This document shows positions 1 to 64,000 of a stretch of 64,000 nt of DNA, piece by piece. Each line of letters begins with the position of its first letter. Position 1 is the stretch's first letter. Source of the stretch: Escherichia phage MN01. The stretch lies in the sequence record MT129652.1; one strand, given 5' to 3'. A program made the position numbers and the translations under genes. The notes below the pieces were generated by a model. The model was not told where the DNA came from, made no database searches, and worked only from the letters and a program-made list of their open reading frames with translations.

Positions 1-1992
1 AAATACAAGGTCCCACAGGTTTGGCAATTCGGTGTTCCTGGGACCAATTCTCTTATGGCTCGTTTGATGCAATTCACGGGCAAAGAAACAGTTAAACAAT
101 ATAAACGCGGTGATGCAATTGCCGAGGTATTCCTGCTCTCCGGGACTTCACACGGCCATGCTGTTCCTCTGAAAGGCGGTTTAGGTGAAAAACCTATTGA
201 TGCGATTAACCTGATTTTTACTACTGTCTGGGAAAGCATTAAACTAGGTAAACCCGATGTAGTCTTGTTCCGTTTCCCATCCAAAAAGATGAAAGGACAA
301 GAGCAAGCTGTTATTCGTATTATGGCTCGACTGATTCAGATGAAAACTGGTGGCCGTTATCGTGTTCTTCCGAATGCTTCTGGCCTTGGTAAAAAGAACG
401 CATACGTAATTATGTACAAAAAAGGTGTTGACCTGCTTTCGGTTGATGGTATGCCACCAGTCCCTGAGAAATATCAAAAAGTCGAAACTAAAGTTGGCGA
501 TGTATTCACTGATAAAGATACAGGTACACAGGTTTCCAACCAAGAAATCGCGGCCGAGATTCTGATTGATGCAGCAAACAAAAAGACTGATGCTTCTGTT
601 GCGCAGAAAACAAAAATCAGTCGCAGAGCTATCGCACAGGCCCAGTATGCACCTCGAGATGAAGTTCCCGAAGGTTGGGATGAAATTGATGCAGAAGCTG
701 CTAAATTTAGCAAACCGGTAACTGCTGAACCAATAAAGAATTATAAAGAATTACAAACTATTATTAAACCATCGGATGCTAATGCGATGTTCCGTATGAA
801 AGCAGCAGATTATGCTATGCGTTCTAACGGGGTGTGGAAAGAAGAAATTCGTATTGAAGATACTGACCCTATTTTTAATCGCATGCACCGTGAACTTAAA
901 CGTGCTCCGGTTGGCAGTATGAAGCAGATGCAGATTTTTGCTGAGTCTTGTGCTGAGGTTCTTAATCTACGTAAAGCCACATTTATCGAAAAACAAATGG
1001 CTTCTGCTCCACCAAATCTAAATGCAGCCGAATATGCAGCAGAGCTTTGGGAAAAAGAATATACTGCGGGAATTCGTGCGGCAGTTAATGATTTTGCAGA
1101 CGACTCCACCGAAAGTATCTTGAATTTCGTTAGTAGCTACAATGAAGCAGCCCGTTTTACCGTAAGTCAAAAAGGAACAATCATGGGCTATTGTGGCGTT
1201 AACTATATTGACATCAACAATTATTTGATGGGTAATTATTACGAGGAAGAAGCTGAATTCCTTAATAGCGCTAAAGATGTTGCACATAAAATAAAAGTGA
1301 TGGACTCGGCATTTGAGGTTGGTCAAAAACTACCTCCAGATATTACTCTATGGCGTGGTCAATATCTAAACGTTCCTACGTTTAATAAAATTAAGCAGTC
1401 GAAGTTATTTTATTTCCGTAACTATGTATCAACATCCCTTAAACCGATTATCTTTGGCGGTTGGGTTGCAAACGTTGCTATGGCTGCAGTTCATCAGGAC
1501 TATCGCGATGGAACCACTTTCCAGGGTGACGAGGAAATTGTGCTTCCTAATATTCCTGGGGCAAATCCTGATAATGCAATGATGCATGTCGGTTGGAAAA
1601 TCTCTGGAGCTGATTTAATTAACGTCATTCTTCCTGGTCAATTATCTAACAACACATCCGAGCAGGAAGTTATTCTTCCTCGTGGGACTGTAGTTAAGAT
1701 TACCAAGATTACCGATGCATCGTATAAAGGAAACGCAAACGTCAAACTGTTGGAAGCTGATATTCAAACTACCGAAATGCTGGCTGAAAATGCAGTTATC
1801 TATGATGGTGATGTGTTGATGGAAACTGGTGAGCTTGTCGTTTATCAGGGCGAGGAACCAGAAGAGCCAGTAGAATCTGTTGACTTTGCATCGTTTGCAT
1901 CCTCTGGGGTAACGAAGAAAGTCAATCAAGGTCTTGGTATTCTTGCTAGTTGTATTAATTTGGAAGCTATTCCTCCTAAATTCCTTTCGTAG
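1..1992 (+). CDS. alt: Alt-like ADP-ribosyltransferase (head-packaged), 5' partial: frame is open to the window start
   Basis: Strong resemblance to T4 Alt central and C-terminal regions as I recall them (GGRY, FYFRNFVSTSL, VILPRG, ITDASY, VIYDGD motifs); expected position next to gene 54; no stop between position 1 and the ATG at 55. Confidence 0.8.
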   Translation, partial: KYKVPQVWQFGVPGTNSLMARLMQFTGKETVKQYKRGDAIAEVFLLSGTSHGHAVPLKGGLGEKPIDAINLIFTTVWESIKLGKPDVVLFRFPSKKMKGQEQAVIRIMARLIQMKTGGRYRVLPNASGLGKKNAYVIMYKKGVDLLSVDGMPPVPEKYQKVETKVGDVFTDKDTGTQVSNQEIAAEILIDAANKKTDASVAQKTKISRRAIAQAQYAPRDEVPEGWDEIDAEAAKFSKPVTAEPIKNYKELQTIIKPSDANAMFRMKAADYAMRSNGVWKEEIRIEDTDPIFNRMHRELKRAPVGSMKQMQIFAESCAEVLNLRKATFIEKQMASAPPNLNAAEYAAELWEKEYTAGIRAAVNDFADDSTESILNFVSSYNEAARFTVSQKGTIMGYCGVNYIDINNYLMGNYYEEEAEFLNSAKDVAHKIKVMDSAFEVGQKLPPDITLWRGQYLNVPTFNKIKQSKLFYFRNYVSTSLKPIIFGGWVANVAMAAVHQDYRDGTTFQGDEEIVLPNIPGANPDNAMMHVGWKISGADLINVILPGQLSNNTSEQEVILPRGTVVKITKITDASYKGNANVKLLEADIQTTEMLAENAVIYDGDVLMETGELVVYQGEEPEEPVESVDFASFASSGVTKKVNQGLGILASCINLEAIPPKFLS

Positions 1993-2054
1993 GGTTTACA
2001 AGCACAAGGAAGTGCGATACAATGTTCATATCAATTGTACATGAGGAAAACAAA

Positions 2055-2345
2055 ATGAAATCATCTTTTCGCTTTAATGGTCAGGAACTGGTAGTTGAGA
2101 ATGTTATCCCGGCTTCAGAAGAGTTTGACAGCGCGGTGGGTAATGAACTGCGCCGCGTGTTTGGTGAAGATAAGAAGTTTGACCTTCGCCCTGTTGAAAA
2201 CTTTGTAAATTCTGAACAAACAGAAAATATTTTTAATGGTGTAGTAACTGGACAACTTGAATCTGAAGCACCAATTGCAATTACAGTCTTTGTTAAGAAA
2301 GAAGCTGTAATGACTGCAGCAGGTTTCATTTCATTCCGCAAATAA
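2055..2345 (+). CDS. small hypothetical protein, alt-adjacent
   Basis: ORF with ATG at 2055 preceded by an A-rich RBS-like stretch; followed by a strong hairpin. Confidence 0.45.
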   Translation: MKSSFRFNGQELVVENVIPASEEFDSAVGNELRRVFGEDKKFDLRPVENFVNSEQTENIFNGVVTGQLESEAPIAITVFVKKEAVMTAAGFISFRK

Positions 2346-2374
2346 AAAAGGGACCTTCGGGTCCCTTTCTTTTT
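2344..2374. terminator. bidirectional rho-independent terminator between convergent genes
   Basis: GGGACC-TTCG-GGTCCC hairpin flanked by A-run upstream and T-run downstream. Confidence 0.65.
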
Positions 2375-3332
2375 ATAATATACGTTGACTTCCACTAGAG
2401 ACCGTTCTCCCAGAACCAGTGAACGTATTGTACAGACTTGTTAATCCAGATTGAGCACCAGACAAGCGACTCAATTTGGCAACTTCTGCGTTCAAGTTGT
2501 TATCTGAACTAATACCAGATACACCCTTAATAACCTTATCTTCCAACCATTCCAGTGCAGCAGCTCTTCCCACTGCTCCCGTTGACATAACGCGATAAGC
2601 AAAAGTTACATCAAATGTAGCTATCTGATTATCCCCTTCATAACTCAATTCAGGCGCTGATACACTTACAGGAACACAACCAGTTAGCATAACAACGGTA
2701 TGCGGCAATCCATTACGTGAGTGAAGGTTAACCTGAATATCAGCTTCAACGTCTTCAGGCAAGGCCCTTAGCTGGGTAACTGGGTCTTGCACAGAGTTAA
2801 CCCAATCGTTAAATGCTCTGTAGTTTCCTGCCTCTGAATCCATTCTAAAGCTCAATACCAATGGAGAATATTCTCTTCCTGTTATCTTGATATTTGGTGC
2901 GTTATGGTTGAGGTCCATTTCGTAGTTCAATGTGTTATCCGGAAGCTTAACAGAATGAACTAATAGACCAGCCGTTGGATATGCCATATTAAAGAAATCA
3001 AGCAGGTAAGTACCAACCTCGAATTCCCCTAATAATGATTGCACAACACGGTTACTCATTGCGCCGATAAGATATTTGCTTATCCCTGATTTGCGAATAA
3101 GCTTTTGTGTTCCGGCAGTAACAAGAGTTGTTATCCCCTGAGTTAAGTCGCCTTGTGTTAAACCGAACCAATCTGAGTTAACAGGAAGGTTGCTGAATAA
3201 TGCGCCACCAAACTGGTCCAGAAGATTCTGAGATTTGGAGGAAGGAGTGGTCGCGAAGACCACACTAAAAAGGTTATTCCTTTGTAAGTCGATATTAATC
3301 GCCTGCGTTTGGAATTCTTGTAAAGTAAACAT
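2373..3332 (-). CDS. 54: baseplate tail tube initiator gp54
   Basis: 319 aa; close match to T4 gp54 as recalled; synteny 54-48-29. Confidence 0.9.
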   Translation of the reverse strand: MFTLQEFQTQAINIDLQRNNLFSVVFATTPSSKSQNLLDQFGGALFSNLPVNSDWFGLTQGDLTQGITTLVTAGTQKLIRKSGISKYLIGAMSNRVVQSLLGEFEVGTYLLDFFNMAYPTAGLLVHSVKLPDNTLNYEMDLNHNAPNIKITGREYSPLVLSFRMDSEAGNYRAFNDWVNSVQDPVTQLRALPEDVEADIQVNLHSRNGLPHTVVMLTGCVPVSVSAPELSYEGDNQIATFDVTFAYRVMSTGAVGRAAALEWLEDKVIKGVSGISSDNNLNAEVAKLSRLSGAQSGLTSLYNTFTGSGRTVSSGSQRIL

Positions 3333-4426
3333 TAGAAACCCTCCGCATATAACGAGCCACGGTTAAGCGTAATGATTTCACGGAAAGTGATTTCAAGTAC
3401 AAAAGTCGATGGCAGGTTAGGAGCAATAGCTAATCCGCCGAAATGACCATCAGGAGATTTATCAAATCTTATGCTCTGAATCTGACATGGCCCAAATAGC
3501 TCCCCACGACCATCGTACGAGCTTGTATCACCGAAGTTGCGGATATACCAGATAGTAGGGTTAGAGACCACCAGAACGTTCGTTAGGAAGCTTGTTATCT
3601 CTTCACCGAGTAACTTACCATCAAAGTTATCGATTGCTTCTTTTTTGAAGGTAGATTTATACCATGTGTCGATTTTATCTTTCAACTCGGAAGCAAACGA
3701 ACTTTTACCGGTTTCCCCATAGGAGTAATAGTTAAAAATCTCGTATATCTTCACTATCTGGATTAAGTCCTGAGCCGAACGTGGAGTCATTTCCCAGGTA
3801 TAAACTTTTGTCCTGTTATCCGGGCCAGCATACATGCTTCGTGCGGTTGTGTAAATCTGTTCACCGTGGTCGGCCATTACACCGTTTGTAACTGATTCGA
3901 GTGCGCCGAAAACTGCAGTCGATGCGATGTTACTAAGAATACCGGTGGCTGAGCCACCCCCTTTCGTAATAAGAGATTCACCAACATCATTGAATCGATG
4001 CGACACGGATTCTACATCAGACTTCGAACGAGGCAATAGGATATTTGCAACAGCGTTTGAATCAAAACTTTTACCTGTTGAACCAGCACCGGTTAATTTC
4101 GATTTAGCAAAAGATGTTAAACTTTTAACCGGGTTAAATGAAGCACCATTTGAAACTTTCTTTAATGAAGTCAATTGGCTTGACCTGTCTGAGCGTAATT
4201 CCGGAGATGTTCTTGAACTGAAATTGTATGCCGTGAATAACAGACCATTTTTATAAAGGTCATTAACTCGCATATCATCTGAAGAATCATTACCGGAAGC
4301 TCGTTCTGCTGGATATTGCGCCACAATAGTAGCTTGAGTCTGGGCAGCTTTTGACTGCCCAGCGGAGGTCTTAGAACCTCCGTTAAATAAACCCGCAATA
4401 TCAATATCGAGTTCTTTTACTTTCAT
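3332..4426 (-). CDS. 48: baseplate tail tube cap gp48
   Basis: 364 aa, same length as T4 gp48; synteny. Confidence 0.85.
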   Translation of the reverse strand: MKVKELDIDIAGLFNGGSKTSAGQSKAAQTQATIVAQYPAERASGNDSSDDMRVNDLYKNGLLFTAYNFSSRTSPELRSDRSSQLTSLKKVSNGASFNPVKSLTSFAKSKLTGAGSTGKSFDSNAVANILLPRSKSDVESVSHRFNDVGESLITKGGGSATGILSNIASTAVFGALESVTNGVMADHGEQIYTTARSMYAGPDNRTKVYTWEMTPRSAQDLIQIVKIYEIFNYYSYGETGKSSFASELKDKIDTWYKSTFKKEAIDNFDGKLLGEEITSFLTNVLVVSNPTIWYIRNFGDTSSYDGRGELFGPCQIQSIRFDKSPDGHFGGLAIAPNLPSTFVLEITFREIITLNRGSLYAEGF

Positions 4427-4434
4427 GTTATTCC

Positions 4435-6180
4435 TTAGTTAATTCTCGTGGCCTGTCTCATGCCAGGGGCAGGGGTTGAACTTTGGGGAGGCATATTGTA
4501 TTGCGTCCTGGAAGTCTTCTGAATATTATTGACCGTATTAATTTGGGCCTGAGCTGGTGCATCCTTGTATTTATTTTCTTTGGCCTTCATGCCTTCGTCT
4601 ACCTTTGCAGCTTGTTGTGCCTCCGGAGAAGTCTTAACATCCGGCGGTTTAACTTTCGGTTCGTCTTTGAACTTCTCAAGAGACTTATCAAGTTTTTCCA
4701 ACAGGGCGCGCATATTCAGGTCTTTCGGAGCTCCACCTTTTGCCATAGCAGGGTCAGCTAATTGTTTTTCAATTTTAGCTCTCATTTCCAGAGCATTCTT
4801 TTTATCGGTCGCATCTGGCTTCATTAGGTTGTCGGCAGTTTGGGTCAAACGAATAATATCAGCCTGTGCTTTGTCACGCTTCTTGAAATAGTCCAGACGT
4901 TCTTCTTCCGGAAGGTCTCTGAAGCTTGTGTCAATACCACCCGCGCGAAGCTGGTCAGCTTGTTCCTTGGTAAGGTTACCATATTTTTCGGCTTGATTAA
5001 TTAGTTCAGGCTTATCCTTATACTTCTTATTCATCTTCTCCGCAGCTTCCATTGCTTCGGCCGAACGTTTGTCATGATATTTTGCTATCTTGGTTTGGTC
5101 TTCATCATCCAGAGTTGCCCCTGTATTTTGCTGATAAGACATCAAAGCCGAGGCTTCCACATTATCCGCCAGGTCACCCATCCCAGGGATTTTGCTTAAG
5201 ATAGCCGAAATCAGTTTCGAAATACCAAGCATAAGAAGTTGAGCCATGTTCTTCGTTAAGTTAACCATCCCACGGATAATAGCTTCAGCTAATCCTAACC
5301 AGTTCCTTTCACTAAACATCGCTTCGGCATTCTTAGCCCAAGTCATTAGTCCTTCGAGTAACGGCCCCCATTCTTTGAACTTGTCATTAAATTCGGCCCA
5401 GCCTTTTTCGAATTGCTTCATGAAATATTGGAAGTAAACTCGTATTGCATCGATACCGAATACCAACAGCAATAATCCACCAATAAGCTTGGCTGCTTCG
5501 GCTGCTGCCGTAATTGTATATTTGAACAACATCCCGGAGATTCGGTCAGCTACAGAAATCGATGCCTTAAATCCTTTTTCGGTTATCTTCGAAAGGGTGT
5601 CAAGCTTATCGCCAAGTGACCAGGTATTAGTCTCTTTGCCTTCTGCATCGTTTTTTGGTTGTTCTGGTTCCGGAATGAAGTCAGCGTCGGGCTTTTGTTC
5701 TTCTGGCGGTATAAGCGCTGGAACGCTCGCTGTGGGCTTATTCTCTTCAGGCTCTGGTAGTGCATCCTCCACAGGCTTAAGGCTTTCAGAACCAGCCACA
5801 GGAGACGTGACACCTAGTTTACCGCTTATCATTGCGCTGAGTTTGTCGAGTTTATCCGAGAGAATATCCGTGAGGTTTTTAATCCCTTGTTGAGTCTTCT
5901 CGGTGGCTTCGGCCGTCAGTTCGACACCAGCACTGATATCCTGGAGGACTCCATTGTTTGTCTGGATATTCTCAATAATCTGATTACCCTTATCCTCAAT
6001 AGCTTCCGACACAAGTTCGGTTGCGGCCTGAGTATTTGTAAGAGTTGTATTCAGATTTGATAATTCATCATTCTGTTCAGCAGAGAGGGCTTCCGCCCTC
6101 CTTTGTGGTGCTAATTCTTCAATAAGCTTTTTATTCGGTCCACCGCGTCTGAAGCTCGTTTGTTCGGAGTTCTTATTCAT
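4435..6180 (-). CDS. 29: baseplate hub / tail length determining protein gp29
   Basis: 581 aa (T4 gp29 about 590 aa); synteny between 48 and 28. Confidence 0.8.
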   Translation of the reverse strand: MNKNSEQTSFRRGGPNKKLIEELAPQRRAEALSAEQNDELSNLNTTLTNTQAATELVSEAIEDKGNQIIENIQTNNGVLQDISAGVELTAEATEKTQQGIKNLTDILSDKLDKLSAMISGKLGVTSPVAGSESLKPVEDALPEPEENKPTASVPALIPPEEQKPDADFIPEPEQPKNDAEGKETNTWSLGDKLDTLSKITEKGFKASISVADRISGMLFKYTITAAAEAAKLIGGLLLLVFGIDAIRVYFQYFMKQFEKGWAEFNDKFKEWGPLLEGLMTWAKNAEAMFSERNWLGLAEAIIRGMVNLTKNMAQLLMLGISKLISAILSKIPGMGDLADNVEASALMSYQQNTGATLDDEDQTKIAKYHDKRSAEAMEAAEKMNKKYKDKPELINQAEKYGNLTKEQADQLRAGGIDTSFRDLPEEERLDYFKKRDKAQADIIRLTQTADNLMKPDATDKKNALEMRAKIEKQLADPAMAKGGAPKDLNMRALLEKLDKSLEKFKDEPKVKPPDVKTSPEAQQAAKVDEGMKAKENKYKDAPAQAQINTVNNIQKTSRTQYNMPPQSSTPAPGMRQATRIN

Positions 6181-6691
6181 TTAGGAGTTCCATTATTTTC
6201 AGTAACCCCTTAACAGGACCATTCGGACCCGGGATTGCTAATGTGCTTGTGATATCGTCTGCCCACTTAGCAACAAAAGCAGGCATATCCAGAAAGTCTG
6301 GAACATCTTCCCCGAGATAAAGGGTCTCCAGGAGATTGTCTACTGGTCCGAATTCTTCATACGGTTTATTAGAGCGGAATTTAAATGTTTTTCCTTGATA
6401 AGAGAATTCAAGGCGCTGGCAGATATAAACATCATCCAGCTTATATGTAAATCCATTAATCTCGCGTTTGTCTTTTAGCTTACCATTGAATTCCAGAAGA
6501 TGTAAAGATACAAAGTCGGATTCAGCTGCTGTAAGATTAGGGAATATTGATTGCATAATCTTTCTTAATGCAGCATAAGGGTTAGGCTCGTTTTTAATCA
6601 GATTGTGATGCTTGAGACCAAGCTTAGGAACATGAATCTCTTTATCACCCAGCTGTATTTTCTTCGTCGGCAGAATCAGTTTTAAGTTCAT
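6173..6691 (-). CDS. 28: baseplate hub distal subunit gp28 (start uncertain; ORF extends to 6733)
   Basis: Size and synteny; internal Met chosen because the longest ORF overlaps gp27 by 89 nt. Confidence 0.7.
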
Positions 6692-7814
6692 TTTTAACCT
6701 TCGGTGGTTCTTCAACTTCGATAGGCTTACCATTGGTAAACATATAGAGGTTTGTAATTGATGTATTGTTACTCACTTCATGAATAACTTCGTCTACGTA
6801 AAAATCATATTTGAATTGGTTCTTCGGGTCATAGAAATTTATCTTATCGCCCGGTGTTAATTCAAAGTTCCCGTATGTTTTGCAATGCGCGTAACCATCA
6901 TATTGAGACATGGTTATTAATCGCTGTGCTTCTTCGAAACCGTTTCGGTATGTATAATCCGAATAGCCACCAGAACGAGATACCAGAATGCTGTTTTGTC
7001 CTTCCCCAAAAGTTATTCTGGTTGCGTTCTTGTCAAGGAATGAATGTGCATACACGGTTGCGTTTTCGTATGGTTTTCTTGTATGTTGGTTCGCCTTTGT
7101 TAACCATTCAAAATCGAAGGCCAATGGAGTCTCGAGGTTTTGTATAAACTGACCAACCAATCGAGGTTCACCCACCACGAAATTAATTGGCTCTTGTGAT
7201 GTTAACCATTCATAATCCTGGATACTTATTCCATCAATATCTTCCCATACAAAAACAAATTTATCAGTTTCTACTGCCAGACCAACTTCCCTTATGAATT
7301 CCATATATTGGTTCATCGAATCACACCATGGAACGTTAGGAGCATAAACGTTTATGCCGTTTATCGGTGGAGAAAGCAATGGTCTATCCTGATAAATTAC
7401 CCCGGTCATTTCGACTAATGTTTCCTGTACACTCGGGTAAAACATACGACTAAATTTCAGGTCTTCAATTTCGTGAATAGGAGCCAGCTGAATTGTAATT
7501 ATATTATCGCCTTTTGAATCCACAGAAACTGCAAAGTGTTTGCTTCCGTATATTCTGGATTGTGTTCGGTCGGAGTTGGCATTCTTAACAGAAATCTGAA
7601 TAATCTGCTCGCCATTCATTTTTGTATGCAGGTTTTTCGTATCGTAGAATTGCAAGAGCCCCTCGTTTCTTCCATAAAGGGAATCACGCATGGTTAACGT
7701 TGTAAAGGTGGCAGCTAGTTCAACAAAACGGTGTTCAAGCCATGCATCATAATCTTCGTAAAGGCGGATGCTGATATTAGGAAAGCCTTCACGCTGCATA
7801 GATTTAACTGTCAT
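6645..7814 (-). CDS. 27: baseplate hub subunit gp27
   Basis: 389 aa (T4 gp27 391 aa); synteny. Confidence 0.85.
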
Positions 7815-8563
7815 TTTTTCAAGTCCTTCTCAACTAGTGATAAAGCAATGCCTCGTTCAATAGGAATCATATGCATGATACTATCCAGCGAATATTGATT
7901 CTTTACCAGCAAGTGGTTAATTTGGTAAAATACAAAGACTTCATCCGGGTTAAGGATAAGTTTAAAGACGTCAAGGAGGTCAGTGTATTCGGTTTTGTGT
8001 TTTTCACAACAGCCATATGTAAATGGAAGATAAACCGAATGCATTTTCTTAAGGAGCTCTTCGAGGCTCTCTATATCAATTGCATCGATAACTTGCATCT
8101 TTGTTTCTTCGGGGAGGTCTTCCCAATTGTATTTTTGTTCCAAGTCTTCGACGGTCTGAATGGTATTCAAGACAAGCTCTGACTTATCTTTATATTCCAC
8201 TTCAGGAAACTTAAATTGTATTTTTATCCCTGCAGTTTCCATTGTTGGATTTACTAATGGACCCTGATTCATGTTAAACAAAGTCTGCTTTGTCTTTTTA
8301 CATTTTTGACATTCAAACGCTACCGGGACTTTTGTCTTACCGATAGAGGAAGTGAATACCTTCAGGAATATGTAAGGCCTCCATGCTTTTGGATACTCTC
8401 CAAAATAATCTTCCAACAGTTCGTCTAATAATTGTTTTTGTTCTTCGACGGGTTTGTTGTTCATGTCGTTTCGCACAAGCAGTAAATCACGGTAATCAGC
8501 GACTGTAAACGGTTTGAAACGATGAACTCCGTCTGGCATTTCACATCTTACGATATTGGCCAT
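7811..8563 (-). CDS. 51: baseplate hub assembly catalyst gp51
   Basis: 250 aa (T4 gp51 249 aa); synteny; ATGA overlap with gp27. Confidence 0.8.
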
Positions 8564-8587
8564 AGAATCCCCTTTTATCTTTATTGA

Positions 8588-8599
8588 TATTTATAAATA
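8588..8599. promoter_or_regulatory. divergent overlapping late promoters (TATAAATA on both strands)
   Basis: Plus strand TATAAATA at 8592-8599 upstream of gp26; minus strand TATAAATA (plus-strand TATTTATA at 8588-8595) upstream of gp51. Confidence 0.7.
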
Positions 8600-8616
8600 C
8601 AGTAAAGGAGCAAATT

Positions 8617-9240
8617 ATGACTTATGAATTTATTGTCCAAATTAAAAATAAAACTATAAATTGTAGGGCTTTTACCTTGCGCGAATACAAAGATTTGCTT
8701 CAGGCAAAATTAGAAAAGCGTATGGAACCTGCAATAATTGAACTGCTTAATAAATGCACTGATGCTAAAGGATTGAATAAACAGGAAGCTGAACTGCTTC
8801 TTATTAATCTCTGGGCAAATAGTCTCGGAGCTGTTAACGTCGAGCATACATGGGTATGTGAGTGTGGAAAGGAACAAGATATTCCGGTAACGATTAGTCG
8901 CGCGAGCATCGTGGATGAGACTGAAGTTATTCGTGATTTCGGGTCGTTTAAAATTAAATTCCGTTATCCCGGACTGTTTGAAGACAGTGATAAAGGTAAA
9001 ATGATTGCTTGTTGTATCGAATATATTATCACGGAAGGCGGCGAGCGCATCGTTGTTGATGACTTAAATGAGGCCGAAATCGAGGACCTGTACAACGCAA
9101 TTACCCTCGATGATATAAATGCACTAACGGAAGAACTTCTCAAGCCACAGGTCCAAATGGCTATTCCTATCTCTTGCGAGTGTGGAGCACATTCTGTCCA
9201 TGTAATTAAGGGGCTTAAAGAATTCTTTAAGTTTATGTAA
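8617..9240 (+). CDS. 26: baseplate hub subunit gp26
   Basis: 207 aa from ATG at 8617, downstream of late promoter and AAAGGAG RBS; T4 gp26 is 208 aa; synteny. Confidence 0.8.
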   Translation: MTYEFIVQIKNKTINCRAFTLREYKDLLQAKLEKRMEPAIIELLNKCTDAKGLNKQEAELLLINLWANSLGAVNVEHTWVCECGKEQDIPVTISRASIVDETEVIRDFGSFKIKFRYPGLFEDSDKGKMIACCIEYIITEGGERIVVDDLNEAEIEDLYNAITLDDINALTEELLKPQVQMAIPISCECGAHSVHVIKGLKEFFKFM

Positions 9241-9630
9241 ATGAATATAAACAAAATGTATAGCGATGTATCTCCCGACTTATCTACAAGTTGGGATAAA
9301 GACGTTGCTAAAGTAACCGGTGCAAGGTCTGTTAAGAACAGTCTTCTGGGAATAATCACCACAAGAAAAGGGTCACGGCCTTTTATGCCTGAATTTGGAT
9401 GTGATATAAGTAATCAGCTTTTTGAGAATATCACTCCATTAATCACAGATACCATTAAACGCAACATCGTCTCCGCGGTGCGGAACTTCGAACCACGGAT
9501 AAGCAATCTACAGGTTGCAGTTGTCCCTATGTATGATGATAACTCCATTATCGTAACGGTTCAGTTTAGCATTGTTGATGACCCTGATACCCTCGAACAA
9601 ATCAGGATTCAGTTAAGTCAAAACGGTTAA
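9241..9630 (+). CDS. 25: baseplate wedge protein gp25
   Basis: 129 aa (T4 gp25 132 aa); resemblance to T4 gp25; synteny. Confidence 0.85.
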   Translation: MNINKMYSDVSPDLSTSWDKDVAKVTGARSVKNSLLGIITTRKGSRPFMPEFGCDISNQLFENITPLITDTIKRNIVSAVRNFEPRISNLQVAVVPMYDDNSIIVTVQFSIVDDPDTLEQIRIQLSQNG

Positions 9631-9667
9631 TGCTTTAATTTTATGGCTGTATAATGGTTCTAGACCC
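9631..9667 (+). promoter_or_regulatory. middle (MotA-dependent) promoter module for uvsY
   Basis: MotA-box-like TGCTTTA at 9631-9637, 12 nt spacer, TATAAT at 9650-9655, followed by conserved GGTTCTAGACCC. Confidence 0.65.
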
Positions 9668-9683
9668 TTACATTGGATACATT

Positions 9684-10118
9684 ATGAAAACAGAGATTGA
9701 ATATAAGTTAGAAGTCTTTCAGGATGAGTTAGATGCAGATTTAAAAATTGATGGTACGCAACTTCAATATGAAACACAAAACAACGTTTTGTTGCATAGC
9801 AAATGGTTGAGATTGTATACCAACTGCAAGAAAGAAATAATGCGTCTTGAGATTCAGAAGAAAACTGCACTGAAAAAACGACTAGACCATTATACGGGAA
9901 GGGGTGACCCAGGGGAAGAGGTATGCATGGATGTATACGAGAAGTCAGAATTGAAAACAGTCATGGCCGCAGATTCAAGCGTACTGAAGATTGATACTTC
10001 AATTCAGTATTGGGCACTACTCCAGGACTTCTGTAGCGCTGCATTAGATGGTGTTAAGTCACGAAGTTTCGCACTTAAACATATGTTAGAAATAAGACAA
10101 TTTGAGGCAGGCAAGTAA
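9684..10118 (+). CDS. uvsY: recombination mediator UvsY
   Basis: Close match to T4 UvsY as recalled (KLQYE..NNV, SKWL, GRGD, QYW, FCS.ALD, KSR.FA.KH); start at MKTEIEY. Confidence 0.9.
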   Translation: MKTEIEYKLEVFQDELDADLKIDGTQLQYETQNNVLLHSKWLRLYTNCKKEIMRLEIQKKTALKKRLDHYTGRGDPGEEVCMDVYEKSELKTVMAADSSVLKIDTSIQYWALLQDFCSAALDGVKSRSFALKHMLEIRQFEAGK

Positions 10119-10351
10119 TGCGATATTCTATCGACGATGCGTTTAACCAAGACGAAGAGTTCGAAGAAGAAATTAAGTATATGATGAAGGAATGGAAATT
10201 GAATCGTGCAGATATTCGTATCTGCGCCGACCACCCTTGTGGTGAAGATGTTATCTATGTTAAAGGTAAATTTGCAGGATACATCGATGATGCATTCTAT
10301 TCTCACAATATGGGTATAGATACCGGTATGAGATACTTTAAGGAAAATTAA
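10118..10351 (+). CDS. hypothetical protein (uvsY.-1 position)
   Basis: 77 aa ORF, ATGA overlap with uvsY stop. Confidence 0.55.
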   Translation: MRYSIDDAFNQDEEFEEEIKYMMKEWKLNRADIRICADHPCGEDVIYVKGKFAGYIDDAFYSHNMGIDTGMRYFKEN

Positions 10352-10462
10352 ATGAAAAATATTAGTAAGATTCTCGACGAGATGGTTATCTCTGCAAACC
10401 GACTAACTGAAATTGTTAATGAGATGAAAGCTCGTGCTGCTATTATGAAGAGCACTAAATAG
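10352..10462 (+). CDS. very small hypothetical ORF (36 aa)
   Basis: ATG at 10352 directly after previous stop; read by eye; not in the supplied ORF track. Confidence 0.3.
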   Translation: MKNISKILDEMVISANRLTEIVNEMKARAAIMKSTK

Positions 10463-10489
10463 ATATGTAAGTTTAACTGAGGAGACAAT

Positions 10490-10792
10490 CATGTCAGATA
10501 AGATTTGTGTTGTCTGTAAAACTCCAATCGATTCTGCATTGGTTGTGGATACAGACCAAGGTCCGGTGCATCCGGGCGCCTGTTATAATTATGTTCAGAG
10601 TTTGCCAGTTACGGAAAATACAGAAGAGCAACTGAACGAGACTCAACTTTTAATTTAGCTAGTGTTGTTAACCATTTTTGGTTTTGCCCCTTCCTTTTGG
10701 TCGGGGCCTTTTTATTTAGAAATCTTCGTCTTCATCATCGTCCATATCCTCAAGCTCGGCGCGTTTACCGGCAAGAGCATCACGAACACTGA
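10490..10792 (+). CDS. hypothetical Cys-rich small protein (CxxC...C; uvsY.-2 position)
   Basis: ATG at 10490 after GAGGAG RBS; frame read by eye, ORF not in the supplied track; reads through the hairpin at 10686-10717. Confidence 0.35.
10686..10717. terminator. bidirectional terminator hairpin
   Basis: GCCCC...GGGGC stem followed by T-run; A-run on the other side. Confidence 0.5.
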
Positions 10793-10943
10793 TATCATCG
10801 GAATCTTTCAGTTCAGCTTCTTTGCTGCGTTTCTTATAATAGCCTTCCAACTCCTTCAGACCGTCCATGGTCTGGCAGGAACCAATCTTAGCCATAAAGC
10901 CTTCAATTGATGCTTCGTACATAATTTCTTCGAAGGATTTCAT
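10716..10943 (-). CDS. uvsW.1: UvsW.1-like small acidic protein
   Basis: 75 aa, acidic C-terminus, directly downstream of uvsW as in T4. Confidence 0.65.
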   Translation of the reverse strand: MKSFEEIMYEASIEGFMAKIGSCQTMDGLKELEGYYKKRSKEAELKDSDDISVRDALAGKRAELEDMDDDEDEDF

Positions 10944-12442
10944 TATATTTCCACCTGTTTAATTACATAATTGAATTTTTCGTCTGCATACCGCTGAATA
11001 CGTTCTAATGCATGTTTAAGCGCAAAGTTAATATGAACATATTTCTTTTTAGCGTTTGCTGATTTGGGTTTGACCCCCATATCATCCACAATGTCCCACA
11101 CGTTTGCGGTCGATTTAGATTCATGTTTTCGAAGCACACGGCCAATTGTCTGGAGTACAATTACCTTTGACTTGACCGGGTGAGCGAAAATAATATGATG
11201 GAGGTTTTTAACGGAAATACCCGTCGAGAATACACCATATGAAGCTACAACAATAATTCCTTTTCCATTCTCTGCCATGACCTTCAGAGCATTACGGGTT
11301 TCGGTATCAACTTCCCCGGAAACATAATACACTTTCTCATGACCAGCTTCCTTAATCATTTCAAACATCGATTTGCCGTGCTCGATATTCTTAAACATCA
11401 AAAAGACGTTTTCATCTTTTTTAGAAAGCTTGAGGGCAAGGTTTGTCACCCATTTATTTCGGCGTGTAGCTTTTGTAATTACCTTGATTTCATCCTGATA
11501 AGTTTTGCCTTTCATTTTAACGGTGAATTCATCAGGGTAACGAAGGAAAATACTATTTATTTTAAGGTCAGTAACCTGACCGTCTTCCATCAATTTAGAT
11601 GTTGACACTGGTTTAAAGATATCACCAAACAGACCCATATATTGCATAAGGTTGGCTTTGCCATCACGGAGTGAACCTGACAAACCAAATTTAAACATGC
11701 AATTCGTAAGGCCTTCGATAACCGTCGAAATCGATTTACCGGTCGCCATATGACATTCGTCATTCATAAACTGGCCAAACTGTTCAAACCATTCTTTAGG
11801 TTGTTTTACAGCCGTCTGATAAGTCGATACATAAATCATCGCATCAGAATCACGTTTAGTCCCAGAACGAATACCCAAACAAGCTTCACGAGGGAACAGT
11901 CGATAATCAACAAAGTCATTAATCATCTGGTCAACAAGCGCGGTTGTAGGAACAAGGATAAGAACCTTGCCTTCATAGTTCTCGAGGTAATATCGCGCCA
12001 GAAGCGCCTGGATGAGGCTTTTACCTGCAGACGTAGGTAAGTTCAAAATCTTTCTTCTGTTGACCAGGCCATCATATACGGCGTCAGATTGATACCAATG
12101 GGGCGTTATCTTAGTATTGCCTGAATAGATTTCTTTTGACTCAACCCATTTGTTGAATTCTTCGCGAGAGATTTCTTCTTTCTCGGTGATTTGTGGGTCA
12201 ATCCAGAATGAATAGCCAAACTGGTCAGCGAACTTTTTAATTTGATTAACCAAACCGTATGGTAATTTACGATTGTAATCCAGGAGGCGGATTCGTCCGT
12301 CCCAAACTCCCTGCTTGAATTTTGGATTGAAGCGATAGTTTTCAGCTTCGAAGCTGAAGTAATCACGGAGTTCATAGAAGATTCCATCTTCACATTCAAC
12401 ATGCACGTGACTAAAATTTAGAAAGTTGATTTTAATATCCAT
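10943..12442 (-). CDS. uvsW: UvsW DNA/RNA helicase
   Basis: SF2 helicase motifs (Walker A TSAGKS, DECH box) and resemblance to T4 UvsW; start at internal Met downstream of late promoter. Confidence 0.85.
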   Translation of the reverse strand: MDIKINFLNFSHVHVECEDGIFYELRDYFSFEAENYRFNPKFKQGVWDGRIRLLDYNRKLPYGLVNQIKKFADQFGYSFWIDPQITEKEEISREEFNKWVESKEIYSGNTKITPHWYQSDAVYDGLVNRRKILNLPTSAGKSLIQALLARYYLENYEGKVLILVPTTALVDQMINDFVDYRLFPREACLGIRSGTKRDSDAMIYVSTYQTAVKQPKEWFEQFGQFMNDECHMATGKSISTVIEGLTNCMFKFGLSGSLRDGKANLMQYMGLFGDIFKPVSTSKLMEDGQVTDLKINSIFLRYPDEFTVKMKGKTYQDEIKVITKATRRNKWVTNLALKLSKKDENVFLMFKNIEHGKSMFEMIKEAGHEKVYYVSGEVDTETRNALKVMAENGKGIIVVASYGVFSTGISVKNLHHIIFAHPVKSKVIVLQTIGRVLRKHESKSTANVWDIVDDMGVKPKSANAKKKYVHINFALKHALERIQRYADEKFNYVIKQVEI

Positions 12443-12470
12443 GATGATTCCAAGGTAATAAATATATCTA

Positions 12471-12478
12471 TATTTATA
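12471..12478 (-). promoter_or_regulatory. late promoter (TATAAATA on minus strand) for uvsW
   Basis: Plus-strand TATTTATA about 30 nt upstream of uvsW start. Confidence 0.6.
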
Positions 12479-12496
12479 CACTAACCGAGGTTCATC

Positions 12497-13162
12497 ATGA
12501 TTGACAAGAACTACATTGAGGAAATTCGTGTCCTCGAGAAAAAAGAAGCCAAAGAAAAATTAGCCGAATATGCAGCATCACTTGGTGTTGATGTTAAGAA
12601 AACAAAAACCTTCGATAATATGTTGGTTGACCTGGAAGCAGGACTTAAAGCATTTGCTGACATGCCTATGCCTGATGATAATGAAGGCCTAAGCATCACT
12701 GACCTTATCGATGCTGACGATGAATTGTCAGGTGCTAAATTTGATGGTGATGAGTCAGCTAAAGAAGAAGCCAAACTATTATTTGATGCTCCAACCGAAG
12801 CAAAGGTTGAAGTTGTTGAAATCGAAGAACCAGTTGTTTTGGTCAAAGAAGATGTTCCTTTTGTCGAAGAAAAGTTCGAAGCGGCTGTTGCTAAGGTTAT
12901 CGAATCTGAAAAACCTGTATTTGCTCTGCCAAAAAACTTTAGTCCAAATCTTATGCTTATTGGCAAGAACCCTGGATTCTGCACTGTTCCATGGTGGATT
13001 TATCAGTGGATTTCTGAGACTCCGGATTGGAAAGAACGTCCGACCAGCTTCCAACATCCTACTGCACACCAAACACTATTCAGCTTGATTTATTACATCA
13101 ATCGTAATGGGTCTGTTCTAATACGAGAAACTCGTAACTCATCTTTTGTCACTTTAAAATAA
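12497..13162 (+). CDS. inh: Inh-like protein (inhibitor of prohead protease), tentative
   Basis: 221 aa, position between uvsW and hoc as in T4; no strong sequence recall. Confidence 0.45.
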   Translation: MIDKNYIEEIRVLEKKEAKEKLAEYAASLGVDVKKTKTFDNMLVDLEAGLKAFADMPMPDDNEGLSITDLIDADDELSGAKFDGDESAKEEAKLLFDAPTEAKVEVVEIEEPVVLVKEDVPFVEEKFEAAVAKVIESEKPVFALPKNFSPNLMLIGKNPGFCTVPWWIYQWISETPDWKERPTSFQHPTAHQTLFSLIYYINRNGSVLIRETRNSSFVTLK

Positions 13163-13171
13163 GGGTTTATT

Positions 13172-14590
13172 ATGGCTTATACCGTAGCTATTGCTCCTTT
13201 GGCGGCCACGGCCGTTATTGGAGCAACAACCAATTTCACTGCAACCGGCTCTGGTGCTGCAGCTGAAGGTGTTGAATCATTTGTATGGACCGTTAATGGC
13301 GTTCCTCAATCTTCTGTGACTGCAGCAATGGCTTATGTCGCTGTTGGTCCAGCAGGCAGTAAGACTATTAAAGTTGTTGCAACCACCACTCCGGCAGAAG
13401 GTGAACCAGAAACTGCTGAGGCTGAGACGACTTTAACTATCCAGAATAAAACAATGCCTGCTATTACATTGACTTTAGACCCTGCCTCTGTTACTAAAGA
13501 AGTGGGACAATCTCAAGTTGTTACTGCTAACGTATCAGGTGCCCCTGCTGGTGCTACAATTGCTTATGTTTGGAAACGTAATACAACTGTAATTTCAGGT
13601 CAAACCGGTAAAACTATTACCGTAACCGAAGCGGCGGCAGCGAATTACACTTTGAACTGTGAAGTTACTGTTTCTGCACCCGATTATAATAATGGCACCG
13701 CAACTAAAGGAGCTGCGGTATCTTTTGTTAAGAAAACTATGTCGGGTGTTTCTGTTACTTTAACACCAGCCTCAATTAGTACAGAGAAAGACTCGTCTGC
13801 ACAGTTTAAAGCGGATGTAGTTGGCGCTCCTTCCGGCGTAAATGCAACTTATTCTTGGAAGAAAAATGGTTCTATTATTCCGGGCGAAAGCAGCAATATT
13901 CTTGCCGTCGATACAGCTACAGTAGGTTCTTACTCTATTGAAGTTTCGGTAGTCCTAACAGGTGCGGATTATAACGATTTAACCGTTACCAAAACAGGAA
14001 GTGTAACAATTACTAAAAAGACTATGACAGGTGTTTCTGTTACTTTAGCGCCTGCTTCTATTACCGTCTCTGAAGAAATCCCAGCTTCTTTTAAAGCCAC
14101 AGTAGCTGGCGCGCCTGCTGGTGCTACTTTTGCCTATTCTTGGAAGAAAGATGGTTCACCAGTCGCTGGTACCACAGATACTTTTGTAGTCGATACAAGT
14201 GCCGAAGGTTCACAGGTTATTGAAGTTTCTGTTGTTGTTTCGGCTACCAACTATAATCCTGTGACTGTCAAAAAATCTGGTAATGTAACAATTACGCCTA
14301 AAGTTGCTCCTGAACCAGAGGGCGAACTGCCTTATGTTCATCCGTTACCAGTTCGTAATTCAGCTTATATCTGGTGTGGTTGGTGGGTTATGGATGAAAT
14401 CCAGAAAATGACTCTTGAAGGCAAAGACTGGAAAACCGATGACCCTGATAGTGATTTCTATCTCCATCGTTATACCCTTCAAAAAATGGTAGCCGATTAT
14501 CCAGAGGTTGATGTACAAGAATCTCGTAACGGTAGAATTATTCATAGAACTGCTTTAGACATTGGAATTATTTACGATTACGTTTATTAA
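13172..14590 (+). CDS. hoc: Hoc-like outer capsid decoration protein with tandem Ig-like domains
   Basis: Repeated domains of about 95 aa ending in a YSWKK/YVWKR-type motif; C-terminal domain shared with the next gene; T4 hoc position. Confidence 0.75.
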   Translation: MAYTVAIAPLAATAVIGATTNFTATGSGAAAEGVESFVWTVNGVPQSSVTAAMAYVAVGPAGSKTIKVVATTTPAEGEPETAEAETTLTIQNKTMPAITLTLDPASVTKEVGQSQVVTANVSGAPAGATIAYVWKRNTTVISGQTGKTITVTEAAAANYTLNCEVTVSAPDYNNGTATKGAAVSFVKKTMSGVSVTLTPASISTEKDSSAQFKADVVGAPSGVNATYSWKKNGSIIPGESSNILAVDTATVGSYSIEVSVVLTGADYNDLTVTKTGSVTITKKTMTGVSVTLAPASITVSEEIPASFKATVAGAPAGATFAYSWKKDGSPVAGTTDTFVVDTSAEGSQVIEVSVVVSATNYNPVTVKKSGNVTITPKVAPEPEGELPYVHPLPVRNSAYIWCGWWVMDEIQKMTLEGKDWKTDDPDSDFYLHRYTLQKMVADYPEVDVQESRNGRIIHRTALDIGIIYDYVY

Positions 14591-14594
14591 TAAC

Positions 14595-14608
14595 GGGCCG
14601 CAAGGCCC
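14595..14608 (+). terminator. hairpin after hoc (weak terminator)
   Basis: GGGCC-GCAA-GGCCC hairpin without a clear T-run. Confidence 0.35.
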
Positions 14609-14622
14609 TATTCGGAGGATTA

Positions 14623-17457
14623 ATGGCACAAACTATACGTCTTATTTCGGCTAATGTATCACCTGCCCCAGAAAAATACATATTGAACAAGATGTACAAC
14701 TGCGAGATTTCTTTAGAATTTGTATCACAAATAGACAAAATGGCGTTTTATAATAATAATATAGTAGACGCGGATGGAAACAAACTTACTACCGGTGGTA
14801 TAAATCTTACACCACGAGAACCTAATTCGCCATTTAAAATTAGTGGTATCTCATTTATAGTATATAAAAAGAAAGATATGTCTTATTTTATAGAATTCCG
14901 AGATATCGACGGAACTATACATAAAGTACCTCTTGTTAATATTACTGCAGACCAAATAGAAGATGGAAACTCGACACCAAAAATATTGACCTGTGCTAAT
15001 AATTCTTCAGGTGAAGAGTATCTTTATACTTTAAGTCCATACAGAATGGATGCGGGCGCTTTTAACAATATGTTTGTTATAGATTCGGTAGATTTCTTTG
15101 AATATTCTAATAAAGAAACACCGTTTCACACTGAACTTTTACCAAGTGTAGGTACTTCCTACATAATACCTAAAACCGATAGAAGGACTGCGGTATATGC
15201 TGTAGTTAATATATCTGACCGTGACACAGGTAAAAAACTTATAAATTCATTTTATTCGTTTTCGGAAATCCACCCAAATAAAACAGGGCCCACAACCCTT
15301 CTTTCAAGTCTCAAATATTTAGTTGATTCTACAGGCACAGAATTATCGATATTTCCTAAAATATCAGTCACACCACCTATTCCAAATTTAATTTTTAACC
15401 ACAATTTATACACACCTATACAAAGAGGAGTTTCTTTAGCCCCTAATAATAGATTAGACCAAACTATAAACATGTATATAGATGGTTCTACAACTGCTGC
15501 TGGAGCTGTAGTTGCGTCTGATAATGCTTCATTTCTTACTAGACCTGCTAGCACTAGCACTACAATATCAATGGCTAATCTAAAAAATGGGACCAAACTA
15601 TTTTTAAAAGATTATGACCAAAAGGTAATAAAAGAATTAGATTTTGTTGATACAGAATATATCATATTACCTATATCAAATCTTAAAGTAAAATCAATGA
15701 AACCTATGGATTTTACTAAGCCTGTTTGGGAATATGAATTTTCTCCTATATTACCCGGTATAAGTGAAACGGAACCTTATGTTGTCTTCGAAAGCTTTGT
15801 AAAAGAGACAATGAAAAAATTAGGTGACCGTTTTTATGCTAGTGATTTAAAAGGTGCTATAGTTCCTAATTCAGATTCCATAGATAATATGTTATCTAGT
15901 AATACTGCTGGTATAGAATATTATTGGCTGCATATATGGTATCCTAATTTAGGAAAAATGTACTTATTAAGAAACTCTAATGGAGATGGTCCTGGTGTAT
16001 ATCCTCTAATAAAAACGGGCAAAGAACAAGTAACCGTTTCTAAAACCGGTGAAGTTATCCATGGTAAAAATATAGAACTCGCTGCAACTGAATTTGGATT
16101 TTCAGAAATAAACGCAGGAAAACGCACATTCCAATGGTACAAGGACGGGGTTGAATTACCAGGCCAAACTACAAGGGCCCTTTTAATTACAAATTTAAAA
16201 GGCGAAGACAGCGGCGATTATAGTGTTAAAGTAACAGCTACACCTAGTCACTCGTACGCTGAAGATTCTATTATGGAATTTAGTTCTACTCCATTTAACA
16301 TCAATGTTGATACCACAAGGACCATAACAGCCGAATTGACGTGCACCCCAATGCCTATAGTAATGGGCCAGCCTTTTACTCTTTCTGGTAAAATAAGCGG
16401 TGGGTATGGAACTACTATAGAATATGTCAGGCTGATTAAAAACTCGGTAATCTTGGAAGACTATCCATTAGACTCTATGACAACTAGCACTGTTATCCCT
16501 AATGCAACTCTTACTTCAAGTGGAATTTATACTCTTGCCGTAAGTTATTTTGATAACGGAGTAAAACGTCTTGCTCTGTCTGAACCTGTTAAAGCATTTT
16601 TTGCTGATAGCAAACCATTAAATCTAACCTGTGTATTGGCAGGTCCTGATATGGCTAATGAGGGCGATGATGTTTTATTCAATGCAAATGTTGCGGTGAG
16701 TTCGGACGCCAGTTTGACACCTGTATATACAATGCATTGGTATAAAGACGATATACCGGTATCAGATTCATCTCCTGACAATTTGAGTCTAAGTATAACC
16801 AATGCTCATTATCCTGAAGATGAAGGGGTGTATTATTGTATAGTTTCGGCGCATGTTGAAGGATATGAACCTGCTACTATTGAGAGTAATAAAATTGATT
16901 TAACCATACTTACTGACATAAGATTGGTAGCAAGACTTTATTCCGACAACGCTATAATCAATAAAGGAGACACCACAATTATTAAAATAGGGTTCCAAGC
17001 AGATAGACCTGTTAACCCTACATGGAAATGGCACCACAAAGATGGTACTCTGTTACAAGAAAACGGAACCGAATTAATGGTTTCTCCAACATCAACTACT
17101 ACCTATTATGCTATTGCATATCCTGGGTACGGCGAAGGAATACAAAAACCTACAATGACTAATGAATTCACTATAGAAGTTATCGAGCCATCAGTAGACG
17201 CTGATTGTGATATCTACATTCATCCATTGATGCCTGGACGTCAAGGTGGCTTTTTATGGGTGGGGTGGTGGGTTATTGATGAAATCAACCAGGCTATAAA
17301 AGATGGATTTGATTGGAAAGCAGACCCTACTAATAGTAGATTTAAGTACCCGTGTACTATAAAGGCTATTGTTAGAGCCATGAATGACTTTGGGGGAGTT
17401 GAAGCTCAAGAATCCAGAAATGGATACATTCTTAAAGACGACTATTTCAACAGGTAA
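14623..17457 (+). CDS. second, large Hoc-like protein (944 aa) with Ig-like domains and Hoc-type C-terminal domain
   Basis: Ig I-set-like motifs (WYKDG...DSGDYSV, WYKDD...EGVYYC); C-terminal segment (W.GWWV.DEI....DWK.D...ESRNG) parallels the C-terminus of the upstream hoc-like gene. Confidence 0.7.
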   Translation: MAQTIRLISANVSPAPEKYILNKMYNCEISLEFVSQIDKMAFYNNNIVDADGNKLTTGGINLTPREPNSPFKISGISFIVYKKKDMSYFIEFRDIDGTIHKVPLVNITADQIEDGNSTPKILTCANNSSGEEYLYTLSPYRMDAGAFNNMFVIDSVDFFEYSNKETPFHTELLPSVGTSYIIPKTDRRTAVYAVVNISDRDTGKKLINSFYSFSEIHPNKTGPTTLLSSLKYLVDSTGTELSIFPKISVTPPIPNLIFNHNLYTPIQRGVSLAPNNRLDQTINMYIDGSTTAAGAVVASDNASFLTRPASTSTTISMANLKNGTKLFLKDYDQKVIKELDFVDTEYIILPISNLKVKSMKPMDFTKPVWEYEFSPILPGISETEPYVVFESFVKETMKKLGDRFYASDLKGAIVPNSDSIDNMLSSNTAGIEYYWLHIWYPNLGKMYLLRNSNGDGPGVYPLIKTGKEQVTVSKTGEVIHGKNIELAATEFGFSEINAGKRTFQWYKDGVELPGQTTRALLITNLKGEDSGDYSVKVTATPSHSYAEDSIMEFSSTPFNINVDTTRTITAELTCTPMPIVMGQPFTLSGKISGGYGTTIEYVRLIKNSVILEDYPLDSMTTSTVIPNATLTSSGIYTLAVSYFDNGVKRLALSEPVKAFFADSKPLNLTCVLAGPDMANEGDDVLFNANVAVSSDASLTPVYTMHWYKDDIPVSDSSPDNLSLSITNAHYPEDEGVYYCIVSAHVEGYEPATIESNKIDLTILTDIRLVARLYSDNAIINKGDTTIIKIGFQADRPVNPTWKWHHKDGTLLQENGTELMVSPTSTTTYYAIAYPGYGEGIQKPTMTNEFTIEVIEPSVDADCDIYIHPLMPGRQGGFLWVGWWVIDEINQAIKDGFDWKADPTNSRFKYPCTIKAIVRAMNDFGGVEAQESRNGYILKDDYFNR

Positions 17458-17462
17458 TAACT

Positions 17463-17486
17463 AAAATGGGCCGCAAGGCCCATTTT
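17463..17486 (+). terminator. rho-independent terminator
   Basis: AAAATGGGCCGCAAGGCCCATTTT hairpin with flanking A/T runs. Confidence 0.6.
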
Positions 17487-17554
17487 GCATTAAAGTACAA
17501 AATTCCTGTTTACAAGTTAAAAATTCTATGTTAAGATAGCTTCACTAACTCAAC

Positions 17555-17758
17555 ATGAGAATCATTATGGATAAGGTTAAAGTACATTTTCTGCATGAAT
17601 CTGGTATGACATTTATTGAAATCGCCAAGGTACTAGGCGGGACTGCTAAAGAGATGGCAAAAGCCTGGGTTGATGTAGAACAAGCCAAAGCTAAATTTAA
17701 AGCGAAAGAAAAGATTGTTTATCGTAAACGTTTGAATAACAAAAAGGTGAAGAAATGA
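17555..17758 (+). CDS. small basic protein, possibly DNA-binding (helix-turn-helix-like segment)
   Basis: 67 aa ORF; TFIEIAKVLGGTAKEMAKAW segment; Lys-rich tail. Confidence 0.45.
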   Translation: MRIIMDKVKVHFLHESGMTFIEIAKVLGGTAKEMAKAWVDVEQAKAKFKAKEKIVYRKRLNNKKVKK

Positions 17759-18018
17759 CATTCGCAGAAGAACTACGTCAAATCGCAAAAGAATCTCAAG
17801 ATAAAGTTGCAAATGATTTTATTGCTATATTCCGCAAAGTGGCTGTTGCCGCCGCCGAGAATGGTAAAGATGCTGTTAATATGGCAGTTTCTGAAAAAGA
17901 GTATGAAGAAGGAAACCGCGCAAAGATATCTGAATTTCTGCGAGCAGAAAAATTTACATCTTTTACCTGGAATTATGATTGGCAAGAAGCCAAGCCAATG
18001 CTGTATGTAAAATTCTGA
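17755..18018 (+). CDS. hypothetical protein
   Basis: 87 aa ORF with ATGA coupling to the upstream ORF. Confidence 0.45.
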   Translation: MTFAEELRQIAKESQDKVANDFIAIFRKVAVAAAENGKDAVNMAVSEKEYEEGNRAKISEFLRAEKFTSFTWNYDWQEAKPMLYVKF

Positions 18019-18023
18019 CCCTT

Positions 18024-18063
18024 TTTGCTTCAAATAAAAATGCGGTATAATGGTTCTAGACCC
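18024..18063 (+). promoter_or_regulatory. middle promoter module upstream of rnlB
   Basis: TTGCTTCA MotA-box-like element, 12 nt spacer, TATAAT at 18046-18051, then GGTTCTAGACCC. Confidence 0.6.
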
Positions 18064-18148
18064 TTTGCGACTATTAATTCCTTTCAGAGAAAGAAAGTAT
18101 AGTGGGTCTAATTTATAATGATATTTATAACATCAAAAGTGAGAGAAT

Positions 18149-19156
18149 ATGTTCAAGAAATACAACAGCCTTGAAAATCACTATAACAACAAGTTCATTG
18201 AAAAGATTCGCCTGCAAGGCTTCACCAACGGTGAATGGGTAGCACGTGAAAAGATTCATGGCACCAACTTTTCATTAATCATTGAACAAAACAATGTGAC
18301 ATGTGCGAAACGCACTGGGCCTATCCTGCCTGCAGAAGATTTCTATGGTTATGAAATTGTACTAAAGAACTATGCTGATTCTATTAAATCTGTGCAGAAA
18401 CTTTTGCAGGATATCAATTACCAGGCGTATCAGATTTATGGTGAGTTTGCCGGGGCAGGTATCCAGAAGAATGTGGATTACGGTGATAAAGATTTTTATG
18501 TCTTTGATATCCGCGTTACTAAAGAAGATGGTTTTGAATCCGTCCTGACTGACACTTTGATGGAAGCTTTCTGTATTATCCATAAGTTTAAGGTTGCGCC
18601 GCGCCTAGCCACGGGTAGCTTTGAAGACTTGATTAAGCTCCCTAATGACCTGGATTCCGTTGTTCCTGATTACAATTTTACAGTGGATAATGCGGGTTTG
18701 ACTACAGCAAATACCACTGATTTTGACGCGAAGGTTGAAGGTAAAGTATTCACTGCTGAAGGATTTGTATTAAAACCTGATGTTCCTGCATGGTTACCCA
18801 ACGGCGAGCGTGTAGCTATTAAATGTAAGAACTCTAAATTCAGCGAAAAGAAAAAGTCTGATAAACCTATTAAGGCTGCTGTTGTGTTGTCCCAGGAAGA
18901 CCTGGATATTTTATGGAAGTTCACTGATTATGTGACTGTTAACCGTATTAATAATGTTATCAGTAAGATTGGTGAAGTAACACCTAAGGATTTTGGAAAG
19001 GTAATGGGGCTAACGGTCCAGGATATTCTGGAAGAAGCTGGTCGTGAAGGTCTTGAATTGTCCCTGACGGAAAATCCTGTTGAAGTTAAAAAGCAACTTA
19101 TTGTAAATGTAAGAGAAACATTAAGACATGTTTGGATTGCATTAATTAGTGAATAA
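18149..19156 (+). CDS. rnlB: RNA ligase 2 (RnlB)
   Basis: 335 aa (T4 Rnl2 334 aa); nucleotidyltransferase lysine motif KIHGTN; position next to gene 24. Confidence 0.85.
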
Positions 19157-19185
19157 AAAAGGGCCGCAAGGCCCTTATTCTTTTT
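19155..19185. terminator. bidirectional terminator between rnlB and gene 24
   Basis: GGGCCGCAAGGCCC hairpin with A-run upstream and T-run downstream. Confidence 0.65.
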
Positions 19186-20458
19186 CCAATGGCGGAAGTT
19201 TAACACCAAGATAAGAACTCAATTGGCTTTGGTTAGCCATCTTATCCATATCAGCACCGTCAATAATGCGAGCTTCTTTATCGTCTTTAGCAACGGTGTA
19301 AGGGTTCGCTGTCAATGCATAACGAGCTAACAGTGCAACCGTAGGCTGTAAGCTTTCAGGGTCAACAATAACCTTGAATTCCCCGACCGAGGTATCACCC
19401 TCATCATCAACTTCGCTAAGCCCTTCCGTATAAGGCGCATAATACAAAGATGCGACCGTCTGACCTTCACCCATATCAGCATTTACACCGACAATAACAT
19501 AATCACATGGACTATTCATATCAGCGTAAAGAGGTAAACCGTTCTTCAGAACGCCATAGGCCAATTCATCCTGGTCTTCCTTTTTCTCAACCCAGCCAGA
19601 AGCGGCTAAAATAGCTGCACAACGAGAAGAAGCGACTGCATATGTACCAGCAAATGAAGTCTGACGTTGAACTGCAGAATTCATTTCACACATATAATAA
19701 TACAGGGTTCGTGCGCGGTCCTGGGCGTTATCATATTTCAGGTCAGTAAGATTCAATACACCTTTTTCAGAAACACCTTGCACCTTGAAACGGGAACTGA
19801 CAGTAATAAGGGATTGCAGTACATCCTTATTAATTTCCTCTGCCATTTGAATACCGAGAATATTATCGATGAAATCCGTTGCATCGAAACCGTTTGCTTC
19901 CAGGTCTTGTGCAAGCTCGACAGTTAAAGAAGTTTTCAGTTTTCTGGATTTGACTTCGGTCTGCCATTTATCGATACGGAAACCAGCTTCAGCAATTTCA
20001 GGATGTCCTTTTTCAAATTTATCCGTGAAAGCCGCATCTGACATCATTCTTATATGACCAGCAGCAACGGCTTCAGAAATAACTTCACCCAAATCAGTTT
20101 CGAGAGTCCCGGCGAATGGTGATGCTTCCAGAACTTTGAACACAACACTTTCAAACTGGAACATATCGCCGACTGCATAAGCTTCGTCTTTGTTTGTAAA
20201 TTCTGGAATATTCTTACGCTCGAACATACCAATCTGACCTGCAAATGTTGCCCCGCCGAGATAAGTCATTTTATCATCTGGGTTCAGAACACGAACACCA
20301 TACAGCGCTGCAACAGGCTGGGTAGTTTTCTGTTCAGCCACGAGTGCTTTAAAAATTCGTTTATTCGTGGCTTGGGTATAAGAAAGCAAATTAGGACGGG
20401 CGACCTGGTTGGCCGCCGTTAATGTTGATTCGTGAATTAGTGCGTTAATCTTTTGCAT
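19175..20458 (-). CDS. 24: head vertex protein gp24 (copy A)
   Basis: 427 aa, same length as T4 gp24; gp23-like fold signature shared with the adjacent paralog. Confidence 0.8.
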   Translation of the reverse strand: MQKINALIHESTLTAANQVARPNLLSYTQATNKRIFKALVAEQKTTQPVAALYGVRVLNPDDKMTYLGGATFAGQIGMFERKNIPEFTNKDEAYAVGDMFQFESVVFKVLEASPFAGTLETDLGEVISEAVAAGHIRMMSDAAFTDKFEKGHPEIAEAGFRIDKWQTEVKSRKLKTSLTVELAQDLEANGFDATDFIDNILGIQMAEEINKDVLQSLITVSSRFKVQGVSEKGVLNLTDLKYDNAQDRARTLYYYMCEMNSAVQRQTSFAGTYAVASSRCAAILAASGWVEKKEDQDELAYGVLKNGLPLYADMNSPCDYVIVGVNADMGEGQTVASLYYAPYTEGLSEVDDEGDTSVGEFKVIVDPESLQPTVALLARYALTANPYTVAKDDKEARIIDGADMDKMANQSQLSSYLGVKLPPLEKE

Positions 20459-21739
20459 TTACGCCTCATAAATGATTGGCGGAAGTTTAACACCGAGCAG
20501 ATAAGACATATTGCTCTGACCGGCCATTAAATCCATATTGGTTGCATCGATAATACGAGCTTCTTTATCGTCTTTGGCAACGGTGTACGGGTTAGCTGAA
20601 AGTGCGTAACGAACCATCAGAGATATAGATGGCTGCAAGCTGTCTGGGTCCACAATGACCTTAAACGCGCCGACGTGCTCTTCATCATCCAAGTCCAGGC
20701 CTTCGGTATAAGGAGCATAGAAAATTGAGCCTACGACTTCGTTCCCGCCGTAATTTTCTTTAACACCAACGGTTACATAATCCAATGGACTGTTAACATC
20801 ACAGAATACAGGGAGGCCGTTAATCAAATAACCGTACGCTGTTTCGGGGAGCCATTGCTCATCTTCTGGTCTGTGTTTCAACCAACCAGAACCGGCCAAC
20901 ATAGCAGCAACACGGCTAGAGGCAACAACAAAGGTACCGGAATAAGATGTAGTTTTCTGAATTTCGGAGTTCATTTCGCAAACCAGTTCGTACAGTTTAC
21001 GTGCACCTTCCGGGGCTGCATCATATGTTAAATCGATGGTGCCATTGTCGGAAACGCCAGTTACTTTATAACGCTTGGAAACGGTAATAAGAGACTGAAG
21101 AACATCTTTGTTAATTTCATCTGCCATAATAGTGGCAAGCAGGTCTTCCAAGAAAGCAGGAGCGTTAAAACCATTTGCTTCCATATCCTGAGCAAGTTCA
21201 ACAGTTAATGCAGTTTTCAATTTACGTGTTTTAACCGGAGCATTCCATTTGTTAACCTGGAATACAGCATTGCTAATTTCAACATCACCAGCTTCGAATT
21301 TCTCGGTGTGTGCCGCATCAGGAACAAGGCGAATGGTCGATGCAATAAGACCTTCTTGCAGAACATCAGATAACACGGTTTCTGTGGTCGATGCAAATGG
21401 ATTATCAACCAGGGCTTTGTAAACGATATTTTGGTATTTTACATATTCGCCTTTAGCCACGGGCTGAGTGGCTGTAGCTAATTCTGGAATAGTTGTACGG
21501 TCTTTAGAACCGACTTCACCTCCATAAGTAGCGCCAGTCTGGAAACTGAATTCATTATCAGGAGTAAGATATTTAACACCGTACAGTGCAGCAACAGGCT
21601 GGGTAGTACGTTGTTCAGCGATGATATCGCGGTAAATCAATTTAGTCGTAGCGCGGGTCAAAGCAACAAGATTCGGGCGGCCCAAGGAGTTGCTGGTAGT
21701 AATAGTTGACTCGCGCAGTAATTTGTTAATCTTTGCCAT
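20459..21739 (-). CDS. 24: head vertex protein gp24 paralog (copy B)
   Basis: 426 aa; clearly alignable with copy A along its full length; stop abuts copy A start (TAAATG). Confidence 0.8.
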   Translation of the reverse strand: MAKINKLLRESTITTSNSLGRPNLVALTRATTKLIYRDIIAEQRTTQPVAALYGVKYLTPDNEFSFQTGATYGGEVGSKDRTTIPELATATQPVAKGEYVKYQNIVYKALVDNPFASTTETVLSDVLQEGLIASTIRLVPDAAHTEKFEAGDVEISNAVFQVNKWNAPVKTRKLKTALTVELAQDMEANGFNAPAFLEDLLATIMADEINKDVLQSLITVSKRYKVTGVSDNGTIDLTYDAAPEGARKLYELVCEMNSEIQKTTSYSGTFVVASSRVAAMLAGSGWLKHRPEDEQWLPETAYGYLINGLPVFCDVNSPLDYVTVGVKENYGGNEVVGSIFYAPYTEGLDLDDEEHVGAFKVIVDPDSLQPSISLMVRYALSANPYTVAKDDKEARIIDATNMDLMAGQSNMSYLLGVKLPPIIYEA

Positions 21740-21765
21740 TTGCGCTTTCCTTTTGTGATATACTT

Positions 21766-21773
21766 TATTTATA
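21766..21773 (-). promoter_or_regulatory. late promoter (TATAAATA on minus strand) for gene 24 copy B
   Basis: Plus-strand TATTTATA about 27 nt upstream of the start. Confidence 0.6.
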
Positions 21774-21779
21774 AAAGTT

Positions 21780-21826
21780 GTTTACAACCAGATTAAGATA
21801 AGACATAATGATTCCATACTGAGTTA
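21780..21826 (+). promoter_or_regulatory. early promoter plus conserved leader cassette
   Basis: GTTTAC -35, 18 nt spacer, CATAAT -10, then GATTCCATACTGAGTTA leader also found at 59998, 60885 and 61413. Confidence 0.6.
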
Positions 21827-21848
21827 ACAAACAAACCTGGAGTTTAAA

Positions 21849-22130
21849 ATGAACAAATCAACTTTCCTTCTGAACACCTTTAAAAAATTGGAAATTGAAG
21901 TTATTGCATTGGTCAACAAATACCCAAATGGTGTTAATGGTAATGCTCTGAACAAACTAGTTAAAAAATATGAAAACTTAGCATATGACACTGATTTCTG
22001 GTGGAATGGTAATTATTCTACTCACACTAAAGATAAAAATGGTAACTGGTTGAAACTTCAAGAAAACAATGTTAACTTCAGAGACCTCATCAAGCGCCGG
22101 GTAGAAGTTCATTTAAATGGTATGGTATGA
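21849..22130 (+). CDS. hypothetical early protein in the 23/24 intergenic slot
   Basis: 93 aa ORF with own promoter cassette and RBS; no recognisable nuclease motifs. Confidence 0.5.
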   Translation: MNKSTFLLNTFKKLEIEVIALVNKYPNGVNGNALNKLVKKYENLAYDTDFWWNGNYSTHTKDKNGNWLKLQENNVNFRDLIKRRVEVHLNGMV

Positions 22131-22137
22131 AAACAAG

Positions 22138-22166
22138 AAAGGGACCTCAAGGGTCCCTTTTTATTT
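22138..22166. terminator. bidirectional terminator
   Basis: GGGACC-TCAA-GGGTCCC hairpin with A-run and T-run. Confidence 0.65.
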
Positions 22167-22180
22167 AACTTAATCTAGGA

Positions 22181-23740
22181 TTAAATTCCTTTAACATATA
22201 CGCGACGGAAGTAACCGTTCAAGCCGAGGCTGTTAACGATATCCGGCATGCCGTTCTGAATGCGCTTGGTCGGAGCCTGAGCAGCAGGGTCAGCAAACGG
22301 GTTGATACCAATACCGTAACGGGTTTTGAAGCCCATAACCGGCTGGAAGTTTTTCGGGTCAGAGCCACGCAGCGGGGTCAGTGCAACATATGGTGCGTAG
22401 TAGATACCAGCATCCATTTCGTTAGCGCCTTTGTAACCGATGGTGAAGTAGTCTGCACGAGCATACTGGTCGATATAGACACGGTATTTGCCACCCAGAA
22501 CACCAGCGAATACAGCTTTAGTGGTGTCAACGTTGAAACCTTTACCCAGACCCTGAGCAGCATAACTTACAGAAGTATCAACAGCAGCCAGTACGTTAAC
22601 TACGTTACGGGAAGCGATGATGAAGTTACCTGCGCCACGACCGGTCTGACGAGCGATTTCAGCGGCTTCTTTATCAATCTGGAACAGTAAAGCTTTGAAG
22701 CTTTCACCAGCCCAACGAGCACCACGGATATCAATCGGGTCCTGGAAGTCAAACACACCAGCTTTAGCGCCAACGGTGTTGGTCATACCAGATTTACCAA
22801 CCTGTGCGGAGTAGTTAATCCAATCGATAACTTCGCGGTTGATTTCCAGCATAATTTCGGTAGCCAGAATACCACTCAATTCGGCATCAGCATCCATACC
22901 GTGAACAGCGCGGAGGTCCTGTGCCAGTTCGATAGAGTAGCTTGCTTTAAGCTGACGGGATTTAGCTTCGATAACTTGTTTGTCGATACGGAAGCCCATT
23001 TCGTTCCACGGGTTATCCTGGGAACCGTTAAAACCTTCTTGCAGTTCGGCGATGGAGGTAGCCATACCTTCAGCCAGTTCAGCCAGCTGACCAGCTTCCA
23101 ACAGAGCGGTAACAGCAGCATCCAGTTTAGCAGCATCGGTAGCAGCAGCATCAACAGTTACAGCTTCAACAGCCTGGAAGTGTGCGGAACCGGTTGCTTC
23201 GAAGAAGTGAGAATAAATTTTACCAACTTCCAGAACTTTACCTGCAGCCAGTGCTTCAAAAGTCTGAGCAGCGCCCTGACCAGAGAACATAGCGTTCGGA
23301 GCATACATCGGATGGAAAGCTTCTTTAGCACCAGCAGCGACAGGGTCTTTACCATAAACTGCACGCAGGGCAAATACCTGGCCAGTCGGGTTGTTCAGAG
23401 GCTGTACGCCACAAATATCAAACGCAATCAGATGCGGAATAGCACGACGAACCATACCCATAACTGCCGGCCCAATCTGAGTTACTGCACCAGAGGTCTG
23501 GCCAGCAGCGATATTGGTAGCATCATAACCATGGTCACCACCGATTTCAGCTTCGGTCAGGAAAGAACCAAATGCTTCGGAGATTTTTTCGTCACGGTAT
23601 TCAGGAGCGGTCAGAATATCTTGTTCCTGGTTTTCAAAGATTTTAGCGATGATAGCTTGTTTAGAAGCACCAACGATTTCAGGAAGAGCTTCGTTTTCCA
23701 ACAGAGCGGACCATTTTTGAACTAATGCATTCTTTTTCAT
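22181..23740 (-). CDS. 23: major capsid protein gp23
   Basis: 519 aa; near-identity to T4 gp23 over long stretches as recalled. Confidence 0.95.
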   Translation of the reverse strand: MKKNALVQKWSALLENEALPEIVGASKQAIIAKIFENQEQDILTAPEYRDEKISEAFGSFLTEAEIGGDHGYDATNIAAGQTSGAVTQIGPAVMGMVRRAIPHLIAFDICGVQPLNNPTGQVFALRAVYGKDPVAAGAKEAFHPMYAPNAMFSGQGAAQTFEALAAGKVLEVGKIYSHFFEATGSAHFQAVEAVTVDAAATDAAKLDAAVTALLEAGQLAELAEGMATSIAELQEGFNGSQDNPWNEMGFRIDKQVIEAKSRQLKASYSIELAQDLRAVHGMDADAELSGILATEIMLEINREVIDWINYSAQVGKSGMTNTVGAKAGVFDFQDPIDIRGARWAGESFKALLFQIDKEAAEIARQTGRGAGNFIIASRNVVNVLAAVDTSVSYAAQGLGKGFNVDTTKAVFAGVLGGKYRVYIDQYARADYFTIGYKGANEMDAGIYYAPYVALTPLRGSDPKNFQPVMGFKTRYGIGINPFADPAAQAPTKRIQNGMPDIVNSLGLNGYFRRVYVKGI

Positions 23741-23761
23741 GTGTTGTATAACCTTATTAAA

Positions 23762-24580
23762 TTAAGAAATTCGTGATGCTGCGAGAGCAGACAAGTCCGC
23801 AAAGGACAGGGTAGGCTTGGTGCCTTTTTCTTCAACTGCTTCTGAAATGTAATTCAGTGCCGCAGCATCGTCTACATTTTTATTTATAGCGGCTTCGGTG
23901 ATTGGTTTGTCGGTGGCTTCTACCTGACCTTTAACCATTTCAACGATAGCGCCAATTTTGGTACCGAATGCATCAGAGTATTCCATGCCTTCTACCAGAG
24001 AACCAACTTTTTCTTTCTGAGATTCAGTCAGGTCTTTAGTTGCTTCAGTCAACGCAACTTCACGTTGGACATAATTGATATAAGCATCACGCTTAGAAAC
24101 TTCTTCGAACAGATTAGCGGTTTCTTCTTTCTGTTCAGCCAGTTCTTCCTGCATTTCTGCAACAACATCGACAGATTCTTCTGGAACAACAACGTTGTGC
24201 TCAACGAACAGTTCTTTCATGCCGGTGAACATGGATTCGAACAGGTCAGCTTTAATGCCACGGTCGACAGCCAGTTTATTTTCAGCAAGCCATTCTTTAG
24301 CAACGTGGTCCAGGAATTTAGCTGCAGATTCTTTCAGTTTTTTCTCTGCCTTTTCGTCGGCTTCTTCTTTATTCTTTTCGACTTCTTCTTCAGCTTTTTC
24401 AGCGATGGCGTGAATGTGAGATTCTGCCAGTTTGATGGCGTGTTGCTTGACGGTAGCTTCGAATACAGTGCCGAAGGTAGCTTTCGCTTCCGGGGACAAA
24501 TTAACTGATTCGAAAATACTATCGAGAGCAACGGAAGCATCGATATTCTGAGCTTCAGAAATGAGTTGTTCTTTAAGCAT
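23762..24580 (-). CDS. 22: prohead core scaffold protein gp22
   Basis: 272 aa, acidic coiled-coil-rich; T4 gp22 269 aa; synteny. Confidence 0.85.
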   Translation of the reverse strand: MLKEQLISEAQNIDASVALDSIFESVNLSPEAKATFGTVFEATVKQHAIKLAESHIHAIAEKAEEEVEKNKEEADEKAEKKLKESAAKFLDHVAKEWLAENKLAVDRGIKADLFESMFTGMKELFVEHNVVVPEESVDVVAEMQEELAEQKEETANLFEEVSKRDAYINYVQREVALTEATKDLTESQKEKVGSLVEGMEYSDAFGTKIGAIVEMVKGQVEATDKPITEAAINKNVDDAAALNYISEAVEEKGTKPTLSFADLSALAASRIS

Positions 24581-24608
24581 TTTGTAGTCCTGTTGTTAAG
24601 ATATACAT

Positions 24609-24616
24609 TTATTTAT
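24609..24616 (-). promoter_or_regulatory. late promoter for gene 22
   Basis: Plus-strand TATTTATA overlapping the gp21 stop. Confidence 0.55.
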
Positions 24617-25251
24617 AACGTCTTTAAAGCCTCTGCGAGAGCCATAAAGGCGTCATCGGCACTGGTATCGGCAACTGCCGTTTGTGATTCTGTAATCTGC
24701 TTTGGTTTGACCCAAGCGTCCGGAGCACTTGGCCCCCATACTGCATCTACTCCAACCGTCAATTTAAAACCTTCATTAACGATGCTATAACCTTTTGCTG
24801 ATTTAGTCAAGGAACCAAGTCCACGACTAGATACACCAGGAATCCAACCCGCTCTTATATTCGCAGCAAGTTTATCACCTGGGCCATGGTCGCCTTCGAT
24901 AATACGCGCGCGGCCATATACATCATTACCTTTCCACCACATTTCCTCGATAATAATTGCCGCCTGCATAGGGTCAACGTTTGCACGAGGTGGATGGTTT
25001 AATTCTCCAAGAGACTGCTTGGTTTCAACCTGTTCGGCGATATAGTCCGCAACGGCTTTTTCCAAAATATGTTTAGGATAAAGTCGTTTATTACGGTTAA
25101 CAACTTCAGCTTGTAGGAAAATACCTTCAATATAAAGTCCTGGCTTTAAACCGCTGCTGGAACCATCATGAGATTCCAACATCGGTACACCATCTTTAAT
25201 TTCGCCCGGTTGACCCCAGTGTTCGATTAGTAACTCTGGTTTCTGTTCCAT
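24613..25251 (-). CDS. 21: prohead core protease gp21
   Basis: 212 aa, same as T4 gp21; synteny. Confidence 0.85.
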   Translation of the reverse strand: MEQKPELLIEHWGQPGEIKDGVPMLESHDGSSSGLKPGLYIEGIFLQAEVVNRNKRLYPKHILEKAVADYIAEQVETKQSLGELNHPPRANVDPMQAAIIIEEMWWKGNDVYGRARIIEGDHGPGDKLAANIRAGWIPGVSSRGLGSLTKSAKGYSIVNEGFKLTVGVDAVWGPSAPDAWVKPKQITESQTAVADTSADDAFMALAEALKTL

Positions 25252-25679
25252 TAATCAAGTCCGAATGCTTTACGCTTAGCTCGAGCTTTTTTGCGCTTGC
25301 GCTCTGCTCTGATTTGCGTAGATGGGTTTGCTCTTTTCGTTTTAGTAGCCAGACGGGCAATTTGACGACGTTTAGCTTTAGAAAGACCAGTTGTTTGGAA
25401 AGCATTACGCTTACGAGTAGCTAGGTCTTTTGTGCGGGTTAACTCACCGCGAGACGATACATGTTTAACGATAAATTCGTTAAGCTGAACACCTTCATTC
25501 AGTGCGCCGATAACCGTTGCTTTTTCGTATTCACCGGCTGCAAACATGTTTTCTACAATAATATTTATATCGTCTTTTTCTAAGGCTTCAGATAATGAAT
25601 CAAATTGTCCCTGAGCTTCTTCGGAAACACTTTCGATGTTTTCAAGAGTTAATTCGTAATCATCAGGGATAATAAACAT
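25251..25679 (-). CDS. 68: prohead core protein gp68
   Basis: 142 aa (T4 gp68 141 aa); synteny. Confidence 0.75.
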
Positions 25680-25927
25680 TATTCATCGTCCTCATCTTCA
25701 TCATCGTCGTCGCCTTCGTCAGCGTCATCAGATTCTTTTTTGTCTTTCTTTTCTTCTTTGCCTTCATCTTCTTCTTTAGGCTCTTCGCCTTCAATCATGA
25801 TGGAACGTGCAATTTCAATCTTACGTTCTTCAATCAAACTACCGCATACTGGGCCAATGTTTTCAGCAAAATATTTGCGAACGGCTACGAGGTCGTTTGA
25901 TTTAATGGCTTCAAATAAATCATCCAT
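25679..25927 (-). CDS. 67: prohead core protein gp67
   Basis: 82 aa with highly acidic C-terminus (T4 gp67 80 aa); synteny. Confidence 0.75.
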
Positions 25928-27501
25928 TAGAAATCCTCTTCTTCTTCTTCAGGGTTTTGGAAACGAGCCTCTTTGGACTCCAATTCAATTTGCTTAGCTT
26001 CTTGATTAATTTCTTCATCAGACATCTGGAGGAAATCCTTCATAGCCGTTTGATGCGAAATATATTTACCGATAAACGGTTCAGCCATCGTTAGCATATT
26101 GATTCTGCGTTCCATGATTTCTGCGTCTTTCATTTCGGTGAAATAGCTATCACGGTTGAACGTAACTTTAATATTATTTAGTTCCTTTTCCCATTCCTCT
26201 TCTGAAATAATTTTTTTCAGGATAAGGTTGGTTTTAAGCGGGTCGAGGAAAACTTCTTCAAATTTATTCTGTAGCTGCCTAATCCATTTAGAGAAATTCA
26301 ATTCATCGCGAGTAATTGTCGCGCCCGCATCAAACATAACGCCACTGTTTTGGTCATTAGGGATACGAGATAATGGAATTCGGAGAGCCTGATACAGGTT
26401 GTTCTTAAACCAGCGAACATCGTCCATATCCGACATGCCTTGTGCACCCGGGAGAGTATCAACTTCGGTGACTGCTTTACCATCACGACGTTGCAACCAA
26501 TAGTCTTCTGTCATAGACATGTTGTGCTGTTGGTTTTTGATTTTACCCGTGGTTGCATCATATACGACACGGTTTTTCATCGTGTTCATAATATGTTGCA
26601 TATGCGCTGCTGCTTTACGAGACGGCATATTCCCGGTATCGATATAAAAGACTCGGCGGTCTGGTGCACGAGTTATACGATAAATGACTAAAGCATCTTC
26701 TAATAGTTTTAATTGGTTTGCAGGTTTAATTGCTCGTTGTAAGTATCCGATGATATTCTTGCCACAGCAATCGAGTAATCCAGAATGCGCATATACAATC
26801 GCCGCACGAGGAATTTTTATTTTAGTACCTGCTTCATATATACGACCATCGGCACAATAACTTTCATGGCCAGTATCGTATACAAAATATTCTCTGTAAC
26901 CATCGACAATTTTTGTACCATTTTCCATGCGTGTAACGATTTCACGGATGAACTGGATTTGTCTTGGGTCAAGGCGACGAAGTTCTTGAACTCCATCTTT
27001 AAGTTTTGCTGGGTTGATAATTTTGTGGAAGAAAATTCGAGAATCCACATACCAACGTTTAAAGTGGTCAGAACCTTTGCGCTCGAAATTAAGGAGGTTA
27101 TTAACTTCCGCGAATTCTTCGAGGATTCGGTCTTTAATTTTCTGACTAAATTCGGTAGCATCAAGGTTAAGAGCTACAACATCTTTACCGTCTTCAAAAA
27201 CGATAGCATCAGACACAATTTCTTGCACCGCGTTATCAACTTCATAATTATTTAGTAGGTTGCGGTAGGTGTCAATTAATTCCCTGGTATTTTTTACTTC
27301 AGGTTCATTGCTCCCGAACATCTGTTGCATCAATGCATTATACGGGACGTTTTGTTCTTGTGACTCAATTTCGCGAGCCCCATCGTCAAACTTCGGCCCG
27401 GTCATTGACTCTAAATTATTTTTTTCTTGTTGCTTATATTCTTGTTCATCTTCTTTAGCCCAAGGCTTAAGAAAATTTAGTATTGTGTTAAAACCTGCCA
27501 T
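25927..27501 (-). CDS. 20: portal vertex protein gp20
   Basis: 524 aa, same as T4 gp20; synteny. Confidence 0.9.
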
Positions 27502-27549
27502 TAGAGTCTCCGAAGTTTGGGAAATGAGGCCGAAGCCTCATAATAACTT

Positions 27550-27557
27550 TATTTATA
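27550..27557 (-). promoter_or_regulatory. late promoter for gene 20
   Basis: Plus-strand TATTTATA about 50 nt upstream of the gp20 start. Confidence 0.55.
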
Positions 27558-27558
27558 C

Positions 27559-28050
27559 TTATTCCCACCAGTCAATTGCGAACGTTGCTTCGAACGTTTC
27601 AATTTCGTTGTTCGAATCCCAATCCATCTGGACTTCCCCAACGTTGGTTGGCCACATGCCGGTAATAACAACTTCTTTCGTAACGGTCTTGCCATCACGA
27701 TGGAACTGGCGGACAGTAGCAGTTTTCTTATAATCGGCAGGAGCTGCACCGGTGATTTCGTTAGTCATACCGTGACACAGATTTTGCCAATCAACAATTG
27801 CTTGACGAACTTTATGAGCATCGTCGTTATAAATCGTAATAGTCCAGTCATCAAATGTACGGTCGCCCGCAACGTTGATTTTACGGTTCATGTAACCGAC
27901 AGGAACTTTTTCTACAATGCCAGCAGGCATCGGGGCTGCTTTACAATGGAAAGCAAAGTTTTTACCCAGGAATGGGATTTCGACTTCGAACAGGTTAGGG
28001 CGAGCAAAGTCGCCGGATTCGAAAGCGCGTGTGATATCGGTCAACTCCAT
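27559..28050 (-). CDS. 19: tail tube protein gp19
   Basis: 163 aa from internal Met (MELTDITRAFESGDFARPNLF...), very close to T4 gp19 as recalled. Confidence 0.9.
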   Translation of the reverse strand: MELTDITRAFESGDFARPNLFEVEIPFLGKNFAFHCKAAPMPAGIVEKVPVGYMNRKINVAGDRTFDDWTITIYNDDAHKVRQAIVDWQNLCHGMTNEITGAAPADYKKTATVRQFHRDGKTVTKEVVITGMWPTNVGEVQMDWDSNNEIETFEATFAIDWWE

Positions 28051-28102
28051 TAAGGAATCCTCTTTATAGACACAGGTCGCGCGAACGCGTCCCTGATGCA
28101 TG

Positions 28103-28110
28103 TATTTATA
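28103..28110 (-). promoter_or_regulatory. late promoter for gene 19
   Basis: Plus-strand TATTTATA about 53 nt upstream of the chosen start. Confidence 0.6.
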
Positions 28111-28170
28111 CTAGGTAATATGATTCATCATCTCAAGATAATGGCTTCCCAGAATCAACCACAGGAGCCC

Positions 28171-28217
28171 GTAGAACCGATTATGCTTTTATTTATAACA
28201 CTGTATAATGGTTCTAC
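28171..28217 (+). promoter_or_regulatory. middle-promoter module flanked by an 8-bp inverted repeat, oriented antisense to gene 18
   Basis: GTAGAACC ... ATGCTTTTA (MotA-box-like) ... TATAAT at 28204-28209 ... GGTTCTAC; same TATAATGGTTCTA core as at 9650 and 18046. Confidence 0.5.
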
Positions 28218-28254
28218 GGTTTCTAACTGATTAATTCATTCTAAGCGATGATAA

Positions 28255-30234
28255 TTATTGTGGCCCAATCAGCTCATCAAAATCAGCACCAGTGCTAGTG
28301 GCTACGAAGTTAAGAGTGATGTAGTTGATGCTGCGCGCAGGTTTAAAATAAATGCTAGCAACAAACTCATTTCGGTCTATGACCGACGGGGTGTTGTTAG
28401 TAGTATCACAAACTACACGACCTTCATAAATGCCACCAAGTGCACGAATACCATCCAAGTATTGAGAAGTTTCCATACGGAATGATGCACGAGTGAAGTT
28501 ATCGTTAAGCTCAAACAGTTTATATTTGGATGCGTCACCGATATTTTTCTTCAGCATATTCGTAAGACGACGAACGTTAATATGGTCCATCGGAGACGGA
28601 ACTTTAGTTGCAGTCTTATCACCATACAGAACAAAACCATCACCACCTGCGAAACCAACAACCGGGTTGATAGCTTCTTGATACATGCGGTCACGTTGGG
28701 TCTGACGTGGTTCAACAGCCAATTTCAGAACGTTCAGAATCTGACCGCGGTTATAACCAGCCGGAGACATCCAAGGCTGAGAAACATCATCAGTACGAGC
28801 ACACAGACCAGCCATATCAGCTGCCAGAGGAACCCAACGGTTAACGTCGTTATATTTATCATACTGATATTTATAGTTACCATCAATCGCTGCATAAGTC
28901 GTGCTGATATTCATGTTATCAGTATCAAATGCGCCAGTACCTGTACGCCAGTCAATCAGGTTATCCACTGCACGGGTCAGAGGAACGTTAACCAACAGAC
29001 CTTTCGGCGGGGAAATAAATGCCAGACAATCCTGACGTTCGTCAGCAATAGAAACCACGTGTTTCTGAACAGTGGAAGCAGTTGCATCACCTTCACCAGC
29101 TACTGCACCAGCGATAAGCAGGTTAATATGTAGAGCTTCACGGTCAGCAAACAGGTCCCAACCTTGCATCAAATCACCAGCGGTAATCTTATCGTTTGCA
29201 GAAATACCACCAGACAGATTGATGATACCACTGAAGCCTGCAGGCCAGTTGCGAGATGTTGCATAGATGTAGTTGGAAGTACCTTTTGCAAAGTAGTCAT
29301 CCAGGTAAATGTTATTACCGTAAACATCTTTTTCGCCCTGTTTGGTAGACAAAACAACGTTTTCGACGATTGCACCATCGCGGCGAACGATAATTGCATA
29401 TTGGTTTTCAGACTGCGGACCATAGTTAAACACGGCACGAGCCACAGAAGCACGCGTTCCGCCACCTGGGAAAATATTCAGATTTGCAGCTGCGCCTTTT
29501 TCAAAGTCAGCTTTAGATACGATTTCAACTTCCAGAGTCGAACCGATTTCACCTGGATAAAGAGCAACAACACCTGGCATTGCATATTTTGCTAGTGATG
29601 CCTGGAATTCCAGAGAAGTAATTGCTTCTTCACTGTTTTCTGCTTCAGTCAACAGAATGCCAGAATCGGTAACAATTTTCCCAACGGTGATGGTACCAGA
29701 TACACCAGAAGAAGTGGTTGTAACTTCCGCAGTCCATGCACTACCTAAATTAGGATACTGGTTAATAGTTTTGGCAAATGCAATAATCTTATTTGTAGGA
29801 ATAAAGATTGCCTGAATTTTACCATCAACGTCGACCTTGGTCACACGGCCAGCCGGTTCAACAACAGTCTGGTTGTGTTTAACCTGAATAACATCACCGA
29901 CAGCATAGTTTGTACCAGCAGTTACGATGGTAGTTTCAATATTGCCAGCAATAGGGGATGCGTTTTTAGCTTCGTCACGGTTAACAACACGTACAGTACG
30001 GAGGTCATTACCATATTGCAGGAAGTTCATCCCACTCATAAAGTAATCTGCTGTTTCATTATTCGGACCACCAAACAAATCAACAAGTTCAACTTCGTTT
30101 GTAATTTGAGTTACCTGGAAAGCTGGGCCCCACTGGAATTTACCAACCAGCGCCGCACGACCCGTCGCGTTACGAACAACAGTGCTTTGTACCGTTGTTT
30201 CTTTGAGCTCAATGCCCGGGGATAATAAAGCCAT
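28255..30234 (-). CDS. 18: tail sheath protein gp18
   Basis: 659 aa, same as T4 gp18; synteny. Confidence 0.9.
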   Translation of the reverse strand: MALLSPGIELKETTVQSTVVRNATGRAALVGKFQWGPAFQVTQITNEVELVDLFGGPNNETADYFMSGMNFLQYGNDLRTVRVVNRDEAKNASPIAGNIETTIVTAGTNYAVGDVIQVKHNQTVVEPAGRVTKVDVDGKIQAIFIPTNKIIAFAKTINQYPNLGSAWTAEVTTTSSGVSGTITVGKIVTDSGILLTEAENSEEAITSLEFQASLAKYAMPGVVALYPGEIGSTLEVEIVSKADFEKGAAANLNIFPGGGTRASVARAVFNYGPQSENQYAIIVRRDGAIVENVVLSTKQGEKDVYGNNIYLDDYFAKGTSNYIYATSRNWPAGFSGIINLSGGISANDKITAGDLMQGWDLFADREALHINLLIAGAVAGEGDATASTVQKHVVSIADERQDCLAFISPPKGLLVNVPLTRAVDNLIDWRTGTGAFDTDNMNISTTYAAIDGNYKYQYDKYNDVNRWVPLAADMAGLCARTDDVSQPWMSPAGYNRGQILNVLKLAVEPRQTQRDRMYQEAINPVVGFAGGDGFVLYGDKTATKVPSPMDHINVRRLTNMLKKNIGDASKYKLFELNDNFTRASFRMETSQYLDGIRALGGIYEGRVVCDTTNNTPSVIDRNEFVASIYFKPARSINYITLNFVATSTGADFDELIGPQ

Positions 30235-30263
30235 TTTGAGTCCTCTAATAGTTTGCTTTACTT

Positions 30264-32570
<2,307 letters not shown>

Positions 32571-32574
<4 letters not shown>

Positions 32575-33446
32575 AGTGGTACCCTATTTTTTCTTGGGGC
32601 TGGCGGCGCCGGGTCAACCGGTACAGGAATATCCTGCGAATATGTTTGAACAGATTCACCTTGCCAGTCTTCTTGGTCGACGTCTCGTGGAACGGCTTCC
32701 GAGTCAACAGATTCGAAATTGCCCTCCGGTGCAAGCTCTCTGGAATTTGCAAAGAAGTCAAGATAGATAGTACGGATTTCCCCGGCTACTTCCTTAACCG
32801 GTGGATATAACCAACCGTTAACTTCGAACATAATGGACCATTCGAGTCTACGACGAGTCATTGCATCACCTTCAATTTGCTCATCCATTGCTATGGACTG
32901 CAATACGATTCTTATATCACGTTCGAACGTAATTTCATTCGTATAAAGTTCAGTGATGGTTGTATTAAAATGTGGCTGGAAGTAAGGCATGATTTGTTCG
33001 ATAATCTGGAACATATCATCTTGATGCCTTGTATATATTCCAAGCTCGAAAATCATTTTGACCGGCACAGGAGAATATTGAGATATCTGCTTGCGAGGGT
33101 CGTTATTAGCAAATCGCGCCTGTGTGTGATTCTGGAGAGCCGTTTTATATTGCCCGTTATACATCAAGTCAACCATATGTAGGTTCATACGGGGCAATAC
33201 GGTCTCGATTTTGGCCTTCTGAGCAGCACGTTCTTGCGGTGTCATGTCAGGAGTCGGTGTATTCTGAATAGCGGTCCATTTTCCAAGCTGCATCATGAAT
33301 TTTTCTTTTGAAGCGTAAGAAATAGGGACCTTAATATATTTAAGTCCAGTGTCTTCTCTGGTTCTGGCCACTTGTACATGGGAAAATAAATCGCCCATTA
33401 AAACGATATAGCGACGCAGAGACGAATTATAAAAATGCCCAAACAA
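32571..33446 (-). CDS. 15: tail sheath stabilizer / tail completion protein gp15
   Basis: Resemblance to T4 gp15 N-terminal and central regions; synteny. Confidence 0.85.
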
Positions 33447-33489
33447 AGTAACCTCCAGGCGCCCAATTCGGGCGCATTAATAAATGTAT

Positions 33490-34275
33490 TTATTCATCAA
33501 AGAAACTATCGTCAAAGCTATCCTGTTTTGCCTTTGGAGGAGTCTCAAGTCCACGACCATTCTGCACAAAATATGGTTTAACATATTCAGCTGCTTCTGC
33601 GTTAATCTCATCAGATTCTGCATAAGGGATATCGCTGATATCTGTAAGGCCATCAATATTGTGGATTGGTTGTAAATCGAGCTCGCTGAATTCTGAAATA
33701 TTAATACCTTCATTCCGTTGCAATTCAGGTTTAAGTTCTTCCCCGGAGTAAATGTATTTGCTCGCGGTGATTTTACGAATGGCGTTTTGACCCACCTGAT
33801 AGAACGGGTCATAAGGTTGCACCCATGTAATTTCAAACAGGCTGTTATCGAGAGGGAAATAAATCAAATCCCCCGCGATAGGTTCAGTGCCATTACATTG
33901 ATGTTTAAACAGATTAGGGTTAATCGATATTGTGATTTCGTCATTCACCGTCATACCGAATTTACTAAAGATAGAACCATCACCCTGATAAGCATCAAAC
34001 GTATCCAGATAACCAGCAAATTTCCATGCTTTATCGAATTTACTCTGGAGGTCTTCACCGAATAACAAATCCGGTTTAACGAATTGTCTAGGGATATAAT
34101 AGAGAGACATCCCGCGCATCTGAATACTTTCAGCAACAATAGCATCGGCTAAAGTCTGGGTATTTTCATGATGCATAAAGTTTACATAAGGGTTCAATAT
34201 CTCTGTAGCATTGGTATTGTCATACCCGGTCCCGTCTTCGAGCCGGGCGAATAATCTTGAGTCATAAGTAGCCAT
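33490..34275 (-). CDS. 14: neck protein gp14
   Basis: 261 aa (T4 gp14 256 aa); synteny. Confidence 0.8.
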
Positions 34276-35213
34276 TAGCCCACCAATATAGGAGTTGGTG
34301 CATCCAGCAGGTCAAGTTCCTCACGAAGACGTTCTTTTTCCATGCGAGCTTCTTCGATTAAACGGACACCATCAACCGTGGTACCACCTGGCATCATCAT
34401 CCCCTGGTGTTTAGCCAATACGTTGCCGTTAACTTCCTTAACGAGCGCTGTGGCATAGTCTTTCACCCAACGGTTGTTGTATGCGCCATCTTGAAGTCCA
34501 AGGTCCTCACCGGCTCTCATACCGCTTATTCTGCGCGCTGGGTTATCCCACTGTGCACCCGCATTCCACGGATTATCACAATCGGCCGAAGCAAAACCAT
34601 AGCCAGCTGTATTGCCTACCATTGAATCCACACCGTTATACGATTTGGTATAAACTTCAATTACAATCACATCTCCCTGACGGAAGTTGCCCATAATTTT
34701 AAGTTGTTCAGTATCGTCATTATACCAGTAATCTGGCAGCGGAACCATCAGGTCTTGCATCATTGAACGGTATTGCATAAGCTGTGTAAAATAACCAAGG
34801 TCTGCACCAAAAGCATTTGGACCAAAGCTGTTACATGAGCTACCCATTCCACCGTTAATCCCGGCCAGCCCCAGAACAAAATCTGTGAACCACGGATATG
34901 TTGCTTGCCCGTCCATCGAAGTTAATGAACCGACGTTAGTACGAATAATCTGCGTTACTGCAAAAATATTACGTCCTTTTAAATCGAAAACACCATCACG
35001 GAATTTCTGTTGTGAAACTTCATCATGACCGATATAAAAAGCCTGATAACCTTTGTTATAACCATTATAATGATATTCACCATATAATTCTAATGCGCGC
35101 TGGATGCAATCATAAACCTGTTCGGTCGTAACTTCGATATTCGTGATTGGAGCACCAAGACGACGAAGGATTGCATCTTTTAATTGTTTCGGGTTGTATG
35201 ATTCAGTTGCCAT
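34275..35213 (-). CDS. 13: neck protein gp13
   Basis: 312 aa (T4 gp13 309 aa); synteny. Confidence 0.8.
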
Positions 35214-35231
35214 ATGTTTTCCTCTTTACTG

Positions 35232-35239
35232 TATTTATA
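35232..35239 (-). promoter_or_regulatory. late promoter for gene 13
   Basis: Plus-strand TATTTATA about 20 nt upstream of the gp13 start. Confidence 0.6.
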
Positions 35240-35241
35240 CG

Positions 35242-35264
35242 AAAAAAGGGCCGAAGCCCTTTTT
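35242..35264 (-). terminator. terminator after wac
   Basis: GGGCCGAAGCCC hairpin with T-run on the minus strand. Confidence 0.6.
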
Positions 35265-35265
35265 G

Positions 35266-37635
35266 TTATGGTGCTGGATTTAATGTCACGAATGTTGACA
35301 AAAGAACCCATGCATTATCAACGAGAACATACGGGAGACCATCATCCGCAGGAGCGACAGGAGGCCTTTTGGAGAGCTCTGTTTCTAAGGCTGATACTTT
35401 ACCTTCCAACGTAGTTATCTTCGTCTCGGCTGCAGTCAGGCGACCAGGAAGAGGAGTTACTGTACCTTCAAGAGTTGTCACACGAGTAGTTAACGGTGCA
35501 ATTTTTGCAGTATCCAATTTAATTGCAGTAATTTCATCTTCAACTGTTGCAACTCTTTCGTCTAGCGGTGCAATTTTTGCGGTATCGAGTTTAATCGTAG
35601 TGATTTCTCCTTCACTTGATGTAACTCTTTCGTCTAGCGGTGCAATTTTTGCAGTATCCAATTTAATTGCGGTAATTTCATCTTCAACTGTTGCAATTTT
35701 TGCAGTATCCAATTTAATCGCAGTGATTTCATCTTCAACTGTTGCAACACGCGTAGTTAATGGAGCAATTTTTGCAGTATCCAATTTAATTGCGGTAATT
35801 TCATTTTCACTTGATGTGACACGCGTAGTTAATGGAGCAATTTTTGCAGTATCCAATTTAATCGCAGTGATTTCTCCTTCCGCCGAAGTCATTCGACCGG
35901 TCAAGGTTACCAAACCACCTTTGTTTGTTTCGATATTTGCTTTAATGGTAACCAGCTCGCCCTCAACATTGCTAACGTCTAAAGCCAAAGCAGTGACATC
36001 ATCATCAGTCGCCGCTGTTTTGGTTTCCAGTGCGGTTATTTTACCGTCAACAGTCGTATCCTTCGTTTCTAATGCAGTGAGTCGACCATCTTGTTCTGTA
36101 TCTTTATTTTGCAGAGCAAGAACATCTGCCTTAACACCGGTGACGGAAGTATTCAGTGCACCATAACGAGTATCTAATGAACTAATTGCCGTATCATTAT
36201 CATCAACACGACCTGTTAATGTTGTTACGCGTCCATCGGTTGTTGCCAATGAAGCTTTAACCGCGTCAACTTCAGTTTTGGAATCGATAATTTCAGCCCA
36301 AGTTCCTTGCTTGCGGCCATATAACTTATTATCTAGTGGTGCGTCGTTCAGCTTGGACGCCATCATCATATCCAAGTTAATTACAACCGGGAGAACACCA
36401 CGTTCAGCCACAGTAGCACCGTTAGGGTTGGTTCCGTTCATCTGACTAGTTAAAGTCAAAATAGAGCCTTTCATACCGGTGGTATTTGTACCGATTTCGG
36501 CCTGTACATCCTGAAGACCCGATGCAGTTTCGTTAGCCAGCGTAGTGGTTGCATTCAACTTATACGTGATAGTGTTTGGCTCCGGAGATTGCTCTGTACC
36601 GATTCTCTGAGAAAGCCATGCAGTGGTTCCGCGTAAACCAGAGCTTGAATCCTGACCAACAACAACCTGTAAGCCATTAACATCCGTCCGCAAAGCACCA
36701 ATTCGACCATTAATTGTCAATGGCTCCAGCGCTGTTCCAATATCGGTTTCAACCTTCGTGAGTCTTGGTTTGATATCAGCAATATCTGTTTCATTGGCTA
36801 AAACACGTCCACCAAGATTTTCAACGCGGGTTGTAATTGCAATCCCTGTACCAAAACCAATAGCTTCTTGAATGTTGACAATATCTTCGTCAATTTCAAC
36901 TGCTTTATCATCAAGAGTATTCAGTCGAACAAATACAGCCGGTTTATCTGTTGCTAAAGTAGACTCACCTAATTCTTCACGAATTTTAATTACTTTTACG
37001 TTAAGAGAACCAACATCAGAATCATGATAGTTATCTTCAAGAGTCTTAATACGAACTCCATGCGCAACAATAGCCGAACTGTTATCGATGATGCGGCGTT
37101 TCATGCCTTTTGACGGATTTCCAATAACCTGAAGACCATTTATATCTTGGTCAACATACTGACCTAATTCATTTTTAATCCATACGAGGTCATTACGAAC
37201 TGTACGATAATATGAATCGGTTAACGGGTCATAAGCACCAACATCTTCCTTTAACTTTTTAAGACCTTCGGATGTTTCGCTTGATAGTAATTCGGTATTA
37301 AATTGACGTTCATCAAGGTCAAGAATATCCGTACGGTTTTTTTCAATTTGTTTAACAACTTCCGTGTTAGTTGTTATATCCAAAGCTTCCTGAATATTAT
37401 TGACGTTATCAATAATTTCGTTGATTTTTTCTTTAGATGCATTTGAGTTGTCGTCGAGTGTATCTACGTTTGTTTGAACGCCAACTGCAGCGGCGTTCAA
37501 ATTACCATCATGACCATATTTGGTACTGGCCGCAGTCATACAATCGCCGTTTTGTATCCAACGAATTCTCTGTTGACCTTCGTCTGGAATACCGATGCTA
37601 TACGGCAGTTCTTTGAGACTGAGTTTATTAATCAT
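35266..37635 (-). CDS. wac: fibritin (whisker antigen control protein), extended coiled coil
   Basis: N-terminal region parallels T4 fibritin (GQQRIRWIQNGD vs the T4 N-terminus as recalled); long coiled-coil with tandem repeats; position between 13 and 12; start taken at internal Met. Confidence 0.8.
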   Translation of the reverse strand: MINKLSLKELPYSIGIPDEGQQRIRWIQNGDCMTAASTKYGHDGNLNAAAVGVQTNVDTLDDNSNASKEKINEIIDNVNNIQEALDITTNTEVVKQIEKNRTDILDLDERQFNTELLSSETSEGLKKLKEDVGAYDPLTDSYYRTVRNDLVWIKNELGQYVDQDINGLQVIGNPSKGMKRRIIDNSSAIVAHGVRIKTLEDNYHDSDVGSLNVKVIKIREELGESTLATDKPAVFVRLNTLDDKAVEIDEDIVNIQEAIGFGTGIAITTRVENLGGRVLANETDIADIKPRLTKVETDIGTALEPLTINGRIGALRTDVNGLQVVVGQDSSSGLRGTTAWLSQRIGTEQSPEPNTITYKLNATTTLANETASGLQDVQAEIGTNTTGMKGSILTLTSQMNGTNPNGATVAERGVLPVVINLDMMMASKLNDAPLDNKLYGRKQGTWAEIIDSKTEVDAVKASLATTDGRVTTLTGRVDDNDTAISSLDTRYGALNTSVTGVKADVLALQNKDTEQDGRLTALETKDTTVDGKITALETKTAATDDDVTALALDVSNVEGELVTIKANIETNKGGLVTLTGRMTSAEGEITAIKLDTAKIAPLTTRVTSSENEITAIKLDTAKIAPLTTRVATVEDEITAIKLDTAKIATVEDEITAIKLDTAKIAPLDERVTSSEGEITTIKLDTAKIAPLDERVATVEDEITAIKLDTAKIAPLTTRVTTLEGTVTPLPGRLTAAETKITTLEGKVSALETELSKRPPVAPADDGLPYVLVDNAWVLLSTFVTLNPAP
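35497..35880. repeat. tandem near-identical repeats of roughly 60 bp inside wac coding sequence
   Basis: Repeated GGTGCAATTTTTGCAGTATCCAATTTAATTGCxGTxATTTCATCTTCAACTGTTGCAA units; encode repeated TAIKLDTAKIA peptide units. Confidence 0.8.
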
Positions 37636-37643
37636 TTTGGTCC

Positions 37644-39194
37644 TTAGTAATGAATTTTGATAATATAGTTTAAAGACATATTCCATGGGCGAGTTTCATA
37701 TCCAATAAGACCTTCACGGTTTAATGTACCTAAAGCATCTCTGCCGCCACCGAGTTCAAATCCATCGTTAGTAAAATATGAAGCGTTATCCCAGTCCGCA
37801 TATTTTCTTGTGCCCAGATAACCCTGATAAACTGATGCACCAAATGGAGCTTCGTTACGTTGGTATTCACCCCAACCACCCGCGTGTTTATGATATGACA
37901 TTTGCTGAGCTTGTACACCACCAACCCATGAACCATCACAACCAACACCTAAACGGTCTTTGCCATAACCATCTTGACCGCGGTTATTCAGAATATGCCC
38001 ACCGGTACCAGCACCACGAACAAACAAACCACGCATATCAGGAATACCGACGTTGGTCCAATCGCCACCGAAACGAGTTCCAACAGTATTTCGATAGTCA
38101 GGGAATTGGTCACCATTAACAGTGCCGCCATGACACATAATCCAGCCAGGAGGAGCATTATCACCTGCGAACATCATCACCGTTCCAACTGGAACCCGTT
38201 CAGAAGCATAACGCTGTGTAGAAAGTAATTGACCGCCCATATGAGCTGTATTGGAATCAAAATTGCCGGTGGAAATATAATCTAAAGAAAGACTTCCATT
38301 AATTCGTTGACCACCGCGAGTGTTGATTACATCAGCATTCCAAGCCAGCGCACCGGCACCATCACCACCAGGAGCAACCCCAGCCTGAGTGGTTAATCGA
38401 ACGACACCGCGAATATCGGTTGTAGCACCACGACCATTAAGAGTTGCTCCGGTTACCGCAACACCATCAGCACTGTTATTAATCTCTGACTGATTACCAA
38501 GACGAATAATCCCAGCGCGGTCTTGTGTTGCTGTACGAGCATTTAAACCTGCTGGAGAAATTGCCACACCGTCACCCAGGGTTCCTGCTTGCACTTCAGC
38601 ATTTGTAGCAATTCGTACTAAACCAGAAACAGTTTGTGTGGCAGTTGAATAAGTCGGAAGAGCCGCAGTTGCCTTGCCAATTGCCAGAGCAACTTTCAAC
38701 GGAGACATAGCGGTTGTATCATCTGTACCAGCTAACGCTGCATCCTCGGTACTAATACGAAGAACACCCAAATTATTTTCGGTACCAACACGAACAGTAA
38801 AAACATCATCAATTGTTGCTTTTAATGAAGATGGAACAATAGCTGCATCGGTTACTGTCCCGGCAATTGCTTCAGCATCGGTTGCATAACGGGTAATACC
38901 TACATAAGTTTCTGTGGCTTGCGTAGGGATGTCTAAACGAGCTTTTAAGGTCGCTGGAGTAACTGCAGAGTCTGGACTAATACCATCAATAACTTCTTGT
39001 GTGGTGGCTAGTCTGATGAGCCCTGCGGTCGTTTCGGAAGAGGCTGGGATATATCCATCTAACGCAATTTTATTAAGAGACCCTAAAGCCTCTTGTACGT
39101 TGGTAACAGTCGACGGGAAGGCTGTCCCCGTCGGGTCGAACGTTTTATATTCGGATTTATCGCTAATGTGTTTTAGCGTGTTAGTCGTTGTCAT
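37644..39194 (-). CDS. 12: short tail fiber protein gp12
   Basis: 516 aa; C-terminal region very close to T4 gp12 as recalled (MSYHKHAGG, NETRPWN, LNYIIK). Confidence 0.9.
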   Translation of the reverse strand: MTTTNTLKHISDKSEYKTFDPTGTAFPSTVTNVQEALGSLNKIALDGYIPASSETTAGLIRLATTQEVIDGISPDSAVTPATLKARLDIPTQATETYVGITRYATDAEAIAGTVTDAAIVPSSLKATIDDVFTVRVGTENNLGVLRISTEDAALAGTDDTTAMSPLKVALAIGKATAALPTYSTATQTVSGLVRIATNAEVQAGTLGDGVAISPAGLNARTATQDRAGIIRLGNQSEINNSADGVAVTGATLNGRGATTDIRGVVRLTTQAGVAPGGDGAGALAWNADVINTRGGQRINGSLSLDYISTGNFDSNTAHMGGQLLSTQRYASERVPVGTVMMFAGDNAPPGWIMCHGGTVNGDQFPDYRNTVGTRFGGDWTNVGIPDMRGLFVRGAGTGGHILNNRGQDGYGKDRLGVGCDGSWVGGVQAQQMSYHKHAGGWGEYQRNEAPFGASVYQGYLGTRKYADWDNASYFTNDGFELGGGRDALGTLNREGLIGYETRPWNMSLNYIIKIHY

Positions 39195-39859
39195 TACGAT
39201 ACTCGCTTATAATGGTAAAGTGAAATTGCGCCATTTGCTGTGCCACCTGATAATGTCTGGGTTGAAGTTCCAAGATATTCCCAGGAACCATAACCACCAC
39301 GCGGTTGCTGTATAATAGTCTGGCTAAGCGTACAACCATATTGAGCAAAAGGTGCAAAATTATGGTTTTGGTAGTCGTTATATGTAATATTTAATATAGA
39401 CTGGTCTACACTATCAATTGCAGAGCTTGACACAATTAAACTATCAGCAACAGCCGCCAGCAAAGCATCGTTAACCTTGGAAGCAACTAATACAGCCGAA
39501 TCCCCGACAATAACCTCAACTGGAATACCAAAAATGAAAAATAAAACAGTATCACCAACCCCAGCACCAGAAATAGACCCGGTGAATTTAATTTTATCCG
39601 ACTGGCTAATTGCCGCAGGAGAAAGGTTATTCGTATTAGTAATTACACTGCCAACCGGAAGCTCATATCGAAACGCAATATCATCTATTGCGCTCTGAAC
39701 TGTTGGATAAAAAATACCCTCGGTTGTTTGTGTTGCGGATGGGCCGCCGATTGCTCGTTGACCCATGACAGCCGTAATATTTTTTGATGTATTTTGAAAT
39801 TCTAAGTAACTAGCAAGGCGGGAAATTACTCCAGCCTTTTTATTCGTTAATGTTTTCAT
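39194..39859 (-). CDS. 11: baseplate wedge / short tail fiber attachment protein gp11
   Basis: 221 aa (T4 gp11 219 aa); synteny. Confidence 0.8.
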   Translation of the reverse strand: MKTLTNKKAGVISRLASYLEFQNTSKNITAVMGQRAIGGPSATQTTEGIFYPTVQSAIDDIAFRYELPVGSVITNTNNLSPAAISQSDKIKFTGSISGAGVGDTVLFFIFGIPVEVIVGDSAVLVASKVNDALLAAVADSLIVSSSAIDSVDQSILNITYNDYQNHNFAPFAQYGCTLSQTIIQQPRGGYGSWEYLGTSTQTLSGGTANGAISLYHYKRVS

Positions 39860-41670
39860 TAAGCAATCCTTACCCAGCGATGAGCAATCAAATATGGAGG
39901 CATTGTATAAACCGGTTGAGCTTGAGGGTCTTGCGCCTGATTAATGGTGGCTTTGTCTTCTCTGTATTTGGTATAGGCTGGACCTTGTACGTCTGGGTCT
40001 ACCTGACAACCACCGACAACAATCGGGCCATTATCATCAACAACTAAAACCTTCTCATCGGTTTCAAGTTTAGGTACGTTTATATCTTTAATATGAACTT
40101 CAACGCTACCACCTGTACCACCTGCTGTCGCTTGTGGGTTACCACCAGAATCCAGGTCATTATTGTTTGTATGGAAGTTTGAGGCAGGGTCGTCTGACCA
40201 GGCAACAATTACACGTTCTTTCAAACGTTTCCATGAACCAAATCCCATATAAGTAACCGGGTTATTTGGGTTAACCGTATTTTCGTAAATTGTACCGACC
40301 GGATAGAATAATTCAAAGATAGCGCCAACAGAAGATGGAACAACTTCCTGAAGACCGACTGGCTCAACGTTTGGTGCAAACGGATTATCAAAATCTGTGA
40401 TACGCACACGTCCGGTTAGACTCAACGTATTTCCCTGAGAAACATAAAGAGTATCAGTCTCATCACGGATTTCATCCATGGTCATAGTTGTGCCGATATC
40501 GTTATTGTACCAAATGACCGACAGAATATCACCGTCCTCAAATTCACGATAAATGCTAATGCCTTCGATACGGTTATCATCATCAAATTGCAGCAAATAA
40601 TCCTGGGTCGATTCAGACCAGCTACCACCATTTGCACTACATTCTGCAGCAGTAGAACCTTGTGCACCTTCACAATAAAATACCGGAGTTCCCGCAGTAC
40701 CAGCTTGATGCTGTAAAATACTGTTAATGAATACCTGGCATGCGTTTGGGTTAATTGGGCTACCTGGGGAAATACCAAGTTCTTCAATTGTAAAGGTGTG
40801 TTTGGTTGTCAAATCCGTAACAATCAAAGAACCATTAATTGTTGTTTCTTTGGTCCTGTCTTGACTACGAACAAGTACATCGCGGCGATTATACGAACTA
40901 CGCCATTGAGCAATACCATCATTAAATGTTCGGATGATAACAGTATCACCTTCAGCACATGGCATTTTCAGACGGATGCTTTTACCATCAAGCGCAACGA
41001 TTTCACCAGGGTTTGCACCAGGGGAACCAAATTCAGCATTCACCGGGTCGAAAATATCATCTTTACCATAAAACAGGTCGTTACCACGGTGTTTGACTTC
41101 CAAGTTCGATACGCTATATGGAATAGCACCAAACACATTGATAAAGTCAGTTTGTCCTTCGGTAGCAATAAACTGTTGGGATGCAACTGTAGCAACGTCG
41201 TTATTTGAAATTTTATCGACTTGTTTATTATCGATATATTCCCAACGACCTGGTGAACAATATACAAGTTCAAGGTCAGCTAAGTTGCGTTTAATTTCTA
41301 CTGGATTCGGTGAGCCTTTAATCGTATCCCCGACTGCAGGAACAATTGTCACCGGGTTGATTTGCCAGGTAGCAAACACATCACGCAAGCGAATTACATA
41401 ATTGTATTCTTGAGTTGTTCCTTTTGGAAGGATAACTCGAACTGCACCGGCTGATGTATCGATGGTATAGCTTCGACCCATAACAGCGGACAACTCGGTG
41501 CCTTCTTGCGTAGTCCAAGTTTTCCATGCACCAGCTGCATGAGGATTTTCACCGTCCCCTAGCTGATAATAAAGGTCGTCAAAGTTATTGTTTATTTTTT
41601 GACCGCCAAGACGAAGGTAATCACCAGTACCATCATCAACCATATTGCCAATTTTTAAATTCTGTTTCAT
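39859..41670 (-). CDS. 10: baseplate wedge protein gp10
   Basis: 603 aa (T4 gp10 602 aa); synteny. Confidence 0.85.
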   Translation of the reverse strand: MKQNLKIGNMVDDGTGDYLRLGGQKINNNFDDLYYQLGDGENPHAAGAWKTWTTQEGTELSAVMGRSYTIDTSAGAVRVILPKGTTQEYNYVIRLRDVFATWQINPVTIVPAVGDTIKGSPNPVEIKRNLADLELVYCSPGRWEYIDNKQVDKISNNDVATVASQQFIATEGQTDFINVFGAIPYSVSNLEVKHRGNDLFYGKDDIFDPVNAEFGSPGANPGEIVALDGKSIRLKMPCAEGDTVIIRTFNDGIAQWRSSYNRRDVLVRSQDRTKETTINGSLIVTDLTTKHTFTIEELGISPGSPINPNACQVFINSILQHQAGTAGTPVFYCEGAQGSTAAECSANGGSWSESTQDYLLQFDDDNRIEGISIYREFEDGDILSVIWYNNDIGTTMTMDEIRDETDTLYVSQGNTLSLTGRVRITDFDNPFAPNVEPVGLQEVVPSSVGAIFELFYPVGTIYENTVNPNNPVTYMGFGSWKRLKERVIVAWSDDPASNFHTNNNDLDSGGNPQATAGGTGGSVEVHIKDINVPKLETDEKVLVVDDNGPIVVGGCQVDPDVQGPAYTKYREDKATINQAQDPQAQPVYTMPPYLIAHRWVRIA

Positions 41671-42539
41671 TATACCGGTACTCCGATTGTTTGGGTGGAA
41701 ATTACTTTAACAGCGAGCTTCATGGCAGTGGGTGAGCTTATAGCCGCCTGAATGATATCTTGGTTATCAATTCTAAAATCGATGGCATATATCTCATCAT
41801 CTTCATTAGTTTGTCCACGTTTGATTACAGCGTATTCTGTGCTATATACCTTGCGGTCCTTAAGGTCGATGTAAAGTAATATTTCTGATGCTTTGTATTT
41901 AGTTTCGTCTGTTGAAATAGCTGTCAGCATCAATTTGATAGTTTTATAATCTGCGCGGAAAGCAAGCGGAATATCACGAACAACCGAGCTCATATTGTAT
42001 GTTTTGTCGAGCAATACAGATTGGTTACCAAACATACTTTCAATTTTGTAGTCCCAGGTCCCTACGCCGTTAGCATCGTCAATACACCACAATGTAATTT
42101 TTGTATAAGGCTGAGTAAATTTCATTTTGTTCGTTGCGGCGGTCAGGAATGAATCCGTGCCTTGCAGTTCAACTTCCAGAGGCATCGAGGTGGATAATGA
42201 ACCATTGGAGTTAATAAAGATAACACCTTCGCCTGCTTTACCTTTTGCAATTCTTGCGGTGATAACACCTTCGGCAGTATTGACATCCCGCATAGAACCG
42301 AGAGCAACAGTCGAGTTCCATTCGATGATATTTGTAGCTTTTTGATAGTAGCCAGTCGCATGAAGTACCTGGGAGTTTTCTCCATTGTTCACAGAGTACA
42401 GACGCTGGTCGCCGAATGTATTATACAAACTGTCTAAATCCACGTTCAGTTTACGACCGCCTTCATATAGAATATCACCGGTGCTGGCGTTACCAATCTC
42501 GCCGATGTCTACTAATAATTTTGGGGTTTGATTAATCAT
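41670..42539 (-). CDS. 9: baseplate wedge / long tail fiber socket protein gp9
   Basis: 289 aa; resemblance to T4 gp9 (DIGEIGNASTGDIL, YSIESMFG). Confidence 0.85.
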   Translation of the reverse strand: MINQTPKLLVDIGEIGNASTGDILYEGGRKLNVDLDSLYNTFGDQRLYSVNNGENSQVLHATGYYQKATNIIEWNSTVALGSMRDVNTAEGVITARIAKGKAGEGVIFINSNGSLSTSMPLEVELQGTDSFLTAATNKMKFTQPYTKITLWCIDDANGVGTWDYKIESMFGNQSVLLDKTYNMSSVVRDIPLAFRADYKTIKLMLTAISTDETKYKASEILLYIDLKDRKVYSTEYAVIKRGQTNEDDEIYAIDFRIDNQDIIQAAISSPTAMKLAVKVISTQTIGVPV

Positions 42540-42566
42540 AGGTAAGCCTCGTTATTGATATAGCTA

Positions 42567-42574
42567 TATTTATA
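42567..42574 (-). promoter_or_regulatory. late promoter for gene 9
   Basis: Plus-strand TATTTATA about 28 nt upstream of the gp9 start. Confidence 0.6.
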
Positions 42575-42584
42575 GAATAAAAAA

Positions 42585-42600
42585 GGGACCCGAAGGTCCC
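42585..42600 (-). terminator. terminator hairpin after gene 8
   Basis: GGGACC-CGAA-GGTCCC hairpin followed by T-run on the minus strand. Confidence 0.6.
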
Positions 42601-42603
42601 TAG

Positions 42604-43608
42604 TTAGAATTCAAAAATAATGTTAACTTCTTCTGTCTGGTCCATTGCACGAATAATTGGTGGACGGTTTTCCATATAAATCATTTCCCCAGAATGACGG
42701 TCCAAATCAATTGCATCATAGTATTCTTTGATTGCTTTGATATTTGGGTCATTAGGATGTACTTTAACTTCAAGCGGGTTGGATATAATCGATAGCTGCC
42801 GGAAGCCTTTATTCCCCGGGAGACTGAACTCTGGGAAGTAAATGGAATCCATAAATGCTTTAAATCTGATTGTATATCCTTTGATTCTGTATATTAAACC
42901 GAAATCATCTTGTTGCCAGCTGATATTGTCTTCGTAACCCCAACGTGACGGGTCTTCTTCGATTTCTTCAGGCCATGGAACAACAATATATTCGTTAGTA
43001 CAACGGTTGATGGATACATCAGGCGGAATCTCATACAAATATTCCCATAGATAACCATCGCCCATATCAACTCGTCCTTCAGTGTCACCAGTCCCTGCTG
43101 GGGCTCTCGTCGAGTTGTATTCTGCCGTCCATTTACCACCGAGTTTTAAGCACTCTTCTTTATTGATAATGGAATAAATGGAGCAAGTCCCAACATCAGG
43201 AACATCCACACAACGATAAACCATCCAACCTTTACCAACATCAGTTCGGTTATATGGAGCACTGTTAGCTACAACAATTTCCCCTACCTGGAAGTTAAGC
43301 GGATTAGGATATCTGATATCGCCCCAGTCTTTCCGTGGGACAACACAATCAAGCATTGATTTATAAACTTTGACTGCCCCCATCATATTGGTCCAAGTAT
43401 CTTCAACACCTTGTGCTGTATCAACCGGATAAGGAGGGGCGAACCCCGGGTCATTCTCATTCGAAGCCCAGGGTTCAGCACGACCGAATGTTACATACAT
43501 CGTATTCTGGTCGGGCTCGTTACCAATCATTTTATAAAAGTTATACATTTTTTCAGTTCGAAATTTCGAGGTAATTATCGAACGATAAACTACAGATGAA
43601 TTATTCAT
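42604..43608 (-). CDS. 8: baseplate wedge protein gp8
   Basis: 334 aa, same as T4 gp8; strong resemblance. Confidence 0.9.
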   Translation of the reverse strand: MNNSSVVYRSIITSKFRTEKMYNFYKMIGNEPDQNTMYVTFGRAEPWASNENDPGFAPPYPVDTAQGVEDTWTNMMGAVKVYKSMLDCVVPRKDWGDIRYPNPLNFQVGEIVVANSAPYNRTDVGKGWMVYRCVDVPDVGTCSIYSIINKEECLKLGGKWTAEYNSTRAPAGTGDTEGRVDMGDGYLWEYLYEIPPDVSINRCTNEYIVVPWPEEIEEDPSRWGYEDNISWQQDDFGLIYRIKGYTIRFKAFMDSIYFPEFSLPGNKGFRQLSIISNPLEVKVHPNDPNIKAIKEYYDAIDLDRHSGEMIYMENRPPIIRAMDQTEEVNIIFEF

Positions 43609-46600
43609 TTACCTTTACCTGTGTAGGGTCTTTCGGGTCGCGTGGATTACCAATATCATCCTTAAGACGTTGATTAACCAAATTGCGCCAGTTAGCAAAA
43701 GTCACGGCAGACTGGTCAAACAATGGACTGTATTTTTTACGACGTTCAGACGGGAGAGTCCCATGAAAATCTGAAAAATCGTTTTCGGCATCATAATCTG
43801 CTGGTAATGGGAATGGTAAACCTGCATTAGGAGCAATATTATATACTGCTTCACCTGTAACAGGACTATGCTCAATGTTTCCATCGGCCCCAATAACTGC
43901 GATACGGTCACACCATTCTGACGGAATACCCGACGACCAACGATAGTTGTTCAGTTTATTGATAATGGTTTCTGTATGTTTTAATGACAGACCAGCATTA
44001 ACAAACATTGTCAATAATGTAATTCCAACGAATCCAAATCCAACCGGATGAACAAATCGCAATACGTCATTACGATAACGAGATGTTGGGAGACTTGATT
44101 TAATGGTCATTACATAGTAAGAACGATTTCGGTTGATATAATCGATGTTGTTGCTAAGTAATTCTTTCCCACGAACACCCTGAACAATCATGCCTTCAAA
44201 GGAAGTCCTTTCGGATTTAATTTCTTGCCCAACAATAAAGCGACCAAGTAAGTTATGAATCGTGATACGCCATCTCAATTTACCCTGTTTATAGTCACGT
44301 TCCATATAAGTAACGTTACTGCGACCAGTTGGTGTGTAAATTGTTTGTCCAACAATATCTTCGCTGATGTTATCAGATTCGACGATTATGTCATACTCGG
44401 TTCCGTTCTTGGATTCAATATCGATTTCAACGTCTTCATTATATAACAATTTGAACAAAAACTTATAGGATGCTTCAGTCCCCTTAGTTGCCCAAAAATC
44501 AGACTGTCTTGCTTCAAAGAAACGAACTACTTCGTCACGCTTGGTCTTTGACAAATATATGTTTCTTTTGTACATTTCGCTCCAAAGGTATTCCCATGCA
44601 TCTTCCTCGCGTGGGTACTGGTTGCGAATTAAGTTCAAAAGGTTGTTATAATATGTGCCAGAGCCATCACTGATAAACTGCAAATAATATTCACAGAATT
44701 TTTCAAAGTTGCTATCCTGGAGCAAATAACTATCCGGAACCATCTTTGTTAAAAGAGGACGCAAGTCTGGGTCTTTCTCTTGTTCGTCATTATCTGGGGT
44801 CCATGGAATATCATGTTCCTGGTTCTGTAATTCTGCAGTAAACATAACTTCTTTCGGTTTCCAGATTAATCTAACTTCATCACGCATACGATAGTCAAAT
44901 TCAAAATAACCAATAAGCTCTCCAGTATTTTTGTGTAACATAATACCCGAGGCGTATTTTTTAAATCCATTGAATTCGATGTTAGGAGAAGTAACTTTTA
45001 CTTGACCTTTATTCCAGTATTCGTGTACAATACGTTCAGGGGATGAACCACCAAAGGTATCGATAATCTTTTGATACAGCATGTCATTATATACAACCAG
45101 AGCTCTGTCTGATGTGGTAATCCAACAACGAGTATCATCACGACGAGACCAGTTAAAGAACGGTTCAGCATAATATGACATACGTCCAGGTTTAAACTCT
45201 TCCCAACCTGAATCTTTATTCGACCTAAAACTCATCATCAAATAATGCTTGTCGTGTATCCATTGTTCATCATACACATATTTGACTGCTTCGTTAACTT
45301 CTTCAGGATACTTAATGGGGAGTTCGGTATCTGGTTCAACGGAATAACGGAAATTACTTGAACTGATAAAAAGTTCAATTCCATCAGTTGACATGCTTGT
45401 GTAGCCATGTTCAATACGACGGCGTTCATCCTCTGTATTGCCAAAAACTCGTGTCCATGTATCAGTATCGGTATTTAATTTATAAACGCCCTTTGATAAT
45501 GAATCAATAACGTTTTCGGGTTTAGTCGGGTCTTGGCGTTCTTCCTTTACTTCACCCGTGATTAATGCAAACACTTCACCGTCAATTGAATCCATCTTAT
45601 AACAAACAGCTTTTGGGTTACCACTTATTGTGCTATATCCAGCTTCAAATAATTTTTCACCAAACGTTGGGGAGTTAGGGTCATTATCAATTGGAGCATC
45701 CGAAGATTTAGCTTTGTACACGCGGTCACGGCCGGCAACGTAAATCATGGAATCGGTGGTAGTAATTGCTTCGGCAATTGTCGAGATATATGCCGGGAGT
45801 CTTGCGTATGTGCCAAATATTTCAATATCAAATCCGAGATTGATATCCGAACCAATTTTTGCAAATGTTATATCTTGAGAACTGAATCGAACATCATCAG
45901 CAGACCATCTTATGTCACTTGATTTGCGGCCGTAAAAAATTCGGTCATATCCGAGTACGTAAGTTGTCGTATCTGATTGATAATAAATTGTGCGCGATAC
46001 CGGGTTACCGATACGGTCATTAAACAATTTTACATAATACCAGTTCTGCCCTTTATCATTGGAGACTTTGACAGTTGTCTGGAATCGTTCAAACAAATAC
46101 AGTACGCCACCAAGTTCAGCAATCATTGTACGATTAACATCATTACACACCGGCTGAATACTACCCTGAATTTCGTGATATTGGTCTTCTTTTAATACAT
46201 AGTTTGAAATTGAAGACAAATGAGAATAAGCAGGAGTAAAGCTAAAATCTTCAGACATCAGCGATGCCATAATTGCATCATTATTAAAGTTGATATAAGC
46301 CTGGTTATTGTTTGTGAATTTTTCTTCGATGAATTTATTTGTTAATGTAAATTCACGCATGTGCTCAAATGTGTATGCGTTAGTTGCAAAGGTTTCAAAT
46401 TCTTCGGTATAAACCCAATCAGATTGTTCAAAACCCATTGCTGCAACAGCAACACGCATTTTGTAAAATGATACTGGACGAATAAAATCTTGTTCGAACC
46501 ATTCATTGTCTGGAGTATAACCTAAATTCCTCCATAAAAGATTTTCTTCTGGAATAGCAACACCATTTTCTTTTGTCGTAGCAATCTCAACAAAATAATA

Positions 46601-46699
46601 AAAGTTGGCGCCAACATTATCCCATTTTATGCTAACCTGGTTAGCAGATAGTTTATCAATCCGTAAGCTGGTTACATAAGGGGCTTTAACACTCATCAT
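43601..46699 (-). CDS. 7: baseplate wedge protein gp7
   Basis: About 1032 aa from internal Met (MMSVKAPYVTSL...), strong resemblance to T4 gp7. Confidence 0.9.
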   Translation of the reverse strand: MMSVKAPYVTSLRIDKLSANQVSIKWDNVGANFYYFVEIATTKENGVAIPEENLLWRNLGYTPDNEWFEQDFIRPVSFYKMRVAVAAMGFEQSDWVYTEEFETFATNAYTFEHMREFTLTNKFIEEKFTNNNQAYINFNNDAIMASLMSEDFSFTPAYSHLSSISNYVLKEDQYHEIQGSIQPVCNDVNRTMIAELGGVLYLFERFQTTVKVSNDKGQNWYYVKLFNDRIGNPVSRTIYYQSDTTTYVLGYDRIFYGRKSSDIRWSADDVRFSSQDITFAKIGSDINLGFDIEIFGTYARLPAYISTIAEAITTTDSMIYVAGRDRVYKAKSSDAPIDNDPNSPTFGEKLFEAGYSTISGNPKAVCYKMDSIDGEVFALITGEVKEERQDPTKPENVIDSLSKGVYKLNTDTDTWTRVFGNTEDERRRIEHGYTSMSTDGIELFISSSNFRYSVEPDTELPIKYPEEVNEAVKYVYDEQWIHDKHYLMMSFRSNKDSGWEEFKPGRMSYYAEPFFNWSRRDDTRCWITTSDRALVVYNDMLYQKIIDTFGGSSPERIVHEYWNKGQVKVTSPNIEFNGFKKYASGIMLHKNTGELIGYFEFDYRMRDEVRLIWKPKEVMFTAELQNQEHDIPWTPDNDEQEKDPDLRPLLTKMVPDSYLLQDSNFEKFCEYYLQFISDGSGTYYNNLLNLIRNQYPREEDAWEYLWSEMYKRNIYLSKTKRDEVVRFFEARQSDFWATKGTEASYKFLFKLLYNEDVEIDIESKNGTEYDIIVESDNISEDIVGQTIYTPTGRSNVTYMERDYKQGKLRWRITIHNLLGRFIVGQEIKSERTSFEGMIVQGVRGKELLSNNIDYINRNRSYYVMTIKSSLPTSRYRNDVLRFVHPVGFGFVGITLLTMFVNAGLSLKHTETIINKLNNYRWSSGIPSEWCDRIAVIGADGNIEHSPVTGEAVYNIAPNAGLPFPLPADYDAENDFSDFHGTLPSERRKKYSPLFDQSAVTFANWRNLVNQRLKDDIGNPRDPKDPTQVKVNE

Positions 46700-46711
46700 G
46701 GTTTCCTTAAA

Positions 46712-46727
46712 AAGCCTCCGAAGAGGC
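46712..46727 (-). terminator. hairpin with T-run between gene 6 stop and gene 7 start
   Basis: AGCCTC-CGAA-GAGGCT; on the minus strand followed by TTTTT and an AAGGAAA RBS. Confidence 0.45.
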
Positions 46728-48674
46728 TTATAGTGTAATTGGTTCAAGGTCAATCTTTGTATATTGCGGACGAAGGTCATTCTCAAATACAATCAGTGAA
46801 CCATCTTGCGTGTATATATTATCTTGGTTGGGACTTGCATAAAGTTCGATTGATTGAACTTCAAAGCGTTCGGAGGTCAATCCAATCGCGGCGATATCCC
46901 AAAAAATATAATCAGAGTAATAGTCAATTTCGCCAATTGCGTAATAAACTGTTTGGTCAGCCGGAGCTTCCATTTTATTAAAGTCATCTTGTAGGTAAGG
47001 CTGGATGTTTACGTTTTCAATAACATCGCCAGGACGGAATGGACCAATTACCATTTTACCATCACCACGAGAATCTTTATCAGTTGCAACAATGCGGACG
47101 TTATAGGCTTCACCCGTGGTCGGAACAAATTCAAATTCACTTGATTCGACTGAACGGTTGCCATACTGGTTATAGTATTTAATGCCAGATTCCGGAGTCT
47201 TAAAGAAGTTCAGGACTTCACGCACCATCGAAATGGTTGCAGACGAGCCAAGAATACTATGGTCGGTATTATCCACATATGTAAGCATTTTTGACTTAGC
47301 AAAACTTCTGTTAAAGATTTCAACTTCATCGATATAATAACGGTCAATCTGATTAATGATTTGTGCTTGCAACCATTGTTCAGATTCTTGTAATTTGTTC
47401 AGCGCATAAGACACTTTGATATTATGTTTAAGGAACAAATAATCCGGAGAAATTACCGATGGTGTAATTGTTGATACGTTGAACTCGCTAAGGTAGTTCT
47501 GGATGTCCTCACGCTGCACTGCAGTGAGATACAAGCCCGATTTAGGCTTAACTGATATAAACGCATACCCAGGTTTATTTGCGTCTGTAAACGTCTGTAC
47601 GGCTTGCACGATTGAGCCAAATCTTTCGGATACGAAGGTATCATAATCCGTTCCGGTGACAGCACGCATCTGCGCCTCACGTTTAACAACAGCCAGTTCA
47701 CGGATACGTTCGATATCTTCTGGGTCACCACCGCCATCGGCACCGACATAATCAGGGTCGTTATTATAGTTTTCGGTAATTTTATCCACTGTAATATAAG
47801 ACAAAGTATCAGCATAACTGAAATCAACAGCGCCGTTTGCATCTGCCCCGGAGGTACGGAGATACTCAATAACAATTGTTGAATCTTGTACAGGTTTAAG
47901 ACCGCCAATATAGTTGGCTTCCATAACGCCACCGGCCACAGATTTGGTGGATTCACCTTCACCGAAGAAAAATTCGGTATAGCCATCGATTGTTTCACGC
48001 ATATAAAATATGGTGGAAGTCGAACCAGCGTGAACCATTGATTTGTTCGTCCAGTCATTCCACTCAACACCGTTCACGTATAACTTAACTTCTTTGCGGT
48101 CGATATCCGGGTCGCGAATAAGAATAGGTTGTTTTGGGTCATATAAAAGTTCTGTACGAATAATACGGCCCTGTGCCAGAGATACAATCGGAAGGTATTG
48201 GTTGTTAATATCTTTAACCGCGATAACGTTTGCCGTGGTAACAAAAACATAGGGGTCAGCTGATGTATCACGAGCATAAGCCAGGAATTTAGTTCCTCGT
48301 GGGATTTCAATATTCGATGGTTGCAGAGCATGAGAACATGTCAGCATAACCGAAGTTTTTGCAGCCGAGCGAGAAGATGGAAGATAACCATTATCCTGTG
48401 CAGCCTGAACAACTGAAGACCTTAAGTTTGCAGTTCCGATAAATGATTCGTAAACTGCCGTGTTAGCAAACTGTTGCATATACAATGTATTATATGCAAG
48501 CATATCAATCAGGATATTCATTCGCGAACCTACGAAATCATAATCCTTAAATTCATCCTGGCTTGATAACCAGTCGATGATGTTCTTTTTAATTTCTTCA
48601 AACGTAGCTCCCACAAATACTTTTGGGATAGCGTTAACGGTTCTTGTTAATTGGTAATTCGTAGGAGTAGCCAT
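46728..48674 (-). CDS. 6: baseplate wedge protein gp6
   Basis: 648 aa (T4 gp6 660 aa); synteny. Confidence 0.85.
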   Translation of the reverse strand: MATPTNYQLTRTVNAIPKVFVGATFEEIKKNIIDWLSSQDEFKDYDFVGSRMNILIDMLAYNTLYMQQFANTAVYESFIGTANLRSSVVQAAQDNGYLPSSRSAAKTSVMLTCSHALQPSNIEIPRGTKFLAYARDTSADPYVFVTTANVIAVKDINNQYLPIVSLAQGRIIRTELLYDPKQPILIRDPDIDRKEVKLYVNGVEWNDWTNKSMVHAGSTSTIFYMRETIDGYTEFFFGEGESTKSVAGGVMEANYIGGLKPVQDSTIVIEYLRTSGADANGAVDFSYADTLSYITVDKITENYNNDPDYVGADGGGDPEDIERIRELAVVKREAQMRAVTGTDYDTFVSERFGSIVQAVQTFTDANKPGYAFISVKPKSGLYLTAVQREDIQNYLSEFNVSTITPSVISPDYLFLKHNIKVSYALNKLQESEQWLQAQIINQIDRYYIDEVEIFNRSFAKSKMLTYVDNTDHSILGSSATISMVREVLNFFKTPESGIKYYNQYGNRSVESSEFEFVPTTGEAYNVRIVATDKDSRGDGKMVIGPFRPGDVIENVNIQPYLQDDFNKMEAPADQTVYYAIGEIDYYSDYIFWDIAAIGLTSERFEVQSIELYASPNQDNIYTQDGSLIVFENDLRPQYTKIDLEPITL

Positions 48675-48682
48675 TTTATTTC

Positions 48683-48976
48683 CTATTTTATAAAGACTTT
48701 TGACGAGGCTTGAGCCACAGTATCACCACATGAAATCGGGTCTGCCATTTGAACAGCTTTCTTACCGGTAACAAATACCTTTGATGTGCGCGGTTGTGTT
48801 ACTCCGCCATGAGTTTCATATGGTTTTTTAATTTCGGTATGCTCGGTAATAGGGTCTCCGGCAACTAATACTGGAATTCCCCCGGTGAATACTTTACCTT
48901 GAGTTGCATTAATTACAGTCGGCGGCCATGCTTCGTGACCTGCTGTAACACATTGATTAAAACTTAATCCAGCCAT
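48683..48976 (-). CDS. 5.4: baseplate spike tip PAAR-type protein gp5.4
   Basis: 97 aa, same as T4 gp5.4; position between 5 and 6. Confidence 0.75.
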
Positions 48977-49557
48977 TAATCCCTCGCGTATACGTATGAA
49001 CGCAATTTATCCGCCCATCTTGACCAGTTGCCAACGATAGTTTTTGTGTAAACTTTTGTCATTGTCTTTCTTACTGGAGCAGGAGGTGGGTCGGTCTCAT
49101 TAACTGTACGGCTATTACTGCCCCCAGAGTTCCCTGTGTCTCCACCAGAGCTCTCTTCTTGAAAGTCATAGGTTAGGGTTACCGTGTATGAAAAGACCTT
49201 CTGGAGACTCGCTGGGGCCCTCCAGAGATACAATTGAGTACTCTTATCGGTAGGAAGGTCTTCCCATGAACCAGCAGTTTTGAATTCATCATTAAGCCGA
49301 TATTTAAGTGCATCATCTGCAAATCCGAACACGGATTCATAAACACCATAAAGATGATTTCCCTCAACATTAATGCCAGGGGTGGCCTCATATTCAGTTA
49401 TATTTATTTCGACTAATGTTTCGTTTGTTTCTAATTGAGCTGTAAACGTAACATCGATTGAGGCTCCTTCCATGGAGTCTCCTAAGTCAGTGCTCATTGG
49501 AAGTATATTAGCCAATGTCAATCCTCGAACCATCAATAGTATATTGTCCAGACGCAA
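48976..49557 (-). CDS. hypothetical protein (gene 5.1 position); start uncertain
   Basis: ORF overlapping the gp5 3' end; a later Met is likely the real start. Confidence 0.45.
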
Positions 49558-51250
49558 TAGAACTCATTGTGGACATTGTTTCGGACCAGTTGCCAGCTAC
49601 AGTCATATCAACGTTTCCGTTAACGGACCATTTGACATTACCGTTTACCGTATAATCATGGTTACCTTCGACCAAAGTTTTTGCATCACCTTTGACAGTT
49701 ATTTCAGCATTACCTTCGACAAGAATACTTACATTACCTTTGACAATAATTGTACCATCGCCTTCGATAGTTTTGGTTTCATTCCCTCTGATATGAATAC
49801 TTTCGTTTCCATCGGTCTGACGACGAACGTTAGCCATATTATAATAGGTTTCATCACCGCCAACGTTGACTTTATTATTCCCGCCAACATAAGTGCTTGA
49901 ATCGCCCTGGGTCATATAATAGCCATCGGCTACCGTCTTCGAAGTCTTACGACCATCTGGGGCAACTTCCTCATAGGAACCGGTCGGGTGAATCAGTCGA
50001 TAACGTTCTTGTCCTGGAGTGTTATCGAATTCCTGAACATGTCCGCCTTCAGTTTGCATTGTCTGCACGTAAGGATATTCGCCCTTGTAACTTGATTCTG
50101 GCTCTTTAAACAGAATCCTCGTATCTTCTGGAGTCCACGGGTCGGCTGGGTCGGAATTTGTAGGGGCTGCAAAGGTTTGAATCATTCTATATGAACGCCC
50201 GTTAAATGACCTTTCTTTAGGGGCCATAATACCATATGATTCCATGTTACCTGTGAGGATAATCATTGATACCCTTGATGCACGGCCTTTAGTTTGGTTA
50301 AACCATACAGAATCACGAGCGGCATCAAATGCTTTCTTATAATCTCCGGCTAACATTGCAGCGAGCATCGTTTTAAATTTAGCAAGCCCACCCAATCCCA
50401 TTTGGAAAGCCATGTTTTCAAGAGCCATTTGTCTCGAACGGTTTTCTTTATTGTAAACTGGACCCACAACACTATGCCGACCTATATCGTTTTGGACTTT
50501 TTTAAGGTCTTCTTGGAATAATTTAGAGGCCTCGTCCATTGATATTGCACCAGGGTTACCTTTAACTTCACGACCTATTTGATTAGATAATATTTTGTTT
50601 ATCTGATTCATATCTCTAATAGGTTGTGGTGCAATTAAGTGCCCTATACCTATAGTAGGATAACCTTCAGTGTCCCAATATACTTTCAGACGAAGACCTT
50701 CATCGCGGTGAAGCATATTTTCAATTGTGAAATTAGGATTATCATCTGGCTTAACTTGACTCAAATCAAGGCCGTCAGGGTTAATACCAAGGTCAAGGTT
50801 TGCATCCTGAATTACGTTCGAAGTTGCATCATAACCGACCTCACCGCCTCGGTTAAGCGCAGCAGCATCATTACCTACATAAAGTGGATATTGCCCTGTG
50901 GGGTCACTAAAACCTTCTGTTGTGTTTGCCTTCTGTCTTGATGCTGAGCCATATGTACCAAGGACCAATCCATTGAGCTTCCACTTGTCCAAAAAGTGAC
51001 CATATACTTGAGTACCCGGGACCATACCAGTCATGGCAGTTTGAATACCGGAAACCGATGCAGATGATGTTGGCATCAATACGGACATCCATGGCAGGTC
51101 TTCAGTTCTGATACCTTTTACAGGCCCTTGTGATTTCTCATATGGATGCATACCCCATACACGAACACGAACACGACCTTGTTGAAGTGGGTCCATTCGG
51201 TCTTCGACAACACCGACGAACCAACTTACACTATCTGACATATTAATCAT
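49508..51250 (-). CDS. 5: baseplate hub and tail lysozyme gp5
   Basis: 580 aa (T4 gp5 575 aa); lysozyme-like central region and C-terminal beta-helix repeats (VxGN-type). Confidence 0.9.
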   Translation of the reverse strand: MINMSDSVSWFVGVVEDRMDPLQQGRVRVRVWGMHPYEKSQGPVKGIRTEDLPWMSVLMPTSSASVSGIQTAMTGMVPGTQVYGHFLDKWKLNGLVLGTYGSASRQKANTTEGFSDPTGQYPLYVGNDAAALNRGGEVGYDATSNVIQDANLDLGINPDGLDLSQVKPDDNPNFTIENMLHRDEGLRLKVYWDTEGYPTIGIGHLIAPQPIRDMNQINKILSNQIGREVKGNPGAISMDEASKLFQEDLKKVQNDIGRHSVVGPVYNKENRSRQMALENMAFQMGLGGLAKFKTMLAAMLAGDYKKAFDAARDSVWFNQTKGRASRVSMIILTGNMESYGIMAPKERSFNGRSYRMIQTFAAPTNSDPADPWTPEDTRILFKEPESSYKGEYPYVQTMQTEGGHVQEFDNTPGQERYRLIHPTGSYEEVAPDGRKTSKTVADGYYMTQGDSSTYVGGNNKVNVGGDETYYNMANVRRQTDGNESIHIRGNETKTIEGDGTIIVKGNVSILVEGNAEITVKGDAKTLVEGNHDYTVNGNVKWSVNGNVDMTVAGNWSETMSTMSSIASGQYTIDGSRIDIG

Positions 51251-51849
51251 AATGACTTCTCCATTTCACGAATTAATGCCGAAATAAATGATTCGATATC
51301 ATTAGGGTCGATTATCTTTATTTCTCGTTTATATTCATTTTTGCGAATAGCATCTTCGTAGATATCCACTGCAGCTAATGGGCCTTCATACTGTGGGTAT
51401 AATTTGTTCTTATCACCTTTATCGTACCATGTGTATGGATTATCAGGATAAGAAACAAGATTCCAGAATTTTTCACCGTCTTCATTTACATGATAAAGAA
51501 CCTGATTACCACCTATATTCGAATAGCGTTGAATTGATGCCTGATACGATGATTCTTGCGAACATATCCAACCATAATAAGGGTCATAGATATTATTAAG
51601 CATAAGGAGAACCCAATAGAGTTGAGTATTACCATAGAGCTGATATGCAAGTTCTTCAGGTCTCGGAGCTCCGGCGATGTAATATGTTTTCGGTGTATAA
51701 TTAACCGCGACCTTATCAAAATATGCACGATAGTTTCTGAAGATGTCAGTCATTGGGATGCTTAAGACGTCTTCTTTCGTTAATGATGCCGAGTTTTTTC
51801 TGATTGTTTTAGCATCATAATCAATTGGGTTAAAAAATGAAAAAAGCAT
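51247..51849 (-). CDS. 53: baseplate wedge protein gp53
   Basis: Close match to T4 gp53 as recalled from MLFSFFNPIDYDAKT; ATGA overlap with gp5. Confidence 0.85.
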   Translation of the reverse strand: MLFSFFNPIDYDAKTIRKNSASLTKEDVLSIPMTDIFRNYRAYFDKVAVNYTPKTYYIAGAPRPEELAYQLYGNTQLYWVLLMLNNIYDPYYGWICSQESSYQASIQRYSNIGGNQVLYHVNEDGEKFWNLVSYPDNPYTWYDKGDKNKLYPQYEGPLAAVDIYEDAIRKNEYKREIKIIDPNDIESFISALIREMEKSL

Positions 51850-51861
51850 AAAGCCTCCATT

Positions 51862-51869
51862 TATAAATA
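51862..51869 (+). promoter_or_regulatory. late promoter for gene 4
   Basis: TATAAATA about 28 nt upstream of the gp4 ATG, with GGAGG RBS. Confidence 0.6.
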
Positions 51870-51897
51870 AGTATATCAATATTTATTAGGAGGCTAT

Positions 51898-52347
51898 ATG
51901 GCATACTCCGGGAAATTTAAGCCCACTAATATAGAAAAATATAAGGGCGACTGGAAGAAAATACAATACCGGTCAAGTTGGGAGGCTTGGCTGATGAGAT
52001 GGCTCGACAACCATCCGAACGTTGTTCAATGGGGTTCTGAGACTGTCATTATTCCCTACTTTAGCAATGCCGATGGTAAAAAGCGCAGATATTATATGGA
52101 TTTCTGGGTTAAGTTCGATACGGGACAACAGTTCTTTTTCGAAGTTAAGCCATTAAAAGAAACAAGACCTCCAGCCAAGCCAGTTAATAATACAGCCGCG
52201 AGTAAAAAGAGATTTATTAACGAGATGTACACCTGGAGCGTTAACTCTGACAAATGGAAAGCTGCGCAAGCTACCGCAGATAAAATGGGTATAACGTTCA
52301 GGATAATCACTGAAAACTCACTGAAAAAATTAGGATGGAAAGGATGA
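51898..52347 (+). CDS. 4: head completion protein gp4
   Basis: 149 aa (T4 gp4 150 aa); synteny 4-2-3-1. Confidence 0.8.
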
Positions 52348-53168
52348 GTATTTTTACATTTATCAATGAATCTGCAGATAAACCAGGTCCGAAACCCAGT
52401 AAATCCGAACAACAATGGGTTGAGATAGGGGTTGAATTTTATACAGCAAAAGAAAAAGGAATGACCTCGAAGAAGTTTGCTGAAGAGAAAGGAATCAACT
52501 ATTCGACCTTTACCAAAAGCATGTCAAGATATCATTCGAGAATTCAGACTGCTTATAAAGTATCCAAGCTCAAAAAGAAACCTGCTGGTAAACTTACGAA
52601 GGCTGAACGCCAGCTGATAATGGTGAATAGCTTTAGGAAGAGCATAAGAGATAAGATTGCCAACGAAGGCGCTGCAAGCAACACCAAATCTGCCAGATGG
52701 TTCGCAGAGACAATTAAGAAATCAGTTCGCGGACACGTAACGGCTAAACCTCAACCAGGTAAACTTTATGCTTATATCTATGATGCAAAGCATAAGGATA
52801 CTCTTCCATACTGGGACAAATATCCGTTAATCATTTATCTTGGTCTAGGTAAGCATAATTTGATGTATGGTTTGAACTTGCACTATATTCCACCAAAGGC
52901 ACGTCAAGAGTTCCTTGAGGAACTTCTTAAGCAATATGCTAATACTCCTACGATTACTAACAAGACTCATCTGAAGATTGATTGGTCAAAGGTGAAGGGA
53001 TTTAAAGGGGCTGACCAGATGATTAAAGCATATATACCTGGCAATATAAAAGGTACTATCACTGAAATCAAGCCCAGCGACTGGGCAAACGTTGTTATGC
53101 TTCCGTTGCAACAATTTATGTCGAAAGGCAAAAGATTCTCTTCACAGAAAGTATGGAGAAATTCATAA
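52335..53168 (+). CDS. 2: DNA end protector protein gp2
   Basis: 277 aa (T4 gp2 274 aa); basic; synteny. Confidence 0.75.
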
Positions 53169-53203
53169 TCTATTATCGGTCAGTGTTATTGGTAAGGACA
53201 AAA

Positions 53204-53241
53204 GGTCTAGAACCATTATAACACTGATTGTTTTAAAGCAA
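53204..53241 (-). promoter_or_regulatory. middle-promoter module on the minus strand, antisense to gene 2
   Basis: Minus strand reads TTTGCTTTA (MotA-box-like), 13 nt spacer, TATAAT, GGTTCTAGACC: the same module as at 9650, 18046 and 28204. Confidence 0.45.
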
Positions 53242-53253
53242 ACAAGGTGCATT

Positions 53254-53853
53254 ATGTCAGGTTTATATAATCAAACTAACACGACTAACTTTATATTAGA
53301 GGTAAGCGATTCAAACCTCACACAGACCTTTAAACTCAACGTTCAAGACGTTACCCTCCCTGGAGTTCACATCCCTGTGACAGATGTCCCTGGTGGAACA
53401 CAAGGTATAAATCGCTCCAGTCTTCCTGGTAGTACAATAGAATTCGACCCGCTGATTGTTAACTTTCTGTGTGACAAAGACCTAAGAGCATGGCTTGACA
53501 TTTATAAATGGATGCTCTCGCTCAACAACTACATCACACACGAATCAAAAGCATGGCATCCGAAGGGTCGCCCCGAAGCGGTCACGCTTCATATCTTAGA
53601 TAATAACAAGGACAAAATTGTCATGTCAATCCATTACTATGGGGCATGGCCGTCCGACCTGTCAGAGATTCAGTACTCATATAAAGAAGATTCTGACCCG
53701 GCTATCAATGCAACAGCAACTTTTAACTTTAAGTCTTTTGCTGTAGAAATTGATGGTATAATAATAGAAGGTAGACCACAGATTGATAGTAATGCAGCAA
53801 TGCAACAGGAAATCAGGTCTAAGTCAATGCATCCATCTATGAGAAACGTATGA
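53254..53853 (+). CDS. 3: tail completion / sheath stabilizer protein gp3
   Basis: About 199 aa from ATG at 53254; synteny between 2 and 1. Confidence 0.7.
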   Translation: MSGLYNQTNTTNFILEVSDSNLTQTFKLNVQDVTLPGVHIPVTDVPGGTQGINRSSLPGSTIEFDPLIVNFLCDKDLRAWLDIYKWMLSLNNYITHESKAWHPKGRPEAVTLHILDNNKDKIVMSIHYYGAWPSDLSEIQYSYKEDSDPAINATATFNFKSFAVEIDGIIIEGRPQIDSNAAMQQEIRSKSMHPSMRNV

Positions 53854-54526
53854 AATTAATTGCGATTGTGGGTAAAAAACGCAGTGGTAAAGATACGACT
53901 GCTGATTATGTTATTAGTCAAAATGGAACAAAGTGGCAGCTTGCAGGTCCGATTAAAGAAGCGCTTTATAAAGCGTGGATTCGTCAAGACCTGCCACACA
54001 ATTTGACCCTGGAAAATTTTGATGGACAAGGTTACGACCGTGAAAAAACCTTGATAATGAACAACACCGAAGCTTATATTCTTCTGGTTGATGCTCTTGA
54101 ATGGTTGAAACAACAATACAATCTTGACCTTCCTAATCCAGATATGGTTCGTAAAATCATTGAATTTCACACACTAAATAATGTTGAGCCCTGGACAGTT
54201 AGACGTTTCATGCAGACCCTTGGAACTGACATCGTTTGTACAGAGTTCGACAGCATGTTTTGGATTAAAACTTTTGCGTGCGATTATCTTGACAACCTCT
54301 ATTCTGGATATAAATATTACGTTGTCCCAGATGTTCGCCAAAAGAACGAACTTGATTCGCTTCGGGCGATGGGTGCTACAATAATCTTTGTAGAACGCGA
54401 TGAAGCAAATCATTCTACTGATACACACATTACGGAAGCTGGACTTCCACCACTAGCTAGTGACATTGTTATTAAAAACGATGGCACACTCGAAGAACTT
54501 TTTGATAAAATTAATAAGGTAATATA

Positions 54527-54527
<1 letters not shown>
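53850..54527 (+). CDS. 1: deoxynucleoside monophosphate kinase gp1
   Basis: P-loop GKKRSGKDT near the N-terminus; 225 aa; synteny. Confidence 0.85.
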
Positions 54528-55217
<690 letters not shown>

Positions 55218-55218
<1 letters not shown>

Positions 55219-55257
55219 TGTACAAATGAGTGTAGGTGCAGTATTATGTTCCTACAC
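55218..55257 (+). promoter_or_regulatory. early promoter with stem-loop (PeSL-like) upstream of the IP array
   Basis: GTGTAC -35, 18 nt spacer, TATTAT -10 embedded in GTGTAGG...CCTACAC inverted repeat. Confidence 0.55.
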
Positions 55258-55282
55258 CAATGAATGAACAAACGGAGTTAAA

Positions 55283-55615
55283 ATGAACCTCAAGACTTAT
55301 AACGAGTTTTTAGCTGAATCCGCCATCAATGAGACCAAATCAATTGATGATAGTGAAGGCTCTCTGAAATTTGGTTTAACCAAAAATGCAGATGGTGTTT
55401 TCTTTCAGATTGGTAATGAACGTTTTCAAACGTCCAAATATTCCAAAGCTGCAGTTGAAGCTGTCCTGAAATCTGGTGGCAAGTGGAAAGGCAAAGAAGG
55501 TACTAAAGAAATTGGTATCGCTGTTGACGGCGGTATGGCTTATTTTAAAATTGGCGATGAACAATTTATTATGTCTGCTCGCGGACGTAAAGAACTGGCA
55601 AAACTTTATAAATAA
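55283..55615 (+). CDS. internal-protein-like, capsid-targeting-sequence-bearing protein 1
   Basis: N-terminus MNLKTYNEFLAE|S resembles the T4 IP capsid targeting sequence with an L-x-E gp21-type cleavage site. Confidence 0.65.
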   Translation: MNLKTYNEFLAESAINETKSIDDSEGSLKFGLTKNADGVFFQIGNERFQTSKYSKAAVEAVLKSGGKWKGKEGTKEIGIAVDGGMAYFKIGDEQFIMSARGRKELAKLYK

Positions 55616-55623
55616 GGTTTCTT

Positions 55624-55896
55624 ATGAAAACTTTCAATGAATTTTTCAACGAGTCACAACTGAATGAAGAAGTAAAAATTAGTAAAGCAGTCAAAGCTAT
55701 GATTGACAATATCAATCACCTGTATAGCATTGACTTAACTGACCATATAACAATTGGTAACAAACGCAACTTTTTCGCGTTTGACATTTCAGAACTTGAC
55801 CAGAACCAAATTAATAACATTGAGCGTTTTGCCAATGACAAGGGTCTTCGCCATGAGACGGCTGGTTATAAAAAATATGCAATTTATCTAAAATAG
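55624..55896 (+). CDS. internal-protein-like, capsid-targeting-sequence-bearing protein 2
   Basis: N-terminus MKTFNEFFNE|S. Confidence 0.65.
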   Translation: MKTFNEFFNESQLNEEVKISKAVKAMIDNINHLYSIDLTDHITIGNKRNFFAFDISELDQNQINNIERFANDKGLRHETAGYKKYAIYLK

Positions 55897-55904
55897 GATT
55901 TCAA

Positions 55905-56147
55905 ATGAAAACTTATCAAACATTTATAACAGAATCTTCCCATGGCATGGAAGTTAAACTTGGTCAAGCCCTTGCTGAAGCAGAGCGCCTGTTTGCACGT
56001 ATCAAAGAACTTGCTGATTCAGTAGATGCATCATCTTTTAAAGGCGACCAGGGTAAAGTTAAAGCTCTCCTCGCTCTTTGTTCAGACGCCGGTGAAATTG
56101 CTAAGAACGGCACCAAGATGAAAAAACGTCTGGAAGACTTAAAATAA
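55905..56147 (+). CDS. internal-protein-like, capsid-targeting-sequence-bearing protein 3
   Basis: N-terminus MKTYQTFITE|S. Confidence 0.65.
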   Translation: MKTYQTFITESSHGMEVKLGQALAEAERLFARIKELADSVDASSFKGDQGKVKALLALCSDAGEIAKNGTKMKKRLEDLK

Positions 56148-56148
56148 A

Positions 56149-56184
56149 GTATACGCGATGGGATAACTGCAGTATAATTATCCC
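56149..56184 (+). promoter_or_regulatory. early promoter with stem-loop (PeSL-like)
   Basis: GTATAC -35, 18 nt spacer, TATAAT at 56173-56178 inside GGGATAA...TTATCCC inverted repeat; leader TCAACTACTGGAGG. Confidence 0.6.
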
Positions 56185-56203
56185 ATCAACTACTGGAGGC
56201 AAC

Positions 56204-56458
56204 ATGAAAACATATCAAGAATTTATTAACGAAGCCGCAGATGCAAAAGTTGAGTTTGCTTATGTTGGTTCCCCGCGGGGTAGTTTTTCTAATGAGGAAT
56301 TGCGCCGTTCACTAGACAACTTTATGCAGTTAAGTGCTGAAGTATCGCATGATGGTCGCTATGACATCGTTACCATTAAAGGTTCTGAAGACCTTATCAA
56401 AAAGTGGCACAAGCAGAAAGATGTTGAGATGCGTTACTATCGTATCCCTAAAAAATAA
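56204..56458 (+). CDS. internal-protein-like, capsid-targeting-sequence-bearing protein 4
   Basis: N-terminus MKTYQEFINE|A, almost identical to the T4 IPIII targeting sequence MKTYQEFIAE as recalled. Confidence 0.7.
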   Translation: MKTYQEFINEAADAKVEFAYVGSPRGSFSNEELRRSLDNFMQLSAEVSHDGRYDIVTIKGSEDLIKKWHKQKDVEMRYYRIPKK

Positions 56459-56493
56459 GTGTACTTTTAAATGGGATAGTGTATAATTATCCC
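56459..56493 (+). promoter_or_regulatory. early promoter with stem-loop (PeSL-like)
   Basis: GTGTAC -35, 17 nt spacer, TATAAT at 56482-56487 inside GGGATAG...TTATCCC; near-duplicate of the cassette at 56149. Confidence 0.6.
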
Positions 56494-56515
56494 GTCAACT
56501 ACTGAGGGTCAAAAA

Positions 56516-56737
56516 ATGAAAACGTATCAAGAATTTATTAACGAAGCTAAAATGCATGACGAATTGCCGATTCAATCTAAAACTTTTGATGGTACACTGA
56601 AGGATTTTAAAAAGTTACCAAATGATAAATTGGCAAAACTTACAGGTTCTGTATCTGAAACAGGTGGTAAGGTTACTTTCTCTGCCCGTGGTATTGTCAA
56701 CCTTAAAAAACTTTTGAAAGCCGTTGGTGCTGAATAA
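56516..56737 (+). CDS. internal-protein-like, capsid-targeting-sequence-bearing protein 5
   Basis: N-terminus MKTYQEFINE|A. Confidence 0.7.
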   Translation: MKTYQEFINEAKMHDELPIQSKTFDGTLKDFKKLPNDKLAKLTGSVSETGGKVTFSARGIVNLKKLLKAVGAE

Positions 56738-56794
56738 AACAGTTACTGGTCTAGTATATCATAACCTAGACCTATCAAAAAGTGAGGAGAATAA

Positions 56795-56981
56795 AATGAA
56801 ACGCTGTGAATTAATTAGAAATGTTACTGCCCTTGTTGCTGTTACCGCTTTTGGTTTTAGCATGTTTGCTGGCTTTATGTTGAATATGCTTTCAACTTCT
56901 GAGAATATAATCTCTTTAGTAGTTGCATTTTTAATTGGTTCAATCTCTTTCGTTATGGATAAAATCTCTAAAGGTGAGTAA
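56795..56981 (+). CDS. small membrane protein (two predicted hydrophobic helices)
   Basis: ATG after GTGAGGAG RBS; hydrophobic segments. Confidence 0.45.
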
Positions 56982-56982
56982 A

Positions 56983-57372
56983 ATGTATAAAGTGTATGCG
57001 GATTATCAGGCAAATCCATCTGAAAAACCAGATTGTCAAATTGGGTGGGCACACGACACCCTGCTTGAGGCGGTAGATAAAGCCCAGGAATTAGGGTATA
57101 GTTATGTGGATATTGTTCAACCAAATGGAACAGTTATTACACTTGAAGAATTCAAGAATATCAAAACAAACTTTTTACTCTTTGCGGGTGATAGCTATTA
57201 CCCTCGTGGCGGTTATGATGACCTTATCGCGAAGGCTGCAACTGAAGATGAACTGCGTGATATAATTAAAGAAAACGAGAATAAACCTTGTTATGGTTCT
57301 AATCGCTTTGACTGGTGGCAGATTGTTAATGCCAATACCCATACTATTGTCGATGCAGGGACATGTGAATGA
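56983..57372 (+). CDS. hypothetical protein
   Basis: 129 aa ORF, tightly packed with neighbours. Confidence 0.45.
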   Translation: MYKVYADYQANPSEKPDCQIGWAHDTLLEAVDKAQELGYSYVDIVQPNGTVITLEEFKNIKTNFLLFAGDSYYPRGGYDDLIAKAATEDELRDIIKENENKPCYGSNRFDWWQIVNANTHTIVDAGTCE

Positions 57373-57845
57373 ATATCAAATTTGGACAGACCATCCCTAA
57401 AGGTTATGTGATTGAAATTGAAACCTGGGAAAATGATGGTGATAATTATAAAACCCAGACTGTATTTGGTGTAGAAGAACAAGAAATCCAACAGTACAAA
57501 TATATCCTGGAACTTTTCCATGGTTCGCATTGCAACAACCGCAACAAATGTGGTAATTCAGAATGGGATGTGGTTAAACACTTGGTTATCGCCCACATTG
57601 CATCTGGCGTAAAATCTGGCCAGTTGACTTATGAATTTTTGGATAAAGTTCTTGGTATTGCAGATTTGGAAGCCTTGTTGAATGACGATGAAGAAGCATA
57701 CTATTTGAATGAAGCCCTTACTGAGCTCCTTGGTATGGCTTGTGAATATGATGGCGATTTCATGCGTGTAATTTCGTATGTTAAACTATATATAATCGAA
57801 GAAGAAATCCAAATTCCATCTGTTAAAGCGCTTGATATGCTTTAA
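57369..57845 (+). CDS. hypothetical protein
   Basis: 158 aa ORF with ATGA coupling. Confidence 0.45.
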   Translation: MNIKFGQTIPKGYVIEIETWENDGDNYKTQTVFGVEEQEIQQYKYILELFHGSHCNNRNKCGNSEWDVVKHLVIAHIASGVKSGQLTYEFLDKVLGIADLEALLNDDEEAYYLNEALTELLGMACEYDGDFMRVISYVKLYIIEEEIQIPSVKALDML

Positions 57846-57965
57846 TAAAAACGCGTTATTATTAATAAGTACCCTCTATTACCAAAGGTTCTTCCCTCAA
57901 AGAACCTTTCATAATAGCATGTGCTATTAATCAAACTTACTTTACTTAATTTTACTTGAGGTGTT

Positions 57966-58235
57966 ATGTTAGTATTAAAATTAGCTTTTTACGACCCTAA
58001 AACAAAGACAACCACTACCAAACGTTGCTCTATCTCGTATGAGTGCCAATTTGGCGAAATTCAGCATCCAACGGGCGAAACCTTTATGTCAATTGGTTGT
58101 CCAACATTCAATAAAGTCAAATTAATCCCGTTGGTTAATACGGCGGCTTATCTGGTTGCACCAGAAGAAATGACTTATCATACAATTCAGCATATGGTTA
58201 AAGATGATAATGCTCCCGCTGGATTTGTAATTTAA
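57966..58235 (+). CDS. hypothetical Cys-containing small protein
   Basis: 89 aa ORF; GAGG RBS; ends 5 nt before the tRNA. Confidence 0.45.
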   Translation: MLVLKLAFYDPKTKTTTTKRCSISYECQFGEIQHPTGETFMSIGCPTFNKVKLIPLVNTAAYLVAPEEMTYHTIQHMVKDDNAPAGFVI

Positions 58236-58240
58236 TTTTA

Positions 58241-58316
58241 GGCCCTGTAGCTCAATTGGTTAGAGCATCCGGCTCATAACTGGCAGGTTTCCGGTTCAAG
58301 TCCGGATGGGGCCACC
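58241..58316 (+). tRNA. tRNA with CAU anticodon (Ile-lysidine type or Met)
   Basis: Cloverleaf by eye: acceptor GGCCCTG/TGGGGCC, D-arm GCTC-AATTGGTTA-GAGC, T-arm TCCGG-TTCAAGT-CCGGA, anticodon loop CTCATAA; anticodon stem imperfect. Confidence 0.6.
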
Positions 58317-58393
58317 CGGGGTGTAGCTCAATTGTATAGAGCAACGGTCTTCTAAACCGTAGGTTGTGGGTTAGAATCCCACCACCCCGACCA
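58317..58393 (+). tRNA. tRNA-Arg (UCU)
   Basis: Cloverleaf by eye: acceptor CGGGGTG/CACCCCG, anticodon arm ACGGT-CTTCTAA-ACCGT, T-arm GTGGG-TTAGAAT-CCCAC, encoded CCA. Confidence 0.8.
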
Positions 58394-58408
58394 ATTATTG
58401 AGGATATT

Positions 58409-58648
58409 ATGGTTATTAGTGAATCATATGCAGTTATGGATATAACCAATAACGAGCTGGTTTATAGCTTTGATGAGTTTGATGAAAATGATAAACAAGT
58501 TCCATGGTTTGCATTAACTGCTCCACCTGAGCATAATAAATATCTAAGTTTCCCGACTCGCAGATTAGCAACAAATTTTATGGAATTCAATGACCTTGAT
58601 TCCAATTATAAGGTTGTTAAAGTCAAATTAGCTATTACAATTGAATGA
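58409..58648 (+). CDS. hypothetical small acidic protein
   Basis: 79 aa ORF from ATG at 58409. Confidence 0.4.
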   Translation: MVISESYAVMDITNNELVYSFDEFDENDKQVPWFALTAPPEHNKYLSFPTRRLATNFMEFNDLDSNYKVVKVKLAITIE

Positions 58649-58649
58649 G

Positions 58650-58845
58650 AAACCGGGTCGCTACCGGTAAGTCGTCGGACTGAAGTTCCCTGTTTAAGGA
58701 CTGGCATCAATAAATCTTTACGATTTGTTGATGCCCCCTTATATCACAGCTGAAACGGCGCACCCTTTTACGGAGTTTTTCCAGAGCGGGCGGTGCGCCC
58801 GGTAGTATGAGAAATCCGAGCGGATGGTGCATCCGGTACTATGGA
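58650..58845 (+). ncRNA. candidate small stable RNA(s) downstream of the tRNAs (compare T4 rnaC/rnaD)
   Basis: About 200 nt without convincing ORF, several GC-rich hairpins (GGCATCAA/TTGATGCC, GGCGCACC/GGTGCGCC, CCGGATGGTGCATCCGG), directly after the tRNA genes. Confidence 0.35.
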
Positions 58846-58846
58846 A

Positions 58847-58854
58847 TATAAATA
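58847..58854 (+). promoter_or_regulatory. late promoter TATAAATA
   Basis: Exact TATAAATA about 18 nt upstream of ATG at 58873. Confidence 0.55.
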
Positions 58855-58872
58855 TTAACAACAACCCTAATA

Positions 58873-59268
58873 ATGGAAAACAAAATGCTTACATATGCAG
58901 AATTTTTAAATCGCAATACCATCACCGAATCCGTACTGACTGAAGCTGGTAAATTTTCTTTAGTGGCTCCAGAAAAAGCCGGTGTTTCAATTGGTGACCG
59001 TGTTATGTTCAAGAAACCAGTTAATGGAGTTTCTTGGGGTATCGTAACTGGGTTTGGCATCAAAGCTAAAGACGTTAAAAATGCCGCGGCACCTGGTGCT
59101 AAACTAGCTGGTTCCAAAGTTTCAACTTATATGGTTCGCCCTAAACAGTCTCCGGGTAATGGTGCTGCTGACTGGGTTGGCGCTCCAATCGAAATCGCTC
59201 GTGATAAATTCTTGAACATCACTGACCGTGCCAACGAACGCGCTGCAATGGCGTTCGCTCGCGGATAA
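58873..59268 (+). CDS. candidate internal (head) protein with divergent targeting-like N-terminus
   Basis: Late promoter; N-terminus MENKMLTYAEFLNRNTITE|S contains an I-x-E site; alternative start at 58885. Confidence 0.45.
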   Translation: MENKMLTYAEFLNRNTITESVLTEAGKFSLVAPEKAGVSIGDRVMFKKPVNGVSWGIVTGFGIKAKDVKNAAAPGAKLAGSKVSTYMVRPKQSPGNGAADWVGAPIEIARDKFLNITDRANERAAMAFARG

Positions 59269-59305
59269 GAACACTTGCCTTGCAGGTGGAACCCCGACAA
59301 GGTAT

Positions 59306-59336
59306 AGCCCCTTCCGAAAGGTTGGGGCTTTTTTTA
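59306..59336 (+). terminator. rho-independent terminator
   Basis: AGCCCC...GGGGCT hairpin followed by TTTTTTT. Confidence 0.7.
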
Positions 59337-59358
59337 TAAATCAACTAAAGAGAAACGT

Positions 59359-59913
59359 ATGAAACTGTTAAAATATTTGAGTTGGATTCTGTTAGTTCCA
59401 CTGGATTTTATCTCCATGATTCTGGCCGTTATCCTGGCACCATTTGTAGTCCCATTCCATAATAAAAAGACTGGTAAACTTCCGTTCGGGTTTGATTGGA
59501 TGATGACTTATGATAATCCGATTGATGGCGACCGGGGTCATGTCAAACGTTGGTCAAAAATCCGAAAATGGCCATTAGGTGTTTACTTCCAACGAGTAGC
59601 TTGGCTCTGGCGAAACAAAGCATACAATTTTGCTTACCACAAGCTCGGTCGTGATTGCAATTCAGAATTCCATTATAAAGGCAATCCTGATGTTGAATCC
59701 GGCTCCCCGGATAAAGCTCATCACGGATGGCTCTGGATGTGGACGGATAATGCCTGGGGTGTTTTTGCTTCTGTTCCTTATCTTAAGGTCGGTGGAATCA
59801 CCTTTTATCTGCGCGTTTATTGTGGCTGGAAGCTCAAGAGTCTTCTGTCCCGACCAATCCCTAAGGCTATGCTCGCCTTTCATATAAATCCGTTCCGCTT
59901 TTATAAGAACTAA
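59359..59913 (+). CDS. membrane-anchored hypothetical protein (N-terminal hydrophobic helix, Trp-rich domain)
   Basis: 184 aa ORF bracketed by two terminators. Confidence 0.5.
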   Translation: MKLLKYLSWILLVPLDFISMILAVILAPFVVPFHNKKTGKLPFGFDWMMTYDNPIDGDRGHVKRWSKIRKWPLGVYFQRVAWLWRNKAYNFAYHKLGRDCNSEFHYKGNPDVESGSPDKAHHGWLWMWTDNAWGVFASVPYLKVGGITFYLRVYCGWKLKSLLSRPIPKAMLAFHINPFRFYKN

Positions 59914-59937
59914 CAGCCCGCATTGCGGGCTTTTTTA
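59914..59937 (+). terminator. rho-independent terminator
   Basis: GCCCGC-ATTG-CGGGC hairpin followed by TTTTTT. Confidence 0.7.
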
Positions 59938-59973
59938 TACCCCGAATAAATTTGAAATTTTCTTCAAAAAGTA

Positions 59974-60020
59974 GTGTACATCCAGATTGACTGGATGCAT
60001 AATGATTCCATACTGAGTTA
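59974..60020 (+). promoter_or_regulatory. early promoter with spacer stem-loop plus conserved leader
   Basis: GTGTAC -35, CATCCAG...CTGGATG hairpin in the spacer, CATAAT -10, GATTCCATACTGAGTTA leader. Confidence 0.6.
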
Positions 60021-60054
60021 CACACTGAATCAAACAAAACTTTGGAGAAATAAA

Positions 60055-60480
60055 ATGAACTTCCTGACCCTGACTTCTGCATTCTCTGTTACCCGCATCA
60101 CTAACAAAATGGTTGCCGACGAAGTATGTGAAATCTGCATTCGTGAAGATGCACTTATTCATCTGACTTCAACCCAGATTGTTGCCATCGCCAAGTCCCT
60201 TAATTCTGAACTGAAGGTAAACACCAAACAGTCAAAAGAATCTATCATTGAATTAATCCAAGCTGAAATGATTGAATTCCCAATTGAAGAAGTTAAAGAA
60301 GAAAAAATCCAGTCCAAATCTGGTAATGCTCGTGACATTTGCTTCCAGGCATTTGCAGAAATTGATATGGCAGATGGTGCAGCTCGTCGCGCCCTGATTG
60401 ATGTTCTGGTTAACACCCATGATATCAAAAAGACTGTTGTTCAGTCATATGCTTCCAACTTCCGCAAAGCTCAAAAATAA
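60055..60480 (+). CDS. hypothetical early protein sharing a C-terminal module with the ORF at 60933
   Basis: 141 aa; C-terminal motif DGAARRALIDVLV...VQSYASNFRK. Confidence 0.5.
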   Translation: MNFLTLTSAFSVTRITNKMVADEVCEICIREDALIHLTSTQIVAIAKSLNSELKVNTKQSKESIIELIQAEMIEFPIEEVKEEKIQSKSGNARDICFQAFAEIDMADGAARRALIDVLVNTHDIKKTVVQSYASNFRKAQK

Positions 60481-60491
60481 TTGAGAAAAGT

Positions 60492-60540
60492 GTTTTACTT
60501 CCAGGTGGGATAATGTATAATTATCCCATACTGAGTTACC
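60492..60540 (+). promoter_or_regulatory. early promoter with stem-loop (PeSL-like)
   Basis: GTTTTAC -35, TATAAT at 60516-60521 inside GGGATAA...TTATCCC, leader ATACTGAGTTACC. Confidence 0.6.
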
Positions 60541-60562
60541 AAATAAAACACTGGAGAATAAA

Positions 60563-60859
60563 ATGTTTAACGCACCGGCATGGCACGCTACCCAAGCTCA
60601 AGAAGAAAACAAAGCAATCATTTCTGCTAAAATTGAAGCTCAACTGAATGAATTGTGCGAAACTGCTTCTGAAGAAGTTGTTGCAATCATCAAACAGTAT
60701 CCTGCATCCAACTATTCCCTGGCATGCATCAAAACAGAAATGGTTAACTTGTGGCGCAAGAATAAGAAAACTTTCTTAGGTATGCAGTACCAGGCAATCG
60801 CGTCTGCGGTAGTAAACATGTATGACTTTGAAGTTTATTTCCCAACTTCTGAAAATTAA
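60563..60859 (+). CDS. hypothetical early protein
   Basis: 98 aa ORF with own promoter cassette and GGAG RBS. Confidence 0.5.
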   Translation: MFNAPAWHATQAQEENKAIISAKIEAQLNELCETASEEVVAIIKQYPASNYSLACIKTEMVNLWRKNKKTFLGMQYQAIASAVVNMYDFEVYFPTSEN

Positions 60860-60860
60860 T

Positions 60861-60907
60861 GTTTACTTTGGAATTTAACTAAGACATAATGATTCCATAC
60901 TGAGTTA
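60861..60907 (+). promoter_or_regulatory. early promoter plus conserved leader
   Basis: GTTTAC -35, 18 nt spacer, CATAAT at 60885-60890, GATTCCATACTGAGTTACC leader. Confidence 0.6.
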
Positions 60908-60932
60908 CCAAATAAACAAACGGGATAATAAA

Positions 60933-61376
60933 ATGAAAACTTCAAAACTGGTTAAGTACGTTAAACTGGCATTAAACAACTCTTCTGAAGCTGAAGCACA
61001 ATCCGCAGCGCGTATGTTCTTCAAACGTCTGACAGCTGAAGGTATTTCATTTAACCCGGCAGTATTTGGTATCACTCGTGGCGAAGCTGCTAAACTGGCA
61101 ACTCTGGCAGGTAAAATTTTTAAAGGTCTGAATGATGGACAGGTTAAACCAGAAGTTAAACCTACTCCTAAAGCTGAACCAAAAGCTGAACGTAAGGCAC
61201 CTAAACGCTCCGGTATGAGCAACAAAGATTTATGCTATGATATGTTCAAAACTGTTAATATGTCTAATGGTGCTGCTCGCAGAGCTGTTATTGATATGAT
61301 TGTGCGTGAGTTTGGATTCAACAAAGCATCAGTTCAGTCTTATGCTTCCAACTTCCGCAAAGAATTTGAAATTTAA
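60933..61376 (+). CDS. hypothetical early protein, Lys/Ala-rich linker, shared C-terminal module
   Basis: 147 aa; C-terminal motif NGAARRAVIDMIV...VQSYASNFRK paralogous to the ORF at 60055. Confidence 0.5.
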   Translation: MKTSKLVKYVKLALNNSSEAEAQSAARMFFKRLTAEGISFNPAVFGITRGEAAKLATLAGKIFKGLNDGQVKPEVKPTPKAEPKAERKAPKRSGMSNKDLCYDMFKTVNMSNGAARRAVIDMIVREFGFNKASVQSYASNFRKEFEI

Positions 61377-61384
61377 TTCAAAAA

Positions 61385-61435
61385 GGGGGTATACAAGCCC
61401 CCTGCTTTAAGGCATAATGATTCCATACTGAGTTA
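61385..61435 (+). promoter_or_regulatory. stem-loop plus early promoter plus conserved leader (PeSL-like)
   Basis: GGGGGTATACAAGCCCCC hairpin containing a GTATAC -35-like element, CATAAT at 61413-61418, GATTCCATACTGAGTTACC leader. Confidence 0.55.
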
Positions 61436-61459
61436 CCAAATAAAACACTGGAGAATAAA

Positions 61460-61765
61460 ATGAAATTCATCATCAACCTGGCGCTTGTTGACTTTGATAA
61501 AACTGGTAATTTCGCATCTGCTGAAAATATGATTCGTAACACCAAGTTTAAAGTGCAAGTCCAACAGGCGGTAGCAAAAGAGTTCTTTACTGATAAATTA
61601 ACTAACGTTGTTAATCACCTGAATGTGCAAGTTAAATTCACTCGTGAAGCGGAAACTACTGTTGCATTTGATTTTGACTGCCAATACCATGATGAATATG
61701 TTCGCCGCATCCTGGATATTGTGTCTGATGAACTTTACTATGGTGTGCAGGAAAACAAAATCTAA
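61460..61765 (+). CDS. hypothetical early protein
   Basis: 101 aa ORF downstream of promoter cassette. Confidence 0.5.
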   Translation: MKFIINLALVDFDKTGNFASAENMIRNTKFKVQVQQAVAKEFFTDKLTNVVNHLNVQVKFTREAETTVAFDFDCQYHDEYVRRILDIVSDELYYGVQENKI

Positions 61766-61776
61766 ATTAGTGCTTT

Positions 61777-61810
61777 AATGGGAACATGATAGTATGTTCC
61801 CTGGATAATA
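61777..61810 (+). promoter_or_regulatory. candidate middle promoter with stem-loop
   Basis: GTGCTTTAA MotA-box-like element, about 12 nt spacer, TAGTAT inside GGGAACAT...ATGTTCCC inverted repeat. Confidence 0.4.
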
Positions 61811-61837
61811 AAACATTAACCAACTGAAGGAAATACC

Positions 61838-62431
61838 ATGAATACTTTAAAGAAACTTGTTGAATTCATCCGCTCCAAACTGGGTACTGCAATGGCAAAA
61901 AACCTGTCTATTGAAGACCAATATACTCAAGCGGCGTCTACCCTGATTGACAAGATTACTGAGCTCCAGACTGCCCATGTTAAGTCTGTTAATGAAGAAA
62001 AACGCATTCGTGAGTTGGCAAATGAAAAAGACCAGCTCGCTGCTTCAAAAGAGCGTGAAATCCGCAAACTGATTGCTGATGGTGCGGATGTCCAGGTCCA
62101 TGCTAAACTGGGTCTCCTGTATCGCCGCACTGCTAAACAACTTCGTAAGAAGGCAGATGATTATGTTGAAATGCGTAATGAAATTAAATTGAAAGTTAAA
62201 GAGCTGGATGATTCTCGTCAGGAACTAGCTGTTAAACTGGAATACATCCGCGAAACCCGTAAAGTATCTGCCCTGGGTATTGCGACTGCAGATGATGTTG
62301 TTGAAATCGCTGCATTGACTAAGATTGATATTGAAGACACCCTGATGCGTGTTGAAACCTTCAAAGGCTCACAGGTTGGTGTGGATACCACGTCCGCTGA
62401 CATTGAAGAATACATCAATTCACTTAAGTAA
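61838..62431 (+). CDS. hypothetical coiled-coil protein
   Basis: 197 aa ORF, heptad-like charged repeats; GAAGGAAA RBS. Confidence 0.5.
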
Positions 62432-62437
62432 GATAAA

Positions 62438-62452
62438 GGGGGCAAAGCCCCC
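62438..62452 (+). other. GC hairpin (weak terminator)
   Basis: GGGGGCAAAGCCCCC without a clear T-run. Confidence 0.35.
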
Positions 62453-62473
62453 TAATTGGGAGAGGAGAATATT

Positions 62474-63028
62474 ATGAGCTTATATACTGACCTTATATCA
62501 AATGTAGATTGGTTTGGTGGGAGCGGTCTTGCCACTGAAACTAACACAGTTCTTTATAGAATCCGTGGTGACCTGGGTTATTCCAATGATTTCTTAAGAA
62601 GAACAACTAGTCGCGGCGATACTACCAAATTGCCTTTTATTTTTGCTTTAGCTGAAGACCTTTCTTTCGCAGATGCCTTGGAAATTATTGACGTGAATCT
62701 GGGTATTCAACGAGTGGAATTCGGTGGGCTGAGTTATTCAGTATATGCTTTAAACGAACCTAACGATTATAAACAACTTATTAATGCGGCTGATGATGAT
62801 CATTTGGTATGTTATTTGATGTTAGAAAATGGTGACCACTTTGGAATGGTTGACCGTCGTCCAACTTATACTGATATTAAAAATTATGATAAAGACGAGC
62901 TTATTATTTTAGCTGATGAATACACATTAGAGAGTCGTAAACAAAAACGGAAGCTTAACCGTTTTATTGCTGAATGTCGTGAATATGCTAAAGGGGTTCA
63001 AAATGCGAACGCTATATCTGCCAAGTAA
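62474..63028 (+). CDS. hypothetical protein
   Basis: 184 aa from ATG at 62474 after GGGAGAGGAG RBS. Confidence 0.5.
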   Translation: MSLYTDLISNVDWFGGSGLATETNTVLYRIRGDLGYSNDFLRRTTSRGDTTKLPFIFALAEDLSFADALEIIDVNLGIQRVEFGGLSYSVYALNEPNDYKQLINAADDDHLVCYLMLENGDHFGMVDRRPTYTDIKNYDKDELIILADEYTLESRKQKRKLNRFIAECREYAKGVQNANAISAK

Positions 63029-63362
63029 ACCAGAAAAATTTGTATATGCAGACAAGATTGATAAAGACCTTATGCCAGCATTTGCAGGTCTGTCTATGTG
63101 CATCGTTGGAATTATAATGATGGTGGTTTGTGGGGATATGAATATTGTTAGTGCTAACATTGCCTGGACACTAACAATTTTAACTCCTTTTATTACAGTC
63201 CTGATTATGCTATTGATAAATGTGTGGCATCAAAATCATATGAATAAAGGATATCGTGGGCGAGTTAAAGAGTGGAAACAAAAATGTGTTTCCCTACAAG
63301 AAGAGCACAAAATTAAATGTGTCGAAGAATTTATTAAGGAGGTTCGTAATGGAACGGCCTAG
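63003..63362 (+). CDS. small membrane protein (two hydrophobic helices)
   Basis: ATG at 63003 inside the 3' end of the upstream gene; hydrophobic segments. Confidence 0.45.
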   Translation: MRTLYLPSKPEKFVYADKIDKDLMPAFAGLSMCIVGIIMMVVCGDMNIVSANIAWTLTILTPFITVLIMLLINVWHQNHMNKGYRGRVKEWKQKCVSLQEEHKIKCVEEFIKEVRNGTA

Positions 63363-63702
63363 TCTTGCATCGCATGTTTATCAATTGGCTGAATATAATA
63401 TTGGTGCCAATTTATTATTGGGGATTGTCACCGCCATGCTTGGTGGTTTGGTTGGTCTGGTAATGACCACGGTTATGGCTGCAATTGAGGGAGTCATGCC
63501 TATTGAGATGGGCTTCTTTATGATAATTGCTCCGGCTGTTGTGGCTTATTTTATCCCGGTTGTGTATGATATCTGTCACACAAATGCCGTGAATGCTCCC
63601 AGCCGTAAGAGATATGCTTTGGCAATGGCTGAGTATAATAAGTTCCTAGACAAAACAAAACGTAATGACCTTGAAACCTTTATTAAGGAATGTAAATCAT
63701 GA
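63349..63702 (+). CDS. small membrane protein (two hydrophobic helices)
   Basis: ATG at 63349 after AGGAGG RBS, overlapping the upstream stop; hydrophobic segments. Confidence 0.45.
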   Translation: MERPSLASHVYQLAEYNIGANLLLGIVTAMLGGLVGLVMTTVMAAIEGVMPIEMGFFMIIAPAVVAYFIPVVYDICHTNAVNAPSRKRYALAMAEYNKFLDKTKRNDLETFIKECKS

Positions 63703-63989
63703 ATAAAATTGAAATTGAAATCCCTGAATACAACGACGAGAAATCCGCAGAAAAAGCCATCTATGACTTGCTGGGTAAAGTAGACACCATCGAATCCAAA
63801 TGTGAAGAAATTGCCGATAAGTACGGTATCCAATTCGGTACCGGCGATTACGGCACTGGCCGTACATATCATCCAGTTGGTTATGAATGTTCTGAATGGT
63901 TCGCCCACCATATTGAAAACAACGGTGGCCAGGTTGAAAACGGAATCGTTACTGTTGGCGCCTGGGTTTCCTCTTCTGAGGTGTGTTAA
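63699..63989 (+). CDS. hypothetical protein
   Basis: 96 aa ORF with ATGA coupling. Confidence 0.45.
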   Translation: MNKIEIEIPEYNDEKSAEKAIYDLLGKVDTIESKCEEIADKYGIQFGTGDYGTGRTYHPVGYECSEWFAHHIENNGGQVENGIVTVGAWVSSSEVC

Positions 63990-64000
63990 TATGATGAATG

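Follow-up and report, generated by a model that had tools for sequence, protein, structure and literature searches.

A rare long-form Hoc gene beside the canonical hoc gene of Escherichia phage MN01

Escherichia phage MN01 (MT129652.1) has a Gaprivervirus-type genome in which the head-decoration gene hoc (here hoc1) is followed by a longer open reading frame, hoc2, labeled a hypothetical protein in GenBank. Here, we ask what hoc2 encodes, how it came to lie beside hoc1, and whether both products could decorate one capsid, using a 64,000-nucleotide (nt) stretch of the genome (the window). A first-pass annotation had described two hoc-like genes in tandem, and both were found on the same strand exactly where it placed them (Table 1); the second, however, is 2.0 times as long as the first (944 versus 472 amino acids [aa]), not about 2.5 times. 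The locus order (inh, hoc1, hoc2, DUF2774, 24.2-like, rnlB, two gp24 genes, and gp23) is as in T4, with the DUF2774 gene (T4 24.3-like; Pfam) 3' of hoc2, and the inh-hoc-24.3-24.2-rnlB cluster expected of a Hoc locus adjoins the capsid genes.

Table 1. Features of the MN01 hoc locus (nt positions in the window; aa positions in the protein)
Feature	Position	Strand	Basis or remark
AATAAATA, late-promoter-like, 1 mismatch to TATAAATA	12457..12464	+	33 nt upstream of inh
inh (inhibitor of prohead protease)	12497..13162	+	Synteny, homologue annotation; precedes hoc as in T4
hoc1, canonical Hoc, 472 aa	13172..14590	+	T4 Hoc 5vf3_Z match, E 6e-121
hoc1 Ig-like domains (n=4)	aa 1-378		285-nt repeats; Pfam Ig
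hoc1 capsid-binding C-domain	aa 379-472		85% identical to T4 C-domain
Hairpin copy 1, GGGCC-GCAA-GGCCC	14595..14608	+	Five GC pairs, GNRA loop; -11.4 kcal/mol; left boundary repeat
Segment without counterpart in relatives, 2873 bp	14609..17481 (equally 14595-17467)	+	Repeat spacing 2873
GGAGG ribosome-binding site of hoc2	14614..14618	+	4 nt before ATG
hoc2, 944 aa	14623..17457	+	ORF; shared Hoc C-domain
hoc2 N-terminal (capsid-distal) module, aa 1-468	14623..16026	+	Most AT-rich, most variable part of hoc2
hoc2 Ig region, aa 469-856, four Ig-like domains	16027..17190	+	Pfam, AF2, Foldseek
hoc2 Hoc-type C-domain, aa 857-944, plus stop codon	17191..17457	+	T4 Hoc and hoc1 homology
Hairpin copy 2 (14-nt core at 17468-17481)	17462..17487	+	-17.1 kcal/mol, z -4.05; right boundary repeat
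Sigma-70-like site, TTTACA-17-TAAGAT	17509..17537	+	Upstream of DUF2774 gene; conserved in relatives

The upstream gene is a straightforward orthologue of T4 hoc. It is 91 to 93% identical (nt) to Dhakavirus hoc, its product has a pI of 4.87, and 14 of the 16 gp23-contact or loop residues listed for T4 Hoc (PMC10385173) are identical, H299V and Y360R being the differences. The four Ig-like repeats previously noticed in it are borne out by a 285-nt period in the DNA and by Pfam Ig matches.

By homology, hoc2 also belongs to the Hoc family of head-decoration proteins. The C-terminal module thought to be common to the two genes was recovered with BLASTP (43% identity over 74 aa, E 2e-15), and the stretch encoding GWWVxDEI forms a 24-nt repeat between them (92% DNA identity). 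As had been proposed, this module is a predicted capsid-binding domain, homologous to that of T4 Hoc (PDB 5vf3 chain Z; Fokine et al. 2023, PMC10385173) with W-x-G-W-W-V-x-D-E and an intact ESRNG loop (42% over 76 aa, E 2e-18, T4 residues 281-376 as the reference C-domain; phmmer E 1.3e-16 against the solved chain). Fourteen of the 16 T4 contact or loop residues (list from PMC10385173) are identical in hoc2 (Y293, H295, R300, W306, W309, W310, D313, Q354, E355-S-R-N-G359, and Y360; exceptions, H299G and Y304F), and the docking segment of the phage's own gp23 (326-344) matches T4 at 18 of 19 positions, D336 and R344 among them. Each half of Hoc2 has a match to PHROG 1149 ("Hoc-like head decoration"). 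As in T4 Hoc, Ig-like domains lie N-terminal to the binding domain, the pI is acidic (4.95; other Hocs, about 4-5), and the gene is downstream of inh in the late capsid-accessory cluster.

Pfam confirmed the Ig-like domains proposed to follow the N-terminal region of hoc2 (Ig_2, E 1e-14; Ig_3, E 2e-13); V-set and I-set matches were weaker. The strongest Ig stretches lie at about residues 501-540, where Ig_5 gave a sub-threshold match, and 689-762. AF2 placed beta-sandwich segments across the Ig region (mostly pLDDT 50-80), and among the multi-Ig chains that Foldseek matched to it was RB49 Hoc 3shs. Hoc2 differs from T4 Hoc in being 2.5 times as long (944 versus 376 aa), in having four recognizable Ig domains rather than three, in a 468-aa N-terminal module without detectable similarity to anything, and in being a second copy beside a canonical hoc. 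Its C-domain, modeled by AF2 at pLDDT ~30, is 32-36% identical to canonical C-domains (32% versus hoc1, 36% versus T4), has one extra residue in the beta1-beta2 loop (HPL-M-PGR), and ends ~11 residues earlier than T4 Hoc, so that it might bind with a different affinity or prefer other sites.

Only three other members of the hoc2 type were found, in Salmonella phage vB_SnwM_CGG4-1 (Gelderlandvirus; YP_009286535.1) and in two metagenome contigs (ERZ27245996 and SRR16526506). The CGG4-1 homologue is also 944 aa long and is 65% identical (aa) to hoc2. Because the frame is gapless over all 944 aa and dN/dS is 0.16, hoc2 is, judged by this comparison, a functional gene under purifying selection. Identity to the three homologues falls from 82, 77, and 50% in the C-domain to 59, 22, and 19% in the N-terminal module (N-module), as would be expected if a capsid anchor carried a variable tip. 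CGG4-1 and ERZ27245996 have a short hoc and then a long hoc, in the same order as MN01, and in CGG4-1 the two are directly adjacent; in SRR16526506, the long gene lies directly 3' of inh and no short hoc was called in the retrieved stretch. The hairpin-TATTyGGAGGATTAATGGC junction before hoc2 recurs in CGG4-1, and hairpin-GGAGG-ATG is kept in the SRR contig. Unlike MN01, CGG4-1 has a 279-aa upstream Hoc (472 aa in MN01) and, downstream, an inverted third Hoc-like gene and a collagen-like "tail fiber" gene, giving three genes with the Hoc capsid-binding domain versus two in MN01.

The novelty of a two-Hoc capsid had been overstated. Serratia phage Muldoon encodes Hoc-like proteins of 1174 and 314 aa, and Enterobacter phage PG7 encodes proteins of 233 aa and 511 aa, the latter a lipase fusion; use of the Hoc capsid-binding domain to display other modules on the capsid is a published interpretation (PMC10385173), and RefSeq already labels the long CGG4-1 homologue "Hoc-like head decoration." MN01 likewise encodes a short and a long protein sharing this domain. 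The long Muldoon protein is described as ten Ig-like domains, and the second PG7 protein has an N-terminal binding domain and a C-terminal GDSL lipase, whereas the extra module of hoc2 is N-terminal and, as compared by description and tblastn only, distinct from and unrelated in sequence to the modules of both. Thus, hoc2 is a rare long Hoc beside a normal hoc in a phage world where multi-Hoc phages are already described, and relative to the described two-Hoc phages only its 468-residue outer module is new.

The first-pass annotation had given hoc2 no promoter of its own and a weak preceding hairpin, and the 32-nt gap indeed consists of a 5-bp GC hairpin and GGAGG without TATAAATA, of which the plus strand has none between 8599 and 51862. 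Because this gap lacks a promoter, late co-transcription of hoc2 with inh-hoc1 is likely. The only 1-mismatch site to TATAAATA upstream of inh is AATAAATA, a candidate promoter for such a transcript; an identical GTAATAAATATATCTATATTTATAC arrangement precedes T4 inh, and in CGG4-1 the corresponding position holds a perfect TATAAATA. In ERZ27245996, a separate TATAAATA precedes the long hoc, so co-transcription is not universal for the family. Hairpin copy 1 is followed by UAUUCGG, with no U-tract; the hairpin after hoc2 is much stronger, its core extended by AAAAU/AUUUU to an 11-bp stem, and likely marks the end of the late unit. Together with the sigma-70-like site, it may form a terminator/early-promoter composite resembling PeSLs (promoter-early/stem-loop), the mobile regulatory cassettes of T4-type phages (Arbiol et al. 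2010, PMC2839356; Comeau et al. 2014, PMC4122927).

Windowed GC content and codon usage both distinguish hoc2 from its flanking genes. As the earlier impression of AT richness implied, it is the lowest-GC 2.8-kb stretch of the window (35.7%; mean 40.8%, sd 2.1), and its first 1.44 kb (32.7%) is also a window minimum. The raw gap to hoc1 (42.8% GC) comes mostly from amino-acid composition, and the two genes have the lowest GC3 values of 57 ORFs (hoc2, 0.250; hoc1, 0.264). With amino acids controlled for, hoc2 is still the clearest outlier among the 57 (per-codon synonymous log-likelihood ratio, -0.085 versus +0.055 [sd 0.045] for the other ORFs), favoring CGG4-1-type usage and fitting a Gelderlandvirus-type genome of ~36% GC. 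The CGG4-1 homologue is compositionally at home in its own 36% GC genome; hoc2 is not in MN01.

Two identical copies of GGGCCGCAAGGCCC, the 14-nt hairpin core, are spaced 2873 bp apart around hoc2; the only other copy of the stem-loop found in the window is at 19161. In close relatives, the hoc stop codon and hairpin run straight into the sequence from 17482 onward, and hoc2 was not found in any other Gaprivervirus or Dhakavirus among 50,697 phage records. Relatives without the gene, the duplicated hairpin, and foreign-looking synonymous codons uphold the proposed acquisition by recombination, read as acquisition or indel, with a lower-GC T4-like phage the most likely donor. Like PeSLs, the MN01 indel lies between core genes, in a variable region, and has a conserved GC stem-loop at its boundaries; the right-hand stem-loop precedes a putative early-type sigma-70-like promoter. 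It differs from them in that no such promoter follows the left-hand copy, that it carries a late structural gene where PeSLs carry small early ORFs, and that the stem-loop recurs just once elsewhere in the 64 kb.

The tandem might instead be ancestral to Gaprivervirus and Gelderlandvirus and repeatedly deleted between the hairpins, with MN01 among the few lineages to keep it. Between the hoc C-domain and the hairpin that trails the long hoc, MN01 and CGG4-1 align collinearly (69% nt identity), about as diverged here as in the neighboring core genes (66-74% nt; dS ~1.7 for hoc2 versus 2.3 to saturated in its neighbors). CGG4-1 and the ERZ contig share this gene order, and direct repeats would favor deletion. 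Repeated loss would, however, have to account for every other Gaprivervirus and Dhakavirus record lacking hoc2 and for synonymous codons that have not converged on the host genome, and the flanking hairpins, 100% identical in MN01 and different from each other in CGG4-1, suggest a recent event. We regard this history as unlikely, at about one chance in a handful.

Our preferred reading, which we hold to be probable, is that hoc2 is a functional long-form Hoc, acquired as a 2.9-kb cassette, expressed by late read-through, and docking at gp23 hexamers. The insertion point would have been the stem-loop usually present after hoc, of which a copy now lies on either side of the cassette. A late transcript starting upstream of inh would read through the U-tract-less hairpin after hoc1, and hoc2 would be translated from its own strong GGAGG site. 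From the capsid outward, the protein would run from the Hoc C-domain through four Ig-like domains to the 468-residue distal module. Its C-domain would dock, as that of T4 Hoc does with one monomer per hexamer, at the center of expanded gp23 hexamers. There, Hoc1 and Hoc2 would be rivals for a single set of roughly 155 sites, and the surface would be a mixture of short and long fibers, with a second binding tip, evolving fast, on the long ones. That one capsid displays both decoration proteins, as first suggested, is plausible, and Muldoon and PG7 offer a precedent for two Hoc-like proteins encoded by one phage.

Separate patterns, with Hoc2 preferring other sites such as vertex-proximal or distorted hexamers, could follow from C-domains that are just 32% identical, the loop insertion, H299G, and the shorter tail. 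They would also fit the orientation preferences of T4 Hoc at vertex-proximal hexamers (PMC10385173) and the two gp24 vertex paralogues in each of the three fully retrieved long-hoc capsid regions (MN01 window, CGG4-1, and ERZ27245996; the retrieved SRR16526506 sequence stops just after a single gp24). Two gp24 paralogues also occur in many relatives without hoc2, though, and the conserved contact or loop residues and a gp23 docking segment essentially identical to that of T4 make such partitioning improbable. Less probable still is that Hoc2 is no virion component at all, but a passenger that is not expressed, or a late protein that stays soluble and serves another role: the missing promoter, the preceding hairpin, and the GenBank label would suit this, but the intact 944-codon frame, with low dN/dS and no indel relative to a 65%-identical homologue, the strong GGAGG site, and the conserved capsid-contact residues speak against it.

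Residues 1-468, the outer module of hoc2, matched nothing in Pfam, NCBIfam, or the PDB, AF2 pLDDT was <50, and homologues numbered only three anywhere, CGG4-1 being the sole match among phage Hocs (50,697 phage records); dN/dS versus CGG4-1 is 0.23. The module could consist of more divergent Ig-like or beta-sandwich domains, making hoc2 a long Hoc fiber of about nine domains with no new module, an explanation that we take seriously at somewhat below even chances. The two AF2 models, though of low confidence, are rich in beta structure, the length of 468 aa would accommodate about five units of 94 aa, and very long all-Ig Hocs are known, as in Muldoon. Against this stand the sole CGG4-1 match, an hhalign probability of <1% versus hoc2's own Ig domains, and the absence of any Ig or other Pfam match to E=10 in the N-modules of all four homologues, a search in which HMMER filters drop most matches above about 0.1; hhalign fails even for Ig2 versus Ig4 of hoc2, so sequence tests are insensitive here. 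A new non-Ig fold, ligand binding or enzymatic, swapped among T4-like genera in a stem-loop-bounded cassette, is a speculative proposal to which we give a minor share of the probability. If it were true, each head would display as many as about 155 copies of the module, and the virion would gain a second binding specificity independent of its tail fibers, e.g., for mucus or cell-surface glycans. The hoc terminator would then be a dedicated hot spot at which insertion of stem-loop-bounded cassettes swaps the functions of the capsid surface.

The region around the canonical hoc gene (hoc1) and the second, long Hoc-family gene (hoc2) is a capsid-accessory cluster of a T4-like myovirus, with a backbone 95 to 96% identical to the Gaprivervirus phages UPEC07, TH22, and VR20 and with the gene order of T4, except that T4 has a single hoc. 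The coordinates and lengths of both hoc genes in the first-pass annotation were correct; the length ratio of hoc2 to hoc1 was 2.0 instead of the approximately 2.5 given there. The hoc2 product matched QIN95398.1 ("hypothetical protein MN01_00018," Escherichia phage MN01) exactly, and the exact protein was absent from the contig index.

Features of the hoc region in the window
Feature	Position	Strand	Remark
uvsW		-	
AATAAATA	12457-12464	+	One-mismatch form of the late-promoter consensus, upstream of inh
TATAAATA	12471-12478	-	Late-promoter consensus, faces uvsW
inh	12497-13162	+	
hoc1	13172-14590	+	472-aa ORF
hoc2	14623-17457	+	944-aa ORF
DUF2774 gene	17555-17758	+	T4 24.3-like
24.2-like gene	between DUF2774 gene and rnlB	+	
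rnlB	18149-19156	+	
GGGCCGCAAGGCCC, third exact copy	19161-19174		Terminator-like flag, both strands
gp24-like vertex gene	19175-20458	-	427 aa
gp24-like vertex gene	20459-21739	-	426 aa
gp23		-	

The two tandem gp24-like head-vertex paralogues shared approximately 65% nucleotide identity; T4 has one gp24, and VR26, VR20, and CGG4-1 carry the same pair, annotated as "capsid vertex protein I/II." Within the gap of approximately 440 bp between gp24 and gp23 (window 21750-22249), GC content fell to 33%; relatives have a small plus-strand hypothetical ORF annotated there, and T4 has the homing endonuclease segD.

Judged by its match to the solved T4 Hoc chain 5vf3_Z (phmmer, E = 6e-121), hoc1 encodes a canonical Hoc, with four Ig-like repeats of 285 nt each and a C-terminal domain (C-domain) 85% identical to that of T4. 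Where hoc1 has four Ig-like domains, the hoc of the relatives nearest in backbone has three (UPEC07, 377 aa), and window 14003-14591 realigned at 84% to the third Ig domain and C-domain of UPEC07 hoc. Because over its full length hoc1 is most similar to Dhakavirus hoc (91 to 93%) although the window backbone is that of a Gaprivervirus, the gene itself looks recombinant. Over a 36-nt stretch coding for GWWVMDEI (window 14368-14403), hoc1 and the VR26 inverted Hoc-like gene (L003 5570-5535) were 100% identical, against only approximately 69% over the remainder of the C-domain, a hint of gene conversion among the C-domain modules of Hoc genes.

The C-terminal module that the first-pass annotation saw in both ORFs proved real, with 43% identity between hoc1 and hoc2 over 74 aa (E = 2e-15); T4 Hoc aligned to hoc2 at 42% over 76 aa (E = 2e-18), and hoc2 matched 5vf3_Z with an E value of 1.3e-16. 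Fokine et al. (2023, PMC10385173) listed the residues with which T4 Hoc contacts gp23 or secures its ESRNG loop, of which hoc2 aa 857-944 kept 14 of 16 (H299G and Y304F differed), and the docking segment of MN01 gp23 (326-344) kept 18 of 19 residues, D336 and R344 among them. By sequence, aa 857-944 of hoc2 are the Hoc capsid-binding domain. Preceding them, aa 469-856 comprise four Ig-like domains according to Pfam (Ig_2, Ig_3, I-set, and V-set), AlphaFold2 (segments mostly at pLDDT 50 to 80), and Foldseek (matches to chains with several Ig domains, among them RB49 Hoc, 3shs). The protein is acidic like other Hocs (pI 4.95), and PHROG 1149 ("Hoc-like head decoration") matched both of its halves.

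The capsid-distal N-terminal module (N-module, aa 1-468) had no Pfam match up to E = 10 in any of the four long-Hoc homologues and nothing in NCBIfam or a PDB profile search. Comparison with hoc2's own Ig domains in hhalign gave no signal, a weak test in which the Ig2-Ig4 control failed too. AlphaFold2 returned pLDDT 30 for the N-module alone and, for full-length hoc2 with one homologue, below 50 for both N-module and C-domain; neither model yielded a fold assignment, and only for the Ig part were fold searches meaningful.

From homology and published T4 structural work, Hoc2 would dock through its conserved C-domain at the center of expanded gp23 hexamers and would compete with Hoc1 for these sites, giving a mixed surface of roughly four-domain fibers and longer fibers with a distinct tip. 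As the hoc2 C-domain is divergent (32 to 36% identity to canonical C-domains, one loop insertion, and a shorter tail), there is room for an affinity or site preference different from that of Hoc1.

Extremely few proteins carry the N-module. Besides hoc2 itself, an exhaustive HMMER search through 1.84 billion representative proteins recovered only two (P0002, 960 aa, and P0003, 1041 aa; each approximately 25% identical), and among 50,697 phage records it occurred only in Salmonella phage CGG4-1 (Gelderlandvirus), whose 944-aa homologue shares 65% identity with hoc2 over the full length and 59% over the N-module. CGG4-1 was also the sole match in IMG/VR; JGI metagenome contigs gave none, and a word-indexed protein search gave zero matches for the N-module or its alignment, with P0002 finding only itself. 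All four long-Hoc members (hoc2, CGG4-1, and metagenome contigs ERZ27245996 and SRR16526506) occupied the same genomic place. In CGG4-1 and ERZ27245996, the long hoc is preceded by a short one (279 or 185 aa) and followed by an inverted third Hoc-like gene and a 539-aa gene; the 539-aa gene is labeled "tail fiber" in CGG4-1, and an annotation note for the counterpart in VR26 names a collagen triple-helix repeat protein. The SRR16526506 contig (L008 8001-14078) has its 1041-aa long Hoc directly after inh, with no short hoc called within the retrieved stretch of approximately 18 kb. Next after the long Hoc on this T4-like contig come a 111-aa ORF and an 856-aa protein carrying Pfam PF27114 (Phage_tail_beta).

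Identity to the three homologues fell from 82, 77, and 50% in the C-domain to 59, 22, and 19% in the N-module, and the first approximately 140 residues were not alignable between distant members, as would be expected of a constant anchor bearing a distal tip that evolves quickly. The alignment of hoc2 with its CGG4-1 homologue was gapless with a dN/dS of 0.16 (N-module, 0.23; Ig region, 0.12), which places hoc2 under purifying selection.

The AT-richness reported by eye was borne out: no other 2.8-kb stretch of the window is as low in GC as hoc2 (35.7%; mean, 40.8%; sd, 2.1), and the N-terminal half of hoc2 (32.7%) is the window minimum. Much of the raw gap to hoc1 (42.8%) was amino-acid composition; GC3 was 0.250 for hoc2 and 0.264 for hoc1, the two lowest among 57 ORFs. 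Even after conditioning on amino acids, hoc2 was the strongest codon-usage outlier, with a per-codon log-likelihood ratio (window versus CGG4-1-locus usage) of −0.085 against a mean of +0.055 (sd, 0.045; minimum, −0.021) for the other 55 ORFs. Its usage fits a genome of approximately 36% GC; CGG4-1 is such a genome, and there the homologue does not stand out in composition.

In Dhakavirus vB_EcoM_005, the end of hoc reads TATTAATTAT-GGGCCGCAAGGCCC-ATTTTGCATTAAAG, with GGGCCGCAAGGCCC a 14-nt hairpin core; both flanks are the same in the window, but 2873 bp lie there between two identical GGGCCGCAAGGCCC copies, and relative to UPEC07, 2907 bp of the window stand in place of 112 bp. A sigma-70-like TTTACA-17-TAAGAT site lies 28 nt 3' of the right-hand hairpin, and the two together resemble PeSL terminator/early-promoter composites, proposed mediators of indels in T4-type genomes (PMC2839356, PMC4122927). 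The third GGGCCGCAAGGCCC copy lies between convergent rnlB and gp24. The post-hoc site is a hot spot. At this site, VR26 has a cassette of an inverted Hoc-like gene and a collagen-like gene (its hoc-region annotation refers to VR7 homologues), and search results for VR25 gave an enlarged, "tail fiber"-annotated region as in VR26. This other cassette (VR26, L003 5336-7735; CGG4-1, L001 10863-13349; and L005 10905-13382) consists of an inverted Hoc-like gene of approximately 285 aa, whose (E)SR(N/H)G C-domain is intact, and a "tail fiber" gene of 508 to 539 aa. CGG4-1 encodes three Hoc-type C-domains.

Recent tandem duplication of hoc1 was rejected as the source of hoc2, the C-domains being only 32% identical and the rest unrelated, and recent import from CGG4-1 itself was ruled out by 69% nucleotide identity and a dS of approximately 1.7. 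That divergence is similar to that of the flanking core genes, so hoc2 may be an ancient resident that was lost elsewhere. Acquisition by recombination, as first proposed, was supported where testable: hoc2 is absent from every close relative, bounded by hairpins, and a codon outlier.

No TATAAATA occurred on the plus strand from 8599 to 51862. The AATAAATA facing inh has the same 25-nt context as in T4, and CGG4-1 has a perfect TATAAATA at the equivalent position; window 12456-12478 as a whole is a compact, putative divergent late-promoter region nearly identical to that upstream of T4 inh. Within the 32-nt gap between hoc1 and hoc2, a hairpin of five GC pairs capped by a GCAA loop (−11.4 kcal/mol) precedes UAUUCGG, and hoc2 has GGAGG 4 nt before its ATG; the hairpin 3' of hoc2 has a longer stem, of 11 bp (−17.1 kcal/mol; z, −4.05). 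The only candidate late promoter for hoc2 itself, the one-mismatch TATTAATA overlapping the hoc1 stop codon, was not accepted, because it derives from conserved YVY-stop coding sequence also present in relatives without hoc2. The simplest reading of these signals would be that inh, hoc1, and hoc2 share a single late transcript that is partly attenuated after hoc1. The ERZ27245996 contig has its own TATAAATA before the long hoc, so promoter arrangement varies within the long-Hoc family.

Hoc fibers have been proposed as the organs by which T4-like phages adhere to mucus and surfaces, and Hoc is the main scaffold of T4 display vaccines. Fokine et al. (PMC10385173) described approximately 650 Hoc homologues, including very long ones (e.g., Muldoon, 1174 aa with 10 Ig domains), reported two Hoc-like proteins per phage (Muldoon; PG7, with a lipase fusion), and proposed that the Hoc C-domain functionalizes the capsid with other ligands. 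The general idea that one phage can encode several Hoc-like proteins and use their C-domain as a display anchor is already published, making hoc2 an incremental case and not a new kind of system. A literature search found no paper on phage MN01 or on the long Hoc of CGG4-1, the supplements of PMC10385173 list neither, and RefSeq labels the CGG4-1 homologue (YP_009286535.1) "Hoc-like head decoration." Undescribed so far are the long-form subfamily with its 468-aa distal module, the extreme rarity of that module, and the precise hairpin-bounded structure of the cassette. The cassette is a clean example of the movement of such genes, and its tip of 468 residues offers structure determination and ligand screening a compact, clearly delimited target. 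A natural phage that probably displays a short Hoc together with a long one would show how functions of the capsid surface are diversified and exchanged.

Follow-up and report, generated by a model that had tools for sequence, protein, structure and literature searches.

The window under study, i.e., a 64,000-nucleotide stretch of Escherichia phage MN01 (MT129652.1), belongs to a Gaprivervirus with Escherichia phage EAWsc9 as its best DNA match (97%), and carries two adjacent minus-strand open reading frames (ORFs) for proteins of the gp24 type. Gene 24 copy 1 (20459..21739, 426 aa) is the orthologue of VR7 24(1), JS98 24a, and T4 gp24, while gene 24 copy 2 (19175..20458, 427 aa) is that of VR7 24(2), JS98 24b, S16 gp109, and "capsid vertex protein II." The two proteins align over their full length by BLASTP, with 237 identities in 428 positions (55%), 75% positives, and an E value of 6e-174. 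An initial annotation had described the ORFs as adjacent, alignable paralogues of 427 and 426 aa; their spans proved exact, and the consensus string it gave agrees with our alignment. The tight packing of stop against start that it reported is likewise borne out by the junction, which reads ...tat gag gcg TAA ATG caa..., placing the copy 2 ATG directly after the copy 1 TAA. No internal stops were found in either copy.

Both proteins had also been said to resemble gp24, which is correct. Each matches the Gp23-family domain PF07068 (5.9e-98 for copy 1; 1.3e-97 for copy 2) and PHROG 138 (1e-130 and 7e-123, respectively). Among PDB sequences, T4 gp24 (1YUE) is matched over residues 1-424 with E values of 2e-192 (copy 1) and 8.8e-149 (copy 2), the latter at 55% identity, whereas gp23 is matched by both at only about 1e-11 and over residues 156-393 only. 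That one copy might instead be a different gp23-family protein, a possibility raised at the outset, is ruled out by these scores and by alignment with the gp23-like ORF of the window (22181..23740), to which either copy is 28-29% identical in the C-terminal part only (about 250-284 aligned residues). Assignment to the gp24 branch was based on greater closeness to gp24 than to gp23 and on a length of about 427 aa without the 65-residue propeptide, as seen in both copies. Both ORFs are thus gp24-type and full-length, not gp23-type, and since they are 55-69% identical to 1YUE over its full length, the gp24 fold of both is beyond doubt. The copies are alike in length, pI (4.6-4.75), and overall constraint pattern, and no systematic difference emerged from comparison of their pI, charge, and Cys/Trp counts.

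Transcription and translation signals of the gene 24 pair

The gene pair lies directly downstream of gene 23 (22181..23740), from which it is separated by a bidirectional terminator hairpin (22138..22160) that follows gene 23 and would delimit the gene 24 transcription unit on its upstream side. Upstream of copy 1 is a T4-type late promoter box, TATAAATA (21766..21773, minus strand), with its function assigned from the T4 late-promoter consensus. The same box occupies the same place in VR7, JS98, S16, Entb_45, PWKp16, and Cronus, and is also present upstream of T4 gene 24. As TATAAATA occurs only once in the interval 19100..22200, both strands included, no internal late promoter for copy 2 was found there; nor was a convincing terminator found between copy 1 and copy 2. 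Copy 2 thus appears to have no promoter of its own and to be read from the copy 1 transcript.

For translation, copy 1 has a putative Shine-Dalgarno sequence, AGGA (21748..21751, minus strand), 8 nt before its ATG, in a "aaggaaagcgca" context that is kept in other two-copy phages. The candidate Shine-Dalgarno sequence of copy 2, GAGG (20464..20467, minus strand), is embedded in the final codons of copy 1, 5 nt ahead of the copy 2 ATG, and GAG(G) occurs at the equivalent junction position in all seven of the two-copy genomes compared. In these seven, the stop and start codons abut, overlap by 1 or 4 nt, or lie 1 nt apart. Translation of copy 2 is thereby predicted to be coupled to that of copy 1, and because the two are evidently co-transcribed as well, the proteins are probably made in similar amounts.

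Downstream, a second bidirectional terminator hairpin (19159..19176; AAGGGCC-loop-GGCCCTT, T-runs on each strand) extends into the stop codon of copy 2. It lies 3 nt past the stop of rnlB (18149..19156; Pfam RNA_ligase and T4_Rnl2_C), which is convergent with the gene 24 pair, and would end both the 24(1)-24(2) operon and rnlB. Judged by these signals, the locus has the form of one late transcription unit composed of TATAAATA, copy 1, an abutting copy 2 with its embedded Shine-Dalgarno sequence, and a terminator.

Distribution and ancestry of the two copies

The gene pair is already known, is annotated in more than 100 related phage genomes, and is ordinary for the clade; the initial annotation had left it open whether other T4-like phages were already described as having such a pair, and its annotation in JS98, VR7, and S16 shows that they were. 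Of 50,697 phage records, 116 contain a copy-2-type gene; these are distributed over six genera (Gaprivervirus, Dhakavirus, Gelderlandvirus, Kanagawavirus, Marfavirus, and Roskildevirus), and about 118 phage records show two places for a gp24-type protein. T4 has one such place, as had been stated correctly, and a single gene 24 is found in Mosigvirus, Moonvirus, Karamvirus, and Jiaodavirus as well. The copy 2 protein of the window is 99.5% identical to those of TH41 and EAWsc9, 84% to that of Gelderlandvirus (computed on CF-SP2), 80% to that of Marfavirus, and 66% to that of Cronus. Gene 23, copy 1, and copy 2 follow in this order at every locus inspected, with copy 1 directly upstream of copy 2 at 17 of 17 copy-2 loci from IMG/VR. 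Copy 2 without copy 1 was not seen among the 116 phage records or the 17 IMG/VR loci. The JS98 genome papers and the capsid-evolution paper of Comeau & Krisch reportedly mention the g24 duplication. A full-text literature search returned nothing on what the second copy does or on whether virions contain it, a search for virion proteomics of a two-copy phage returned no report, and the PDB sequence set holds no structure from such a phage.

The alignment and phylogeny proposed in the initial annotation were carried out on this single protein by distance and parsimony methods (15 replicates for parsimony). Copy 1 grouped with T4-type gp24 with 91-98% neighbor-joining bootstrap and 93% parsimony support, copy 2 formed its own clade (100% bootstrap), and copy 1 and copy 2 as sisters received 0% support. 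Copy 1 of the five genera without Roskildevirus formed a 100% clade; together with Cronus copy 1 and T4-type gp24 it makes up the copy-1 lineage supported at 91-98%. Nesting of the T4 group inside copy 1 received only 73-91% support, and placement of JD18 and Acj133 relative to copy 2 only 21-62%. Site patterns (44 : 17 : 10) also favoured copy 1 with the T4 group. Pairwise, the nearer relative of copy 1 is T4 gp24 (69%), not its neighbour copy 2 (56%); the identity of copy 2 to T4 gp24 is likewise 56%, and Jiaodavirus gp24 is equidistant from both copies (64-65%). The idea of a tandem duplication of gene 24 thus stands insofar as the genes are tandem gp24 paralogues, but not as a simple and recent in-place duplication of a T4-type gene.

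A long-branch artefact was considered for the position of copy 2 and rejected, with gamma distances (alpha 2, 1, and 0.5), parsimony, and outgroup distances all keeping copy 1 with T4. Identity to the outgroups is 53/49/44/45% for copy 2 versus 55/50/49/46% for T4, a difference so small that long-branch attraction is unlikely. The gp23 tree was too poorly resolved to act as a species-tree proxy. Branching order is largely alike in the copy 1 and copy 2 subtrees, with Cronus first in both, and the pair was passed down as one unit through at least six genera.

Between the two copies, synonymous substitutions have reached saturation (pS 0.66-0.72; 0.66 in the window), and the longest DNA word common to the two window copies is 20 nt. 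Gene conversion or concerted evolution was sought and rejected, with third-position identity of 0.2-0.69 across 40-codon windows and longest shared words of 14-34 nt. A mild rise in similarity between copies is confined to the very conserved C-terminus. The pair does not stem from a recent duplication, and copy 2 represents a separate, deep gp24 lineage. Because copy 1 groups with T4 gp24 while copy 2 forms its own clade, the single gene 24 of T4 probably reflects secondary loss. The same gene tree, with no loss in T4, would also result had the cassette moved between genera or had copy 2 been acquired long ago from a T4-like lineage that has not been sampled. Taken together, it is quite likely that the locus is the two-gene form already known for the vertex module of the T4 family, as an old, retained pair of which T4 has lost one member.

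Selection on the copies and their possible roles

Purifying selection is strong and roughly equal on both copies, with dN/dS of 0.013-0.053 for copy 1 and 0.010-0.030 for copy 2, and mean cross-genus identities of 0.754 and 0.768, respectively. Disabling changes in one copy, another possibility that had been raised, were looked for and none were found; a pseudogene or decaying copy is ruled out by the absence of internal stops and by dN/dS of 0.01-0.05 in both. Both N-termini (MAKINKLLRE↓S in copy 1; MQKINALIHE↓S in copy 2) carry the motif of the gp21 prohead protease, L/I-x-E↓S, which is present in both copies and all orthologues across the six genera. In T4, this motif stands at the start of mature gp24*, i.e., 5VF3 chain a aligns from query residue 11, and the start of the mature chain coincides with the motif position (PMC9958956).

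Between the copy 1 and copy 2 lineages, 52 positions are fixed differently. They are concentrated in the N-arm region (T4 residues 24-59) and in two further stretches, residues 237-293 and 324-351, with small indels of copy 2 relative to copy 1 near T4 residues 239, 299, and 355. Conservation is highest in two core blocks, T4 residues 170-194 and 364-409, where the copies share 77-86% identity. The N-arms of T4 gp24 touch neighbouring subunits (PMC9958956).

We propose that both proteins would be made late, in comparable amounts, from one mRNA, that the gp21 prohead protease would remove the first 10 residues of each, and that both would then enter the head as pentameric capsomers at its vertices. 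The event that gave rise to copy 2, whether duplication or acquisition, would be older than the split from the group of T4, Mosigvirus, Moonvirus, and Karamvirus, which would subsequently have lost copy 2; the single gene 24 of T4 would thus be the derived state. The mechanism we would prefer is a division of labour, in which the copies form separate homopentamers for non-equivalent vertex classes of the prolate head, i.e., one at the apical vertex and the other in the two five-membered rings of shoulder vertices. Sub-functionalised vertices of this kind would fit the strong purifying selection on both copies. The most far-reaching version, namely that the two paralogues make chemically different vertices within one prolate head (apical versus ten shoulder vertices, or a six-five split between caps), that this state is ancestral for enterobacterial T4-like phages, and that T4 was simplified by loss, is put forward as speculation with a rather low chance of being correct.

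Redundancy of the copies is possible, if doubtful: either one would fill any of the 11 vertices, in mixed homopentamers or in heteropentamers, and (with the same degree of doubt) the pair might persist because it buffers assembly across temperatures, hosts, and chaperone backgrounds or adjusts gp24 supply. Several two-copy phages (the VR series) are low-temperature phages, which would fit such buffering. Interchangeability would also agree with the likeness of the copies in length, pI, and constraint pattern, with their co-transcription, coupling, and probably similar amounts, and with T4, which copes with one gp24 and, in bypass-24 mutants, even with none (PMC9958956), so that the filling of vertices may be a tolerant process. 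However, pure redundancy rarely lasts this long. The copies are 55-57% identical to each other in every genome compared, with the 52 lineage-fixed differences and no gene conversion, and between Gaprivervirus and Dhakavirus, conservation is if anything higher for copy 2 than for copy 1 (dN 0.035 versus 0.070). This persistent divergence, together with the conservation of copy 2, points to distinct, individually selected roles.

A separate matter is whether copy 2 arose in place. Under a rather unlikely alternative, it would be a xenologue, i.e., a gp24 allele from a distant T4-like phage recombined beside the resident gene 24, with neither an in-place duplication nor a loss in T4. T4-like phages undergo mosaic recombination, copy 2 branches outside the clade of copy 1 and T4-type gp24 without rate acceleration, and the equal distance of Jiaodavirus gp24 from both copies would likewise suit such an origin. 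However, no donor lineage is visible, and copy 2 was not seen alone in the phage records or IMG/VR loci surveyed. Moreover, Cronus comes first in both subtrees, which dates the event to the deepest split among the two-copy genera or earlier; at that depth, duplication with loss and acquisition are indistinguishable.

Very unlikely, in our estimation, is a copy 2 that has become a gp24-derived assembly or regulatory factor instead of a stable vertex component; equally improbable are the roles conceivable for it, such as timing gp21 activation, acting transiently in shell closure, or serving as a decoy for capsid-sensing host defences. The attraction of this alternative is that the gp21 protease of T4 is believed to be activated when gp24 attaches to the vertices of the prohead (PMC9958956), for which reason a gp24-like protein could serve in regulation. 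Against it, copy 2 retains the entire gp24 sequence (1YUE residues 1-424 at 55%), the cleavage motif, and both core blocks, whereas much of this constraint should have been relaxed in a protein without a structural role. Finally, a duplication that is recent and specific to the window phage, or an assembly artefact, has practically no chance of being correct, as the tandem abutting arrangement is the one feature in its favour, against 55% protein identity, pS of 0.66, a longest shared word of 20 nt, and the presence of the same pair in independently sequenced genomes from six genera.

As a discovery, the pair is minor, since it has been publicly annotated from the JS98 and VR7 genomes onward and is routine in six genera. 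Its interest lies in the more than 100 phages, including therapy candidates and Salmonella phage S16, that keep two distinct vertex proteins under strong selection, while T4, the structural model of the family, has one vertex gene and has probably lost the other. Were the division of labour to be true, with the copies occupying different vertices, it would be an unequivocal tailed-phage example of capsomers specific to their position and would bear on how caps are defined in prolate heads.

Comparison with annotated pairs, T4 gp24, and gp23

The pair has been named in several genomes. It is 24a/24b in JS98 (EF469154), to which window copy 1 and copy 2 are 89% and 95% identical, respectively; 24(1)/24(2) in vB_EcoM-VR7 (HM563683; 97% and 98%); gp108/gp109 in Salmonella phage S16 (HQ331142; 83.8% for copy 2 by tblastn); and "capsid vertex protein I/II" in VR5, VR20, VR25, VR26, CJ20, and CGG4-1. 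All have the same order and orientation as in the window, with gene 23 directly upstream and rnlB convergent, and the layout of promoter, junction, and terminator is the same. There is no substantive difference between these loci and that of the window, which represents a further Gaprivervirus isolate.

With T4 gp24 (1YUE, 5VF3, 7VS5), the proteins of the window have in common their family, length, 10-residue propeptide motif, late promoter context, and place after gene 23. The difference is one of number and divergence: T4 has a single gene 24 and the window has two, of which copy 1 is the T4 gp24 orthologue (69%), whereas copy 2 is 56% identical to T4 gp24 and separated from copy 1 by the lineage-fixed differences. 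In T4, one gp24 fills all 11 vertices and no precedent exists for a position-specific vertex; mutants of the bypass-24 type manage without the protein altogether (PMC9958956), and their heat and pH stability has been scored (PMC10580926).

Ultimately, the pair recalls an older event in the same family. According to reviews, gp24 is itself a derivative of gp23 (PMC9958956), and the gp24 pair would constitute a second round of the same process, in which a capsid gene of the HK97 fold was duplicated and then diverged. In the first round, gp23 and gp24 came to be about 20-29% identical, with hexamer and pentamer roles, respectively; in the second, the two gp24 copies, as compared here by sequence alone, are 55% identical.

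Two gp24-type genes in tandem

The window carries two neighbouring minus-strand ORFs, an upstream one (copy 1; 20459..21739, 426 aa) and a downstream one (copy 2; 19175..20458, 427 aa), at whose junction (...gcg TAA ATG caa...) the stop codon of copy 1 immediately adjoins the start codon of copy 2. ORF listing and junction thus bear out the initial annotation, which had read here a packed tandem duplication of the head vertex gene 24. Aligned over their full length, the copies are 55% identical and 75% similar (E 6e-174), and both match PF07068 (Gp23/gp24 capsid family; ~1e-97, Pfam) and PHROG 138. Against all PDB sequences, T4 gp24 (1YUE, 5VF3, 7VS5) is matched over residues 1-424 by copy 1 at 2e-192 and by copy 2 at 8.8e-149, versus a match of both to the major capsid protein gp23 of just ~1e-11, limited to the C-terminal core; the window's own gp23-type ORF (gene 23; 22181..23740) is 28-29% identical to either copy. 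All the features that define gp24 at the sequence level are present in each copy. As judged from sequence, both are true gp24-type paralogues and not gp23-type, so that the possibility raised initially of one copy being a disguised gp23-family protein falls away, as does that of disabling changes, none of which occur in either sequence. That T4 has a single gp24-type gene was also correct.

Distribution, descent and constraint of the pair

Searching 50,697 phage records with copy 2 (tblastn) matched 1,535 places in 1,417 records, and therefore about 118 records contain two gp24-type genes; among strong matches only, a copy-2-type gene occurs in 116 records at 65-99.5% identity. In the representative loci inspected, the order gene 23, copy 1, copy 2 is common to six genera, i.e., Gaprivervirus (the window, EAWsc9, VR7), Dhakavirus (JS98), Gelderlandvirus (S16, CF-SP2), Marfavirus (PWKp16), Kanagawavirus (Entb_45), and Roskildevirus (Erwinia phage Cronus). 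A lone gene 24 is found in T4, Mosigvirus AV110, Moonvirus CF1, Karamvirus Entb_43, Jiaodavirus JD18, Acinetobacter phage 133, Krischvirus Phi1, a Bragavirus, and a Biquartavirus. In IMG/VR, a copy-1-type gene lies directly upstream in 17/17 copy-2-type loci, four of them on metagenome-derived contigs; copy 2 without copy 1 was seen neither there nor among the inspected phage loci.

Copy 1 and copy 2 of any one two-copy genome share 55-57% identity, with synonymous sites saturated (pS 0.66-0.72). Among the first four genera compared, identity between orthologues is 73-97% for copy 1 and 78-99% for copy 2 (to Cronus, 64% and 66%, respectively); T4 gp24 is 69% identical to copy 1 versus 56% to copy 2. 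Trees of this one protein (neighbour-joining, 500 bootstraps; parsimony bootstrap, 15 replicates) recover by neighbour-joining a copy-2 clade at 100% and a grouping of copy 1 with the T4, Mosigvirus, Moonvirus, and Karamvirus genes (the T4 group) at 97-98%, with 0% for the two copies as sisters. The grouping of copy 1 with the T4 group holds with gamma-corrected distances (91-98%) and in the small parsimony bootstrap (93%), and is favoured by informative site patterns (44 : 17 : 10); the T4 group is nested within the copy 1 lineage at 85-91% by neighbour-joining and 73% by parsimony. In each of the two subtrees (copy 1 and copy 2), Cronus splits off first. A long-branch artefact in the position of copy 2 is unlikely, because identity to the outgroups is nearly as high for copy 2 (53/49/44/45%) as for T4 gp24 (55/50/49/46%).

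Read most simply, these sequences would go back to one old event that took place no later than the deepest split among the two-copy genera; the pair would then have been inherited together, with copy 2 later lost in the lineage to T4, which probably owes its single gene 24 to secondary loss. A foreign allele may instead have been acquired long ago, or the cassette passed between genera, and at this depth either would leave an identical gene tree; the gp23 tree has too little resolution to stand in for a species tree. Placement of JD18 and phage 133 relative to copy 2 receives only 21-62% support. The single gp24 of Klebsiella phage JD18 (locus L005, 2501..3781) is as far from copy 1 (64%) as from copy 2 (65%), and might be a lineage older than the duplication or the one copy that survived, be it copy 1 or copy 2.

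Where dS was not saturated, dN/dS (Nei-Gojobori; window versus EAWsc9, VR7, and JS98) ranges over 0.013-0.053 in copy 1 and 0.010-0.030 in copy 2. In comparisons of Gaprivervirus with Dhakavirus, copy 2 has changed less (dN 0.035, versus 0.070 for copy 1); mean pairwise identity across the six genera reaches 0.754 among copy 1 sequences and 0.768 among those of copy 2. Conservation profiles along the proteins are alike, with a variable stretch at T4 residues 73-146 in both; constraint is tighter at residues 122-146 and the C-terminus in copy 2, and at residues 1-22 and 342-363 in copy 1. The lineages differ by three small indels and 52 positions fixed differently, densest at T4 residues 24-59, 237-293, and 324-351, and a search for gene conversion between the copies gave no sign of it.

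Expression signals and neighbouring genes

The only T4 late-promoter box within 19100..22200, TATAAATA (21766-21773, minus strand), lies upstream of copy 1, with AGGA after it, 8 nt ahead of the copy 1 ATG. Copy 2 lacks a separate promoter, and GAGG sits 5 nt before its ATG within the last codons of copy 1. Two hairpins, each flanked by T-runs on either strand, are likely bidirectional terminators: one, at 19159-19176, overlaps the copy 2 stop codon and ends both the gene 24 pair and the convergent rnlB, and the other, at 22138-22160, lies after gene 23; no convincing terminator separates copy 1 from copy 2. This layout (a single promoter, a stop that adjoins the start or overlaps it by 1-4 nt, GAG(G) upstream) recurs in 7/7 two-copy genomes examined, and co-transcription is well supported at the sequence level. 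In T4, gp21 protease trims 10 residues from the gp24 N-terminus (PMC9958956), and the mature chain in 5VF3 begins at residue 11 (PDB alignment); an L/I-x-E|S motif at residues 8-11 (LLRE|S in copy 1, LIHE|S in copy 2) is kept by every orthologue. We infer that both copies would be translationally coupled, cleaved, and incorporated into the head.

Both hairpins are perfect and sit between convergent genes, copy 2/rnlB and gene 23/a 93-aa plus-strand ORF (21849..22130) lying between genes 23 and 24. The latter ORF is kept in VR7 (ORF190c) and JS98 (ORF173c), with a small ORF in Mosigvirus AV110 likened to it by position alone; it has no Pfam match, and the 'glycosyl hydrolase family 25' label of its EAWsc9 homologue finds no support in the Pfam scan. 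In Citrobacter phage CF1 (locus L009, 4356..5356), rnlB beside gene 24 is annotated as two 'RNA ligase 2' CDSs (267 and 717 nt), which points to a frameshift, a sequencing error, or a split gene. A 944-aa plus-strand ORF (14623..17457) immediately downstream of the Hoc-like gene carries immunoglobulin-like domains around aa 689-762 (Pfam Ig_2, Ig_3, I-set, V-set), and its C-terminal half is ~27% identical to T4-type Hoc. Its DNA matched no phage record (megablast), and its only full-length protein match (65% identity) is in Salmonella phage vB_SnwM_CGG4-1 (two records, same genome), annotated 'Hoc-like head decoration'. EAWsc9, the closest relative, lacks an ORF of this kind here and VR7 has a collagen-repeat ORF in its place; the position resembles a hypervariable slot, which in the window would be occupied by a second, giant Hoc-like decoration protein.

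Proposed vertex roles and relation to known phages

In T4, each of the 11 non-portal vertices is occupied by a gp24* pentamer, attachment of gp24 is believed to set off the prohead protease, N-arms of both gp23* and gp24* touch neighbouring subunits after expansion, and gp23 subunits beside gp24 lack Soc (PMC9958956); gp23 mutations can bypass gp24 at a cost in stability (PMC10580926). In two-copy phages, both proteins are probably virion components. We tentatively lean towards separate homopentamers, which would be suited to vertices of non-equivalent class in the prolate head; distinct, conserved N-arm and core substitutions have been kept very long in both lineages. Interchangeable use of the copies, or assembly buffering, is about as likely as separate homopentamers, and a non-structural or regulatory role is improbable. 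That position-specific vertices were the ancestral state of enterobacterial T4-like phages is rather doubtful.

The 3.2-kb region matched 94 phage records (megablast), with at least 80% of the query covered by one place in 73; the best match is Escherichia phage EAWsc9 (97%; Gaprivervirus, Tevenvirinae). The pair is annotated '24a' and '24b' (gp24 head vertex protein) in JS98, '24(1)' and '24(2)' in vB_EcoM-VR7, 'capsid vertex protein I/II' in VR5, VR20, VR25, VR26, and CJ20, and 'head vertex protein I/II' in Salmonella phage CGG4-1, and corresponds to gp108 and gp109 of Salmonella phage S16. The initial annotation had left undecided whether the duplication was described for other T4-like phages; it is, at least in public annotation. 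The paralogy stands, and the pair is old, widespread, and already annotated rather than peculiar to MN01. The g24 duplication is reportedly mentioned in the JS98 genome papers and the Comeau & Krisch capsid paper; our search of a full-text library turned up no account of what the second copy does. By sequence, the locus belongs to the known 24a/24b (vertex protein I/II) module. To that module our analysis adds modestly the count and taxonomic spread of copy-2-type genes, the steady linkage of both copies in every examined locus, equal purifying selection on them, a conserved bicistronic late operon, and the probable secondary loss behind the single gene 24 of T4.

Follow-up and report, generated by a model that had tools for sequence, protein, structure and literature searches.

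Between the tail sheath gene (gene 18) and the tail tube gene (gene 19) of Escherichia phage MN01 (MT129652.1) lies a short sequence that reads as a middle promoter and faces the wrong way, which raises the question of whether it works as a promoter and, if it does, what it would make. The window analysed, a stretch of 64,000 nucleotides, is by sequence similarity from a Gaprivervirus, that is, a T4-like myovirus: members of that genus (Yersinia phage P8, Escherichia phages VR20, VR25, SP18, and others) match the region around the element at 95-99% identity, P8 at ~99%. Relative to the T4 GenBank record the window is reversed, its plus strand matching the minus strand there. Genes 18 and 19 are separated by 204 nt, the real start of gene 19 being at 28050 and not at 28101, where the mechanically called open reading frame (ORF) begins; genes 2 and 3, which carry a related element between them, occupy 52335-53168 and 53254-53853 on the plus strand. 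An earlier note on this DNA described a conserved middle-promoter module present four times, with one copy directed antisense into gene 18. The placement of that copy proved correct: it sits inside the spacer, between the gene 18 stop (28255) and gene 19, on the strand opposite to both, facing the 3' end of gene 18.

The consensus of T4 middle promoters is (a/t)(a/t)(a/t)TGCTTtA, located 12 +/- 1 bp from TAtaaT, and their stringent requirement is an excellent -10 element (PMC2988021). At 28180-28190 the TGCTT core is exact and the last position is T where the consensus has A; a perfect TATAAT stands at 28204-28209; and the arrangement TGCTTTT-13 nt-TATAAT has identical spacing in 11 relatives. 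Judged as sequence, the element at 28180-28216 has all that defines a MotA-dependent middle promoter of T4. A scan for sigma-70 promoters with -35 and -10 elements misses it, as expected when a MotA box replaces the -35 element.

The anatomy of the module can be read directly (Table 1), and its recurrence is not random. The statement that the module occurs four times held for the composite pattern TGCTT-N13-15-TATAATGGTTCTA, which matches four sites (0.00 expected from 100 shuffles), but not for the exact 17-mer TATAATGGTTCTAGACC, which occurs only three times (9650-9666 and 18046-18062 on the plus strand, 53204-53220 on the minus strand; 0.19 expected). The copy at 28204 has 13 nt (TATAATGGTTCTA) in common with the others and then continues with CGGT where they have GACC. 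The looser pattern TGCTT-N13-15-TATAAT is found at six sites in the 64-kb window (0.36 expected), four of which carry GGTTCTA. The copies upstream of uvsY and rnlB stand at the same positions as the mapped T4 promoters PuvsY and PrnlB. It was inaccurate, then, to speak of four identical copies with one of them antisense: one copy diverges, and two are antisense to late genes. The second of these, at 53204-53240, faces gene 2; that it too is antisense had been missed. Half of the four modules in the window thus face late genes (gene 18 and gene 2).

Table 1. Coordinates of the gene 18/19 module, its surroundings, and the other modules of the window
Feature	Position	Strand	Basis or remark
Gene 19 (tail tube, 163 aa)	27559..28050	-	translation; annotation of relatives
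Proximal late-promoter box TATAAATA upstream of gene 19	28103..28110	-	conserved in relatives; position of the T4 proximal late promoter
Inverted repeat, left arm CCGTAGAACC	28169..28178	.	100% complementary to 28210-28219, 31 nt between arms
MotA-box-like element ATTATGCTTTT, core TGCTTTT at 28184-28190	28180..28190	+	invariant in 11/11 aligned Gaprivervirus sequences, including VR26
Late-promoter box TATAAATA, distal late promoter of gene 19, inside the middle-promoter spacer	28190..28197	-	read directly; invariant in relatives
13-nt spacer, MotA box to -10 hexamer	28191..28203	+	the core varies only here, at 28198-28203
Sigma-70 type -10 hexamer TATAAT	28204..28209	+	sequence
Family box GGTTCTA; predicted transcription start A28216	28210..28216	+	start predicted by homology to T4 PuvsY and PnrdC.7
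Inverted repeat, right arm GGTTCTACGG	28210..28219	.	complement of 28169-28178
Gene 18 (tail sheath, 659 aa)	28255..30234	-	module points into its 3' end
Sense family member upstream of uvsY (ATG 9684)	9631..9666	+	orthologue of T4 PuvsY/oriF
Sense family member upstream of rnlB (ATG 18149)	18026..18062	+	17-mer TATAATGGTTCTAGACC at 18046-18062
Second antisense member, TGCTTTA-N13-TATAATGGTTCTAGACC, between genes 3 and 2, into the gene 2 3' end	53204..53240	-	predicted start A53208
10-bp inverted repeat TCAGTGTTAT / ATAACACTGA around the start region of the gene 3/gene 2 module	53180..53227	.	late-sense fold z = -3.4

The proteins that would read such a promoter are found in close relatives, the genes themselves lying outside the window: motA and asiA are annotated in VR20, a member of the same genus, and a homologue of MotA was detected in P8 (E = 3e-23). 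When the whole VR20 genome was scanned, promoters of the TGCTT type turned up at many sites that correspond to T4 middle promoters. That the MotA of Gaprivervirus, only 33% identical to T4 MotA, has the same box specificity is an assumption of this work and, as such, a point against the promoter reading.

The absence of a plausible sense ORF downstream on the plus strand, also claimed previously, was borne out, with no credible ORF, terminator, or Rfam family there. An Rfam scan of 27000-31000 gave no match at E <= 1, a terminator scan found none on the plus strand downstream of the module, and the predicted antisense RNA has no unusual structure (z = -1.2). Several candidate ORFs were rejected. 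One, a 44-aa ORF at 28096-28230 (hypothetical in P8, UPEC07, and M719), overlaps with the late promoter of gene 19 and starts ahead of the predicted transcription start. Two antisense ORFs, 28582-29133 and the TTG-initiated 28258-28485, matched no Pfam family and matched PHROGs marginally at best; in 28258-28485, moreover, relatives differ by radical substitutions. The RNA made would then be non-coding and complementary to gene 18 at its 3' end.

The opposite strand carries signals of its own. Positions 28190-28197 read TATTTATA on the plus strand and hence TATAAATA, the late-promoter box of T4, on the strand of genes 18 and 19. Ahead of gene 19 the minus strand has this box twice, at 28197-28190 and at 28110-28103. 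Neither the distal nor the proximal box figured in the first account of this locus. The inverted repeat, first given as 8 bp, is actually 10 bp long (28169-28178 / 28210-28219), and it encloses the MotA box, spacer, and -10 element of the module instead of preceding them. Late-sense RNA from genes 18 and 19 folds here into a hairpin of ~15 bp (z = -3.1), with the repeat as its base and the late box within it. This hairpin lies ~130 nt upstream of the gene 19 start and leaves the gene 19 ribosome-binding site outside. Ten Gaprivervirus genomes have its left arm (28169-28178) unchanged and VR26 lacks it, and the arms show no covariation among the aligned Gaprivervirus genomes, which are close relatives. 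A comparable hairpin, built on a perfect 10-bp repeat, surrounds the -10 and start region in the gene 2/gene 3 spacer. Its arms differ between Dhakavirus and the L038 group yet remain complementary, and in most lineages the complement of the -10 element lies in or beside an intercistronic hairpin; these gene 2/gene 3 hairpins were judged across genera from single-sequence folds. RNAalifold found no consensus structure in a mixed-genus gene 2/gene 3 alignment, in which distant members misalign.

What the sequence shows is the anatomy of the module, its non-random recurrence, its conservation, and its family relations; firing, the start site, mutual exclusion of two polymerases, and any effect of the RNA on gene 18/19 expression are inferred. 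During the middle period, AsiA-remodelled, MotA-recruited sigma-70 RNA polymerase would bind the plus strand at the module, initiate at about A28216, and, leaving gene 19 behind, run into gene 18 from its 3' end, making an untranslated antisense ("anti-late") RNA that has neither an ORF nor an intrinsic terminator. During the late period, the spacer TATAAATA (28197-28190, minus strand) would be read as the gene 19 late promoter, and the site would switch direction at the middle-to-late transition. The two polymerase forms would be mutually exclusive because the two -10 elements lie 6 bp apart on opposite strands. The 10-bp repeat would become an intercistronic hairpin of read-through late mRNA, and transcripts started at the internal late promoter would lack its 5' arm.

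Conservation was assessed in an alignment of 11 Gaprivervirus sequences, including VR26. The MotA box, TATAAATA, TATAAT, and GG.TCTA are unchanged in all 11, and the rest of the spacer varies. The flanks are far less stable: those of RZ and VR7 are ~79% identical, and VR26 is unalignable on both sides of a 36-nt core. It weighs against the promoter reading that the Gaprivervirus genomes compared are close relatives and that the repeat arms do not covary among them. The gene 3/gene 2 module reaches much further. It is conserved at 15 IMG/VR loci whose gp3 identity ranges from 54 to 100%, with MotA-like boxes TGCTTAA, cGCTTAA, TTGCTAAA, and cGCTTTA and a spacer of 12-13 nt; TATAATGG is invariant there amid an otherwise variable intergenic sequence. 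Across the Tevenvirinae lineages sampled this antisense module recurs: in T4, in Gaprivervirus and Dhakavirus, and in four more lineages. An antisense -10 element with a box also stands between genes 18 and 19 in two other lineages: as TATAATGGTTTTAGGTCC behind a poor MotA box (cGCTGTA) in the VR5/Dhakavirus group and as TGCTAAA-N13-TATAATGACTTCAGGTC in F48-like Klebsiella phages. The comparison, through the gene 3/gene 2 orthologues and the 18/19 modules of these two lineages, lends support to a putative antisense function. An antisense promoter between genes 18 and 19 is absent in T4 and most other genera; therefore, it is dispensable for the gene 18/19 unit. This absence, and the poor MotA box of the Dhakavirus copy, count against the promoter reading.

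The module belongs to a family that extends to T4. Among the 58 mapped middle promoters of T4, all of which we extracted, an A/T-rich stretch follows the -10 element in most, and TATAATG(G/A)NTC occurs only in PuvsY, PnrdC.7, PnrdD, and P34i, the last with the -10 region TATAATGGTCCCAG, a close variant of the family box. Transcription from PuvsY and PnrdC.7 has been mapped to start at the A that follows the TCT of the box. In addition to PuvsY/oriF and PnrdC.7, T4 has two antisense members, both on the plus strand of its genome: one between srd and modA (-10 at 11885), facing modA, and the other between genes 3 and 2 (-10 at 75988), facing gene 2 and orthologous to the copy at 53204-53240 of the window. 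The two are of consensus quality and lie on the strand opposite to their flanking genes. They do not appear in Hinton's 2010 table of 58 mapped middle promoters, an omission that counts against the promoter reading; the original T4 GenBank record has no promoter features. VR20 has five GGTTCTA modules by genome scan, with copies at srd/modA (a site common to T4 and VR20), gene 3/gene 2, 18/19, uvsY, and rnlB, together with a P34i homologue, and all of its perfect MotA-type promoters on the "wrong" strand carry the family box or a close variant. The common anatomy is a MotA box, a 12-13 nt spacer, TATAAT, and a box GG(T/G)TCTA that runs up to the start site. Family copies are more alike within a genome than orthologues are between genomes: downstream of the -10 element, the T4 srd/modA copy and T4 PuvsY are identical at 18 of 20 positions, compared with 11 of 20 for T4 PuvsY and VR20 uvsY. 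The box therefore evolves in concert, which would reflect either gene conversion between copies or a lineage-specific reader.

This evidence also bears on the possibility that the element is a look-alike without promoter function, kept in place by selection on the distal late promoter TATAAATA and the mRNA hairpin, and owing its resemblance to ectopic gene conversion, as the relic of a copied cassette. T4 illustrates how this could be, because its gene 18-19 region has two TATAAATA late boxes, one of them at the corresponding position beside a hairpin, and no middle-promoter-like sequence. TATAAT, moreover, pairs with ATTAT in the late-sense stem. A late promoter plus a hairpin can thus explain part of the conserved core, which speaks against the promoter reading. 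The 18/19 copy also resembles the VR20 srd/modA copy, with GCTTTTATTT and TATAATGGTTCTA.GG in common; paralogues of one genome are closer than orthologues of different genomes, and most genera lack the 18/19 copy. However, VR26 has lost the hairpin arms, yet its MotA box, 13-nt spacing, and TATAATGG are intact. A late promoter, for which TATAAATA suffices, would not account for the constancy of TGCTTT and TATAATGG beside spacer positions that vary. The Dhakavirus and F48-like 18/19 modules do not overlap with a late promoter, and the gene 3/gene 2 and srd/modA copies, conserved between T4 and Gaprivervirus, have none. We consider a functionless look-alike unlikely.

Another explanation accepts the promoter and changes its purpose. 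The module may be an origin-type promoter like oriF and oriG, whose transcript persists as an R-loop and primes the leading strand; the non-coding antisense copies would then be replication initiators and not regulators. Both T4 origins combine a MotA-dependent promoter with a downstream unwinding element, and oriG is antisense within a late gene (PMC3016281). The 18/19 element does have the middle-mode promoter of an oriF/oriG-type origin, as far as sequence can tell. PuvsY bears the family box and P34i its close variant, both are conserved in VR20, and the antisense copies have no gene to express. Three T4 members that are not known origins lie 3-6 kb from oriA, oriC, and oriE, a post hoc observation to which we attach little weight. 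Even so, we regard this explanation as very unlikely. The A+T content from +1 to +60 is 0.63 at the module, against a genome mean of 0.59 +/- 0.07, and thus gives no clear sign of an unwinding element (the corresponding values for T4 PuvsY are 0.70 and 0.65). The transcribed strand after the start is C-rich and not G-rich, PnrdC.7 and the rnlB copy are ordinary mRNA promoters with the same box, and the T4 origins share no common motif, with no middle promoter near oriE (PMC3016281). It is equally improbable, in our judgement, that GG(T/G)TCTA promoters form a dedicated class of non-coding primer/R-loop promoters, in which the srd/modA, gene 3/gene 2, and 18/19 copies would be replication initiation sites like PuvsY/oriF and P34i/oriG, and the box would be read by a lineage-specific factor.

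Mobile genes stand beside several modules and suggest a further reading, in which promoter and stem-loop are a recombination cassette of the PeSL/PmSL type, that is, a short patch of homology for the insertion, deletion, or swapping of optional genes (here 19.1). In RZ and VR7 a 201-aa HNH-like gene, 19.1, separates the module from gene 18; its homologue in VR26 (phrog_5104, the same PHROG) stands on the other side, separating the module from gene 19; and in P479 a homing endonuclease gene lies between gene 2 and the gene 3/gene 2 module. As a conserved island with a hypervariable segment on either side, the 18/19 module would suit the part of a recombination anchor; a genome has about five copies, which show homogenisation from copy to copy, and PmSLs based on Mot boxes were described in phage nt-1 (PMC4122927). 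What sets the 18/19 module apart is its architecture: PeSLs and PmSLs face the downstream gene, carry its Shine-Dalgarno sequence and start codon, and have the stem-loop upstream, whereas the 18/19 promoter runs antisense with no gene to serve, and the stem-loop encloses it. The inserted genes have no second flanking module, and a cassette would be compatible with promoter activity, which makes it a weak rival; we give it little credence as a replacement for the promoter reading. The suggestion in the earlier note that the element might be a relic of a mobilised promoter cassette survives in one respect. A dead relic is unlikely, given that the 36-nt core of VR26 persists amid unalignable flanks, and the element at 28180-28216 is probably not one; a cassette-like history is plausible, on the basis of homogenisation within a genome and of the mobile HNH genes alongside. 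Finally, the module is not the promoter of a lost homing-endonuclease gene, because every insert in RZ/VR7, VR26, and P479 is carried by the late-gene strand and the module by the other one.

The preferred reading is thus that 28180-28216 is a working MotA/AsiA-dependent middle promoter, a member of a conserved subclass, that makes a non-coding antisense RNA. We put the probability of this at roughly 0.6; our confidence in any particular downstream role is much lower than our confidence in firing. T4 is the reference for phage transcription timing, and its ~60 middle promoters almost all serve genes. The evidence from the window is for a small and conserved group of middle promoters, of consensus quality, that have no gene and face the "wrong" way. 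If they fire, they are defined sources of pre-late antisense RNA against gene 18, gene 2, and modA, and at the 18/19 copy two polymerase forms would share a single stretch of 36 bp, each in its own period and direction. The box after the -10 element, GGTTCTAGACC, which changes in step within each genome, offers a concrete place to look for a new signal at the level of DNA or RNA. Should the promoters not fire, the lesson is one of caution: hairpins and late promoters can preserve perfect MotA-type matches. And if the primer or R-loop class were real, it would help to define T4 oriA, oriC, and oriE at the sequence level. In the literature searched we found no description of a conserved wrong-strand subclass, of its two unannotated T4 copies, or of the concerted box.

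Early and middle transcripts complementary to late mRNA, the "anti-late" RNA of T4, were recognised in hybridisation work of the 1970s. A pre-late promoter opposite late genes would yield RNA of this kind. To our knowledge, classical anti-late RNA has never been tied to defined promoters of the 18/19 type, and our literature search found no paper on T4 anti-late RNA. A T4 dRNA-seq preprint reports 22 antisense starts (bioRxiv 10.1101/2024.04.04.588121).

The hairpin has counterparts at I-TevI, segB, gene e, and Aeh1 mobE, where a late start at TATAAATA leaves out the 5' arm needed for the hairpin of read-through transcripts (PMC2988022, PMC3014915), as is predicted here. Those hairpins, however, hide the ribosome-binding site of the next gene, and the 18/19 hairpin does not. 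With PeSLs and PmSLs (Arbiol 2010; Comeau 2014, PMC4122927) the module shares a short conserved promoter plus stem-loop in several copies beside optional-gene indels (RZ, VR7, VR26, and P479). It differs in being oriented against its flanking genes, in having no Shine-Dalgarno sequence or start codon, in a stem that encloses the promoter, and in its location: a conserved structural region, whereas PeSLs and PmSLs occupy a hyperplastic one. No clear A+T-rich unwinding element of the oriF and oriG kind was found beside it.

The closest relatives of the module in anatomy are T4 PuvsY and PnrdC.7, with which it has in common the MotA box at -30, the spacer of 12-13 nt, TATAAT, and the box after the -10 element (TATAATG(A/G)NTCTAAG(T/C)CC in T4, TATAATGGTTCTA here); the start predicted at the A after TCT falls where it was mapped in those two promoters. 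As far as its sequence context indicates, it departs from them in having no downstream gene, in being antisense to late genes, in lying inside an mRNA hairpin, and in carrying a late promoter on the opposite strand of its spacer. A precedent for its use would be P34i/oriG, a mapped MotA-dependent middle promoter that fires antisense inside late gene 34; the 18/19 module likewise faces a late transcript, although P34i lies in coding sequence and the 18/19 module is intergenic. Middle promoters are thus known as a kind, and P34i is a mapped antisense precedent; what is new is the 18/19 member and its unusual placement.

We identified two consensus-quality predicted MotA-type promoters on the plus strand of T4 (NC_000866), opposite to the strand of the flanking genes, one in the srd/modA spacer and the other between genes 3 and 2 (loci L023 and L020; Table). 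Neither figures among the 58 listed, mapped middle promoters of T4. VR20 has orthologues of both, with the -10 element at 11024 (srd/modA) and 75162 (gene 3/gene 2). Within the T4 and VR20 module sets, the sequence following the -10 element is more similar between copies in the same genome than between orthologous copies across genomes: over this stretch the T4 srd/modA copy matches T4 PuvsY, the mapped middle promoter of uvsY, at 18/20 positions, whereas T4 PuvsY matches the VR20 uvsY copy at 11/20. Judged by such comparisons, the GG(T/G)TCTA box of these two sets is undergoing concerted evolution. In the Dhakavirus group (loci L033-L037 and L056-L059), the modules of the gene 3/gene 2 spacer and of the gene 18/19 spacer have the 3' flank CTGGGATAATAGATTA in common, which again suggests copying between the two; this flank reaches the stop codon of the late gene upstream.

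The 18/19 spacer is an insertion hot spot, because in relatives a gene labeled '19.1' has been inserted at either side of the module, its side depending on the relative (RZ, VR7, or VR26). Its product, which has a DH..N motif, is weakly similar to endonuclease VII and homing endonucleases, and the gene is not found in the window. In phage P479, a homing endonuclease gene with an HNH-type motif (as read by eye) has been inserted in the stretch that separates the gene 3/gene 2 module from gene 2. P8, UPEC07, and pEC-M719-6WT.2 carry a hypothetical-protein annotation for a 44-aa ORF (window 28096-28230, plus strand) that spans both the 18/19 module and the late promoter of gene 19. This ORF matches no family, and its annotation as a gene is very likely spurious.

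Coordinates of predicted promoters, inserted genes, and MotA genes
Feature	Genome (locus)	Position	Strand	Remark
srd/modA promoter, -10 hexamer	T4	11885-11890	+	predicted; directed into modA
gene 3/gene 2 promoter, -10 hexamer	T4	75988-75993	+	predicted; directed into gene 2
gene '19.1'	RZ (L001)	1247-1852		PHROG 5104
gene '19.1'	VR7 (L016)	1645-2250		PHROG 5104
gene '19.1'	VR26 (L015)	711-1394		PHROG 5104
homing endonuclease gene	P479 (L029)	633-1292	late-gene strand	phrog_655
MotA	VR20	162959-163567		Gaprivervirus
MotA	P8	122045-122644		Gaprivervirus

The rnlB leader contains a 7-bp inverted repeat (window 18057-18110; TAGACCC at 18057-18063, GGGTCTA at 18104-18110), and a terminal hairpin formed by it would include the 5' end predicted for rnlB mRNA; a second, degenerate box, TATAGTGGGTCTA, occupies 18098-18110. 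In VR20 (114575), uvsY as annotated, with 154 aa versus 137 aa in T4, appears to begin within its promoter. In the corresponding stretch of the window (9650-9686), the ATG within TATAATGG shares the uvsY reading frame, but translation probably begins at the ATG at 9684.

The F48-like Klebsiella phages and two IMG/VR lineages (loci L041 and L042) seem to use TGCTAAA as their MotA box. Gaprivervirus MotA is only ~33% identical to that of T4; despite this low identity, the MotA boxes predicted in Gaprivervirus match the T4 consensus, TGCTT(T/C)A.

Follow-up and report, generated by a model that had tools for sequence, protein, structure and literature searches.

The window analysed here is the whole 64,000-nucleotide stretch of Escherichia phage MN01 (MT129652.1). 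Judged by its sequence, it is from a Gaprivervirus of the VR7/SP18 type, and the region 52300-54600 is 97-99% identical to the corresponding region of the Gaprivervirus phages ECML-359, VR20, VR26, VR7 and SP18. Gene identities in the window were taken from these annotated relatives at 97-99% identity, and they show that the names gene 2 and gene 3, already used in the initial annotation, are the correct T4 names. The genes around the locus of interest are arranged as follows.

Left of gene 4, minus strand: genes 53 and 5
51898-52347, plus strand: gene 4
52335-53168, plus strand: gene 2
53166..53177, plus strand: the gene 2 stop codon with a conserved 9-mer, TAATCTATTATC, recognised by comparison of relatives
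53254-53853, plus strand: gene 3
In the same plus-strand run as genes 4, 2 and 3: genes 1 and 57A

A late promoter at 51862, ahead of gene 4, is the only late promoter that serves gene 3. The gene 5/53 region contained no early-type promoters beyond chance that could feed plus-strand read-through into genes 4-2-3.

Between genes 2 and 3, the minus strand carries an element whose sequence is that of a classic MotA-type middle promoter of T4, its -10 extended by TGn. Its parts are the following.

53234..53242, minus strand: MotA box TTTGCTTTA, centred near -30
53221..53233, minus strand: 13-nt spacer AAACAATCAGTGT, whose last three bases, TGT, form the TGn extended -10
53215..53220, minus strand: -10 hexamer TATAAT
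53204..53214, minus strand: discriminator and start region GGTTCTAGACC, with the predicted +1 at A53208
53185..53191, minus strand: CAATAAC box, at +18..+24 of the predicted transcript

The box fits the T4 MotA consensus, (a/t)(a/t)(a/t)TGCTT(t/c)A (PMC1524935, PMC2988021), and TATAAT follows it at 13 nt, where middle promoters have TAnnnT 11-13 bp downstream. The start was set ~7 nt past the -10. Across the window, TTTGCTTTA-N10-15-TATAAT occurs once, against 0.01 occurrences expected from shuffles. The initial annotation had described a minus-strand box, a 13-nt spacer, TATAAT and GGTTCTAGACC between genes 2 and 3, and all of these are present on reading from 53242 to 53204; only its interval, 53204-53241, needs correction, being one base short because the box begins at 53242. 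Its prediction of a transcript running antisense into the 3' end of gene 2 agrees with the layout as well, since an RNA starting at A53208 would enter gene 2 after 40 nt; the corresponding distance between predicted start and gene 2 stop is 61 nt in the T4 counterpart. Within the spacer, TCAGTGT doubles as the 3' arm of a hairpin on the sense strand, and an A/C substitution is found among VR20, VR25 and VR26.

The core of this promoter is repeated elsewhere in the genome. An exact 17-mer, TATAATGGTTCTAGACC, occurs three times in the window, at 9650 (plus strand), 18046 (plus strand) and 53220 (minus strand); with up to three mismatches allowed, 0.19 occurrences are expected, and no shuffle got to three. 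The other two copies belong to promoters that stand ahead of genes.

9629..9669, plus strand: module 1, the uvsY promoter, ortholog of T4 PuvsY/oriF (AATGCTTTA, 12 nt, TATAAT, GGTTCTAGACCCTT), with the uvsY ATG at 9684
18024..18066, plus strand: module 2, the promoter ahead of rnlB, RNA ligase 2 (TTTGCTTCA, 13 nt, TATAAT, GGTTCTAGACCCTT), with the rnlB ATG at 18149

In IMG/VR, the genomes of VR20, VR25 and VR26 each contain exactly three copies of the 17-mer, at the same loci as in the window, and the rnlB copy is invariant in all three despite differing flanks. Occurrences of the 17-mer in four unrelated IMG/VR contigs have no MotA box and were set aside as chance matches. Two observations concern late promoters near these modules. 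A late-promoter motif, TATAAATA, lies at 18122-18129 on the minus strand, within the 85-nt leader that separates the rnlB module from its ATG, and points in the opposite direction. At 8588-8599, two TATAAATA motifs overlap on opposite strands at the start of a gene 26-like ORF (8584-9240, plus strand), probably a pair of late promoters placed back to back where genes 26 and 51 diverge.

To place the antisense element in the wider T4-like group, 45 junctions of genes 2 and 3 were compared, drawn from T4, the window and genomes in IMG/VR, with gp3 identity ranging down to 47%. An antisense GCTT box, 11-14 nt and TATAATG stand just upstream of gene 3 in 39 of the 45 loci, comprising 30 distinct sequences, and in these 30 orthologous sequences the -10 hexamer is invariant or nearly so. 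Information content, computed on the orthologs anchored at the hexamer, reached 2 bits in the -10, 1.8 at G-6, 1.3 at G-5, 1.65 at T-1, 1.2 at A+1 and about 1-1.4 across GCTT, and only 0.1-0.6 bits in the spacer. Constraint that is specific to the boxes, combined with low conservation of the spacer, is the signature of a promoter rather than of a generally conserved block. From these alignments, the 2/3 element is a positional ortholog older than the split of Tequatrovirus, Dhakavirus and Gaprivervirus. The argument of the initial annotation that chance had become less likely is strengthened by both the expectation of 0.01 for the pattern and the recurrence of the same architecture at the same position in 39 of 45 T4-like loci. 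It had gone on to suggest either a regulatory role or cassette mobility; because the element is conserved at one position, T4 included, a functional or regulatory role is likely on the sequence evidence, and that part of the suggestion is retained.

Four loci of a motA-positive clade (L043, L045, L046 and L048), in which gene 2 runs directly up to gene 3, do not have the element, nor do two differently organised loci (L039 and L044). At least five phages without the element still have motA, so the element is dispensable. A correlation between motA and the element was considered and dropped: the motA scan was pattern-based and missed known carriers, such as the JS98-like phages, so that its negatives are unreliable, and it yielded only that motA-positive phages can lack the element. 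The adjoining sequence is subject to insertion. A MobB-like homing endonuclease gene of ~650 bp is found in VR7 (L002 2369-3025), VR25 (L006/L022) and one JS98-like phage (L011/L027), between the gene 2 stop and TCTATTATC. Its insertion junction is exactly the TAATCTATTATC site (window 53166-53177), and the promoter element is intact in the carriers. The endonuclease is of the HNH type, and the identical junction is used in Gaprivervirus and in a Dhakavirus-like genome. A TAAT(T)CTATTATC motif 3' of gene 2 is kept out to T4.

With these comparisons in hand, the mobility part of the earlier suggestion can be weighed. In a PeSL, an early promoter is directly preceded by a terminator stem-loop; such cassettes occur in large numbers, occupy hyperplastic regions and adjoin lineage-specific genes. 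Phage nt-1 is known to have PmSL cassettes, which are built on Mot-box promoters (PMC4122927). The present module resembles such PeSL/PmSL cassettes (Arbiol 2010; Comeau 2014) in its short, near-identical promoter repeats (three identical 17-mers per genome), in the inverted repeat nearby and in the neighbouring insertion/deletion polymorphism of the homing endonuclease. A recently mobile cassette of this type that landed between genes 2 and 3 would, however, be expected to look different in several respects. Upstream of the box, on the promoter's own strand, there is no stem-loop terminator, that position being taken by the ribosome-binding site and ATG of gene 3, and modules 1 and 2 likewise have no stem-loop. 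The copies number exactly three, at the same loci in VR20, VR25, VR26 and the window and indeed in all Gaprivervirus genomes checked; these are conserved core locations rather than a hyperplastic region, and the inverted repeat straddles the -10. Above all, the site is orthologous across genera, including T4. A recent cassette is therefore effectively refuted by positional orthology as read from the sequences, and together with a chance match, for which the expectation is 0.01, it is so improbable that we give it almost no weight. Identity of the copies within a genome has the appearance of evolution in concert with the uvsY promoter rather than of a recent transposition.

The same intergenic stretch also folds strongly in the sense direction.

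53177..53230, plus strand: stem-loop right after the gene 2 stop, -24.6 kcal/mol, z -3.75, with none of 200 shuffles as stable

Its loop takes in the antisense -10 and start site, and UUGUUUU follows it. Late transcription reaches gene 3 from 51862 alone and so has to pass through this hairpin. A hairpin stands 3' of the gene 2 stop in most lineages, the sense strand being the more stable in 13 lineages versus 4, and in the JS98-like clade one compensatory pair (an A-U, G-U, G-C series) is seen. The stability of the fold, the uridines after it, its recurrence and this pair would suit an explanation in which the conserved feature is the sense hairpin, serving to stabilise the mRNA 3' end, to direct processing or to attenuate expression between genes 2 and 3, and the likeness to a promoter on the opposite strand is incidental. 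However, the covariation is statistically weak, as 54 of 500 shuffles do equally well, and the U-tract is not conserved, being absent in T4 and JS98-like phages. The stem is A+T-rich, the loop is large, and the terminator scan made no call there. The -10 falls within the hairpin in phages of the VR7 and JS98 types; T4 and several further clades have the whole hairpin downstream of the start, clear of the -10, and yet GCTT and TATAATG are invariant there with fixed spacing. The MotA box is outside the hairpin in every lineage, and an identity with PuvsY, described below, would be left unaccounted for. We regard an incidental promoter likeness as very unlikely; the hairpin is most likely a coexisting mRNA feature and not the source of the promoter boxes.

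Between genes 3 and 2 of T4, opposite both, TAATGCTTTA, 13 nt, TATAAT and GGGTCTAAGTCC occupy 75966-76005 on the plus strand, with a predicted start at about 76,000 on that strand. The published table of mapped T4 middle promoters, with ~58 entries that all run counter-clockwise (PMC2988021), does not include the site, and the GenBank and RefSeq T4 records have no entry for it. The T4 2/3 site may thus be newly recognised, though an earlier prediction is possible in a literature that was covered in part. By dRNA-seq, 150 phage start sites, including 22 in antisense, are reported for T4 (bioRxiv 10.1101/2024.04.04.588121).

When T4 was scanned with the pattern [TC]GCTT[TCA]A, 11-13 nt, TATAAT, the minus strand returned eight sites, seven of which are experimentally mapped middle promoters. 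The plus strand returned only two, at 11885 and 75988, and neither is in the mapped table. The single minus-strand site off any listed start is at ~132,792 in NC_000866 (AACCGCTTTA, 13 nt, TATAAT); the start of Pcd is listed at 132,839, 47 nt from this MotA-type match. The mapped T4 promoter PnrdC.7 is identical to the window over TATAATGGTTCTA and starts at the same A, and the PuvsY start is the A equivalent to A53208. PnrdC.7, P1 and P57A, which are ordinary T4 middle promoters, follow the same grammar as the 2/3 site. The activators are available in the genus: motA and asiA, genes that lie outside the window itself, are annotated in VR7, which is 97% identical across the locus, and motA relatives are present in VR20, VR25 and VR26. 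VR7 MotA (L133 4716-5324) has only 35% identity to T4 MotA (L082 46467-47102), yet the two phages have practically identical MotA boxes (TGCTTtA).

Given its sequence, the 2/3 site is very probably a working promoter. With the same high confidence, we take it to be a real and ancient middle promoter whose product would be an untranslated antisense RNA.

The family has another clockwise, MotA-type promoter, which adjoins the modA stop and points into modA, with its predicted start 11 nt from the stop.

T4 NC_000866, 11,863-11,910 (L080), plus strand: modA-tail promoter, AAATGCTTTA, 12 nt, TATAAT, GAATCTAAGTCC
VR7 NC_014792, ~11,660-11,713 (L134 3660-3714): modA-tail promoter, CGCTTTTA, 11 nt, TATAAT, GGTTCTAAGGTC

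This modA-tail promoter is common to both genera and missing from the mapped T4 table. Whereas the tabulated T4 middle promoters stand ahead of the genes that they express, the 2/3 and modA-tail sites run clockwise into the 3' end of the gene upstream.

The predicted transcript itself shows few features of a defined product. A small downstream ORF was rejected as a candidate, having 16 codons here, ~45 in T4, 11 in L053 and 2 in L036, in differing frames and without conservation. In the window phage, the antisense RNA has no significant fold from +1 (z 0.07). A hairpin at 53086..53072 was considered as the terminator of a short RNA and discarded; it lies in conserved gp2 coding sequence and is not kept in T4 or JS98-like phages. 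Counts of terminator-like matches downstream of the promoter are within chance. Rfam covariance models, run on both strands, identified no family; a SNORD59 match (E = 4.8, 15.9 bits against a gathering threshold of 45) is attributable to chance.

An untranslated RNA of this kind may act on the genes that it opposes. Through RNA pairing or polymerase collision at the 2-3 junction, it would limit premature or excess late expression of genes 4-2-3 until middle transcription is shut off. With the start 40 nt from the gene 2 stop (61 nt in T4), the RNA must overlap the gene 2 message. Gene 3 lacks its own late promoter, so every gene 3 transcript crosses the site; no reading frame is conserved downstream; and the modA-tail promoter repeats the geometry in T4 and VR7 alike, its start 11 nt from the stop, which hints at a 'tail-on' design used more than once. 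On the other hand, such control has neither a conserved terminator nor a defined RNA end to rely on, and the late operon promoter is active mainly after middle transcription declines. In the carriers of the ~650 bp endonuclease gene (VR7, VR25 and one JS98-like phage), promoter and gene 2 are held apart by the insert and the element has not changed, although the insertions may be too recent for decay to show. Control of the late genes by antisense RNA or interference would, moreover, leave unexplained both the CAATAAC box and the twinning of the start region with PuvsY that is set out below. We consider it possible, if somewhat unlikely.

PuvsY has its closest paralog in the 2/3 site, a likeness that takes in the stretch in which the oriF R-loop forms. 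When the two were paired within each genome, lineage by lineage, they were found to share a start region that differs between lineages.

Gaprivervirus: 2/3 site and PuvsY both with GGTTCTAGACC
T4-like phages: 2/3 site and PuvsY both with TCTAAGTCC
L037 clade: 2/3 site and PuvsY both with the 18-mer GGTTTTGAGTTC, present in exactly two copies per genome
JS98: 2/3 site and PuvsY both with AGTGTATAATGGTCCTA, 17 nt

The VR7 start region TCTAGACC is the counterpart of T4 TCTAAGTCC. In T4, TCTAAGTCC has exactly three genomic copies, at PuvsY (oriF), the 2/3 antisense site and the plus-strand modA-tail site, and each directly follows a MotA-type promoter. Because most T4 middle promoters do not have this start region, it is not a generic optimum. 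The lineage-specific identity of the 2/3 site and PuvsY points to concerted evolution of both sites, the cause of which could be gene conversion or a shared constraint. The copies diverge outside about -16..+8.

Further resemblances extend into the transcribed region. CAATAAC recurs at about +10..+24 in both families. Among distinct start regions of the 2/3 family, 11 of 27 have it at +13..+18; of the uvsY-promoter leaders, 6 of 20 have it at +10..+20, T4 oriF (the 115,352-115,362 region) being one of them, against a background expectation of ~0.005 per 33 nt. Some genomes have it at one site only, namely at uvsY in T4 and at the 2/3 site in VR7 and JS98; it was not found in the uvsY leader of the window nor at the T4 2/3 site. 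At +4..+33, G is scarcer in the three TCTAAGTCC promoters than in any other of the 57 mapped T4 middle promoters and two unmapped plus-strand sites scored. The same core occurs at ordinary mRNA promoters, at rnlB here and nrdC.7 in T4, so that the core alone is not origin-specific.

These data bear on a more modest account, in which the promoter works and its RNA has no selected function, the site serving for polymerase binding or as an insulator, or persisting through gene conversion from the uvsY promoter. A very stable open complex would be expected of a promoter with TGn, a perfect -10 and a GG discriminator (PMC2988021 and general promoter knowledge), some motA-positive clades dispense with the element, and identity within genomes is what gene conversion would produce. 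Nevertheless, box-specific constraint with a variable spacer in at least four genera speaks for selection rather than drift. Inverted copies ~40 kb apart are not known to undergo gene conversion often, and the copies differ outside about -16..+8. An RNA without a selected function appears quite unlikely.

The role that we propose instead follows from the pairing with uvsY. Because the 2/3 site is the sequence twin of the uvsY promoter of its own lineage, which in T4 is oriF, we propose that it acts in cis via its transcript. A T4 R-loop origin is defined by a middle-mode promoter within an ~100-bp minimal origin, and oriF and oriG each consist of a middle promoter and a downstream unwinding element (PMC3016281). 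At the level of sequence only, the 2/3 site agrees with the first part of this description, in having a middle-mode promoter. For the second part, the nearest-neighbour stability of +1..+50 was -58.8 kcal/mol in the window, compared with a T4 background of -61.0 +/- 4.0, -58.0 at oriF and -62.6 at oriG. Duplex stability or A+T content of this interval was set aside as a test for an unwinding element, as oriF and oriG are themselves not separable by it from other T4 middle promoters.

The two promoter-driven origins of T4 illustrate how far the parallel extends. Like the 2/3 site, PuvsY (oriF, ori(uvsY)) has a MotA box, a 12-13 nt spacer, TATAAT, a G-rich discriminator and a start at TCT-A. It differs in being the promoter of uvsY mRNA, co-oriented with its neighbours, whereas the 2/3 site points against both neighbours, with no gene downstream. 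Of the two, PuvsY is the one for which R-loop formation and plasmid replication have been shown (PMC3016281). The second origin promoter, P34i (oriG, ori(34)), is MotA-dependent, lies among late genes and makes a non-coding RNA antisense to late gene 34, and its core, TATAATGGTCCCA, is of the same TATAATGG type as the 2/3 site. P34i is within coding sequence, and the 2/3 site is intergenic.

In the mechanism that we envisage, MotA would bind TTTGCTTTA at -30 in the prereplicative 'middle' period, and the AsiA-remodelled sigma70 RNA polymerase would use the TGT-TATAAT extended -10 and the GG discriminator. The first transcribed base would be the A in TCT-A-GACC, about A53208 of the minus strand, and the RNA would pass the complement of the gene 2 terminal hairpin before running into gene 2 in antisense. 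The 2/3 site would act in cis through this untranslated transcript: the nascent RNA would be kept hybridised downstream of the start, in the CAATAAC-containing region, the DNA would be opened or primed, and replication would thereby be sent toward the adjacent late-gene block (53, 5, 6 and onward). We infer transcription, MotA dependence and an R-loop or primer role from the likeness to these T4 promoters. Several points weigh against an origin here: reviewed T4 origin maps show oriA, C, E, F and G only, with none at 76 kb (PMC3016281), and a companion T4 review finds no middle-mode promoter near oriE (annotated at 79,355); motA-positive phages can lack the element, the core recurs at ordinary mRNA promoters, and neither the window's uvsY leader nor the T4 2/3 site has CAATAAC. 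On this analysis, the selected role of the 2/3 site may be origin-like, of the oriF/oriG R-loop type, with a rough probability of 0.35, and we slightly favour it over antisense or collision control of genes 4-2-3.

A broader version of the origin-like reading would make the 2/3 and modA-tail promoters unrecognised R-loop initiation sites of the oriF/oriG type, kept across Tevenvirinae and priming clockwise leading-strand synthesis into the major late block. This extension is speculative and, in our estimation, unlikely. If it were true, synthesis from the 2/3 and modA-tail sites would be co-directional with late transcription, and the 'missing' middle-mode promoter of the wider T4 oriE region would be supplied. 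The lineage-wise co-evolution with the oriF promoter would be explained as well, possibly through a shared phage factor or hybrid-forming properties.

T4 is the reference system for both sigma appropriation and R-loop-primed replication, and the 2/3 site would bear on either subject. If it fires, the middle-promoter class would gain a member of unusual orientation, and the start signature TATAATGG-YYTA-RGWCC followed by CAATAAC would mark a promoter sub-class that co-varies within genomes. Even if an antisense RNA were its only product, the site would still represent a conserved case of tail-on antisense control of phage genes.
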